Shown here: positions 1 through 32,000 of the stretch, one piece after another
Layout: every line of letters starts with the position of its first letter
Position numbering within the stretch: position 1 is the stretch's first letter
From: Thermosulfurimonas dismutans
GTDB lineage: Bacteria; Desulfobacterota; Thermodesulfobacteria; Thermodesulfobacteriales; Thermodesulfobacteriaceae
NCBI RefSeq assembly: GCF_001652585.1
Contig: NZ_LWLG01000004.1
Span: 60,001 to 92,000, forward strand
Length of the DNA stretch: 32,000 bases
Direction of reading: 5' to 3'
The notes under the pieces: model-generated
Database searches by the model: none
Told to the model about the DNA's origin: nothing
The model's input: only the letters and a program-made list of their open reading frames with translations
Translations under genes and position numbers: made by a program

Positions 1-1
1 G

Positions 2-253
2 GGACATATACAACTATCTCAAGCTCCAGAATGGAGCCAGCTCTTCTGGGAACTCGTCGAAGAAAGGGGCCGCTCTTTTGATTTTGGAGCCGTGCACGCC
101 TACCAGATAAAAATAACCGGCTCGGGCAATGACCGACGTATTATCCTGCGGCTTCCTTGGGAAAAAGGCGAAAAAGAGGTTTCCGCTCCGGAGCCCATTA
201 AAGACCTTCAGGGATTTAAAAAGATGCTGGCTAAAGCCAAGGAGTTTTGTTAG
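2..253 (+). CDS. 3' end (83 codons) of a gene entering from the left edge; probably the HdrC-like subunit of the hdr-mvh operon
   Basis: Frame 2 is open from base 2 to TAG at 251-253, which abuts the ATG of the next gene (TAGATG). It is absent from the ORF track because it has no start in-window. The translation ...AVHAYQIKITGSGNDRRIILRLPWEKGEKEVSAPEPIKDLQGFKKMLAKAKEFC looks protein-like. The HdrC assignment rests on its position upstream of hdrB-hdrA and a loose resemblance to HdrC C-termini as I recall them. Confidence 0.4.
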   Translation, partial: GHIQLSQAPEWSQLFWELVEERGRSFDFGAVHAYQIKITGSGNDRRIILRLPWEKGEKEVSAPEPIKDLQGFKKMLAKAKEFC

Positions 254-1045
254 ATGCGAGCGTTCTATTACCCCGGATGTTCTTCGGAACATCTGGCCAG
301 AGATCTCCATCTATCTGTAGAAACTCTATTTTCGGTCCTGGGAATTGAGATCGAGAACCTCGAAGACTGGAATTGTTGTGGAGCCCGCGAAATCCACGAC
401 TATCAAGATCTTTTGGGATTGTCTCTGGCGGCGAGAAATTTGGCTTTGGCCGAGAAAGGAGACCTTTTAGTTACGGCTTGTAGCCTCTGTTTCTTTAATT
501 TAAAACGGGCTGAAAAAATCCTCAGAGAAGATCAAGATCTCTTGCAAAAGATTAATACAATTCTCGGAGAAGCGGATCTCTCTTATCACCCTGGAAAGGT
601 CCACATTTTGCATTTACTAGAGTTCCTCTCCATTAAGGAAAATTTCTCGCGACTCCTCAAACAAATTAAAGGCGAAGACAAAACTTCTGTGGTTCCCTAT
701 TACGGTTGTTTTCTTTCGCGACCGTTCCCTTTTGACCTTTCCACCATGGAAAAAATTCTTCGAATATTAGGTTATGAAGTAAAGCCTTTCACACTCAAAA
801 GTCATTGTTGTGGAGGACACCTTCCCCGAACAAACTCTCCCACAATACAGGAATTATGTGGTCGCATTTTACTGGAAGCCGAGATGCGGGGAGCGGACTT
901 TATCGCTGTGACCTGTCCGGTATGCAAGCTCAACTTAGAAATTTATGGCTTCCGTGAAGGGCTCCCTCGGATAATCTATTTCACCCAGCTCATAGGATTA
1001 AGACTAGGGCTTCCTAATTCTCTACTTGGTCTTCCTGGAGAATGA
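254..1045 (+). CDS. hdrB: Heterodisulfide reductase subunit B-like protein (two CCG cysteine-rich domains)
   Basis: 263-aa ORF with two CCG-domain signatures (WNCCGAREI...CSLCFFNL and SHCCGGHL...CPVCKLNL). AAGGAG lies 9 nt upstream of the ATG. Confidence 0.85.
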   Translation: MRAFYYPGCSSEHLARDLHLSVETLFSVLGIEIENLEDWNCCGAREIHDYQDLLGLSLAARNLALAEKGDLLVTACSLCFFNLKRAEKILREDQDLLQKINTILGEADLSYHPGKVHILHLLEFLSIKENFSRLLKQIKGEDKTSVVPYYGCFLSRPFPFDLSTMEKILRILGYEVKPFTLKSHCCGGHLPRTNSPTIQELCGRILLEAEMRGADFIAVTCPVCKLNLEIYGFREGLPRIIYFTQLIGLRLGLPNSLLGLPGE

Positions 1046-1046
1046 A

Positions 1047-2927
1047 ATGAAAGTGTCGATATTCCTTTGTGAATGTGGCGGCAATATAAGCGATCGTATC
1101 AATCTCAAAAAGTTGAGTACTAAGCTACAAGAGGATGTAAACCTGGACGTCCATATTCATCCCTTTTTATGTTCTCCCAAAGGACAGGTTGCACTGGTCC
1201 AAAAACTAAAAAAAGGTACCAAAGTCCTTATTGGAGCCTGCTCGCCCCACCTCCACGGAGAAACCTTTAAGACCCTACTGGCGGAAATTGGCATTCATAC
1301 CTTCCAAATAGTAGCCATACGAGAGGAAGCTGCCTGGACCGACGGGAACACCCCAGAAGAAAAGGCCTTACGCCTCATAAAAGGCGCGCTTAAGGCCTTA
1401 AAAGGTATGGTGCCTCCCCAGATTCAAGAATCCTTAATTGTTCCCAATCTAATGGTTATTGGAGGAGGCATTGCAGGCATCGTAGCGGCTATCAAAGCCG
1501 CCCAAGAGGGAATTCCCGTGTACCTAATCGAAAAAGAACCCTTTGTCGGGGGCAAAGCCGTCTTTCTTGATCGCTTATACCCCCGTTTTGAATGCGCCTC
1601 TTGTGTAATCTCCCCTAAACTCTCGACCTTACTCCACGAGAAACGTGTCCAGATCATTACCCAGGCTCGCATAGTCAAAATCACAGGACTTCCTGGGAAA
1701 TATGAAGTGGAATTAGAGATTCGTCCTCGATACGTAGATCTTCAGAAGTGCAACGGTTGCGGCAAATGCTTGGAAGCCTGTCCCCTTAACCCTCCAGCCA
1801 TCGCCTTCCACAATCCACATCCCGTCCCTAGAGTACCGGTCATAAATCCCTTCGCTTGCTTGCGTCTCAAAGGCCAAACTTGCCGAAGGTGTCAAAGGGC
1901 TTGTCCTCAAAAAGCTATCAATTTTAAGGCCACCTTTCAGAGAACAAATCTACAGGTAGGGGGTTTTATCGTAGCCACTGGCTTTAGACCTTATCCGGTC
2001 GAAAAGATTTCTTTCTACGGATACCAGAGGCTTCCCGGAGTTTGGACTCTATTCGATCTGGAAAAAAAATTCACCTTTGGAGAAGAGCTGTTAGGAATCA
2101 ACGATAGGCCACCTCAAAGGGTGGCGATAGTCCATTGTGCCGGAAGTCGAGACCGGAGGCACCTTCCTTACTGTTCAGAAATCTGCTGCGGGCTGGCCCT
2201 GAAGGCCGCCTTAAGAATAAAAGAAGTCTTGGGGGCAGAAGTTTATAACTTTTATCTCGATCTAAGATTAAAAGGCAAAGAAGGCGAGGAACTTTACGAC
2301 CGAGTTCGAGAAGCCGGTGTAAAATTCATAAGAGGGCGGGTAGCGGAAATTTCGGATGTACCTTTTAATAGAAAGGACAAAGGGCGTCTTTTGGTCCTAG
2401 CTGAAGACACTCTCCTCTCCAAGAAGGTAAAGCTGGCGGTAGATATGGTGGTGTTGGTGCCAGGCTTCATTCCAGAGTTTGGTTCCAGAGAAATCGGGAA
2501 TCTTCTCGGTTTATGCACAGACAGCCTTGGATTTTTTGAAGCCCGAGAGAGCAAGACCTCTCCTGTAGAAACGGTGCGAAAAGCGGTCTGGCTTGCAGGC
2601 GCAACTTCTGGCCCTAAGGATATTTCCGAAAGCGTAATTTCCGCAGAAGCGGCCGCCTTAGAGGCCATAAGTTTTCTTAAAAAAGGGAAACATCTTTTTG
2701 AAACCGATCTTGTAACCTGGCAAAAGGAACGCTGCGGACGATGTTATCTTTGTGTAGAGACTTGTCCCTATCAAGCTATAAGGCCCATAGGGGATCAAAT
2801 AAAGATCCACTCCGAATTTTGTACCGCCTGTGGACTTTGCGTTACCGCTTGCCCCTCAAGGGCCTTGGAATTCAGGCCTTTGGGAATAGAGGCCTTCAAG
2901 GGACAGGTTGAGGAGATCTTGGCATGA
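1047..2927 (+). CDS. hdrA: Heterodisulfide reductase subunit A-like flavoprotein (FAD plus multiple 4Fe-4S clusters)
   Basis: Start moved to ATG 1047 (MKVSIFLCECGG), with GGAG 6 nt upstream and 1 nt after the hdrB stop. It has the FAD fold VIGGGIAGIVAAIKAAQEG, four ferredoxin-type Cys clusters (CNGCGKCLEACP, CRRCQRACP, CGRCYLCVETCP, CTACGLCVTACP) and a HCAGSRD motif. Confidence 0.85.
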   Translation: MKVSIFLCECGGNISDRINLKKLSTKLQEDVNLDVHIHPFLCSPKGQVALVQKLKKGTKVLIGACSPHLHGETFKTLLAEIGIHTFQIVAIREEAAWTDGNTPEEKALRLIKGALKALKGMVPPQIQESLIVPNLMVIGGGIAGIVAAIKAAQEGIPVYLIEKEPFVGGKAVFLDRLYPRFECASCVISPKLSTLLHEKRVQIITQARIVKITGLPGKYEVELEIRPRYVDLQKCNGCGKCLEACPLNPPAIAFHNPHPVPRVPVINPFACLRLKGQTCRRCQRACPQKAINFKATFQRTNLQVGGFIVATGFRPYPVEKISFYGYQRLPGVWTLFDLEKKFTFGEELLGINDRPPQRVAIVHCAGSRDRRHLPYCSEICCGLALKAALRIKEVLGAEVYNFYLDLRLKGKEGEELYDRVREAGVKFIRGRVAEISDVPFNRKDKGRLLVLAEDTLLSKKVKLAVDMVVLVPGFIPEFGSREIGNLLGLCTDSLGFFEARESKTSPVETVRKAVWLAGATSGPKDISESVISAEAAALEAISFLKKGKHLFETDLVTWQKERCGRCYLCVETCPYQAIRPIGDQIKIHSEFCTACGLCVTACPSRALEFRPLGIEAFKGQVEEILA

Positions 2928-3316
2928 GCCTCAAAGTTATAGGCTTCCTTTGCGAGTGGTGTGCGGCCAAGGCTTTGGAAAACCTAGCTTTCAAAAGAAA
3001 GACGTTACCAGAAGGCTTCTATCCTATAAGAGTCCCCTGTAGTGGCACGGTAGATTTAGAAGTCGTAAGGAAGGCCCTTGAAAAAGGGGCTTCCGGAGTG
3101 CTGGTAGGTGGTTGTCCTCAAGGAGAATGTCATTTCAGAGAGGGGAATCTACGAGCCGGTTTGAGGATTATAGCTTATCAAAAACTTCTCTCCGCTCTAG
3201 GATTAAATCCTAGAAAACTTAAAGCGGTCTGGGTTTCGGCTAGCGAAGGAGAAAAACTCTATCAAGAAATTTGGCGTTTTTGGGAGGAACTAAAGGGTGA
3301 AGGTAGCCCTTTATAA
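2924..3316 (+). CDS. mvhD: MvhD-like delta subunit of methyl-viologen-reducing (F420-non-reducing) hydrogenase
   Basis: 130 aa. Cys pattern FLCEWCA...VPCSG...GGCPQGECHF is typical of MvhD/FlpD. ATGA start/stop overlap with hdrA. Confidence 0.85.
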   Translation: MSLKVIGFLCEWCAAKALENLAFKRKTLPEGFYPIRVPCSGTVDLEVVRKALEKGASGVLVGGCPQGECHFREGNLRAGLRIIAYQKLLSALGLNPRKLKAVWVSASEGEKLYQEIWRFWEELKGEGSPL

Positions 3317-4106
3317 TACCCTTTCTTGCACTGGTTGCGATCCTATGTTCTTTCTTGAAAAGCTGACCTTCATTTTCTCAGAGACGGAAATCGTATTTTG
3401 GCCTCACGTGAGCGAGACCCGCTTTGAAAATCTCAAGAAACAGCCTGCAGATTCCATAGACATCGGCATCCTTTCTGGAGGTATAAAGACCGTCGAACAA
3501 GAAAAGATAGCCCAAATCTTCAGAGAAAAATCGCGCCTTCTAATAGCGATAGGAACATGTGCCCTTTGGGGAGGCCTTCCAGGGTTAAACTGGCTTTATG
3601 GCGAAGGCCCTAAACCTGTCACTCAAATAGTGGCTTGTGATCTCTTGGTTCCAGGTTGTCCTCCAGAAATTGAAACCATTCAAATAGCCTTTGATAAAGC
3701 CCTCAGAGGAAATTTCAATAAGGGTGAAATAGCCGGAGCCAAAGAGGTTCCGGTGTGCGAGGAGTGCCCTCGGGAAAGACGCCCCTTTCGCCTGCGAACT
3801 TTAAAACGATTTCATGAAATCCATCCCCACGATTCCACGTGTTATTTTGAACTTGGAATGGTCTGTGCGGGTATAATTACTAGGGCTGGTTGCAAGGCCG
3901 CCTGTCTTAAAGCCGGTTATCCTTGTTTCGGTTGCTATGGCCCCCTAACAGCGCTTGAAGCCCCTGGCGAAAAGTTACTCTCAGCCTTGGTCTCGTCTCT
4001 TATACCGGCTAAGGCTGCCTTGGCCCTTGAGCAACTAGTAGATCCGGTAGGAACCTTCTACCGTTTTACCCTCGCTCAAAATCCCTTGGTGAGAAAGAAA
4101 GGATGA
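3297..4106 (+). CDS. mvhG: Group 3c [NiFe] hydrogenase small subunit (MvhG-like), cytoplasmic
   Basis: GTG start with GGAGGA 9 nt upstream. Fe-S ligand motifs LSCTGCD, GTCALWGG and PGCPP. No twin-arginine signal. Sits between mvhD and mvhA. Confidence 0.8.
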   Translation: MKVALYNTLSCTGCDPMFFLEKLTFIFSETEIVFWPHVSETRFENLKKQPADSIDIGILSGGIKTVEQEKIAQIFREKSRLLIAIGTCALWGGLPGLNWLYGEGPKPVTQIVACDLLVPGCPPEIETIQIAFDKALRGNFNKGEIAGAKEVPVCEECPRERRPFRLRTLKRFHEIHPHDSTCYFELGMVCAGIITRAGCKAACLKAGYPCFGCYGPLTALEAPGEKLLSALVSSLIPAKAALALEQLVDPVGTFYRFTLAQNPLVRKKG

Positions 4107-5464
4107 AGAAGCTAAAAATTCATCCTCTCACTCGCATCGAAGGTGATGCCTCCCTAGAAATAGTTTTCGATGATCAGGGAAATCTTAAACGTCTAAGATG
4201 GCTTTCGGAGCTTTTCCGAGGTTTCGAAAAAATCTGTCTGGGAAGACCAGTAGAAGAAATGCCCTTTTTAACCAGTCGCATCTGCGGTATTTGTGCCGAA
4301 GCTCACCATTTAGCCTCCCTCAGAGCTGTGGATCAAATTTTCGGGTTAACTCCCCCCCCTTGGGCCCAAAAAGTAAGGGCCATCTTCTTACTCTCTTCTC
4401 TCGTAAGAGACCACCTTACCGTCCTTTACCTTTTTTCAGGCCCAGACCTCAAGCCCAGCCCACAAAATAGGGAGGCCTTGGCCTGGCTAAAAGAAAATGG
4501 ACTGTTACACGATTTTCTCCAAAGCCGCTCTCGAATCAGACGAATACTTGAAATCGTAGGGGGCCGGGGACTTCAGGCAGTAGGAGGATTCCCTGGCAGC
4601 TGGAGCAAATCAATAACTGCTGAAGAAAAAGAAGAATTAATACAGCTTACACAAAAAGAAAGAGCCTTTGCGGCTAAAACGTTCGATTTTTTTGGTGAAA
4701 TTCTTTTAAAGAAAGAATATCAAAACCCCCTAAAAATTCCTTTTTTGGCCCTTTTACCGGACAATCTGCCAGGCTTTTTAGGTCGAAGGATTGGCATCCT
4801 GACCTCAGAAGAGAAACCCTATAAGGATTTCCGCGCAGAAAAATTTCAAGAATATATAGTTGAAGAAGATTCTACAGAATGCCCAAACCTTCGAACCACT
4901 CAATTAAAATCCTTAGGCCCCTATCTCGTAGGACCTTTGGCACGCTTTCATCTTTGGCCAGAACCTTCTACCCCCCTGGCCCAAAAGGCCTACCGAGAAA
5001 TCAAGAACTGTTTAAAACACCAACAACTTAGGGACTACGAAATAGCCCATCTCTTTAGGGCCTACGAAATTTTATTGGCTTGCGAACAAATAGAAAGCCT
5101 ATCTCAAGAGATTGAAATTCAGCGAAAAGATGAAAAAGAGCCGAAATTTGAGCTTCAAAGAGAAGGCATAGGAGTAGTCGAAGCCCCTAGGGGTCTTCTG
5201 ATCCACCATTACCAGGTAGACAAAAAAGGGCTTATCACAAAGGTTAATATCATCACTCCCACAGCCCAAAACTCTCCGATCATTTTCATGACTATAAGGG
5301 CCTACCTAAAATCTTCTCCAAAAAACAATCCTCAAAAATTAACTAAAGATATCGAAAAAATCATAAGAGCCTTTGATCCGTGCGTTCCATGCATGCTACA
5401 TATCATCCCCTCCAATAAGGACGCGGCCAAATTATCAATCGCCATTCAAAATAAGAGTTTTTAA
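4103..5464 (+). CDS. mvhA: Group 3c [NiFe] hydrogenase large subunit (MvhA-like)
   Basis: Contains RIEGDASLEI, the N-terminal Ni-Fe ligand motif RICGICAEAHH, and the C-terminal DPCVPCMLH followed by a 20-aa extension (the usual protease-cleaved tail). ATGA overlap with mvhG. Confidence 0.85.
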   Translation: MKKLKIHPLTRIEGDASLEIVFDDQGNLKRLRWLSELFRGFEKICLGRPVEEMPFLTSRICGICAEAHHLASLRAVDQIFGLTPPPWAQKVRAIFLLSSLVRDHLTVLYLFSGPDLKPSPQNREALAWLKENGLLHDFLQSRSRIRRILEIVGGRGLQAVGGFPGSWSKSITAEEKEELIQLTQKERAFAAKTFDFFGEILLKKEYQNPLKIPFLALLPDNLPGFLGRRIGILTSEEKPYKDFRAEKFQEYIVEEDSTECPNLRTTQLKSLGPYLVGPLARFHLWPEPSTPLAQKAYREIKNCLKHQQLRDYEIAHLFRAYEILLACEQIESLSQEIEIQRKDEKEPKFELQREGIGVVEAPRGLLIHHYQVDKKGLITKVNIITPTAQNSPIIFMTIRAYLKSSPKNNPQKLTKDIEKIIRAFDPCVPCMLHIIPSNKDAAKLSIAIQNKSF

Positions 5465-5476
5465 TTTATAAACGAC

Positions 5477-5493
5477 ATAAATTGCCAATTTAT
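5477..5493. promoter_or_regulatory. 17-bp perfect palindrome ATAAATTG-C-CAATTTAT in the AT-rich gap between the two hydrogenase operons; candidate operator
   Basis: Arms ATAAATTG / CAATTTAT are exact reverse complements around one central base. It lies 13 nt after the mvhA stop and about 120 nt upstream of the uptake-hydrogenase start. No regulator can be assigned. Confidence 0.3.
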
Positions 5494-5615
5494 TAAAATA
5501 AAAATATTGTATTTTAGCTTATCAGTCGATATTTTCCAGAACAAACATTGACTTAACCTTGCCTTTCTGGTAAGAAGGTAGTGTTAAAAACATTTTAGAT
5601 ATTTTGGAGGGGGTC

Positions 5616-6710
5616 ATGTCCAGAATCCCGTTTTTAAGGATGGAAGGTCTTTCCCGAAGAGATTTCTTGAAGATTTGTACCATCGCCACGGCCACCATGG
5701 GACTCCCAGTGGAAATGGTAGACAAAGTGGCCGCGGCTGTAAAATCGCCGGAACGGCCACCAGTCATCTGGCTGCACTTTATGGAATGTACAGGCTGCAC
5801 GGAAAGTCTCCTGCGGTCCTCACATCCCCCACTGGCCCGCCTTATTCTAGAACTGATCTCCTTAGAATATCATGAGACCCTCATGTCCGGGGCCGGCAAG
5901 CAGGCTGAGGAGGCCCTGAAGAAGGCCCTAGAAAAATACAAGGGCAAATTCATCTGTGTAGTAGAAGGTGGCATTTCCACCAAGGACGGGGGCATTTACT
6001 GCAAGATAGGTGGACGTACGGCCCTAGAAATTGTAAAAGAGGTGGCTTCCGAAGCCGCGGCGGTCATCGCCATCGGAACCTGTGCGGCCTTCGGAGGGGT
6101 ACAAGCGGCCCACCCCAACCCCACCGGGGCGGTAGGGGTAGGTCAAGTCCTTGATCGGCCTGTCATCAACATACCCGGCTGTCCCCCGAATCCCTATAAC
6201 TTCCTTTCCACGGTACTATATATCTTAACCTTCAAACACCCCCCAGAACTTGACGAGCTTTCAAGACCCAAGTTCGCCTACGGCCGGAGAATTCACGATC
6301 ATTGCGAAAGGCGCCCCCACTTTGATGAGGGGCGATTTGTGGAGGCCTTTGGCGATCCCGCTCACCAGAAAGGTTACTGCCTTTACAAGGTGGGGTGCAA
6401 AGGGCCGGTGACCTACTCCAACTGCTCGGTAGTTCGGTTTTGTGATGTAGGGGCCTGGCCGGTAGGCGTGGGGCATCCCTGCATAGGGTGCACGGAACCC
6501 AACTTTTGGGATCGGATGACCCCCTTCTACGAACATCTCCCCAAGATTTACATCCCTGCAGGCGGCGGTATCCGAGCCGAGGCCGAAAAAGTTGGGAAAG
6601 TGGCGGTTGGTGGAGCCGCGGCCGTGGTAGCAGCCCATGCTGCCGCCGGGGTCATCAAAAAAGCGGTCAAAAGCTTTGGCCGCAAAGGAAATCAGGAGTC
6701 TGAAGAATAA
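5616..6710 (+). CDS. hyaA: Membrane-bound (group 1) [NiFe] uptake hydrogenase small subunit, Tat-exported
   Basis: Start set at ATG 5616 (GGAGGGGG just upstream). Twin-arginine signal SRRDFLKICTIATATMGLP. Fe-S ligand motifs ECTGCTES, GTCAAFGG and PGCPPNP. Hydrophobic C-terminal anchor. Confidence 0.9.
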   Translation: MSRIPFLRMEGLSRRDFLKICTIATATMGLPVEMVDKVAAAVKSPERPPVIWLHFMECTGCTESLLRSSHPPLARLILELISLEYHETLMSGAGKQAEEALKKALEKYKGKFICVVEGGISTKDGGIYCKIGGRTALEIVKEVASEAAAVIAIGTCAAFGGVQAAHPNPTGAVGVGQVLDRPVINIPGCPPNPYNFLSTVLYILTFKHPPELDELSRPKFAYGRRIHDHCERRPHFDEGRFVEAFGDPAHQKGYCLYKVGCKGPVTYSNCSVVRFCDVGAWPVGVGHPCIGCTEPNFWDRMTPFYEHLPKIYIPAGGGIRAEAEKVGKVAVGGAAAVVAAHAAAGVIKKAVKSFGRKGNQESEE

Positions 6711-6721
6711 GGAGGCTTATT

Positions 6722-8434
6722 ATGGCCAGAAAAAGAGTAACCATAGACCCTATTACCCGCATTGAAGGCCATTTAAGGATCGATGTGGAGGTCGAGGGAG
6801 GGAAAGTAAAAGAAGCCTGGGCTTCGGCTCAGATGTGGCGAGGTATAGAGGTCATTCTTAAGGGGCGCGACCCTAGGGATGCCTGGGCCTTCACACAGAG
6901 GTTCTGCGGCGTCTGCACCACGGTACACGCGATAGCTTCTGTTCGGGCGGTGGAAAGCGCCCTTCAAATGGAAATCCCTTTAAACGCTCAGTATGTACGG
7001 AATATCATTCTATGCGCCCACGCCTTGCACGACCACATCGTACATTTCTATCATCTCTCAGCCCTCGACTGGGTGGATGTGGTCTCGGCCTTGAAGGCCG
7101 ACCCTAAAAAGACTGCAGCTTTGGCCCAGAGTCTTTCGGATTGGCCAGGGAATAGCGTAACCTTTTTCATGGACGTCAAGAAAAAACTGGAAAAGTTTGT
7201 CTCAAGTGGCCAGCTTGGCCCCTTTAGCACCGGTTATTGGGGGCATCCGGCCATGCAACTTCCACCGGAAGTCAATCTTCTAGCCGTAGGACATTATCTC
7301 GCGGCCTTGGATTACCAATACAAAGCCAATCAAGTGGTAGCCCTTTTCGGCGGGAAGACCCCTCACATTCAGACCTTAGTGGTAGGTGGAGTGGCCCTGG
7401 CCATCAATCCTGAAAACGAAGCCACTTTAAACATGGAAAGGCTGGCTTGGGCCAAAGAACTCCTCCTTCAAGTCCGAGATTTTGTACACCAAGTTTATTT
7501 CGTAGACGCCGTGGCCCTGGCGGCCCTTTATTCGGATTGGTTCAAAATCGGAGCCGGGGTCACCAATTATCTGGCGGTGCCTGATCTCCCCCTAGATACC
7601 AAAGGAACGGAGTTCGATTTACCAGGGGGAACGATTTTTAACGGAGATCTTTCTACAGTTAAACCCATTACCAGTTTCAACGATGCCTATTTCCGGGACA
7701 ATGTAACCGAATGCGTGATGCACTCCTGGTACGATGGGGATTGGACTCGGCACCCCTGGCAGGAGGATACCGTCCCCAAATACACCGAATTTCAGGATGA
7801 AGGCAAATATTCTTGGGCCAAGGCCCCTCGTTTCAAAGGAGAGCCCATGCAGGTAGGGCCACTAGCGCAGGTACTTGTAGGTTATGCCCTTGGTCACGAA
7901 CTTATTAAAAAATGGACAGACGAAGCCCTCAAGAGGATCTCGTCCATCTCGGGGAAACGCATCACCATAGAAGATCTGCATTCCACCATGGGCCGGCAGA
8001 TAGCTCGAGCCATCCGAACCGCAGTACTAGCAGAACTGGCCCTGAAACATTTGGATCTCCTAATTGAAAATATTGGACGCGGAGATCTTGAAATCTATCC
8101 TTACCGCAAGCCGCCGACCTTCCCCAAGGGCGAGATCATGGGCTTCGGTTTTCACGAGGCCCCGCGGGGAACTCTTTCCCATTGGGTGGTCATCGAAAAC
8201 GGCAAGATCAAAAACTACCAGGCGGTGGTGCCCTCCACCTGGAATGTCAGCCCCCGGTGTCAGCTTGGAAAACGCGGACCTTACGAGGAGAGTCTGATCG
8301 GCAATCCTGTGGCCCAGCCCGAAAAGCCCCTGGAGGTGCTCCGAACCATTCACTCCTTCGATCCCTGCATCGCCTGTGCTGTACATGTACTCGATCCCAA
8401 AAGAAAGGAAATAGCGAGGGTTAAGGCCCTCTGA
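6722..8434 (+). CDS. hyaB: Membrane-bound (group 1) [NiFe] uptake hydrogenase large subunit
   Basis: 570 aa with RIEGHLRIDV, RFCGVCTTVH and the C-terminal DPCIACAVH plus a 15-aa cleavable extension. Ligands are Cys, not Sec (no in-frame TGA). Confidence 0.95.
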   Translation: MARKRVTIDPITRIEGHLRIDVEVEGGKVKEAWASAQMWRGIEVILKGRDPRDAWAFTQRFCGVCTTVHAIASVRAVESALQMEIPLNAQYVRNIILCAHALHDHIVHFYHLSALDWVDVVSALKADPKKTAALAQSLSDWPGNSVTFFMDVKKKLEKFVSSGQLGPFSTGYWGHPAMQLPPEVNLLAVGHYLAALDYQYKANQVVALFGGKTPHIQTLVVGGVALAINPENEATLNMERLAWAKELLLQVRDFVHQVYFVDAVALAALYSDWFKIGAGVTNYLAVPDLPLDTKGTEFDLPGGTIFNGDLSTVKPITSFNDAYFRDNVTECVMHSWYDGDWTRHPWQEDTVPKYTEFQDEGKYSWAKAPRFKGEPMQVGPLAQVLVGYALGHELIKKWTDEALKRISSISGKRITIEDLHSTMGRQIARAIRTAVLAELALKHLDLLIENIGRGDLEIYPYRKPPTFPKGEIMGFGFHEAPRGTLSHWVVIENGKIKNYQAVVPSTWNVSPRCQLGKRGPYEESLIGNPVAQPEKPLEVLRTIHSFDPCIACAVHVLDPKRKEIARVKAL

Positions 8435-8444
8435 GGAGGTAGCC

Positions 8445-9119
8445 ATGGCTAAGAAAAAAGAGATCCTTTACCGTCGGGTGTTTGTATGGAGTTGGGCCCT
8501 CAGGATATTTCACTGGACCTTTGCCCTTTCCTGCGCGGTCCTGATCCTAACGGGGATCTACATTCACTATCCCCCCATCACCACCAAGTGGGCGGAGTTC
8601 AAACCCCAGTATCTCATGGGAACCCTGCGATACTATCACTTCACGGCCGCATACTTCTTCATGGCGGCCTTGGCCGTAAGACTTTACCTGTTATTTTTCG
8701 GGAACCGCTACGAGCGCTTCACGGATTTTCTGCCCATCAACCGCCGAAACCTTAGATCATTCTGGCGTTCCCTCAAGTTTTACCTCTACCTCACGGACGA
8801 GCATGAGTGGCGCATGGGGCACACCGTGCTCGCGGGCACCATCTATTTTCTCTTGTTCCTGGCGGCGGTGGTCATGAGTATCACCGGGCTCTACCTCCTC
8901 TATCCGGATATCTCCTGGATAAGCAAAATGGGGGTGGCCCTTTTCGGTTCGGCCCAGATGGCCCGTTTTATCCACTATATCCTCCACTGGTGTTTCATCT
9001 TCTTTGTGATCGTGCATCTCTACATAGCCATCTGGAACGACTTTAAGGCTCCGGAGGCCATCATCTCCGGTGCCTTCTCCGGCTCCAAGTTCATGCCCGC
9101 GGATGTGAAGGAGGATTAA
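8445..9119 (+). CDS. hyaC: Ni/Fe-hydrogenase b-type cytochrome subunit
   Basis: 224 aa and very hydrophobic. It has about four helices with conserved His (RIFHWTF, YYHF, HYILHW...VHLY) and follows the large subunit directly. Confidence 0.85.
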   Translation: MAKKKEILYRRVFVWSWALRIFHWTFALSCAVLILTGIYIHYPPITTKWAEFKPQYLMGTLRYYHFTAAYFFMAALAVRLYLLFFGNRYERFTDFLPINRRNLRSFWRSLKFYLYLTDEHEWRMGHTVLAGTIYFLLFLAAVVMSITGLYLLYPDISWISKMGVALFGSAQMARFIHYILHWCFIFFVIVHLYIAIWNDFKAPEAIISGAFSGSKFMPADVKED

Positions 9120-9610
9120 TGGCCAAGGCCTTGATAATGGGGGTGGGAAACCTTCTTCTCTCGGACGAGGGTTTTGGAGTCCACGTGATAAGAGAATTCG
9201 AGAGAAAGTACCGTGTTCCGCCGGAGGTGGAAGTAGTGGATGGCGGTTGCGTAGGATTTTCGCTTGCAGATTACCTGCGGGAAAAGGATCTGGTGTTACT
9301 TGTGGATGTAATTGCGGATGAGGCTCCTCCGGGAAGTTATCGGGTCCTTTCGGCTCAGGAACTGGAAAGTTTTCCCACCGTGGGCCTCAATTCCTGTCAC
9401 CAAACAAGCCTGATCGAAGCCCTCAAATTTGCGGAGTTTGCGGGACTTAGGCCTGAAAGGTTCAAGATTTTTGCCGCAGTTCCAAAAAAGCTCTCCCCGG
9501 GTCTTGAACTTTCGCCGGCGTTGCAGAAGACCATACCGGTAGCCCTTAAATGGCTTGAAGAAGAACTGGTTTCAGCTGGATTTAGGGTGGAGAAAGGTCC
9601 ATGTGCGTAG
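9119..9610 (+). CDS. hyaD: Hydrogenase maturation endopeptidase (HyaD/HupD/HybD family)
   Basis: 163 aa. N-terminal MGVGNLLLSDEGFGVHV matches the GxGNxxxxD(D/E)GxG signature. Its start overlaps the stop of the cytochrome b gene by 1 nt. Confidence 0.85.
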   Translation: MAKALIMGVGNLLLSDEGFGVHVIREFERKYRVPPEVEVVDGGCVGFSLADYLREKDLVLLVDVIADEAPPGSYRVLSAQELESFPTVGLNSCHQTSLIEALKFAEFAGLRPERFKIFAAVPKKLSPGLELSPALQKTIPVALKWLEEELVSAGFRVEKGPCA

Positions 9611-9825
9611 GCGTGCCCATGAGACTTAAAGAGATAAATTACCCGGTGGGGACAGCTGAGGCCGAGGGGGTGGAGATGCCCGTTTATCTCCATCTGATCC
9701 CGGAAGAGGAACTTTCCCCTGGGGACTGGGTAATCGTACACGTGGGCTTTGCCATTCAGAAATTACGGGCTGAGGAGGCCCGGGAAACCTGGAAACTTCT
9801 AAGAAGTGCCCTTGGAAATGCATGA
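9601..9825 (+). CDS. hypC: Hydrogenase assembly chaperone HypC
   Basis: 74 aa with the hallmark N-terminus MCVGVPMRL. Confidence 0.85.
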   Translation: MCVGVPMRLKEINYPVGTAEAEGVEMPVYLHLIPEEELSPGDWVIVHVGFAIQKLRAEEARETWKLLRSALGNA

Positions 9826-10162
9826 AGCCAGTTTAGTCTCTGCCCTGGTAGAGAGCCTGCTGGATCTGAAGGCTCGAGAAGGAGCCAAAAAGATCGTAAA
9901 ATTCCAGGTAGCCATGGGAGAACTTTCCGGAGTAGATCAGGAAGCCTTTAACATGGCTTACGAGGCCTTAAAGGGCGTTGTTGAAGAGTTAAGAGATACC
10001 CGGATGGAGATTATTAAAATCCCGGCCAGGCTACGTTGCGAGGAATGTCAACGGGAGTTTTCCGGAGATTATTTTTCAGCCTGTCCGGAGTGTGGAAGTT
10101 ATATAAAAACCATCCTCTCAGGGGAAGAACTTGAACTCCGGGAGGTAGAACTAGAGGTCTAA
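9818..10162 (+). CDS. hypA: Hydrogenase nickel-incorporation protein HypA
   Basis: Start set at ATG 9818 (MHEASL...), overlapping the hypC stop. Zn site CEECQ...CPECG. Confidence 0.85.
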   Translation: MHEASLVSALVESLLDLKAREGAKKIVKFQVAMGELSGVDQEAFNMAYEALKGVVEELRDTRMEIIKIPARLRCEECQREFSGDYFSACPECGSYIKTILSGEELELREVELEV

Positions 10163-10164
10163 AA

Positions 10165-10830
10165 ATGTGTGAGAGCTGTGGCTGTGGGGAAAGGAGTCTT
10201 AAACTCTCTGTAGAGAAAGCCATCCTTTCGGAAAACGAAAGATTGGCCCAGCGTAACCGGAAATGGTTTAAGAGCCTTGGCCTAAGGGTTATCAATCTGG
10301 TGGGCTCCCCGGGCTCTGGGAAAACCTCTTTAATTGAAGCCACGGCTCAGAGACTTTCGGGGAGGAGACTGGCTGTCATTGAGGGTGATCCCGAGACTCG
10401 CCGAGATGCTGAAAGACTCCAAGCCTTAGGAATCCCGGTAGCCGCAGTGACCACCGGCGGAGTTTGTCATCTGGATGCCCGCATGGTGCACCGGGCTTTT
10501 CATGAACTGGAACCAACGCACCCCGAGATTCTTTTTATTGAAAATGTGGGGAACCTCCTCTGCCCAGCAGATTTTGACCTGGGTGAGGACTTGCTGGCGG
10601 TGGTGCTTTCGGTAACCGAGGGTGAAGACAAACCCGAAAAATATCCCCAAGCCTTCCGCCGGGCCAAAGCCCTGGTCATCACTAAGATAGACCTTCTGCC
10701 CTATGTAGACTTTGACCTGGAGAGGGTCGCAAACACTGTACTCAAGATCAACCCCGAACTTCGAATATTCCCCCTTTCGGTCAAAACCGGGGAGGGGCTT
10801 TCAGCCTGGCTTGAATTTTTAGGGCCTTGA
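10165..10830 (+). CDS. hypB: Hydrogenase nickel-incorporation GTPase HypB
   Basis: N-terminal metal site MCESCGCG, P-loop GSPGSGKT, and ENVGNLLCPADFDLGE. Confidence 0.9.
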   Translation: MCESCGCGERSLKLSVEKAILSENERLAQRNRKWFKSLGLRVINLVGSPGSGKTSLIEATAQRLSGRRLAVIEGDPETRRDAERLQALGIPVAAVTTGGVCHLDARMVHRAFHELEPTHPEILFIENVGNLLCPADFDLGEDLLAVVLSVTEGEDKPEKYPQAFRRAKALVITKIDLLPYVDFDLERVANTVLKINPELRIFPLSVKTGEGLSAWLEFLGP

Positions 10831-13108
10831 AAACCGGTGTCCTCATTCTCGTTTCGGGAAGGGTTCAGGGTGTAGGGTTCAGGCCCTATCTAGCCCGTCT
10901 GGCTAAAAGGCTTGCCCTTTCCGGCGAAGCCCGGAATGTTCCGGAAGGGGTAGAGATCAAAATCTTCGGAAGGGAAGAAAATCTCAGGAGCTTTCTCCAT
11001 CGGCTGAGGACCGAAGCTCCGGAGGTCTCTCACATCAAAAGCCTTGCGGTAAGGCCGCTTACAGAAGCTCCTCCGGAGACCTTCAAAATAACTCAAAGCC
11101 GGGCTGGACATCCCCAAACCTATGTACCTTCGGATCTAGCTACCTGTAAGGCCTGTCTTGAAGAAGTCTTTACCCCTTCGGATCGCCGCTACCTTTACCC
11201 CTTCACTAACTGCACGGACTGTGGCCCGAGATACACGGTGATCAAGGATCTGCCCTACGACCGCAAACGGACCAGTATGCAAGTCTTCCCCATGTGTCCA
11301 GAGTGCGAGAGGGAATACCTGGATCCGGGAAGCCGGCGCTTTCACGCCGAGCCGAACGCCTGTCCGGTGTGCGGCCCAAAACTCTGGATCACGGAGGCCT
11401 CCGGGGAGGTCTTGGCGGTCGAAGAAGCCTGGGATTTCGTGGTCCGTACCCTCAGGGAGGGGGCCATCTGGGCGATCAAGGGTCTCGGGGGCTTTCATCT
11501 GATCTGCGATGCCGAAAATGAGACCGCGGTACAAAAGCTACGGGAACGCAAAAAAAGGCCCACCAAACCCTTGGCCGTGATGGTGAGAGACCTGGAACGG
11601 GCCAGACTGGTGGCCGAAGTTTCGGCGGTGGAGGCCGAGGCTCTGCTTTCCCGGGCAGCGCCCATCGTTCTTTGTCGGAAAAGGTTCCCTTTCCCCCTTG
11701 CCGAAGCTGTGGCCCCTGGTATCGCTTTGGTGGGTCTCATGCTACCCTACACCCCCCTCCATCATATCCTGTTCCGGGCCTGGCCGGGGCTCGCCCTGGT
11801 CATGACCAGCGGCAACCTCTCCGAGGAACCCCTCTGCTATCGGAACGAGGAGGCCCTGGAAAGACTCAAGGCCCTTGCGGATTACTTTCTTCTCCACGAC
11901 CGCGAGATCGTAGCCCCGGTGGATGACTCCGTGGTGAGGTTTGCCGGAGGGATCCGCATCCTTGTCCGTCGGGCCCGGGGGTTTGCCCCGGAACCGCTTC
12001 CTCTTCCTCGCGAAGGCCCTCCGGTTCTGGCCGTGGGGCCCTCCTCAAAAATACCTTCACCCTTACCCGAAAAGCAGAAGCCCTTTTGAGTCCCCACCTC
12101 GGGGATCTGGAGGACGCCGAAACCCTGGCCCTGTGGGAGCGAACCTTTGAACACTATGTAAAGCTTTTTGGAGTAAGACCGAGAATAGTAGTAAGTGACC
12201 TCCATCCGGACTATCTCTCCACCAGACTGGCAGAGGAGATCGCCGAAAAGGAAGGGCTCCTACATCTGAGATTACAGCATCACGCGGCTCACGCTTACGC
12301 CGCTTTGGGGGTCCGGGCCGGACAAAAGGCCCTGGCCGTGGTTCTCGACGGAGCCGGTCTCGGTCTGGATGGAACCATCTGGGGCGGGGAAATCCTTCTC
12401 CTTGAGGGTGAACACTTTCGCCGGGTGGGGAGTTTGGAGCCCTTTCTGCTTCCAGGGGGCGAGGCCGCCGAGCGTGAGCCTTGGCGGGTGGCCCTGGCCT
12501 TTCTGAGGGATCTTTACGGCGGGGACGCCCTCTATCACCTTACGGGTTCGCTTGAATCCCTTCCGGAAGAAAAACTCAAAACGGTCTGGTTTCAGATCGA
12601 GAGGAAACTCCACACCCCTCTTACGAGCAGTGCCGGAAGGCTATTTGAGATCGTGGCCGTGCTTCTTGGGCTAGGGTGGCGCAATCACTACGAAGGTGAA
12701 TTGGCCCTGAGGCTTGAGAGTCTGGCCTCCCGGACCTCGGAGGAAAAGGTAAAACCTTATGCCGCGGGTTTTTCCCCGGAGTCGGGGCTCATCTCCGGGA
12801 GGGACCTAATTCTTTCAGTACTCAAGGATCTCAAAAGAGGTATCCCCCGGGAGCTGATAGCCTTGAGGTTCCATCTTGGGCTTTCCGGGGCCTTGGTGCG
12901 TGCCTGCAGGGAACTCGCCCGGAGATTCGAGGTGAGAGAGGTCTGTCTTTCCGGAGGCTGTTTCCAGAACGCCGTTTTCCTTGAGGCCACCCTCGAAGGC
13001 CTCATGCGGGAAGGCCTAAAACCCGTCTTCTCCGAAGAGGTCCCTCCCAATGACGGCGGTGTTTCCTACGGCCAGGCGGTCTGGGCCTCGCTAGCCAATC
13101 ACCTCTAG
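10827..13108 (+). pseudogene. hypF: Carbamoyltransferase HypF, split into two ORFs (10827-12089 and 12086-13108) by a 1-nt frameshift at the G run 12035-12038; either a true pseudogene or a sequencing/assembly error
   Basis: The N-terminal ORF has the acylphosphatase-like VSGRVQGVGFRPY, paired Zn fingers (CKAC..CTDCGPRY, CPEC..CPVCGPK) and a YrdC-like region. The conserved stretch continues in the -1 frame: frame 0 reads VLAVGPSSKI, while frame 2 from 12035 reads GALLKNTFTLTRKAEALLSPHLGDLED. The two parts total about 760 aa, the normal HypF length. Confidence 0.8.
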
Positions 13109-14395
13109 GGCCTCGGCCCAGAGGTCGTAGGTGAAGCTCCGGATAAAGCGCACTCGCACCAGATCCCCCGGAGAGACCGGTAGGCCTTTTTTAATGATGG
13201 TAAGGCCGTCCACCTCCGGGGCCTGGAATTCGGCGTGGCCCACCGGCCGTCCCCGGAGGTCATAGCCGGTGATGAGCACCGTCCCCTGGGTGCCCACCCG
13301 GCGCCTTAGATTTTCACGGGAGATCTCCCTCTGAAGGACCATAACCCGGTGCCGCCGTTTTACGGCCTCGCGGTAGGGCACCCGAGGACTAAATTTGGCG
13401 GCCGGAGTACCTTCCTCCGGATAAAAGACAAAGGCCCCCAGGTGGTCGAACCTGGCCTCCGCAAGGAACCGAAGCAAGGTATCAAACTCCTCTTCTCCCT
13501 CCCCAGGGAAACCCACGATGACAGAGGTCCTGAGACCCACCTCCGGTCTCACCCGGCGGATGCGGCTAATCAGGTCCAGTATTTCCTCGGCCCGGTAAGA
13601 TCTCCGCATCCTCTTGAGGATTTCCAAATGGGCGTGCTGGACGGGGAGATCCAGATACGGGGCCAACCGGGGCTCGGTCTCAAACAGTTCCAGGAGTTCA
13701 GGGGTTAAGCCTTCGGGATAGAGGTAGAGGAGCCTCAAACGTGCTATTCCGGGAACGTCGGTGAGCAGACGCTCTATCAAGTCCGCAAGACTTCTCCTCC
13801 CGGCCTCTAAACCATAGGCCGAGACATCCTGCCCCACCAGGATGATCTCTTTTACGCCCTGCGAGACGAGTTTCCGAGCCTCTTCAAGGATATCCCTCTT
13901 CGCACGGCTCCGCAGGGGCCCCCTTATCCGTGGAATGGTGCAGAAGGAACAGGCGTGCCGGCAGCCCTCGGTGATCTTGAGGTAGGCGTAAAAGGGGCTC
14001 TCGGTCAGGACCCGTGCGGTGGTCTCCGGCCCTTCGGGTTTGAGGTAGAGTTTTTTATTTCCGTCCATTAAAGATTCGGGAGTCCGGAAGGCCTCGATGC
14101 CCATGAAGACATCCACCTCCGGGAAGGCGGAGACCACCTCCTCCCGGAAGCGGGCCACGAGGCAACCCACCACCGCAAGCCTCTGCTCCGGTCTCTTGGT
14201 TTCGGCAAGCTCGAGCACGGTGTCGATAGATTCTCGCACCGCAGGCCGGATAAAGGCGCAGGTGTTCACCAAAAGGAGATCGGCCTCCTCGGGGGAGAGC
14301 ACCGGTTCGGCCCCGAGGGCGGAAAGGCGGGCAAGCAGTTTTTCCGTATCCGTACGGTTTTTGGGACAGCCCAGGCTTACGGCGTAGACCTTCAA
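13091..14395 (-). CDS. rimO: Ribosomal protein S12 methylthiotransferase RimO
   Basis: MTTase N-domain VSLGCPKNRTDTE, radical-SAM CRHACSFC, and a C-terminal TRAM-like domain. TTG start in a TTGA overlap with the panD stop. Confidence 0.8.
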   Translation of the reverse strand: MKVYAVSLGCPKNRTDTEKLLARLSALGAEPVLSPEEADLLLVNTCAFIRPAVRESIDTVLELAETKRPEQRLAVVGCLVARFREEVVSAFPEVDVFMGIEAFRTPESLMDGNKKLYLKPEGPETTARVLTESPFYAYLKITEGCRHACSFCTIPRIRGPLRSRAKRDILEEARKLVSQGVKEIILVGQDVSAYGLEAGRRSLADLIERLLTDVPGIARLRLLYLYPEGLTPELLELFETEPRLAPYLDLPVQHAHLEILKRMRRSYRAEEILDLISRIRRVRPEVGLRTSVIVGFPGEGEEEFDTLLRFLAEARFDHLGAFVFYPEEGTPAAKFSPRVPYREAVKRRHRVMVLQREISRENLRRRVGTQGTVLITGYDLRGRPVGHAEFQAPEVDGLTIIKKGLPVSPGDLVRVRFIRSFTYDLWAEALEVIG

Positions 14396-14763
14396 CTGGG
14401 GGAAACCTCCTTAACCTCCCGGACCCGGTTCCCCTCATCTACATAGACCAGGCGCACCTTTAAGTCCCCGAATTCCCCCTCAGCCACCCAGGCATAGGCC
14501 ACGATGATGACCTCGTCGCCGATCTCCCCCAGTCGGGCGGCCGCACCGTTAAGGACCACCTCCCCCGAGCCGGCCCGGCCTTCAATGACATAGGTCTCAA
14601 ACCGGGCCCCATTTGAGAGGTTGTAGACCCAGACGGCCTCAAAAGGGGAAAGCCCGGCCGCCCGGATAAGCTCGGGATCAAGAGAAAGACTGCCTTCATA
14701 AAAAAGCTCTCTTCCGGTAACACGTGCCCGGTGGATCTTGCTCTTCAAAAATTTCCGGTACAT
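14392..14763 (-). CDS. panD: Aspartate 1-decarboxylase (pyruvoyl-dependent)
   Basis: Start set at ATG 14763 (MYRKFLKSKIHRARVT). YEGSLSLD contains the G-S self-cleavage site. Confidence 0.9.
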   Translation of the reverse strand: MYRKFLKSKIHRARVTGRELFYEGSLSLDPELIRAAGLSPFEAVWVYNLSNGARFETYVIEGRAGSGEVVLNGAAARLGEIGDEVIIVAYAWVAEGEFGDLKVRLVYVDEGNRVREVKEVSPS

Positions 14764-14770
14764 ATCACTC

Positions 14771-15616
14771 CTACGGATAGAGTATAGTATTGTCAATCAA
14801 GCGGGCCTTGCCCACGAAAACCGCCAGAGCAAGAAGGGTGGGGCCATCCACCATCCCCTTTTCCTCCAAGGTCTCTGGATCTCGGAATTCCACGTAGTCT
14901 ATGCGGGTAAAGGGATGGGAGGATATGAATTCCTCTAGCTCGGCCTTGAGCTCGGGAACCTTCTGTTTACCTTCGGCTACTCTACGGCGGGCGAGCTCCA
15001 GGGCCTGGTAAAGGCAAAGGGCCGACTTTCGCTCCTCCGGCGAGAGATAGACATTCCGGGAACTCATGGCCAAGCCATCAGGCTCCCTCACGATGGGGTG
15101 CGGCACGATCTCCACTTCCAGATTCAGATCCCGGACCATCCGTTTTATAACTTGAAGTTGCTGATAATCCTTCTCGCCAAAGACCGCCAGATGCGGTTTC
15201 ACGATATTGAAGAGTTTTAGGACCACCGTGGCCACCCCTCGGAAATGTCCCGGCCGACTCGCTCCGCAAAGAGGCTTTGAGAGGTCGGTCACCTCTACAT
15301 AGGTTTGATAACCAACGGGATACATCTCCTCCGCACTCGGCGCAAAGAGGAGATCCACTCCCTCGGCCTCGGCCAACTTGAAGTCCCTTTCAAGATCACG
15401 AGGATACCGTTCGTAGTCCTCTCCCGGACCAAACTGGGTAGGATTCACAAAGATACTCACCACTACCACATCCGAAAGTTCCCGGGCCTTCCGCATAAGG
15501 GCCAAATGCCCCTCATGGAAATACCCCATAGTAGGCACAAAACCAATGCGTTTTCCGGCCTGACGGAGGGCCTCAGACCTTGCCTGCATGTCTTTGACTT
15601 TAGTAATGAGCTCCAT
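14771..15616 (-). CDS. panC: Pantoate--beta-alanine ligase
   Basis: 281 aa with [14 protein letters not shown] (the HxGH nucleotidyltransferase motif), directly upstream of panD. Confidence 0.9.
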
Positions 15617-16562
15617 CTTTTAGGGCCATCCGGAAATCTTCCTTTTGAATTAAGTTTAATACCTCCTTAGGAACCTCATCAAGGACAAGCCTCTGGAGAA
15701 ACGGATATCCTCCGGGGAAGCCCCCAAGACGAGAATAAAACCGGTCAAGGGGTTCCAGGGCCCCGTTGCCATTTAGATCCCGGACATAAAAAAGAGGTCT
15801 TCCAGAAAAGGACTCTATCCCCACAACCTCAATAGCTCTAGCACCATTTCTTTTGGCCGAAAGAAGAATCTTAAGGTCTAGTTGATATTCACTCAGGAAC
15901 AAATTCAACCGAGCCTGCCAGCCATCCTCTTTCAAAAAGTCTGGCACTACTAACTCGCTCATGATCTCAAAAAACGACCGGTTACGATTGTAAATTAAGA
16001 CGGGAGTTCCAGGTTCCACGAAACGGTAAACACTCTCCATGTCTCGATCGGCAAGGGCTATACATCCGTGAGTCCAGTTCCTTACCAATCTGGACTTGCC
16101 TTTGCGATAAAGGCCTCCCCCGTGAATACCTATCCCATTGCCAAGAGGACCATCCAAACTTCGACCAGCCTTATAAGCCTCCAAATATTGTTGATATTCC
16201 TCTTCCGTCAATCTTCCTTCCCAAAAGGCCTTTCGAATATCTTTAAGATTGGGATAATCCAGCCCTACAAAGAGGTAATATTTACGGGAAGGTCTCTTAT
16301 ACCTCACCTTATAAAGTCCTTCAGGGGTGGCCAAATCTCCCTTTTTGCTTTTGGAAATCAGCGGGTTAAGTCCAAAGGAACAGGGGAAAGAAGCTATCTC
16401 CTTTCCCTGCTGATAGAGAGTCAATGTCTTAGAGGCCTTCTCGATCACAATCCATTTATCATCCTTCCTGGTTTGGAATGGAAAAGAAAATCCCCCTAAA
16501 AACAAAAAAATTATTCCCGCAAGTGAAAAAAGCCTAAAAAAGCCTTTAAAAATTTTTAGCAT
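15600..16562 (-). CDS. L,D-transpeptidase (YkuD-domain) family protein with N-terminal membrane/signal segment
   Basis: Has IGIHGG...[13 protein letters not shown] (the catalytic His/Cys signature of YkuD) and a hydrophobic N-terminus [17 protein letters not shown]. Confidence 0.75.
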
Positions 16563-16595
16563 ATACCAAACCGATTTTTTATCTCAAAACCAGAT

Positions 16596-16624
16596 TTGAA
16601 AATTTCGGGATAGAGCCTTATTAT
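16596..16624 (+). promoter_or_regulatory. Sigma-70-like promoter for the small secreted-protein gene
   Basis: TTGAAA (16596-16601), a 17-nt spacer, then TATTAT (16619-16624), about 40 nt upstream of the start codon. Confidence 0.45.
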
Positions 16625-16667
16625 AATAATATCTTAAATTAAACCAAATCTTAAAGGAGGTATGGCT

Positions 16668-16868
16668 ATGAGGAAGAAATTGGTAGCGCTTGCCATGGCG
16701 GTGGTTTTTGCGGCTCCTATGGGTGCCCTGGCCAAATCCTGCAAGGGAACCATTAAAGAATTTGACGGCAAGACCATGGTAGTTAAAATCAAGGGTAAGT
16801 GCAAGGCTGAAGCTGGCCAGGACGTAAAAATCAAAGTTCAGAAAAAGGCCGCTGTTGAAGGTTGCTAA
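16668..16868 (+). CDS. Small secreted Lys/Cys-rich protein (about 66 aa precursor, about 44 aa mature), unknown function
   Basis: GGAGG (16656-16660) is 7 nt before ATG 16668; ATG 16662 is too close to it. Signal peptide MRKKLVALAMAVVFAAPMGALA|KS. The mature part has three Cys, including the C-terminal residue (...AAVEGC). The gene has its own promoter and terminator. Confidence 0.6.
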   Translation: MRKKLVALAMAVVFAAPMGALAKSCKGTIKEFDGKTMVVKIKGKCKAEAGQDVKIKVQKKAAVEGC

Positions 16869-16884
16869 AACCATAGAAAATTGG

Positions 16885-16908
16885 GGGGCGGGTTAGCCCG
16901 CCCCTTTT
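16885..16908. terminator. Rho-independent terminator between convergent genes
   Basis: GGGGCGGG-TTAG-CCCGCCCC (8-bp GC stem) followed by TTTT. It starts 17 nt after the small gene's stop, and its T tract overlaps the stop codon of the cooC-like gene on the other strand. Confidence 0.75.
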
Positions 16909-17665
16909 AAGCTAACATTTCTTCAAAGAGTCTATACGCCTGCACAAGAAGAGGGTGTTCTGAGGGCAAGTCCCAAATAGGTCTTTGGTTGACTTCTAGT
17001 TCAAATATCTCTTTACTTTCCGAAAGATAGCCTAGAAACGAGAGGGTTTCCTTTTCGCAGGTCTCTCTAACATATTTGTCCAAGGCTTCAGGAATCTCTT
17101 CAGGGGCTCGGTTGACGAGTAACCATTTGTGCCCAACCTGAAGCTGAAGGGGTTTCACCAGGGCAGCAATTCGAGCCGCCGTAAGAACCCCCCTCGAAGA
17201 GGCGTCTGAGACCACCAGGAGATGATCGATCTCCGTCATGTTTAATCGGGAGAGATGTTCCATCCCGGCCTCGTTGTCCACTACCATGTAAGCGTAACTC
17301 TTCTCAATTTTCTGTAAGGCCTGAGAAAGAAAAGAATGGGCCGCACAATAACATCCCGGCCCTTCAGGCTGTCCCATCACTAAAAGATCGTAACCTTCGG
17401 CCTCTACCATGGCTTCATGGACCCTCATCTCCATAAAATCTCCCCGGGACATACTCTCAGGGACACTGGTCCTAAGCTCGTTCTTGACTTCTCCCAAAGT
17501 GGTTTCCACCTCAAGCCCTAAAAGCTCATTCAAATTGGCATTGGGATCGGCGTCCACTGCCAGCACCGGCCCCTTGCCAGTTTCCACCAGATAGCGAATG
17601 AGAAGCGCAGCGGTCGTGGTTTTCCCGGTCCCCCCCTTGCCAGCCAGAGCAATCCTTACCGCCAT
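16907..17665 (-). CDS. CooC/AcsF-type P-loop ATPase (MinD/ParA superfamily; nickel-insertion accessory protein family)
   Basis: Deviant Walker A GKGGTGKTT and the CxC metal motif GPGCYCAAH characteristic of CooC-type proteins. 252 aa. Confidence 0.7.
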   Translation of the reverse strand: MAVRIALAGKGGTGKTTTAALLIRYLVETGKGPVLAVDADPNANLNELLGLEVETTLGEVKNELRTSVPESMSRGDFMEMRVHEAMVEAEGYDLLVMGQPEGPGCYCAAHSFLSQALQKIEKSYAYMVVDNEAGMEHLSRLNMTEIDHLLVVSDASSRGVLTAARIAALVKPLQLQVGHKWLLVNRAPEEIPEALDKYVRETCEKETLSFLGYLSESKEIFELEVNQRPIWDLPSEHPLLVQAYRLFEEMLA

Positions 17666-19264
17666 TTAGGCCTCCTTCCTTTGACGATCCCGGAACAATT
17701 TATAGGTATAGCTCTCGATCAAGGCCTGACAACTGGCCTCTAAGATGTCATGGGAGACCCCCACCGTGCCCCACTGACCATCTCCATCCCGGGAGGTAAT
17801 AAGGACCCGAACTCTAGCCCCGGTCCCTGGAGTCCCCGGAAGAACCCGTACTTTGTAGTCCTCAAGCTTCATTTCTTTCAGCTGGGGATAGAATCTCTCC
17901 AAGGCCTTACGGATGGCATGATCCAGGGCGTTTACCGGACCATTTCCTACGGCCGCCGTATGTTCCACCTCCCCCACCCCGGGCGGGACTCTCACCATCA
18001 CCGTGGCCTCTACCAGAAGTGGGCCTTCCTTGGTGGGTTTCATATCAAGCACCCGATATCCTAGGAGCTCAAAATACTGTTTCGGCTCTCCTAAGAGACG
18101 ATACATGAGAAGTTCCAGAGAAGCCTCTGCAGCCTCAAATTCGTAGCCTTCGGCCTCTCTCTTTTTTACTTCCTCTACGATCTTGCCTACTACCGGGTCC
18201 TCCTGGGAAAGCTCAAGGCCAAATTGACGGGCTTTATACACAATATTGCTCCGTCCAGAGAGGTCCGAAACCAGAACCCTACGAGTATTCCCCACCAACT
18301 CCGGCTCGATGTGTTCGTAAGTCCTGGGATGCCGCAGGATGGCTGAAACGTGTACTCCCCCTTTGTGAGCGAAGGCGCTTCGGCCTACATAAGGAAGATT
18401 TCTAGGATGGGGAAGGTTAGCTAACTCGAAAATAAACCTTGAGACTTCAGTAAGACGAGGGAGATTCTTGCCGGCCTCGCACTCCACGCCCATCTTGAGG
18501 ACCAGATTCGGAATGATGGAACAAAGATTGGCGTTCCCACACCTTTCCCCCACCCCGTTCATGGTCCCCTGAACTTGCGTTGCACCTTCTAAAATCGCAA
18601 AAAGACTGTTGGCCACCGCACAGTCCGAATCATTGTGGGCGTGGATACCGAAAGAAATCTCTTGTCCGAGGCGTTTTTTGACCTCCCGGATAATTTCTAC
18701 CAGCTCATGAGGAAGAGTGCCTCCATTGGTATCGCAGAGCACCAGACAATCCGCCCCGGCTCCCCAGGCTCGTCTCAGAGTTTCCACGGCGTAATCCGGA
18801 TCCTCCTTGAAGCCGTCAAAAAAGTGTTCGGCATCGTAAAAGAGTTTTTCCACGTGCGGCCTAAGGAACTTCACTGAGGACTCAATGATCTCGAGATTCC
18901 GTTCCAGAGTGGTCTTTAAGGCCTCTTTCACATGTATCGTCCAGGACTTTCCGAAAATGGTCACCACCGGAGTCTTGGCCTCAAGCAGGGCCTTTAAGTT
19001 TTCGTCAAGATGGGCTTCTTTCCGTGGATGATGCGTGCTTCCGAAGGCCGCGATCCTGGCATGTTTGAGTTGATAGTCCCGAATCTCCTTAAAAAAACGG
19101 GCGTCTTTGGGGTTTGAACCTGGCCATCCGCCCTCAATGTAATCTATACCCAGTTCATCAAGTTTCAGAGCTACCCGGATCTTGTCCTCAAGTGAAAGAT
19201 TGAACTCCTCGGCCTGTGTGCCGTCCCGGAGAGTAGTATCATAGATCTCAATCCGGCGGCTCAT
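17666..19264 (-). CDS. cimA: Citramalate synthase (LeuA/CimA family)
   Basis: [15 protein letters not shown]...[18 protein letters not shown], and a C-terminal LeuA-type regulatory domain. 532 aa. Separating cimA from leuA would need phylogeny. Confidence 0.75.
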
Positions 19265-20490
19265 TTTTCCTCCTCGGGAGGAATATCCAAACCGAAGGCC
19301 TCATGCAAGGCCCTGACCGCAAGTTCGGTATATTTTTCCTCGATCACACAGGAAACCTTGATCTCAGAGGTGGAGATCATCATGATGTTAACTCCGTGCT
19401 TGGCCAGGGTCTCAAACATCTTGGAGGCCACGCCGGAGTGAGTCCGCATCCCTGCCCCCACAATGGAGACCTTGGCGATGTTCTCGTCTCCCTCAACCCG
19501 CTCGGCCCCTATTTCCCGGGCCACTTCTTCGATAATCTTCAAGGCCTCACGCAGATTGGTCCTGGGTACGGTAAAGGTAAGGTCAGCCTTACCGTCTGTT
19601 CTTGCGGTCTGGATGATCATGTCCACCAGAATGCCTCGCTCGGCAATAGGACTAAAAATCTTGGCTGCCACCCCCGGCACATCCGGTACCCCGTAAAGAC
19701 TGATACGGGCCTCGTTTCGATTGTAGGTTACCCCTGATACCAGGACCTTTTCCATATCTTCATCCTCCTCGGTAATAATGGTTCCCGGAGCCTCCGAAAA
19801 GGTAGAACGTACATGGATGGGAACCTTATAAACCATGGCAAATTCTACCGCCCGAATCTCAAGGACCTTGGCCCCGGCGCTGGCCAACTCTAGCATCTCC
19901 TCATAAGAAAGCTTGGGAATCTTACGAGCCTTAGCCACGATACGGGGGTCGGCAGTGTAAACCCCCTCCACATCCGTAAAAATCTCACAGAGATCGGCTT
20001 TGAGGGCCGCTGCCAGAGCTACGGCCGTGGTGTCCGAACCTCCACGTCCCAGGGTGGTAATGTCTCCGTTTTCCGTCACCCCCTGGAAGCCAGCCACCAC
20101 CGCGACCTTCCCTTGAGAGAGGATCGCCTTCAACCGTTCGGTCTTAATGTCCTGGATGCGAGCCCGGGTAAAAAGTTCATTGGTTAAGATAGGGATCTGA
20201 TACCCCAGAAGGGCCTCCGCAGGATAACCCATAGTCTGGAGAGTAATGGCTAAAAGGGAAGCCGTAACCTGTTCCCCGGTAGAGACTAACATATCGAGCT
20301 CCCGGGGCGAGGGCTCCGGCGTGATCTCGTGGGCCAGAGAAAGTAACCGGTCGGTCTCTCCGGCCATAGCCGAGACCACTACCACTAAATCATGCCCCTC
20401 ATCCCGATAGCGGGCCACCCTGCGGGCCACATTCCTGATCTTTTCAAGATCCGCTACCGAAGTCCCTCCGTATTTTTGTACGATGAGCAT
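19261..20490 (-). CDS. lysC: Aspartate kinase
   Basis: Has [13 protein letters not shown] and C-terminal tandem ACT-like regions. Start placed at ATG 20490 (GGGAGAGGAA upstream, clear of the J-domain gene stop); ATG 20508 is an alternative. ATGA overlap with the cimA start. Confidence 0.9.
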
Positions 20491-20500
20491 TTCCTCTCCC

Positions 20501-20809
20501 TCACTCATTTTTAGACCCTCTTTTTCCTGCCCAAACAGGGTCCTCTCCGAAATGTATGACCCACCATTCCTCAGCACTCGCCCCCCGGTCGTTGGGGGTC
20601 AGTTCTATACGATAGTGTTCACAATATTCCATCAAAAGGTTATAGGCCTCGTTCAGGGCCTTCATCTTTTCAGGATCTCCGCCCCGGTCGGGATGAAAAC
20701 TTGCGGCCAATCGGCGGTAGGCCTCCCGTATCTCGGCCCGGGAGGTCTCCCGGGGGAGCTTGAGAAGTCTTCTGGCGGCCTCAAGTTTCTCCCACTTGTT
20801 AGGTGTCAT
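20501..20809 (-). CDS. Small J-domain (DnaJ-like) protein
   Basis: Start set at ATG 20809. [17 protein letters not shown] contains the HPD motif. 102 aa. Confidence 0.7.
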
Positions 20810-20852
20810 AGTGCGATTTACAGTAATCTTTTTTAAGGAAGTCGGCAAGAAG

Positions 20853-22163
20853 ATGAAGCTTTCTGGAAGGCGCATAGCAGTCATAACTCTGGGTTGCAAG
20901 GTCAACCAGGTGGAAGGGGCCTTCCTGCGGGAAACCCTGGAGGCCCAGGGGGGTATTTTGGTCTCTTTCAGGGAGCGAGCCGACCTTTACGTCCTCAACA
21001 CCTGTGCGGTCACCGCCAAAGCCGCCTATGAAGGCCGAAAGCTCTTGCGACGGGCCCTAGAAGCCTCACCGGAACTAGTAGTGGTTACCGGTTGCTATGC
21101 CCAGACCTTTCCGGAAGAGATCCTCAAGGCCGGGAAAGGCCCCGTAACGGTTCTAGGTCATGCCGAAAAGTTTAGATTGGTCGAAATCCTACTTGCGGAA
21201 ACCCCAAGCACTCTTGCCGGCGAAATCCTGGTTTCCCTGGTAGAAGAACTAAAAAAGGCTGCCTCAGCCCCCATCAAGAGTTTCCCCGGCCACAGTCGGG
21301 CCTTCTTGAGGATCCAGGATGGTTGCAGCGCCCGTTGTGCTTATTGCATTGTGCCCCTGGCCCGCGGTCCGGCCCGGAGTCTTCCCGAGGAGGAAATATT
21401 AAAGCAGGCCAAGGCCTTCGTTGAGGCTGGCTATCGTGAGATTGTAGTAACCGGCATCCATCTTGGGGCTTGGGGCAGAGATCTCTCCCCTCCGCAGTCC
21501 CTCACAAGCCTGCTCCGGAAACTTGAAAGTCTGGGAGATTTCAGGCTCAGGCTATCCTCCCTCGAGGTCACCGAAATCACCGATGAACTTCTTTCCTGGG
21601 CCCGCGAATCTGAAAAATTTTGCCCCCATTTCCACGTACCTCTTCAGAGCGGATCCAACCAGGTACTTGCAGCCATGGGACGAAACTATTCCGGGGAACT
21701 ATACCTTGAGACCCTGAGAAAAATTCGACAAAGCTTTCCGGAGGCCGCCCTAGGAGCGGATGTGTTGGTCGGTTTCCCTGGAGAAACCGAAGAAGATTTT
21801 TCCAGAACTTATAAACTAATAGCCGAAAGTCCTCTCACCTATCTACACGTCTTCCCCTATTCCCCAAGACCTGGAACCAGGGCTTATGGTAGACCTTTGG
21901 TCCCCTCGGAAGAAGTCTCCCGCCGAACCAAACTCCTGCGAGAACTAGCGGTCAGAAAAAAAAGGACCTTCTTCCAGGCCCAATTAGGCCGAATACTAGA
22001 GGTTCTGGTAGAAGGGATAGACGAGGAGACCAGGCTTCTTAAAGGTCTTTCTCAAAATTACGTCCCGGTCCTCTTTGAGGGTCCCGAAGACCTGAAGGGT
22101 AAGATTGTAAGAGTTAAGGTCGTCGGGGTGAAGGGTTTTCAGATCTATGGGGAAAGGCTTTAA
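20853..22163 (+). CDS. mtaB: MiaB-like tRNA methylthiotransferase, probably MtaB (ms2t6A)
   Basis: Start set at ATG 20853 (MKLSGRRIAVITLGCKVNQVE). Radical-SAM CSARCAYC and a C-terminal TRAM-like domain. Confidence 0.75.
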   Translation: MKLSGRRIAVITLGCKVNQVEGAFLRETLEAQGGILVSFRERADLYVLNTCAVTAKAAYEGRKLLRRALEASPELVVVTGCYAQTFPEEILKAGKGPVTVLGHAEKFRLVEILLAETPSTLAGEILVSLVEELKKAASAPIKSFPGHSRAFLRIQDGCSARCAYCIVPLARGPARSLPEEEILKQAKAFVEAGYREIVVTGIHLGAWGRDLSPPQSLTSLLRKLESLGDFRLRLSSLEVTEITDELLSWARESEKFCPHFHVPLQSGSNQVLAAMGRNYSGELYLETLRKIRQSFPEAALGADVLVGFPGETEEDFSRTYKLIAESPLTYLHVFPYSPRPGTRAYGRPLVPSEEVSRRTKLLRELAVRKKRTFFQAQLGRILEVLVEGIDEETRLLKGLSQNYVPVLFEGPEDLKGKIVRVKVVGVKGFQIYGERL

Positions 22164-22662
22164 AAGCGAGATAGAGGTAGTGCAGCCCTGAGGCTACGGT
22201 AAAAAAAGCCGTAAGGGAAAAAAAAGGGTTCAGGAACCTGTTAGAAATCCCGGCCAGGACGAGCGCAGCGGTGATCACCTGAAAAGTAGTGTTTATCTTG
22301 CTCAAAAGGGTGGGTCTTACCTCTGGAGGAACCACAAAGAGATAAAGGATTAGAAAACCACTCACGATGAGGACATCTCGGCTCACTACCAGCACGGCCA
22401 AAGAGGCGGGAAGATAACCCTTCCAGGCACACAGTATATAAATGGTATCCAGCAAAAACTTGTCGGCCAAGGGATCAAGGATAGCCCCCAGAAGCGATTT
22501 CTGCTTGAGAACTCGCGCCAAAAAGCCGTCCAGGGCATCCGAAGTCCCTGCCGCCAAGAAAAGAACGAAAGCCTCCGTCCTTCGGCCAGAAAGAAGGGCA
22601 ATTACGATAACAGGAATTAGCAACAGTCGAAATACCGTAACCAGGTTGGCCCAAGTAAGCAT
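22114..22662 (-). CDS. pgsA: CDP-diacylglycerol--glycerol-3-phosphate 3-phosphatidyltransferase (CDP-alcohol phosphatidyltransferase family)
   Basis: DALDGFLARVLKQKSLLGAILDPLADK matches the D(x)2DG(x)2AR...G(x)3D(x)3D motif. Multi-pass hydrophobic protein. Its 3' end overlaps mtaB by 50 nt (convergent). Confidence 0.85.
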   Translation of the reverse strand: MLTWANLVTVFRLLLIPVIVIALLSGRRTEAFVLFLAAGTSDALDGFLARVLKQKSLLGAILDPLADKFLLDTIYILCAWKGYLPASLAVLVVSRDVLIVSGFLILYLFVVPPEVRPTLLSKINTTFQVITAALVLAGISNRFLNPFFSLTAFFTVASGLHYLYLAFKAFPHRSENPSPRRP

Positions 22663-22717
22663 ACAATGCGAAGGATACTAGGAAATCTGAGGGCTCGAAA
22701 GGAGTTTTTTAATCAAG

Positions 22718-22791
22718 CGCCCCCGGGAGGACTCGAACCTCCGACTCCGGGATTAGGAATCCCGTGCTCTATCCGCCTGAGCTACGGGGGC
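22718..22791 (-). tRNA. tRNA-Arg (anticodon CCU)
   Basis: The reverse complement folds as a 74-nt cloverleaf: acceptor GCCCCCG/CGGGGGC, D stem GCTC/GAGC, anticodon stem CGGGA/TCCCG with loop TTCCTAA, T arm GGAGG-TTCGAGT-CCTCC, discriminator G. CCA is not encoded. Confidence 0.9.
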
Positions 22792-23167
22792 AAAGTGCCG
22801 AAATTGTTATTCTGTAGGAATCTTACCAGGATCAGCCCCTGGCTTCAAGAGCGTTCAAATCGGGTCAAAACAGACCAATTGCAATCAATTTTGCTTGCAG
22901 TTTGCTTGCACCCGTTAGCATGCTCATGGAGAGTTTTCAAAAGTGCCTTTATCACGCCCAATTCTTTTAAATGCTGGCAACCGACTTTAGCCACCGATAT
23001 CCTGCCGAAAACGATTTCGAAAGCCCTAAATTTAGGACTAATCACTGAAAATACTTAGGACTAATTGCGTTACAGCACTGTTTCACTCCGTTGTACAGGA
23101 TAAGTTAGTCTTTGAGGTTCCAGTTATCTTTCTCGTCACGCTACTTCACGACAGAGCCAACATTAAG

Positions 23168-24223
23168 CTAAAATCTATCAAATTTTTCCTGACCTTTAAG
23201 ATTATCAATTAAAAACTCTTTAAATTCTTTTTCAAATAAATTGAATGTTGTTTTTTTGAGCTCGGATAGATCTATAACATCATTTTCTTCAGAAATTAAT
23301 TTACTATAAATGCTTTTAACTATCTTTTCGTTTATTGTGTCTAAAAATCGGAAAGCAGAGGTTGCAAGATAAATTTGATTAATTTCAAAGGCAATCCATT
23401 TGCGACCTAATTTTTCTGCCGTTGCTCCAGTAGTATTTGAACCAGCAAAAATGTCTAAAACCACATCTCCTGGGTCGGTCAAAAACTTTATAAAAAATTC
23501 AGGGAGCTTTTGCGGAAATCTTGCAGGATGAGGTTTTACACCTACTATTTTACAACACCTTAAATATTGCGAATTACTTTCAGTATTTGGTATCTCAAGT
23601 AGGTTAGAAGGGATTGCTCCTCCCTTATTTTCAGAAAAGCGTTTACTTATGTTGTGTCCGGAAGGCCTTTTTTTGGGAGAATAATATTTTTCACTATTCT
23701 GAAGAAGAATTTTCATTCTTTCAGAATAAGGAACTAGTACTTTAGTAACATTTGCTTTGGGAAAATCGGATTTTGATAACCACCATATAGTATTAACAGC
23801 ATCTTTAACACGAATTTTGCGTTTGTTGACCCATTCTATAGGAGATGGAAGTTTAGATGGATTATACCAAAAAAATTCTTCTGCTAAATTCCATCCCTGT
23901 TCATCGCAAAGTCTTATAAGAAGTCTATAGTTATAAAGTGAACGTACAGGTCTCCCTTTAAGATAAACTCCTCCGAGGTCAAGTACAAAACTACCTGTTT
24001 TTTTTAATACTCTCTTTACTTCAATGGTAAAATTTAAAAGCCAATCTATATATTCATTTTGATCTACATTGCCGTAATCTTTTTGACGTTGTAATGGAAA
24101 TGGAGGTGAAGTTATTACAAGATCTATCGATTCTTCTGGTAGGAATTTAAGTAAACTCAAAGCATCTCCTACATAAGCTTCCCCTAAACGCGTTTTATAC
24201 AACAATTTGAACGAAGATTTCAT
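23168..24223 (-). CDS. Beta-class DNA methyltransferase (N4-cytosine/N6-adenine family; SPPF motif favours m4C)
   Basis: Start set at ATG 24223, in an ATGA overlap with the stop of the upstream gene (GGAG 6 nt upstream). Motif IV is DLVITSPPF near the N-terminus and motif I is DIFAGSNTTGATA near the C-terminus (order IV then I, i.e. beta class). Confidence 0.85.
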   Translation of the reverse strand: MKSSFKLLYKTRLGEAYVGDALSLLKFLPEESIDLVITSPPFPLQRQKDYGNVDQNEYIDWLLNFTIEVKRVLKKTGSFVLDLGGVYLKGRPVRSLYNYRLLIRLCDEQGWNLAEEFFWYNPSKLPSPIEWVNKRKIRVKDAVNTIWWLSKSDFPKANVTKVLVPYSERMKILLQNSEKYYSPKKRPSGHNISKRFSENKGGAIPSNLLEIPNTESNSQYLRCCKIVGVKPHPARFPQKLPEFFIKFLTDPGDVVLDIFAGSNTTGATAEKLGRKWIAFEINQIYLATSAFRFLDTINEKIVKSIYSKLISEENDVIDLSELKKTTFNLFEKEFKEFLIDNLKGQEKFDRF

Positions 24224-25689
24224 AAATTCTCCTCTAATCTCCAAATCCAGCTTGACATTATTTTCCAAAATACAGTCACAGCAAAATATACCTCTTTATC
24301 TTTCATCTTAATTTGTTCCATTCCATTGATATATCTCTGGGGATCCTGCATACCAATAATATAAGCAACCCATTTCCGAGCTTCTTCATCAGTCAAAAGA
24401 TCTAACATTTCTTCGAGTCTAAATTTTCCTGTCTGGCTTAATGCCCATGCTATTCCTGCTCTTTCTAATTCATTACTTTCTGAAAATTTTTTTATTATTT
24501 CAAAAGTAAATTGTCGAGCAAGTTTACTTAAAGCCCTAGCAGCTTCAATTTGTATATTTTTTTCAGTGGCATTAAAAGCTTCAATGAGTGCATCTATAGC
24601 TCTTTTGTTGCTCAGTTCTCCAAGAGCCCAAGCCGCTCCAGCACGTATTTCTGCATCTTGCTTCTTATCTAAAAGAATTTCTATTAACATTTGGCAAGAA
24701 GCATCATTATTAATTTCTCCTAATATTATCACAGCTTCTAATCTGCATTCTAAAGAATCATTTGTTAAGCATTGTTTAATAAATTCATATCCAATATCAT
24801 TTCCTTGTCGAAATAGACTTGCGGCTGCTTCAAGTTTTATAAGGAAATGTTCATATTGATCTTTAAGTTTCTTAACAAGAAGATCAGTAATCTCGGAAGA
24901 ATGAAAAAAAGCAAGGGCTTTTATAGCAGCATATTTATTAGTTAATAATGAACTAGAGAGCCACTTTATAAAATCTTCTTCTGAAAATAGCCTCTCACAT
25001 GGCAAAGTTGAGGTTACAGGAACTACAGAAGCTATGATCTGATTTTTAGTAATCTTTTCACCTTCTTTGACCAAAGGCTTCAATCTTTTGTTTTGCTTCC
25101 AAAGTTTTAAAGGTATAATTCTTCCGTTACTTTCTTTTCGATATTTCAACCGATCAGACTCAATTGATATAACAGTCCCGGCTGCCGAAGCAATACTTGC
25201 CGGCCATTGTATTCTCATCTCAAAACCTTCTTCTGCTCCTTTTGGTTGGGTTAAAATGGTAAGATTGTTTTGGTGGGCTAATCGTAAATCTCTAACAGAC
25301 ACATATTGAATAGGACCGTCTATTTCCCAAGATAATGGATTATTTCCTATTTGTTTGCATGCAACAAATGCAACAAAATCGTCATCTTTTAAGCCATAAT
25401 CCCATTTCCGATTTTGATTAGATTCAGAATGAGACATAGAAATTTCAAGTTTACTTTTTGCTCTACATTCAATACATCTTCCGCATTTTATACAAAGCAA
25501 ATCAGGAACTCTAATGCGTTTAATTTTTATCTTTTTCCAAATTTTAAAGCTCATTGATCCTCGTTCTAATTCAATAGGCTTATGTTCTAACTTTTTTAAA
25601 TGATCAAAGATAGCTATGGTTCCTGTTGCGCCAAGAGAAATTTTTTTTAAAAAACTCTCATCAGATTTAAATGCCTTTCTATTCGCCAT
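24220..25689 (-). CDS. 489-aa fusion protein: N-terminal PD-(D/E)xK-like nuclease signature with a CX2CX2CX2C cluster, a central barrel-like segment, and C-terminal HEAT/PBS-lyase-like repeats
   Basis: VPD63LLCIKCGRCIE74CR76AKSK resembles the PD...ExK strand pair (xPDLIxxKxGxxxxIEVK) with K replaced by R. GTVISIE...LVKEGEKITKNQIIASV resembles a lipoyl/hybrid-barrel motif. Repeats: ECRLEAVIILGEINNDASCQMLIEILLD, EIRAGAAWALGELSNKRAIDALIEAF, IQIEAARALSKLARQ, ELERAGIAWALSQTGK. AAGGAG lies 9 nt upstream of ATG 25689. Confidence 0.65.
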   Translation of the reverse strand: MANRKAFKSDESFLKKISLGATGTIAIFDHLKKLEHKPIELERGSMSFKIWKKIKIKRIRVPDLLCIKCGRCIECRAKSKLEISMSHSESNQNRKWDYGLKDDDFVAFVACKQIGNNPLSWEIDGPIQYVSVRDLRLAHQNNLTILTQPKGAEEGFEMRIQWPASIASAAGTVISIESDRLKYRKESNGRIIPLKLWKQNKRLKPLVKEGEKITKNQIIASVVPVTSTLPCERLFSEEDFIKWLSSSLLTNKYAAIKALAFFHSSEITDLLVKKLKDQYEHFLIKLEAAASLFRQGNDIGYEFIKQCLTNDSLECRLEAVIILGEINNDASCQMLIEILLDKKQDAEIRAGAAWALGELSNKRAIDALIEAFNATEKNIQIEAARALSKLARQFTFEIIKKFSESNELERAGIAWALSQTGKFRLEEMLDLLTDEEARKWVAYIIGMQDPQRYINGMEQIKMKDKEVYFAVTVFWKIMSSWIWRLEENL

Positions 25690-25737
25690 CTTATGATACT
25701 CCTTTTTTAGTACGCATTCTCAATAAGATGCGAGTTT

Positions 25738-26373
25738 TTAGTACTTCTTGATCTTCTGGCACACCACGCCCACGATTTCGTGCTCGTCGGTCAATTCGAT
25801 TTCCGGGTATTTTGGATTCAGGGGGCGGAGGATCCGCTTGTCGCCGTAAACCTTGAGTTGCCTCAGCACGGCCTCGCCCCTGCCGTTGCACGCCACCACG
25901 TAGCTCCCGGAGATGGGCCTGCGGGTGGGGTCCACCACAATGATGTCCTCCTCCGTGAACTCGGGCTCCATGGAGTCGTCGTTGACTCTCAGGGCGAAGG
26001 CTCGCGGGCTCGCAGGGATCACCTCCACCCAGTCCCAGTGCTCCTCAGAGGCGCGGTCGGCCACCTTGAGGCCGTGGGAAGAGAGCTCTGTAGCTCCCCA
26101 GGTTTTGATCCAGCTCCAGGGGACCACCGGCACCTTCTCAACCCTCCTCACCTCAAGCCCCGCGGCCTCGGCAACCTCCTCAAAGGGCACCCCGAGGCCC
26201 AGGGCCAGCTTCTTCAGCGTTTCCACCTTGGGCTTTCGCTCGCCACGCTCAAGGAGCCGGATGTACTTCTCCGAGAGCCCGCTCCGCTTCGCGAGCTGGT
26301 TTATGGAGAGCCCCGCCTCCTCCCGCTTCCTGCGCACCCATTCGCCGAAGCTCACAGCCACACCTCCTGACAT
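25738..26373 (-). CDS. CI/LexA-like repressor: N-terminal XRE-type HTH plus C-terminal S24 autopeptidase domain
   Basis: HTH: LSINQLAKRSGLSEKYIRLLERGERKP. S24: ALRVNDDSMEPEF (catalytic Ser) and VLRQLK (Lys). An alternative start is GTG 26355, preceded by AGGAGG at 7 nt. Confidence 0.85.
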   Translation of the reverse strand: MSGGVAVSFGEWVRRKREEAGLSINQLAKRSGLSEKYIRLLERGERKPKVETLKKLALGLGVPFEEVAEAAGLEVRRVEKVPVVPWSWIKTWGATELSSHGLKVADRASEEHWDWVEVIPASPRAFALRVNDDSMEPEFTEEDIIVVDPTRRPISGSYVVACNGRGEAVLRQLKVYGDKRILRPLNPKYPEIELTDEHEIVGVVCQKIKKY

Positions 26374-26397
26374 TTGTCCTATCCAAAAACTTTTCTC

Positions 26398-26426
26398 TTG
26401 ACAATTTCGGACTTTTGTCCGATAAT
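26398..26426 (+). promoter_or_regulatory. Near-consensus sigma-70 promoter of the Cro-like gene; probably gives a leaderless mRNA
   Basis: TTGACA (26398-26403), a 17-nt spacer, then GATAAT (26421-26426). The A of ATG 26433 is 7 nt after the -10 hexamer and no SD sequence intervenes. Confidence 0.6.
26406..26421. promoter_or_regulatory. Operator candidate O-a: TTCGGACTTTTGTCCG (inverted arms CGGAC/GTCCG) inside the promoter spacer
   Basis: The exact 16-mer recurs at 26639-26654. The inverted repeat sits between the -35 and -10 hexamers. Confidence 0.55.
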
Positions 26427-26432
26427 AAAACC

Positions 26433-26669
26433 ATGTCCACCGTTCACTTTAATCCGGAGGTCCTGAGGAGGCTAAGGGAGGAGATGGGGCTCACCCGCGC
26501 CGAGCTTGAGGCCAGAAGCGGCGTGGACCGGGACACCATCTACGCCTGGGAGAGTGGCCGAAGGACGCCCTCGGCCCGGAGGCTGGCCCAGGTCGCCCAG
26601 GCCCTCGGCGCAAGGCTCGACGATTTTTTTGGCCCGTGTTCGGACTTTTGTCCGCAAAAAGATGGCTAG
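26433..26669 (+). CDS. Cro-like XRE-family HTH protein
   Basis: 78 aa from ATG 26433. HTH: LTRAELEARSGVDRDTIYAWESGRRTP. Divergent from the CI-like gene. Confidence 0.75.
   Translation: MSTVHFNPEVLRRLREEMGLTRAELEARSGVDRDTIYAWESGRRTPSARRLAQVAQALGARLDDFFGPCSDFCPQKDG
26639..26654. promoter_or_regulatory. Operator candidate O-b: second exact copy of TTCGGACTTTTGTCCG, 8 nt upstream of the replication gene start
   Basis: Identical 16-mer to 26406-26421. It lies within the 3' end of the cro-like gene. Confidence 0.5.
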
Positions 26670-27534
26670 CCCCCAGGTGGAAAACGGCTACACCAGGATC
26701 GCGAACGAGCTCCTGGAGGCCCTCTGCCGGGCCAGGCTCGGGAGCCGGGAGCTCAAGGTAGTGCTGGCGGTGGTGAGGCTCACATACGGCTTTTTGCGCA
26801 AAGAAAACACCATCTCCCTGGGAAAGCTTGCGGAAATGACGGGGTTGAGAAGAGAGAGGCTCTCAGAAGTGGTCAAAGCCCTTGAGCGGAAAAATGTCCT
26901 GCGGGTCAGCAAGGAAAATGGCCGGCTGATCCTGGGACTGCAAAAAGACTACTCCAAGTGGACGGGAGGGGTGTCCCAAAAACGGGGTACCCCAAAATTG
27001 GGACTGTCCCAAAAAAGGGTGTCCCAAAAACGGGGAACAGGGTGTCCCAATTTTGGGGAACAGGGTGTCCCAAAAAAGGGGAACACCCACACCCCTCAAT
27101 CCCTTGAGTCTCAAGCGTTTCACGGCCCCCTAAAGAAAATATATAAAGAAAACTTTAAAGAAACATCATCTATCTACAGAGAGGACGACTTCAAAGAAGT
27201 GATCTCCAAGTGGGAGGAGGTCTTCGGGGAGGCGTTTCCCCTTGAGAGGGCGCCGGAGAGCGTGAGGGCGGCGGACTTCATGCTTTACCTTCACGAGGCC
27301 GGGAGGCTCCCCGCGGTGAAGCGCCCCTCGGCCTACCTGAGAAAGCTTGCCGCGAGCGAGCTTGAGCCTTTCCCGAGCCTCGCCGAGCGGCGGGCCGCGG
27401 CCCGGGACGCAGAGGAGCGGATGCGCGAGCTCAACCGCCAACAGCTCGCCAAGCTCTACGCCCGCATGATGGCCGAGGGCTGGCCGGTCGAGGTCCCCGA
27501 GGAGCTCAGGCCCCTTGTGGCCCAAACCCAATAG
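26662..27534 (+). CDS. Phage replication initiator, lambda O-like N-terminal domain
   Basis: Start set at ATG 26662. MASPQVENGYTRIANELLEALCRARLGSRELKVVLAVVRLTYGF matches the replication-protein-O N-terminal pattern (nGyT.ipNellE.l....L...e.rvll.i.R.TyG). The iteron array and AT-rich patch lie inside the linker-coding part. Confidence 0.75.
   Translation: MASPQVENGYTRIANELLEALCRARLGSRELKVVLAVVRLTYGFLRKENTISLGKLAEMTGLRRERLSEVVKALERKNVLRVSKENGRLILGLQKDYSKWTGGVSQKRGTPKLGLSQKRVSQKRGTGCPNFGEQGVPKKGNTHTPQSLESQAFHGPLKKIYKENFKETSSIYREDDFKEVISKWEEVFGEAFPLERAPESVRAADFMLYLHEAGRLPAVKRPSAYLRKLAASELEPFPSLAERRAAARDAEERMRELNRQQLAKLYARMMAEGWPVEVPEELRPLVAQTQ
26971..27088 (+). repeat. Iteron array (putative ori): at least five copies of (G/C)TGTCCCAA(A/T)4-5(C)GGGG, the last three on a 23-bp period
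   Basis: Copies at 26971-26987, 27004-27019, 27019-27035, 27042-27058 and 27065-27081. An inverted variant CCCAAAATTGGG lies at 26991-27002. GGGGAACAGGGTGTCCCAA repeats exactly at 27032-27050 and 27055-27073. Confidence 0.75.
27131..27180. other. AT-rich patch next to the iterons (candidate DNA-unwinding element)
   Basis: TAAAGAAAATATATAAAGAAAACTTTAAAGAAACATCATC has 7 G/C in its first 40 nt, within an element that is otherwise about two-thirds GC. It starts about 45 nt after the last iteron. Confidence 0.5.
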
Positions 27535-27541
27535 GGGTTAA

Positions 27542-27555
27542 GTGAAAATTTTCAC
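27542..27555. promoter_or_regulatory. Perfect 14-bp palindrome GTGAAAATTTTCAC between the replication gene and the next gene
   Basis: The sequence equals its own reverse complement. It is AT-rich in a GC-rich context and lies 14 nt upstream of ATG 27569. Confidence 0.35.
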
Positions 27556-27568
27556 AAAGGGGGTAAGC

Positions 27569-27763
27569 ATGGTGGAGCACGAGATCAAAAAGCTCATGGC
27601 GGAGTTCGGGCCGGAGGCTGTGCTCAGCGCCGTCTCCGAGGCCCTCTCCCGCTGGGTGAGGGTGACCGGCAGGTGTCTTCTGACCGGGCGCAGGCTTGCC
27701 CACGAGAAGATCTGCGGCTACTGCCGCCGGTGCCCGGTGAAGCCCCTTGAGAGGAGGGCCTGA
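27569..27763 (+). CDS. Small hypothetical protein (64 aa) with C-terminal CxxCxxC
   Basis: AAAGGGGG lies 6 nt upstream of ATG 27569. The C-terminus contains CGYCRRC. Its stop overlaps the rusA start (TGATG). Confidence 0.5.
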   Translation: MVEHEIKKLMAEFGPEAVLSAVSEALSRWVRVTGRCLLTGRRLAHEKICGYCRRCPVKPLERRA

Positions 27764-28254
27764 TGCTTGCGGTCTTCGTGCGAGGGGTGCCCAGGCCCCA
27801 GGGGCGGCCGCGGATCGTGCGCTTCGCGAACGGGAAGGCCGGGCTCAAGGACCCGGAGGCCAGCCGGGACTGGAAGAACTACGTGCGGATGTGCGTGGCC
27901 GAGAGGGTGGCCGAGCCCCTCTCCGGGCCGGTGGCCCTGGAGCTCTGGTTCTACCTTCCAGTGCCGAAAAGTTTCTCAAGGAAAAAGCGTCTTGCGGCCC
28001 TTTCCGGGGAGATCCTACCGGCCAAAAAGCCCGACCTCGACAACCTGGTCAAGGCGGTGCTCGACGCCATCCTGGGGGTGGCCGTGCTCGACGACCGGCA
28101 GATCGTGGAGCTCCGGGCTGGAAAGCTCTACGGGGCCGTGCCCGGGGTGGAAATCGTCGTAAAGGAGCCCGGGGAGTCCAGCTCAAAATCCCTTGAAAGG
28201 AGGAACGGATGCCGAGCTACACCCACGAGTTTGCTATCCGCTGCGTGGCTCTGA
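27763..28254 (+). CDS. rusA: RusA-family Holliday junction resolvase
   Basis: GVPRPQGRPR..., KKPDLDNLVKAVLDAILGVAVLDDRQIV (the RusA catalytic Asp cluster). Confidence 0.85.
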   Translation: MLAVFVRGVPRPQGRPRIVRFANGKAGLKDPEASRDWKNYVRMCVAERVAEPLSGPVALELWFYLPVPKSFSRKKRLAALSGEILPAKKPDLDNLVKAVLDAILGVAVLDDRQIVELRAGKLYGAVPGVEIVVKEPGESSSKSLERRNGCRATPTSLLSAAWL

Positions 28255-28439
28255 AGGAAAAGAGCGACCAGAACGTAGTGGAGGTCAAGCTTGAGATGGT
28301 GGTGCGGGACACGGAGGACCTCTCCTTCATCATGGACCTGGTGCGCCTCAAGCAGTTGCCCCTGGTCACGGTGAGCTTCCACTCGCCGCAACAGAGGCTT
28401 CCCCTGGAGGGAAAGGTTGAGTCTCGCCCTGCTAATTAG
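28209..28439 (+). CDS. Hypothetical protein (76 aa)
   Basis: Strong RBS AAGGAGGA 5 nt upstream of ATG 28209. Overlaps the rusA tail by 46 nt. No recognisable motif. Confidence 0.5.
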   Translation: MPSYTHEFAIRCVALKEKSDQNVVEVKLEMVVRDTEDLSFIMDLVRLKQLPLVTVSFHSPQQRLPLEGKVESRPAN

Positions 28440-29028
28440 CCTCGCCCTCCTTGCGGCGGCCCCGGCCCTGGCCGAGGACCCGGTGTCCTTCATCGTGGCC
28501 CGGAGCCCGGAGCTCTCCGAGCTTTCAAGCTTCAACCGGAGCCGGCTCTCCAACCTCACGGTCAAGCTCCGGGGCACGGTAAAGCAGGGCCAGGAGACGC
28601 TCTCCGGCCTCACGGCGGAGGAGAGGGCCCGGGTCGGCTACGACCTCAGGCTCATCGCCGAGCTCCCGCTTTTCTCGCCCAAGGAGCGCCTGGAGATGAG
28701 GCTCAGGGAGCTCAGGCTCAGGCGGAGGGTGCGCCAGGAGGCCGCTAGAGCTGTGGCCCGCTACCGGAGCCTCAAAAAGACCGTGGCCAGGAGGCAGGCC
28801 CTGGTCGCCGCCGTCCGGGAGGAGTGCCTCTGGCTCAAGCGCAGGGTGGAGGCCGGGCTTGAGCCCTCGGAGCGGGTCATCTCCTGCGTGAAGGAGCTTG
28901 AGGGCCAGAAGGAGAAGCTCGAGACGCTCCGGGAGGAGCTCTCCGAGGCCCTTGAGACCGTGCTCTCAATGGTGGGGCCGGGGGACAGGGAGCGCCTCAA
29001 GGAGATCCTGGATGCGGAGGATCGTTAG
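28417..29028 (+). CDS. Secreted or membrane-tethered coiled-coil protein
   Basis: TTG start with GGAGGG 6 nt upstream. Signal-like MSLALLISLALLAAAPALA|ED. Long Arg/Glu/Leu heptad-like region (RLEMRLRELRLRRRVRQEAARAV...LEGQKEKLETLREELSEALE). Confidence 0.55.
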   Translation: MSLALLISLALLAAAPALAEDPVSFIVARSPELSELSSFNRSRLSNLTVKLRGTVKQGQETLSGLTAEERARVGYDLRLIAELPLFSPKERLEMRLRELRLRRRVRQEAARAVARYRSLKKTVARRQALVAAVREECLWLKRRVEAGLEPSERVISCVKELEGQKEKLETLREELSEALETVLSMVGPGDRERLKEILDAEDR

Positions 29029-29647
29029 CTCGTTTCAGAGGATCGGCCGGAGGTTCTACGGCACGGTCTCGGTTAAGGCCTTCGGCCGCAGGGTGGATCA
29101 CTTCCGGCTCCGGGCCGGGATGAGCGTGCTCATCGAGGGCGGGCCGCTTTCCGGGAAAACGGCCTTCCTGCGGCGCCTGGCCTCTCAGCTCGCCGAGCTC
29201 CGGGAGCCCGTAATCTTCATTGATGCCACTTCCCCAGTGACCAAGTGGCTCTCCGAGGTCACGCCCCCGGTGCCCCTGAGCGCGAGGAAGGCCCTCTCCT
29301 GGAGGCTTGCGAACCTGCCGGAGCGGTTCTACCTCCTTCTCGACAACGCCGAACGGGTGGCCGACGGCCAGAAGCTGGAGGTGGTGCTGGAGCTCCTGGC
29401 CAGGGCCCGCACCGCGGTGGTGGCCGGGCGATCCTACTCCTCCCTCCACCCAAGGCTCCAGGCCCGCCTGCGTGAGGCCAAGGTGGTCTCCCTGGGTTGC
29501 GGGGCCGACACCTTCGACGCCACCTACGTGCTCGTAGCCGTGCTCATCATCTTGGTGGCGCTCTCCGGGATGCACCACCTGGTGCTCCTGGCCGCGGCCG
29601 TGCGCTACCTCTTCCAGGGGATCAGGATCGGGGGCCGAAGGATATGA
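29012..29647 (+). CDS. P-loop NTPase (AAA-like) with C-terminal transmembrane helix
   Basis: Start set at ATG 29012 (AAGGAG 7 nt upstream). Walker A GGPLSGKT, Walker B-like FYLLLDNAE, and a hydrophobic tail YVLVAVLIILVALSGMHHLVLLAAAV. Confidence 0.6.
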   Translation: MRRIVSSFQRIGRRFYGTVSVKAFGRRVDHFRLRAGMSVLIEGGPLSGKTAFLRRLASQLAELREPVIFIDATSPVTKWLSEVTPPVPLSARKALSWRLANLPERFYLLLDNAERVADGQKLEVVLELLARARTAVVAGRSYSSLHPRLQARLREAKVVSLGCGADTFDATYVLVAVLIILVALSGMHHLVLLAAAVRYLFQGIRIGGRRI

Positions 29648-30240
29648 CCTGGCCGAGCCACATCCTCATGGGGATCGCGCTTGCCAAGGGCTTCGACCTT
29701 TCGCTTCCCTGGTGCGTGGCCGGGAGCCTGTTTCCGGATCTTGCCGAGATGCTTGCGAGGCGCATCGTGGTCCGGGGGAAAGCGGTCTTCGTCGGCCTCC
29801 CCCAGATCGCCCACCGCACCTACACCCACTCTCTGCTCTTCGCCGGGCTTTGCCTCCTTGCAGGCTGGGGAATCTTCCCGATCCGGAGCTTCTTCGCCGG
29901 GGTGCTCTTTGGGCACCTGCTTCTCGACGCCCTCACCGTGATGGGCGTTCCGGTGGTTGACGGGAGGCACCGCAGGGTTACCCTTTTCGGAGGGAAGATC
30001 CGCACGGGGTCGCTCGCCGAACTCGTGGCGGTGCTGGCCCTCGCGTTCACCACCTACGCCGTGGCCCCAGCCGTGAAGGTCGGTGGCCTTGAGGACCTCT
30101 ACCAGCAGGGGGTGATAGACAGGTATGAGTACGAAAAGAGAAAGAAGGCCCTTTTCGATCTTCTTCTTTGGCGCCACTCTGGCCCTCCTCCTTCTCGGCA
30201 CCTTCCTCCCTCTGTGGAGCGCCTACTCGAAGAGCCTTGA
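29644..30240 (+). CDS. Membrane-bound metal-dependent hydrolase, YdjM/DUF457-like, with SHOCT-like C-terminal segment
   Basis: ATGA overlap with the preceding stop. MTWPSHILMG, FPDLAE, AHRTYTHSLLF and GHLLLDALTVMGVP match the DUF457 pattern. The tail LEDLYQQGVIDRYEYEKRKKALFDLL resembles a SHOCT domain. Confidence 0.7.
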   Translation: MTWPSHILMGIALAKGFDLSLPWCVAGSLFPDLAEMLARRIVVRGKAVFVGLPQIAHRTYTHSLLFAGLCLLAGWGIFPIRSFFAGVLFGHLLLDALTVMGVPVVDGRHRRVTLFGGKIRTGSLAELVAVLALAFTTYAVAPAVKVGGLEDLYQQGVIDRYEYEKRKKALFDLLLWRHSGPPPSRHLPPSVERLLEEP

Positions 30241-30664
30241 GGCCCGGGTGGTTAAGGTTTACGACGGGGACACGGTAACGGTTCTGCTGGGTGGGCGGCG
30301 CGAGAGGGTCCGTCTCATCGGGATAGACTGCCCGGAGCTCCGTCAAAGGCCCTGGGGAAAGCGCGCCAGGGACTTTCTGAGGCGGCTCGTCCTGCACCGC
30401 ACCGTGCGCCTGGAGCTGGATGTTGATCCCTGGGATCGCTACGGGCGCCTCCTGGCCTATGTGTGGCTTGACGGCGAGCTCGTGAACGAGACCCTGGTCA
30501 GGGAGGGGCTCTGCCTGATCTACACCGTGCCGCCCAACGTGAAGCATGCGGAGAGGTTCCGGGAGGCCCAGAGGTGGGCCAGGGAGCACGGCCGGGGCTT
30601 CTGGGCCGAGGGCGGGCTCTCGGAAACGCCCTACCAGTGGCGCAGGCGCCACCGCAGGCACTAG
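30125..30664 (+). CDS. Thermonuclease (staphylococcal nuclease/SNase-like) with N-terminal membrane anchor
   Basis: VYDGDTVTV, RVRLIGIDCPE and DRYGRLLAYVWLDG are SNase signatures. N-terminal helix FSIFFFGATLALLLLGTFLPLW. A later GTG start (~30247) would remove the anchor. Confidence 0.8.
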   Translation: MSTKRERRPFSIFFFGATLALLLLGTFLPLWSAYSKSLEARVVKVYDGDTVTVLLGGRRERVRLIGIDCPELRQRPWGKRARDFLRRLVLHRTVRLELDVDPWDRYGRLLAYVWLDGELVNETLVREGLCLIYTVPPNVKHAERFREAQRWAREHGRGFWAEGGLSETPYQWRRRHRRH

Positions 30665-30678
30665 CCTCCGCCTTCCAT

Positions 30679-30695
30679 CCCCCACCCACCCGCCC
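30679..30695 (-). other. Canonical G-quadruplex / i-motif sequence (minus strand GGGCGGGTGGGTGGGGG)
   Basis: The plus strand reads CCCCCACCCACCCGCCC: four G3+ tracts on the minus strand separated by 1-nt loops, 15 nt after the nuclease stop codon. Confidence 0.6.
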
Positions 30696-31162
30696 TTCCT
30701 GCGGCCCTTGCGGGCCGGGGGCCTCGCCCCGCCTAAGCCGGGGGGCGGGCCTCGGCCCCACCGGGCGATCCGGCCCGTCCGGGTGGGCTCGCCCGCACCT
30801 GGGGTCCGGCCCGAAAAAGAAATCTAACCCACCGAAAATGCGCCTCTAAACGGCCCATATTTGGCCTCTAAGAGGATTTTTTTGGCCAATAGTATCGAAC
30901 ATATCGGGGCGAGAAAATCGATTCTGGGGCGAATCTGAGCGGATTTTTCACCGGGCTTGTCCTGGGACCACCTAACGGCTAGGGCCACCTAACCGGGTCA
31001 TGATTTGAGTTGAGTTTCTGGCTCGCCACAGCCTCCCCCGCCACCGGCGCCCCCCTCCCCCGAAGTGCTCGGCCCCCTCCCCCCGCCGCGCCGTCGGCCT
31101 CGCCCCCGCTCCAGGGGGAGGGGGCCTGCGCTGTCTTTGAGGCTCGGTGCCTCCGGTGCCGT

Positions 31163-31227
31163 GGGAAAGGCTGGAAGCGTCCTGCGGTGGGAAAAGCCCG
31201 TGGAATAGAAACCTTCCAGCCTTTCCC
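31163..31227. repeat. Perfect 15-bp inverted repeat GGGAAAGGCTGGAAG / CTTCCAGCCTTTCCC with a 35-nt loop
   Basis: The arms at 31163-31177 and 31213-31227 are exact reverse complements. They lie in a region with no convincing genes. Confidence 0.7.
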
Positions 31228-31506
31228 CCTCTTTCAGTTGTAGCCCTCCGGCCCCTTATGCGGCGCAAGGCCTCCGGCCCCTGACGGGGCCTCCGCAAGC
31301 TCGCTCCGGGGCTTTGCCCCTCCGCTCGGCCTTGCCCCGCGGGGCCTCCGGGCTGTTCCAAAAGTGCGGGGTTCGGCTGGGGAAAAAGGCTTTTGGGTTT
31401 TTTTGGCCTGGGGGCCTTGGGGCTCTGTGCCTCCGGGGCCTGTGGGTCCGGCCCTTCCGCCTGCGGTGGGGCCGGCCCGTTAAAAAAACTTTTGGGGGTG
31501 TGGCTA

Positions 31507-32000
31507 TGGGCGGCGTTTCTCCCTTGGCTTGCCTTCCGGTTTTTTCGGCGGTTTCGGTCTCGGCGGTGGCCTTCGGGGGCGGGGCGGTGCTCCGGCGCTC
31601 GTCCCGGTCGCTCTCCGGGTTCGTGGCCTGGTGCTGGTTCCCGTCCTGGGGGCTTGCCCGGCGGTGGGCCTCCTTCTGGGCCGGGCGGCTTCCGGCCGCG
31701 TGCCGGGGCGTGGTGGTGCGCCGGGCGCCGTTTCCGGCCTCGGGGTGGGTGGTTTCCGTGCCGGTGCTCCCTCGGGTGGGGGCGTGCCGTGGTTAGGTTG
31801 CCGGGGTGGGCTTCGGCGGCCGGGGGCCGGGTGCTCCGGGTTCTCGGCCCCGCGGTGACGGTCTGGTTCCCCTCCGGGTTTCTGGCCCAGGCCTTCGCCC
31901 TCTCCTGCGGGCTCTCCCCGGCTCGGGCCTTCCGGGCGCCCTCCGGGGGCTTTGCCGTGGTGGTGCCGGCCTCGGCCCTCTCCTCCGTCCGGCCCCGGTG
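31507..32000 (+). other. Adenine-free tract on the + strand (T-free on the - strand), running to the window edge
   Basis: Direct count: no A in 31507-31794 (288 nt). Only three A (31795, 31858, 31889) in 31507-32000. The tract is G > C > T in composition. Confidence 0.95.

Follow-up and report, generated by a model that had tools for sequence, protein, structure and literature searches.

Four genes on the + strand occupy positions 28417-30664 of the window, the 32,000-nucleotide stretch of DNA that was analyzed. They encode an exported coiled-coil protein (CC, 28417-29028, with a TTG start at 28417 and a TAG stop at 29026-29028), a P-loop NTPase (PL, 29012-29647, ATG start at 29012), a YdjM/DUF457 protein (YdjM, 29644-30240, whose ATG at 29644 lies within the ATGA of 29644-29647 and whose TGA stop is at 30238-30240) and an SNase-like nuclease (SNase, 30125-30664, ATG start at 30125). 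Direct reading of the sequence bears out these genes and boundaries, which had been given in a preliminary description together with overlaps of 17 nucleotides between CC and PL, 4 between PL and YdjM and 116 between YdjM and SNase. A further 23 nucleotides are shared by CC and the upstream s76 (28209-28439).

The four-gene module forms the distal half of a single operon, in the order cro, repO, s73, rusA, s76, CC, PL, YdjM, SNase, with abutting or overlapping genes all along. A sigma-70-like promoter (TTGACA-17-GATAAT, 26398-26426, + strand, 11/12 matches) faces this block, and our scan of 25600-31600 found no other + strand promoter-like site and no + strand terminator inside the block. A repressor of the CI/LexA type (25738-26373, - strand), combining HTH_3 (Pfam E = 1e-15) and Peptidase_S24 (E = 1e-21), confirms that the module is under HTH-S24 control, as first described, and implies SOS (DNA-damage) induction of the element. 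Since the lone promoter-like site is repressor-controlled and no internal terminator is present, the module should be silent until induction.

The upstream genes are all on the + strand. The Cro-like HTH protein (26415-26669; HTH_3 E = 9e-16) probably starts at an internal ATG around 26433, the homolog in L003, one of the related lineages described below, beginning MFIHFNPEVL. It is followed by a lambda O-type replication initiator (repO, 26662-27534; Phage_rep_O E = 5e-24) containing four iterons at 26965-27085 (four direct repeats of GGGTGTCCCAAAAANGGGGAAC), by s73, a semi-conserved ORF of 73 residues (27542-27763; tblastn matches in L011, L008, L012 and L003), and by a RusA Holliday-junction resolvase (27763-28254; E = 1e-29), replaced by a VRR_NUC nuclease in L006, L015, L018, L020, L021 and L024. 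The soluble 76-residue product of s76 is kept, by alignment, in the close clade; elsewhere its position is taken by a different small ORF or by a secreted beta-rich protein, and L023 and L025 have signal-peptide proteins of 247 and 222 residues there, respectively. The sequence pattern of the secreted beta-rich protein of distant lineages reads as IPT/TIG-like, its Pfam match being just a weak DUF5008, and its presence suggests a cell-surface function.

The integrative element and its relatives

This operon is part of an SOS-inducible integrative element, estimated at about 11-13 kb and inserted beside a tRNA-Arg gene (22717-22791, - strand) that adjoins its left end. This end is a conserved sequence (22855-22910) with 89% identity over 56 nucleotides to positions 4219-4274 of L003, which lie between integrase and cargo gene in a circular form; host genes are found to its left. 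Beside the repressor is a variable cargo slot (23168-25689, - strand, GC 32-34%), here occupied by a type II DNA methyltransferase (23168-24268, - strand; PADLOC MTase_II, E = 4e-154) and a 489-residue protein with HEAT-type matches (24220-25689, - strand), and in other lineages by SIR2_2, a multi-TM protein or a HYExAFE-like protein. About 350 nucleotides downstream of the nuclease gene, a conserved C-rich non-coding element with a 13-bp GC hairpin (31020-31132; fold z-scores -1.8 to -2.5) is 79-90% identical to its counterparts in L001, L003 and L004, where the flanking proteins are only about 60% identical; it has no Rfam match.

At least 13 diverged lineages share this gene order, their proteins being 36-89% identical. 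L003, the complete circular member of the family, is a unit of about 10.9 kb carrying integrase, excisionase, immunity and replication genes and the module, and none of its other ORFs has a structural match in Pfam or PHROGs that would indicate a virion gene. The module serves as the conserved hallmark of a hitherto undescribed family of capsid-less integrative elements of about 11 kb in vent sulfate reducers. Database searches agree with the earlier impression that the four-gene set fits no described system: there was no match to the module in INPHARED phages, PLSDB plasmids or IMG/VR, PHROGs and NCBIfam gave nothing specific to it, and PADLOC returned generic matches only (a weak mad8 for PL, an SNc+LTD candidate for SNase) with no fitting system model. 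Absence from IMG/VR means that virus-prediction pipelines have not picked such elements up, and carries little weight either way.

Across lineages, CC, PL and YdjM are constant in order and adjacency down to 36-45% identity. Around them RepO is replaced by unrelated proteins of 278 or 307 residues in some lineages, and the integration enzyme is either a tyrosine integrase or a large serine recombinase. Such constancy amid exchanged genes is the pattern of a transmission module, not of cargo, and the 13 recovered contexts are all elements of this one type, with no defense island among them. Synteny in 13 lineages at such divergence, together with purifying selection on all module genes (dN/dS 0.16-0.40), indicates that the block is not a product of chance; CC evolves fastest (0.36-0.40), as expected of an exposed protein. 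The translational linkage and co-conservation first proposed are thus upheld, with one refinement: the NTGA overlap of 4 nucleotides between PL and YdjM, accompanied by a Shine-Dalgarno sequence encoded within the conserved C-terminus of PL, occurs in 13/13 lineages and is the module's sole universal overlap, the 17- and 116-nucleotide overlaps being lineage-specific. We therefore find it very improbable that the four genes are functionally unrelated neighbors (morons) on a shared transcript. In favor of that reading, each domain family is common on its own, no functional link between the families is known, and both SNase and the small ORF upstream can be exchanged, but neither the universal start-stop overlap nor the persistence of CC, PL and YdjM while their flanks swap would be expected of morons.

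Proteins of the module

CC is best modeled as a Sec-exported protein with a single TolC/OMF repeat, on sub-threshold sequence scores and weak fold matches. Its N-terminus is a cleavable-type signal (ALA|ED) with small residues at -3 and -1 in all homologs, followed by two short helices, two amphipathic beta strands, a 58-residue helix and a return helix. The top Foldseek matches of its AF2 model (pLDDT 79) are nearly all OMFs (OprM, TOprJ1, CusC, TolC, VceC, SilC, OprN), at E-values of 0.025-1 and TMq of about 0.5. Pfam OEP, the only recurrent specific match, reaches 5 of 15 members below threshold (best E = 0.002), and UniRef labels one homolog as CzcC family. Two cysteines 20 residues apart are either both present or both absent, which fits an oxidizing periplasmic location. 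The spanin-like topology initially attributed to this protein must be abandoned in favor of a cleavable signal and a TolC/OMF repeat fold; no holin, endolysin or o-spanin was found to accompany it.

In lambdoid phages, late and lysis genes begin after the nin/rusA-type region, and the module is similarly placed. Could it be the lysis cassette of a helper-dependent satellite? A helper phage would package the element and the module would supply or accelerate lysis, YdjM attacking the inner membrane and CC disrupting the outer membrane as a spanin analog. The envelope-directed proteins would suit this, as would the size of about 11 kb and the int, xis, repressor, cro and rep genes, which resemble those of phage satellites. 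However, besides the missing lysis partners and a CC signal that is cleaved instead of serving as an anchor, we recognized no packaging or capsid-redirecting genes and no late regulator, and induction would proceed through the S24 repressor (SOS), not a helper. This makes a satellite lysis cassette quite unlikely.

With its relatives, PL makes up a small new family of AAA_22-like proteins, comprising 56 clusters at 50% identity, in which a hydrophobic hairpin at the C-terminus is conserved. An N-terminal beta meander precedes an AAA+ type core and the hairpin (motif GADTFDATY...LAAAxRYLFQGxRxGG), which in the window copy corresponds to a hydrophobic run of about 35 residues divided into two segments. 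In close homologs the alignment shows no variation in either Walker A (GGPLSGKT) or Walker B (YLLLDNAE). The catalytic Glu after Walker B is missing, with DN, DD or DQ there instead, and PL resembles a switch more closely than a motor. Pfam yields only weak AAA_22/STAND-type matches for the window copy, AAA_22 being the commonest match in the family (31/50 members). Foldseek relates the core of the AF2 model (pLDDT 76) to DnaA, Cdc6, Hda, RFC and DnaC-like cores, with TMq of about 0.44.

YdjM matches PF04307 at 41.6 bits (cut-off 29), and its C-terminal SHOCT-like helix pair scores 22.3 bits, below the threshold of 27. We know of no YdjM protein with demonstrated activity. The protein is a predicted metal-dependent hydrolase of the YdjM/DUF457 family. 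The alignment shows invariant H6, D32, H57, H62, H91, D95 and D106 and a motif LYxxGxIDRYEYE, and this His/Asp set is compatible with a PLC/P1-nuclease zinc site. Relatives of the YdjM domain include alpha-toxin, a phospholipase C that disrupts membranes; the domain also occurs as a C-terminal, predicted phospholipase toxin in RHS proteins, and its superfamily further includes S1/P1 nucleases (PMC8557891).

SNase matches PF00565 (87.3 bits, cut-off 21; E = 1e-24) and NCBIfam thermonuclease NucI (E = 1e-26), with DGDT, RLxGIDxPE and RYGRLLAY motifs in the alignment. The envelope signals originally reported are present in the window copies of CC, PL and SNase, and SNase of L021, L023, L025 and L020 also has a signal peptide; the claim fails for SNase of L003, L001 and L012, which has no signal peptide. 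The gene is absent from the L006/L007 lineage, is not seen in L018, which ends about 300 nucleotides after YdjM, and gives way to a PLD-family fragment in L024. SNase is thus the least constant part of the module, optional and exchangeable, so that the "membrane-associated nuclease machine" initially envisaged is not its core, which is CC, PL and YdjM. Nor do the compartments favor one machine: the ATPase and the SHOCT tail are predicted to be cytoplasmic while CC and most SNases are exported, a split that had been named beforehand as counting against it.

A signal-less SNase would be cytoplasmic, and this has a place in an alternative where PL is a membrane-tethered AAA+ protein of the initiator clade (DnaC/DnaA-like) organizing element replication at the membrane, YdjM is a P1-type nuclease and not a lipase, YdjM and SNase degrade host nucleic acid for nucleotides, and CC is unrelated. 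The Foldseek neighbors of PL, phage DnaC-like loaders among them, agree with such a role, as do the S1/P1 members of the YdjM superfamily, the presence of repO and rusA in the same operon and the lack of a helicase loader gene beside RepO. Yet TM-scores of about 0.4 are low and point to a generic AAA+ core, PL has neither a lid domain nor DnaC-type motifs, and its hairpin is better conserved than its ATPase core. Three genes separate PL from RepO in every lineage, most SNases have signal peptides, and CC is exported and positionally as conserved as PL and YdjM. We consider this replication role unlikely.

Function of the module

Given the anatomy, co-conservation, single-operon layout and domain identities observed, we tentatively propose, with a probability of about one in three, that the module is an induction-time apparatus for envelope breaching or egress. 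Cleavage of the S24 repressor would switch on replication and the module together. CC would oligomerize into a TolC-like outer-membrane barrel and periplasmic helical tunnel, and PL would be an AAA_22/STAND-like switch ATPase tethered through its hairpin to the inner membrane on the cytoplasmic side. YdjM would be a zinc hydrolase of the phospholipase-C/P1-nuclease superfamily, embedded in the inner membrane with its SHOCT tail in the cytoplasm; PL and YdjM, made in fixed proportion through the NTGA overlap, may act as one complex. Breaching or remodeling of the envelope by the module would then let the replicated element leave the cell, through lysis-like release, vesicles or direct export, and the nuclease would remove unprotected DNA. 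Several points speak against egress. We found no gene for a peptidoglycan hydrolase, holin, membrane-fusion adaptor, relaxase or capsid in the element, which leaves every known egress route incomplete. A non-specific nuclease that is exported would work against the release of naked DNA, how lysis would be timed is not obvious when the module is co-expressed with replication genes, and none of the components has a characterized ortholog.

Alternatively, this may be a conflict or abortive-infection module, which we see as somewhat unlikely. PL, as an NTPase switch, would sense an invader or DNA damage and license YdjM as a membrane-destroying phospholipase toxin, while the exported nuclease would degrade DNA entering the periplasm and so block transformation or exclude superinfection, protecting both the element and the host population. 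The RHS toxins point in this direction, as do the AAA_16, NACHT and nSTAND-type matches of PL, its hhhhD[DNQ] type Walker B, the PADLOC candidates and the defense genes (MTase, SIR2) on these elements. Moreover, periplasmic or secreted DNases borne by mobile elements are documented to block natural transformation: IdeA and SxnA of Vibrio ICEs and Dns of Campylobacter CJIE1 (PMC12378983). However, the module is core to the element and defense-type cargo sits in a separate, truly variable slot; all 13 contexts are in one element type outside defense islands; no PADLOC model fits; and the exported TolC-like protein is left without a role. Since it belongs to the repressed early operon and no separate promoter was detected for it, the module should be off in the lysogen, and defense of the lysogen is disfavored. 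The degradation of incoming DNA suggested earlier is still a reasonable assignment for the exported nuclease by itself.

Comparison with known systems

CC resembles the TolC/OMF channels (Pfam OEP PF02321) of tripartite efflux and type I secretion in its Sec signal, the element order of one repeat and its Foldseek and OEP matches. It differs in scoring below the family threshold and in having one repeat (about 180 residues) instead of two, so that six chains rather than three would be required for a barrel. The element encodes neither a membrane-fusion adaptor nor an ABC, RND or MFS transporter, and CC is partnered by a small hairpin-bearing ATPase and the YdjM hydrolase. With lambda Rz/Rz1 spanins, CC shares a periplasmic coiled coil, disulfide-forming cysteines and a position downstream of a rusA/nin-type region; unlike them, it has a cleavable signal in place of an N-terminal anchor, beta strands and a TolC-type repeat, in an element without o-spanin, holin or endolysin.

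PICI-type phage satellites are similar in size (about 11 kb), in their integrase, excisionase, divergent repressor/cro and own replication initiator, in lacking virion genes and in having a defense-type cargo slot. In contrast, we recognized no terS, capsid-size or helper-interference genes in the element, its S24 repressor implies SOS induction instead of helper-specific induction, and its hallmark module is envelope-directed. Pleolipoviruses, whose conserved structural cluster comprises a spike, an internal membrane protein and a putative NTPase (PMC5882103), likewise combine small capsid-less genomes (7-17 kb) and exchangeable replication modules with a constant block of membrane proteins and a small NTPase. 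Their hosts, however, are archaea with a single membrane, the element's module has an OMF-like protein and a hydrolase, and no particle of the element has been seen; PHROGs detected no sequence homology.

Like IdeA, SxnA and Dns (PMC12378983), SNase is an exported non-specific nuclease on an integrated element that could degrade incoming DNA. It differs from them in enzyme family, in belonging to a repressed early operon as against lysogen expression, in being absent or signal-less in some lineages and in forming the tail of a larger conserved module. YdjM is similar to E. coli YdjM/YbcI (DUF457), as well as to the predicted YdjM phospholipase toxins (PMC8557891), in its above-threshold Pfam match and its His/Asp set. 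It also shares DNA-damage-linked control with its E. coli relative, through the S24 repressor in one case and LexA in the other. Indeed, E. coli ydjM is a LexA-controlled member of the SOS regulon. Unlike the E. coli proteins, the YdjM described here has a SHOCT tail, is obligately coupled to a dedicated ATPase and resides on a mobile element.

Gene block and element setting

Four overlapping genes on the + strand encode a predicted exported coiled-coil protein (CC, 28417-29028), a P-loop NTPase (PL, 29012-29647), a DUF457 hydrolase (YdjM, 29644-30240) and a staphylococcal-nuclease-type nuclease (SNase, 30125-30664). Sequence reading and the ORF list agree on these limits and on the successive overlaps of 17 nt, 4 nt (ATGA) and 116 nt already reported in the preliminary description; a fifth small ORF of the same strand, s76 (76 aa, 28209-28439), overlaps CC by 23 nt. 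Since pairwise dN/dS lies between 0.16 and 0.40 in every gene of the block, with the highest values in CC, these genes are real and under purifying selection. The module they form is real, rare and conserved, and matches no described system. Its earlier interpretation, as a possible membrane-associated nuclease machine, is partly supported.

To the left of about 22.8 kb the DNA is ordinary chromosome, with genes for a LeuA-type synthase, aspartokinase, MiaB-like radical-SAM enzymes, HypF and a tRNA-Arg. Rightwards from 22855 come a 56-nt element-end sequence (22855-22910) that recurs near the integrase in a related circular element; a cargo pair (23168-25689), in which a type II DNA methyltransferase is accompanied by a HEAT-repeat protein of 489 aa; a - strand gene for an HTH-S24 repressor; and a + strand series annotated with Pfam and PHROGs as cro, O-type initiator, 73-aa ORF, RusA, s76, CC, PL, YdjM and SNase. 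No restriction endonuclease partner of the cargo methyltransferase was identified. The end sequence falls outside the 3' end of the tRNA-Arg(CCT) gene (22717-22791), 64 nt from its 5' end, and hence the attachment core differs from the usual 3' segment of a tRNA. The integrase and the right end of the element lie beyond the window.

A single sigma-70-like site, TTGACA-17-GATAAT at 26398-26426 in the repressor/cro interval, was found on the + strand between 25600 and 31600, and a scan detected no + strand terminator inside the block. We infer that the genes from cro to SNase probably form one operon under the control of the SOS-type repressor, although these are consensus scans and promoters of this phylum are not well known. 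Four direct repeats (GGGTGTCCCAAAAANGGGGAAC), spaced by 23-48 nt, lie at 26965-27085 within the coding sequence of repO, the initiator gene, and look like a lambda-type iteron origin embedded in it.

The region is layered in composition: 43-60% GC in the chromosome, 32-34% in the cargo pair and 61-66% in the element core, rising to 72% past 31000. The GC content of sister elements spans 44-66%, so the clade of the window's element is far GC-richer than its host chromosome. About 2 kb past the nuclease gene are devoid of a convincing protein gene, both here (30665-32000) and in the related contig L003 (10515-11376 and 1-1100). The ORFs of these stretches, on either strand, are of low complexity and rich in P, G and R; the GC-rich ones that we considered (160 aa, + strand, 31314-31796; 198 and 154 aa in L003) look like low-complexity artefacts. 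Positions 31575-32000 are 71% identical to L003 525-941, with similar tblastx scores on both strands. The interval 30665-32000 is either non-coding or holds a disordered basic protein, encoded on the - strand, that runs off the window.

Some 350 nt 3' of the nuclease gene, a non-coding C-rich element of about 110 nt (31020-31132) contains a perfect 13-bp GC hairpin. Copies occur in L001 (12415-12523), twice in L003 (11040-11133 and 132-224) and in L004; they are 79-90% identical between elements, whereas proteins of the same elements are only about 60% identical. Rfam recognised only the tRNA in the whole window and gave no match at E<=1 in 30600-32000, C-rich element included. We regard this element as a candidate cis site (for packaging, transfer or recombination), terminator or small RNA.

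A constant trio in a family of small elements

Do these genes travel together? PL has only seven word-index homologues among 5.8 billion clusters, and a full HMMER scan yielded 56 clusters at 50% identity, nearly all of about 160-240 aa and most of them spanning essentially the entire profile, including the C-terminal hydrophobic region. One cluster, P0074, is a 417-aa fusion protein carrying the PL domain, in which no N-terminal domain could be recognised. Looking up the contigs of PL and YdjM homologues led to 13 lineages with the same arrangement, namely repressor, cro, replication initiator, Holliday-junction nuclease, small or secreted protein, CC, PL, YdjM and, usually, a nuclease. The genes are co-conserved. 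Such universal synteny speaks against the four genes being unrelated neighbours, an explanation that we find highly improbable.

The surroundings of this block are exchanged: RusA for VRR_NUC, RepO for unrelated proteins of 278 and 307 aa, and the tyrosine integrase for a large serine recombinase. The SNase position is variable too, with a PLD-family fragment in L024 and nothing in L006 and L007; the L018 contig stops about 300 nt past YdjM, with no nuclease within that stretch. As CC, PL and YdjM stay constant while all else is exchanged, this trio behaves like a transmission module. The genuinely variable slot is the one next to the repressor: it holds the methyltransferase and HEAT-repeat protein in the window, whose counterparts are SIR2_2 in L021, a multi-TM protein in the case of L003 and an HYExAFE-like protein in L001, and is therefore a hotspot for defence-type cargo.

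The junctions differ in their conservation. The PL stop and YdjM start are fused as NTGA in 13/13 lineages, and the Shine-Dalgarno sequence, GGAGG, is provided by the Gly-Gly-Arg/Lys codons at the conserved C-terminus of PL. Between CC and PL, the spacing ranges from an overlap of 17 nt to a gap of 71 nt, and the 116-nt YdjM/SNase overlap is limited to the window's own clade. A decayed module was observed in L024, a 1.47 Mb contig (9361-10004 and 11012-11182), where the PL gene is split into ORFs of 130 and 83 aa; the fragment in the usual SNase position belongs to PLDc_2, and an unrelated nuclease family may have replaced SNase there.

The ends of L003 overlap over 476 nt with 92% identity and are bridged by the independent assembly L004; the unit is therefore circular and about 10.9 kb long. 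It encodes a tyrosine integrase, an HTH_17 excisionase, an S24 repressor, cro, RepO and the module. Its remaining ORFs matched no Pfam family and no PHROGs structural family, and several of those called in the GC-rich stretch past the nuclease look spurious.

Hosts include Thermodesulfatator MAGs, one "Deltaproteobacteria" MAG, Dissulfuribacter thermophilus (near DBT_1827) and Desulforhabdus sp. TSK. The isolate genome of the latter carries two near-identical PL family members (GKT10648.1 and GKT10515.1) on different contigs, which implies two co-resident elements of the family. A contig binned as an Aenigmatarchaeota archaeon (L025) holds a complete element core, with serine recombinase, S24 repressor, cro, rep, RusA, a secreted beta protein, CC, PL, YdjM and SNase. 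This archaeal assignment may be a binning error, or may reflect a surprising host range for a module with an outer-membrane-type protein. A search of one genome per GTDB species returned only two loci and a JGI metagenome search four; IMG/VR gave no match with the PL, YdjM or CC profiles or with two distant PL relatives, and tblastn found no module relative in INPHARED phages or PLSDB plasmids. The family delimited here, with its cultured hosts, was previously undescribed.

Predicted properties of the module proteins

In all CC homologues the N-terminus is hydrophobic, small residues occupy -3 and -1, and the conserved sequence D-P/A-[VL]-x-F-[IM]-V-x-x-[NS]-P-[ED]-[LI] comes after the cleavage site. 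An AF2 model built on an alignment of database homologues (pLDDT 79) shows two short helices (22-28, 31-44), two beta strands (48-54, 76-82), a 58-residue helix (88-145) and a 33-residue return helix (151-183), which we take to be the order of one TolC structural repeat. In Foldseek searches of the PDB, outer membrane factors (OMFs) fill nearly all top ranks (5azs, TOprJ1, OprM, CusC, TolC, VceC, SilC, OprN), with alignments of about 195 columns and TMq of about 0.5, at E-values of only 0.025-1. The OMF family OEP (PF02321) is the sole specific family that recurs among CC homologues, in 5/15 of them (best E 0.0021), always below the gathering score, and the Dissulfuribacter homologue is named "Heavy metal RND efflux outer membrane protein, CzcC family" in UniRef. 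On visual inspection, hydrophobic and polar residues alternate in the two strands. A pair of cysteines, spaced by exactly 20 residues around the helix-turn-helix tip, is present as a whole in five lineages and absent as a whole in six, a co-occurrence compatible with a disulfide in an oxidising compartment.

The window CC has no OEP match at E<0.1, a PDB sequence search returned nothing, and hhalign stayed short of significance (probability <1%) against E. coli TolC and CusC taken as single sequences, although its two local matches coincided with the NPEL helix and the beta-strand/PLF motif. OMFs carry two tandem repeats per chain and form a trimeric 12-stranded barrel, whereas CC, at 182-226 aa, has room for one repeat and scores below threshold; on both counts it falls outside the OMFs. 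It shares with them a signal peptide and the succession of helix, two beta strands, long helix and return helix. We conclude, with moderate support, that CC is exported and is an OMF-like protein with one repeat, which would presumably oligomerise.

The spanin-like topology formerly suggested for CC does not hold. Rz/Rz1 spanins have an uncleaved N-terminal TM anchor, while CC has a cleavable-type signal, with its small -3/-1 residues and conserved DP after the site. No o-spanin lipobox ORF occurs in the ORF list between 28400 and 29100, and neither Pfam nor PHROGs revealed lysozyme, amidase, endolysin or holin families.

In the PL model (pLDDT 76), a beta meander at the N-terminus precedes an ASCE core of five strands, and the chain ends in two helices of about 16 residues each. 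No part of the protein is better conserved than the corresponding hairpin motif, GADTFDATY...LAAAxRYLFQGxRxGG. Walker A residues G43, G48 and K49 are invariant or nearly so in 50 family members, 31 of which have AAA_22 as their Pfam match, the commonest, alongside AAA_16, NACHT and nSTAND. For the window protein the best Pfam match is also AAA_22, at 18.3 bits against a cut-off of 27; no curated named family exceeds its threshold, NCBIfam offers nothing above E 0.03 and PHROGs gives only a weak thymidylate-kinase match. A PDB sequence search with the profile returned matches at the Walker A level only, the low RecA E-values being due to repeated chains. PL founds a new AAA_22-like ATPase family. 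In its Walker B, the residue after hhhhD is N, D or Q in place of E throughout the family, which suggests a switch rather than a motor; we presume so from what is generally known of STAND and ORC-type NTPases.

Two viral ATPase types were considered for PL and rejected. A Zot/pI-type inovirus ATPase is at odds with the absence of Zot among the listed Pfam matches, and with the O-type replication, Holliday-junction resolvase and double-stranded nature of the element; a PRD1/PM2-type packaging ATPase, with the lack of any FtsK/HerA-level match and of a jelly-roll capsid candidate among ORFs of <=200 aa. Structural neighbours of PL are DnaA, Cdc6, Hda, RFC and phage DnaC-like loaders (TMq about 0.4). 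The module might serve membrane-tethered replication together with breakdown of host nucleic acid, a reading that we deem unlikely and that leaves the exported CC unexplained.

SNase matches PF00565 at 87.3 bits (cut-off 21) over profile positions 1-106 of 107. The catalytic motifs DGDT, R-L-x-G-I-D-x-P-E and R-Y-G-R-L-L-A-Y are intact in the alignment, and their residues presumably correspond to D21, R35, D40, E43 and R87 of staphylococcal nuclease. A signal peptide is present in the window's clade and in L020, L021, L023 and L025; in L003, L001 and L012 it gives way to a different N-terminal region, which is soluble. The membrane-associated nuclease machine suggested earlier would have the nuclease at its centre, but SNase is optional, and the constant part is the trio.

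To our knowledge, E. coli YdjM is an SOS gene whose function has stayed unknown for decades. The window protein matches PF04307 at 41.6 bits (cut-off 29), and H6, D32, H57, H62, H91, D95 and D106 are invariant in seven lineages, a set that fits the PLC/P1-nuclease superfamily zinc site. According to published profile comparisons, YdjM belongs to this superfamily, and the same study predicts a membrane-disrupting phospholipase (PMC8557891). SHOCT (PF09851), a bi-helical C-terminal motif, scores 22.3 bits, under its gathering score of 27; the motif LYxxGxIDRxEYE is found in all ten intact, fully read copies, including versions of 161-164 aa, and lost in the decayed L024 copy. SHOCT-type helices are predicted to hold domains at the inner leaflet of the membrane (PMC11237479). 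No record was found by exact-sequence look-up of the window YdjM, and neither a PDB sequence search nor PADLOC-DB 2.0 gave a match. An NTPase-gated phospholipase acting with a nuclease in a conflict or abortive-infection system is possible, if rather doubtful; the operon layout speaks against a function expressed in the lysogen.

Possible role and comparison with known systems

What would a constant trio do for such elements? Our preferred reading, to which we give about one chance in three, is an envelope-breaching or envelope-remodelling exit apparatus of the induced element. Repressor cleavage would be followed by element replication; the module would then open or remodel the envelope for exit, with YdjM acting on inner-membrane lipid under the control of the coupled ATPase, PL, and CC forming an outer-membrane channel or lesion; finally, the exported nuclease would remove unprotected DNA. 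However, we found no peptidoglycan hydrolase, no adaptor able to bridge both membranes and no obvious timer, and every component of this exit scheme is deduced from sequence and models. Should the trio indeed serve a capsid-less temperate element as its means of transmission or egress, it would represent a new exit route for small elements from double-membraned cells and provide a first functional context for the YdjM/DUF457 family.

A bolder and unlikely extension is that these elements of about 11 kb are self-transmissible without a capsid, through an SOS-induced vesicle-type or trans-envelope DNA-release apparatus that would constitute a new mode of element transfer. The apparatus would be made of the OMF-half CC, the hairpin-anchored PL and the YdjM lipid hydrolase, with a secreted adhesin-like protein in some lineages, and the conserved C-rich hairpin element 3' of the nuclease would be its cis-acting site. 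If true, the elements would be mobile elements of a new kind, with a bacterial double-membrane counterpart of pleolipovirus or plasmid-vesicle transfer. The single-repeat CC is also a possible living example of the half-size ancestor implied by the internal duplication of OMFs. Even conservatively, there is an undescribed element family, with cultured hosts in Dissulfuribacter thermophilus and Desulforhabdus sp. TSK, and a new ATPase family.

The preliminary description did not recognise this gene combination, and PHROGs, PADLOC-DB 2.0 and NCBIfam likewise give no specific match. In PADLOC-DB 2.0, the module proteins fit the models of no single described anti-phage system: the only matches are the ZorA coiled-coil tail (E 6e-5), mad8 (E 1e-4) and a generic SNc+LTD.

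L003 resembles phage satellites of the PICI type in its integrase, repressor, own replication, 10-15 kb size class and lack of recognised virion genes. However, packaging or hijacking genes (terS, capsid-size redirection) were not recognised with Pfam and PHROGs, several small L003 ORFs being unannotated, and we hold a satellite lysis cassette to be distinctly unlikely. OMF-dependent export offers an architectural analogy, with the difference that tripartite efflux and type I secretion systems encode a transporter and an adaptor with their OMF; here both are missing, as neither the window element nor the complete L003 has an ORF with a Pfam domain of an ABC, RND or MFS transporter or of a membrane-fusion adaptor. 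No PHROGs family of pleolipovirus spikes, internal membrane proteins or NTPases matched the module proteins. Each domain comes from a known superfamily, the combination matches no described system, and the nearest analogies are architectural only: the exported SNase recalls the periplasmic DNases of mobile elements (PMC12378983), and the module as a whole resembles, in architecture only, the constant membrane-protein/NTPase cluster of pleolipoviruses (PMC5882103).

What the first reader, a model, noticed from the sequence alone, without database searches (positions are those of the whole stretch)
31507..32000. About 0.5 kb with essentially no adenine on the + strand (288 nt with none)
Seen in sequence: 31507-31794 contains no A at all, and 31507-32000 contains three. 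Just upstream (31381-31506) the only A residues besides a single one at 31506 are an A5 run and an A7 run (31383-31387, 31482-31488), each followed by CTTTTGGG-like sequence. The tract is G-rich with substantial T, so it is keto-skewed on the + strand. This has mechanical consequences. No stop codon (TAA/TAG/TGA) can occur on the + strand. Neither a stop nor any ATG/GTG/TTG/CTG start can occur on the - strand. ORF callers are therefore misled on one strand (the 160-aa and 109-aa + ORFs) and blind on the other. The + strand also carries G-quadruplex-type runs, for example G4-T-G3-N11-G5-CC-G3 at 31803-31831 and GGGGGCGGGG at 31575-31584. Such strict single-base exclusion is not a normal outcome of high GC content. 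The possibilities below are all inference. (a) A T-free low-complexity coding region on the minus strand. (b) A strand-asymmetric mutational footprint, with A to G and C to T changes on a strand that is often single-stranded, as in rolling-circle or R-loop-primed replication or heavy transcription. (c) An R-loop/G4-forming replication or packaging signal of the element. (d) An assembly or read-processing artefact at a contig end.
Basis: seen in the sequence. Interest (0 to 1): 0.75.

Follow-up and report, generated by a model that had tools for sequence, protein, structure and literature searches.

The report
Adenine-free operon in a satellite-like prophage
The adenine-free stretch is real: it is the sense strand of two small, conserved, co-translated genes of a mobile element, written almost without the letter A (codons, ribosome-binding sites and untranslated leader), and distant relatives share this, which points to selection for a messenger RNA (or its template) lacking one base, something I could not find described for bacteria or phages.

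Summary
Observation confirmed: 31507-31794 has no A and 31507-32000 has three; no other base-free run in the window outside 31000-32000 exceeds 47 nt. It is not an artefact, a minus-strand low-complexity tail, a G4/R-loop signal or a hypermutated copy. It is a + strand operon: ORF-A (ATG 31506 to TAG 31796, annotated in Thermosulfurimonas dismutans) and ORF-B (GTG 31789, runs off the window). Two homologous metagenomic loci about 70% identical align without frame-breaking indels, mismatches concentrate at codon position 3, dN/dS is 0.24-0.59, and the frame switches at the stop/start overlap. A is avoided at synonymous sites (0/164 codons versus about 10% expected), in the Shine-Dalgarno (GGGGG instead of GGAGG) and in the 5'UTR. 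ORF-A belongs to an uncatalogued family (53 profile hits); 35 of 54 representatives use at least 90% A-free-codon residues. Distant members have A-free runs of 436 and 825 nt in flanks with 25-33% A. Replacements do not follow an A-to-G path, so selection is more likely than mutation. The element is a roughly 11-13 kb integrative, satellite-like unit. Why A is excluded is unknown. My leading inference is a transcript immune to adenosine-dependent attack.

The parts
31018..31481 (+). A-poor (about 9% A), GC-rich, noncoding structured leader upstream of the operon. It contains a C-rich stretch (about 31030-31110) and strong hairpins (for example 31071-31126 and 31163-31227).
   Evidence: It is conserved with L159 132-440. 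Indels there are not multiples of 3. RNA/DNA folding z = -3.4 (+) and -4.4 (-) against dinucleotide shuffles. Inverted repeats I2 and I6. Both arms of one hairpin are shortened in L159. Function unknown.
31482..31488 (+). A7 run, the last adenines before the transcript-like A-free stretch. It may be a -10-like promoter element and/or the pairing partner of the T7 run at 31399-31405.
   Evidence: The position is analogous to TAAAAT in L159 and to the extended -10 TGTATAAT in L160, just upstream of the same RBS context. It pairs with the U7 run in the predicted fold. The promoter role is inferred, not shown.
31494..31500 (+). Adenine-free Shine-Dalgarno of ORF-A (GGGGGTG), 7 nt before ATG 31506.
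   Evidence: GGGGGTGT occurs 8 times against 0.56 expected, and is present in all 5 A-free loci. It lies 6-7 nt upstream of cistron starts in every locus, whereas ordinary neighbouring genes use A-containing GGAGG-type sites.
31506..31796 (+). ORF-A: ATG...TAG, 96 aa. Its only adenines are in the start and stop codons. Residues are drawn only from G A V L F S P R C W (plus the initiator Met).
   Evidence: sequence. It is 100% identical to a T. dismutans hypothetical protein, P0121, which is annotated from GTG 31500. Homologs in L157 and L159 are 67-74% identical (aa), mismatches by codon position are 18/22/41, 17/22/41 and 23/24/53, and dN/dS is 0.24-0.33. A family of 53 profile hits has nearly invariant R32 S34 G40 V42 F47 A53 W60 P65 C68 R74 V85 S86 P88. 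The AF2 model has pLDDT 74, with an N-terminal helix plus beta-beta-alpha-beta-beta.
31507..31794 (+). The 288-nt run with no adenine. It is exactly the body of ORF-A, between the A of the ATG and the A of the TAG.
31778..31796 (+). Conserved cistron junction: A-free SD (GGGGG 31778-31782), ORF-B start GTG 31789-31791, and ORF-A stop TAG 31794-31796, giving an 8-nt overlap.
   Evidence: The same junction, GGGGG[TC]GT.CCGTGGTT(AG/GA), occurs in L162 at 4119-4137 and 4429-4446. Equivalent junctions are in L157 (536-555) and L159 (718-740). The start codon position is conserved: L157 ATG 548, L159 GTG 730.
31789..32000 (+). ORF-B, 5' two-thirds (70 codons in the window). By homology it is about 105-107 aa and ends ...G(R/S)LF* about 110 nt beyond the window. 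It contains three adenines (AGG 31795, ACG 31858, CAG 31889).
   Evidence: Homologs in L157 (548-870) and L159 (730-1047). Mismatches by codon position are 18/15/40, 15/18/25 and 30/26/54; dN/dS is 0.27-0.59; all indels are multiples of 3. It resembles the second cistron of L162 and is weakly similar to ORF-A (E 0.06).
25738..30664 (.). The rest of the mobile element inside the window: cI-like S24 repressor (25738-26373, -), Cro-like HTH (26415-26669), Rep_O (26506-27534), RusA (27763-28254), AAA-like protein, YdjM/SHOCT, and SNase (30125-30664).
   Evidence: Pfam scans. The same genes in the same order occur in L159, which also carries Xis (HTH_17) and an integrase downstream of the A-free module and has no structural genes. 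DNA homology to three other relatives stops at the SNase stop codon.

Best explanation
The tract is the sense (+) strand of a small operon in a roughly 11-13 kb integrative, satellite-like element of Thermosulfurimonas dismutans. The operon has a short A-free 5'UTR and two translationally coupled genes. ORF-A runs 31506-31796. ORF-B starts at 31789 and ends about 110 nt beyond the window. Both encode conserved proteins under purifying selection. ORF-A is a small alpha/beta domain that defines an uncatalogued family found in temperate phages and related elements. Adenine is excluded from the whole transcribed unit: all three codon positions, the Shine-Dalgarno (GGGGG instead of GGAGG), the 5'UTR, and often the start codon (GTG). 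Only stop codons and a few indispensable residues keep an A. This is shown to be a maintained, family-wide trait, and I infer that it results from selection, not mutation. The selected object is most likely the mRNA without adenosine, or equivalently its template strand without thymine. The purpose is inferred only. An adenosine-free mRNA cannot be cut or modified by enzymes that need an A in their site. From my own knowledge, not tested here, these include most mRNA-interferase toxins such as MazF (ACA), ToxN (AAAU) and HigB/RelE-type toxins, A-preferring HEPN RNases such as Csx1/Csm6, and adenosine deaminases. It also needs none of the tRNAs that decode A-containing codons, which are the usual targets of anticodon nucleases. 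The element could therefore express these two proteins when host or helper-phage conflict systems shut down ordinary messages.
For: Coding on the + strand: the A-free run is bounded exactly by ATG and TAG of one frame. A codon model restricted to A-free codons picks the ORF-A and ORF-B frames (z 3.1 and 4.0). The alignment to L157 is ungapped over 460 nt at 70% identity, with position-3 mismatch excess (13/18/36 and 16/15/40) and dN/dS 0.30 and 0.25, and the frame switches at the stop/start overlap. All six pairwise comparisons with L157 and L159 agree. ORF indels are multiples of 3 while leader indels are not. The start codon and SD are conserved. ORF-A is annotated by NCBI, and its AF2 model has pLDDT 74. 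Nucleotide-level exclusion: A3 is 0/164, 6/197 and 4/193 codons, against 10.6, 10.1 and 19.0% in other genes of the same loci. 5'UTRs have 0/17, 0/41 and 0/85 A. The SD is A-free at every cistron, whereas neighbours use GGAGG. In L159 the module has 4.8% A and 71% GC inside an element with 28.8% A and 48% GC. Family-wide trait: 53 profile hits share a conserved core, and 35 of 54 representatives have at least 90% of residues from the A-free-codon set. Distant members L160 and L162 have A-free runs of 436 and 825 nt. These begin downstream of -10-like elements, and in L162 they end at the last stop codon and intrinsic terminators. Selection rather than an A-to-G process: replacements are N to S, T to S, D to S, M to L and Y to S/F, Arg is CGN-encoded, composition does not fit A-to-G conversion, and reduced-alphabet searches find no parent copy.
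Against: There is no expression data, so transcription, its start and end, and translation are inferred from sequence. The promoter assignment is weak in the window itself: the A7 run is only -10-like, and the scan found no sigma-70 site. Only two close and two distant loci could be examined at the DNA level. The profile that found the family was built from A-free members, so the 35 of 54 figure is biased toward them. The proteins have no known function and no recognisable fold match. The upstream leader still contains adenines, so if it is part of the same transcript the mRNA is not A-free. The benefit I propose (immunity to A-dependent RNases, tRNA cleavage and the like) is not tested by any result here. 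No cognate nuclease was identified in the window. An A-free RNA would still be open to A-independent nucleases.
Confidence: 0.6

Rival explanations
1. The selected object is the DNA, not the RNA. A template strand with no thymine, or a non-template strand with no adenine, is favoured. Possible reasons are that thymine-directed lesions or modifications on the template would block RNA polymerase (from my own knowledge: DarT-type ADP-ribosylation of ssDNA thymidines, thymine-containing photoproducts, hypermodified T), or that transcription then needs no ATP during elongation.
For: The boundaries coincide with a transcription unit, which fits the template strand as well as the RNA. The exclusion covers untranslated parts. 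These elements are temperate and carry an SOS-type S24 repressor.
Against: The adaptations in translation signals (A-free SD with a G-U wobble, GTG starts, single-A stop codons) are equally expected under this view, so it is not excluded. However, the host is a deep-sea vent anaerobe, which makes UV an unlikely driver. Translation would still need ATP. No DarT-like or nucleotide-depleting gene was seen in the window.
Confidence: 0.15
2. The exclusion is selected at the level of decoding. The genes avoid every codon containing A so that they can be translated without tRNAs carrying U at anticodon positions 35/36 (Lys, Glu, Gln, Asn, Asp, His, Tyr, Ile, Thr and others). This would help when those tRNAs are cleaved by anticodon nucleases or are uncharged.
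For: The strictest exclusion in the window is inside the ORFs (4 A in 495 nt, against 41 in 462 nt for the leader). The amino-acid alphabet is reduced to 10 residues across many family members.
Against: Third-position A is also avoided, although NNA codons of the allowed amino acids would not need U35/U36 tRNAs. The untranslated 5'UTR, the SD and the 3' region up to the terminator also lack A. Codons alone do not explain that.
Confidence: 0.08
3. A strand-specific mutational process erased adenines: local A-to-G hypermutation, transcription- or R-loop-associated deamination of the displaced sense strand, or repeated adenine-specific mutagenic retrohoming as in diversity-generating retroelements. 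The proteins merely tolerate it.
For: The sense strand is keto-skewed (G+T 65%). The tract is transcription-unit sized. Family members range continuously from normal to fully A-free.
Against: G minus C is only +33 while T minus A is +113, which does not fit A-to-G conversion of a parity sequence. Replacements at K/N/D/T/Y/M columns are not those predicted by A-to-G. Arg is encoded by CGN. C, which deaminates much faster than A (my own knowledge), is retained at 27-35%. Purifying selection is clear. Adjacent genes in the same operons are normal. There is no reverse transcriptase in the complete element L159 and no template-repeat copy.
Confidence: 0.1
4. The tract is a noncoding nucleic-acid signal (G-quadruplex or R-loop forming origin, packaging site, structured RNA), and the ORFs are by-products of a stop-free composition.
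For: Any A-free + strand is open in all three frames, and a spurious call exists in L162. The neighbouring leader is highly structured.
Against: Codon-position-specific divergence, 3n indels, and conserved SD, start and overlap junctions. There is a conserved protein family that includes normal-composition members. There are 0 canonical PQS against 1.3 expected. Folding of the tract is not better than shuffles on either strand (z +0.4 and +1.1). No Rfam match.
Confidence: 0.03
5. The tract is a T-free low-complexity (Pro/Arg/Gly-rich) C-terminal tail of a minus-strand gene that starts beyond 32000, or an assembly or read-processing artefact at a contig end.
For: Minus frame 2 ends with TAG at 31506..31504, exactly at the tract boundary, and minus frame 0 is open to 30972.
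Against: The minus-strand peptide has no homolog in 5.8 billion proteins. Minus frames show dN/dS above 1, or worse values than the + frames. The periodic signal changes minus frame at 31796. In relatives the region beyond the tract holds a promoter and + strand genes, not the body of a minus-strand gene. Against an artefact: the same genes occur in an isolate genome, two JGI metagenomes, one NCBI assembly and one SRA-derived assembly, diverged by real substitutions.
Confidence: 0.02

Closest known systems
Motif-avoiding, toxin-resistant transcripts (for example ACA-less mRNAs that escape MazF; own knowledge, not tested here)
   Same: Sequence is constrained at synonymous and non-synonymous sites so that an mRNA lacks the recognition element of an RNA-cleaving enzyme while still encoding a protein.
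   Different: Those cases avoid a 3-7 nt motif. Here one whole base is excluded from 0.5-2.2 kb transcription units, including the SD and UTRs, at the cost of reducing the protein alphabet to 10 amino acids. No cognate nuclease is identified.
Adenine-depleted signal-sequence coding regions of vertebrate mRNAs (ALREX elements; PMC2100149, PMC3077370)
   Same: A coding region is depleted of adenine beyond what its amino-acid content requires, and the depletion acts as a property of the RNA itself.
   Different: That is a eukaryotic nuclear-export signal of about 60-100 nt at the 5' end of genes for secreted proteins. It is a depletion, not an exclusion, and is unrelated in mechanism, organism and scale.
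Diversity-generating retroelements (adenine-specific mutagenesis)
   Same: This is the only well-known prokaryotic process that acts specifically on adenines of one strand of a phage gene.
   Different: It requires a reverse transcriptase and a template/variable repeat pair, diversifies about 100-150 nt, and does not yield an A-free product. There is no RT or repeat here, and the region is conserved rather than hypervariable.
Restriction-site or codon avoidance in mobile elements (for example palindrome avoidance in phages, TTA-free genes in Streptomyces; own knowledge)
   Same: Selection removes particular sequence words from genes of mobile or regulated elements.
   Different: Those involve specific words on both strands or one rare codon. 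Here the exclusion is a strand-specific single base over a whole operon.
Small integrative phage satellites and lambdoid early regions
   Same: The carrier element has an integrase, Xis, cI/Cro-type switch, Rep_O replication module, RusA and a nuclease, with no structural genes (L159). The module sits between the replication operon and an operator-controlled promoter.
   Different: Membership in any named satellite family (PICI, P4-like, cf-PICI, PLE) was not tested. No helper phage is known.

Membership tests
Protein-coding gene under purifying selection (+ strand ORF-A and ORF-B) | Substitutions concentrated at third codon positions and dN/dS below 1 in the proposed frame only | tested here: met
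   Six pairwise comparisons give position-3 excess and dN/dS 0.24-0.59. Other frames give values above 1, except the antisense frames that share position 3, and those are worse than the + frames.
Protein-coding gene under purifying selection (+ strand ORF-A and ORF-B) | Indels in multiples of three; conserved start codon and ribosome-binding site | tested here: met
   ORF indels are 12, 9, 9, 6 and 3 nt, against 1, 2, 5 and 7 nt in the leader. A GGGGGTG SD lies 6-7 nt before each start.
Protein-coding gene under purifying selection (+ strand ORF-A and ORF-B) | Evidence of transcription and translation | not testable with these tools
   No RNA-seq, ribosome profiling or proteomics is available here.
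Uncatalogued ORF-A small-protein family (core VRxSxRSLSG[FW]V..F..A..FA..WA..LP..CRG..VR...VSVPV) | Presence of the conserved core with the nearly invariant residues | tested here: met
   The window ORF-A carries R32 S34 G40 V42 F47 A53 W60 P65 C68 R74 V85 S86 P88. There are 53 profile hits at E up to 1e-3. No Pfam, NCBIfam, PHROG, PADLOC or PDB match.
Diversity-generating retroelement variable region | Nearby reverse transcriptase and a template repeat differing from the tract at adenines | tested here: not met
   No RT among the genes of the complete relative L159 or of the window. No direct repeat or reduced-alphabet copy scores above shuffled controls.
G-quadruplex / R-loop forming element | Enrichment of G-run motifs and strong GC skew on the non-template strand | tested here: not met
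   0 canonical PQS (1.3 expected) and 1 relaxed PQS (2.5 expected). GC skew is only 0.05-0.18, while AT skew is -0.78 to -0.98.
Structured noncoding RNA | Match to a known family, or folding energy better than shuffles | tested here: not met
   No Rfam hit at E up to 1. The tract gives z +0.38 (+) and +1.13 (-). The separate upstream leader does fold significantly.
Minus-strand low-complexity disordered tail | A conserved minus-strand reading frame with homologs | tested here: not met
   No homolog of the minus-strand peptide. Minus frames are not conserved. Relatives have no upstream minus-strand gene.
Integrative temperate element / phage satellite | Integrase, excisionase, repressor switch and replication module, without virion structural genes | tested here: inconclusive
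   All are present in L159, an 11.4 kb circular permutation of the same gene order. The window shows the repressor, Cro, Rep_O, RusA and SNase, but its integrase end lies beyond 32000. Dependence on a helper phage was not tested.
Toxin-resistant (motif-free) transcript | A cognate A-dependent nuclease in the host or element, and demonstrated resistance | not tested
   Absence of every A-containing motif is trivially true.

The most novel reading that the evidence does not exclude
Adenine-free operons are a general and so far unrecognised strategy of temperate phages and satellites. Whole messages, including the ribosome-binding site and UTRs, are written with C, G and U only, so that they survive and are translated when adenosine-dependent RNases, RNA deaminases, anticodon nucleases or ATP-depleting immune effectors have silenced every ordinary mRNA. 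As a corollary, folded functional proteins can be built from a 10-letter amino-acid alphabet (F L S C W P R V A G) with no acidic residues, Lys, Thr, Ile, Tyr, Asn, Gln or His.
Probability: 0.3. Interest if true: 0.95.

Novelty: categorically new. Interest (0 to 1): 0.86.

Why it matters
If confirmed, this would be the first natural example of genes constrained to a three-base alphabet. It would show selection on a whole transcript's composition strong enough to rewrite the proteins it encodes. It suggests a new layer in phage-host conflict: messages made invisible to base-specific RNA attack. It also gives a natural test of how few amino-acid types suffice for a folded, conserved domain. It exposes a practical blind spot too. 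Such regions have no stop codons in any sense frame, so gene callers mis-frame or fuse cistrons, as seen in L162, and composition filters hide the family from domain databases. Because one carrier is a cultured organism (T. dismutans), the predictions can be tested directly.

Tried and rejected
1. Recovering DNA beyond 32000. Exact-protein lookups of window genes and of P0001 and P0121 found nothing. The single genome-contig scan, made with SNase, returned only distant SNases and a 1.3 kb relative. A 53-mer of the tract is absent from viral contigs. 2. Megablast of the tail against plasmids and phages: no match. 3. Minus-strand tail peptide: no homologs. 4. Relatives found through SNase (L155, L156, L081) lose homology exactly at the SNase stop codon and lack the tract. 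The tblastx of the tail was uninformative low-complexity noise. 5. Tandem repeats and Rfam: nothing relevant. 6. Reduced-alphabet (A to G, C or T) alignments to find an unmutated parent scored no better than shuffles. 7. ORF-A versus ORF-B paralogy: only E 0.06, though the L162 cistron 2 suggests it. 8. Fold search of the ORF-A model gave only generic small alpha/beta hits (E at least 0.08), and afdb50 was not available. 9. The AF2 model of a long fused member had pLDDT 45 and was unusable. 10. Family searches in IMG/VR, by protein patterns and by an RBS plus non-A DNA pattern: none. tblastn against INPHARED phages and PLSDB plasmids: none. 11. A Chi-like GCTGGTGG motif is present in L157 and L162 only, so it is not a shared feature. 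12. Literature: four searches found only the eukaryotic adenine-depleted signal-sequence regions.
Full report
OBSERVATION. The window is 32 kb with near-equal base composition overall. Positions 31507-31794 contain no A, and 31507-32000 contain three (31795, 31858, 31889). The composition of those 494 nt is G204 C171 T116 A3. Outside 31000-32000, the longest stretch in the window lacking any one base is 47 nt. In 2.2 Mb of unrelated fetched loci the longest A-free run is 163 nt.

CONTEXT. Positions 1-22.6 kb hold housekeeping genes (NiFe hydrogenases, HypF, MiaB-type radical SAM enzymes, a LeuA-like enzyme, aspartate kinase). A tRNA-Arg(CCT) lies at 22717-22791. An AT-rich island at 23.0-25.7 kb carries a type II DNA methyltransferase and a HEAT-repeat protein. 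From 25.7 kb onward there is a GC-richer prophage-like early region: cI-like S24 repressor, Cro-like HTH, Rep_O, RusA, an AAA-like protein, YdjM/SHOCT and a thermonuclease. The thermonuclease and the ORF in the tract are 99% and 100% identical to proteins named from Thermosulfurimonas dismutans, both on a 115 kb contig. The source is therefore this cultured deep-sea vent thermophile or a near-identical strain. I could not obtain the contig beyond 32000.

WHICH STRAND, AND IS IT CODING? Minus frame 2 stops at 31506..31504, exactly at the tract boundary, and minus frame 0 is open down to 30972. But the minus peptide has no homolog in 5.8 billion proteins, and the tail in that frame shows no codon periodicity and an un-gene-like 28% A at third positions. 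On the + strand, the only A at the left boundary (31506) is the A of an ATG preceded by GGGGGTG. The A that ends the 288-nt run (31795) is the A of an in-frame TAG. So the run is exactly the body of a 96-codon ORF whose only adenines are in its start and stop codons. A codon model restricted to A-free codons prefers this frame (z 3.1). Downstream of 31796 it prefers a different frame (z 4.0) that opens right at the ORF-A stop.

COMPARATIVE PROOF. A protein search with the two + strand ORFs found the NCBI annotation of ORF-A (P0121) and a 77%-identical metagenomic protein (P0122). Its contig (L157) carries the homologous tract, also A-poor (3.7% A against 24% in its flanks). Window 31541-32000 aligns to it without a single gap at 70% identity. 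Mismatches fall 13/18/36 on codon positions 1/2/3 of ORF-A and 16/15/40 of ORF-B, with dN/dS 0.30 and 0.25. All other frames give dN/dS above 1, except the antisense frames that share third positions; those are worse, one has a stop in L157, and they change frame at 31796. A third locus (L159) gives the same result: six pairwise comparisons yield dN/dS 0.24-0.59, always with an excess at position 3. Indels inside the ORFs are 12, 9, 9, 6 and 3 nt, whereas in the upstream leader they are 1, 2, 5 and 7 nt. The ORF-B start is conserved in position (window GTG 31789, L157 ATG 548, L159 GTG 730) and overlaps the ORF-A stop by 8 nt, which is the classical arrangement for translational coupling. The tract is therefore two + strand genes under purifying selection. 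The 109-aa ORF is spurious.

THE EXCLUSION IS AT THE NUCLEOTIDE LEVEL. The amino-acid alphabet is reduced to F L S C W P R V A G, yet that alone does not explain the pattern. Third-position A is 0/164 codons in the window, 6/197 in L157 and 4/193 in L159. Other genes of the same loci use A3 at 10.6, 10.1 and 19.0% in codons with no A at positions 1-2. The Shine-Dalgarno sites are A-free variants: GGGGG(T)G lies 6-7 nt before each cistron start. GGGGGTGT occurs 8 times against 0.56 expected and is present in all five A-free loci, while neighbouring ordinary genes use AAGGAGG-type sites. The 5'UTRs are A-free (0/17, 0/41 and 0/85). Start codons are often GTG, and stop codons are mostly the single-A TAG or TGA. 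In L159 the module is 71% GC with 4.8% A, inside an element that is 48% GC with 28.8% A. So the composition belongs to the module, not to the genome.

A FAMILY-WIDE TRAIT. An exhaustive profile search found 53 proteins (E up to 1e-3) sharing a clear core, VRxSxRSLSG[FW]V..F..A..FA..WA..LP..CRG..VR...VSVPV, with 13 invariant or nearly invariant positions. Some members have ordinary composition (57-70% of residues in the A-free-codon set). However, 35 of 54 representatives are at least 90% restricted, and five use no other residue after the initiator Met; this count is biased by the A-free query profile. I examined three further members at the DNA level. L160 has A-free runs of 436, 124 and 323 nt across the gene. 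They begin just after an extended -10 (TGTATAAT) and the same RBS context, cttgggggtgtgtcGTG. L162 has an 825-nt run with no A and about 2.2 kb nearly A-free, in flanks with 28-33% A. The normal-composition member L161 is not depleted. In L162 the unit contains at least three coupled cistrons joined by the same SD, start and stop overlap junction as in the window (GGGGG[TC]GT.CCGTGGTT(AG/GA)). The last cistron was found only by homology, because the database call is in the wrong frame. Adenines return at the last stop codon, where two strong intrinsic terminators lie. So the A-free stretch behaves as a transcription unit. The family has no match in Pfam, NCBIfam, PHROGs, PADLOC or the PDB, nor in IMG/VR, INPHARED or PLSDB. 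The AF2 model of ORF-A is moderately confident (pLDDT 74), showing an N-terminal helix plus beta-beta-alpha-beta-beta, with no significant structural neighbour.

THE CARRIER ELEMENT. L159 (11.4 kb) is a circular permutation of the window's gene order. It runs module, near-consensus promoter (TTGACA-17-TAGAGT) embedding a TCGGACAnnTGTCCGA palindrome, small genes, RecE-like gene, HTH_17 excisionase, integrase, cI-like repressor, Cro, Rep_O, RusA, AAA-like protein, YdjM/SHOCT and SNase, with no structural genes. L157 shows the same promoter architecture with a different palindrome (TCGTACAnnTGTACGA). The window's element is thus a small integrative, satellite-like unit. The operon sits between the end of the replication operon and the operator-controlled promoter of the recombination, excision and integration operon. 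Another family member lies in a temperate phage between early genes and the terminase/structural genes.

MUTATION OR SELECTION? A pure A-to-G footprint predicts that G exceeds C by as much as T exceeds A; the observed values are +33 against +113. It also predicts K, N, D and E to G, T to A, Y to C, and M to V. At columns where normal members have these residues, A-free members instead show N to S (0.48), T to S, D to S, M to L, Y to S/F/A and K to A/R/G. These are chemically tolerable substitutes encoded without A, and Arg is encoded by CGN. Cytosine is retained at 27-35%. Neighbouring genes in the same operons are normal. There is no reverse transcriptase or template repeat. Together with dN/dS below 1 and the re-engineered translation signals, this favours sustained selection against A in the sense strand. 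The choice between the mRNA and the T-free template strand as the selected object is not settled by my data.

REJECTED ALTERNATIVES. G-quadruplex motifs are at or below expectation (0 canonical against 1.3), and GC skew is weak (0.05-0.18) compared with AT skew (-0.78 to -0.98). The tract does not fold better than shuffles on either strand, and it matches no Rfam family. An artefact is excluded by five independent assemblies carrying diverged homologs.

WHAT REMAINS INFERENCE. The promoter upstream of ORF-A, the extent of the transcript, translation itself, the function of the two proteins, and above all the reason for excluding adenine are not shown. The explanation I consider most likely is that an mRNA without adenosine cannot be recognised by A-dependent endoribonucleases or deaminases, and needs none of the tRNAs usually targeted by anticodon nucleases. 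The element could then express these proteins during conflict. I give about 0.3 to that specific rationale. I give about 0.9 to the gene model and about 0.75 to selection over mutation.

NOVELTY. Four literature searches found adenine-depleted coding regions only in vertebrate signal-sequence regions that act in mRNA export (PMC2100149, PMC3077370). I know of motif avoidance (ACA-less messages, restriction-site avoidance) but of no natural operon that excludes a whole base. I therefore rate it as categorically new, with the caveat that the literature tool covers only open-access text.

Noticed in passing
window 31018-31481 (also L159 132-440, L162 3000-3234): Upstream of the A-free operon lies a GC-rich, A-poor, noncoding leader. 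It folds significantly better than shuffles on both strands (z -3.4 and -4.4) and has a C-rich, G-poor stretch (31030-31110). One hairpin has both arms shortened by 5-6 nt in L159. In L159 two terminator-like hairpins fall in it. Its role is unknown; it could be a terminator or insulator for the replication operon, a Rho site or an origin-like structure.
   Followed up: partly
L162 4186-5283 (database gene call) versus true cistrons 4130-4446 and 4440-5081: Because an A-free sense strand has no stop codon in any frame, the public gene call (365 aa) is in the wrong frame and hides two real coupled cistrons. Some long 'fused' family members in databases may be similar mis-calls.
   Followed up: partly
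window 26393-26414; L159 5412-5433 and 1056-1084: The Cro-gene promoter region is nearly identical in the window and L159 (TTGACAATTTCGGACTT). It shares the TTCGGAC half-site with the palindrome TCGGACAttTGTCCGA in the promoter that follows the A-free module in L159. This suggests one repressor/Cro pair controls both operons. L157 has the same layout with a different palindrome (TCGTACA..TGTACGA), as expected for a different immunity type.
   Followed up: partly
window 22717-25689: A tRNA-Arg(CCT) is followed by an AT-rich island (about 36-40% GC against about 65% for the element). The island carries a type II N6/N4 DNA methyltransferase (PADLOC MTase_II, 4e-154) and a 489-aa HEAT-repeat protein, both on the minus strand next to the repressor gene. 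It is probably cargo at the left end of the integrated element.
   Followed up: partly
window 30962-30993; L159 about 113-125: There are two direct copies of CCACCTAAC, 17 nt apart, in the spacer between SNase and the leader. The same motif occurs in inverted orientation (TTAGGTGG) at the equivalent place in L159. It may be a protein-binding site.
   Followed up: no
window 30661-30665 versus L155, L156 and L081: DNA homology to three related elements (76-86% identical across the early genes) stops exactly at the SNase stop codon, and what follows differs in each. This marks a mosaic junction, so the A-free module behaves as an exchangeable cassette.
   Followed up: partly
L161 424-1041; L162 6424-6987: A SWIM zinc-finger protein is encoded next to the normal-composition family member, and another near the A-free operon of L162. 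This is a possible functional partner of the family.
   Followed up: no
L157 570-587; L162 (three sites): The octamer GCTGGTGG (the E. coli Chi sequence) occurs twice within 20 nt in L157 and three times in L162, but not in the window, L159 or L160. It is probably a by-product of G/T-rich coding sequence.
   Followed up: partly
window 30125-30664: The thermonuclease at the end of the replication operon matches a PADLOC candidate defence component (C3a212, SNc+LTD, 2.6e-24). NCBI annotates it from an internal start (138 aa).
   Followed up: no
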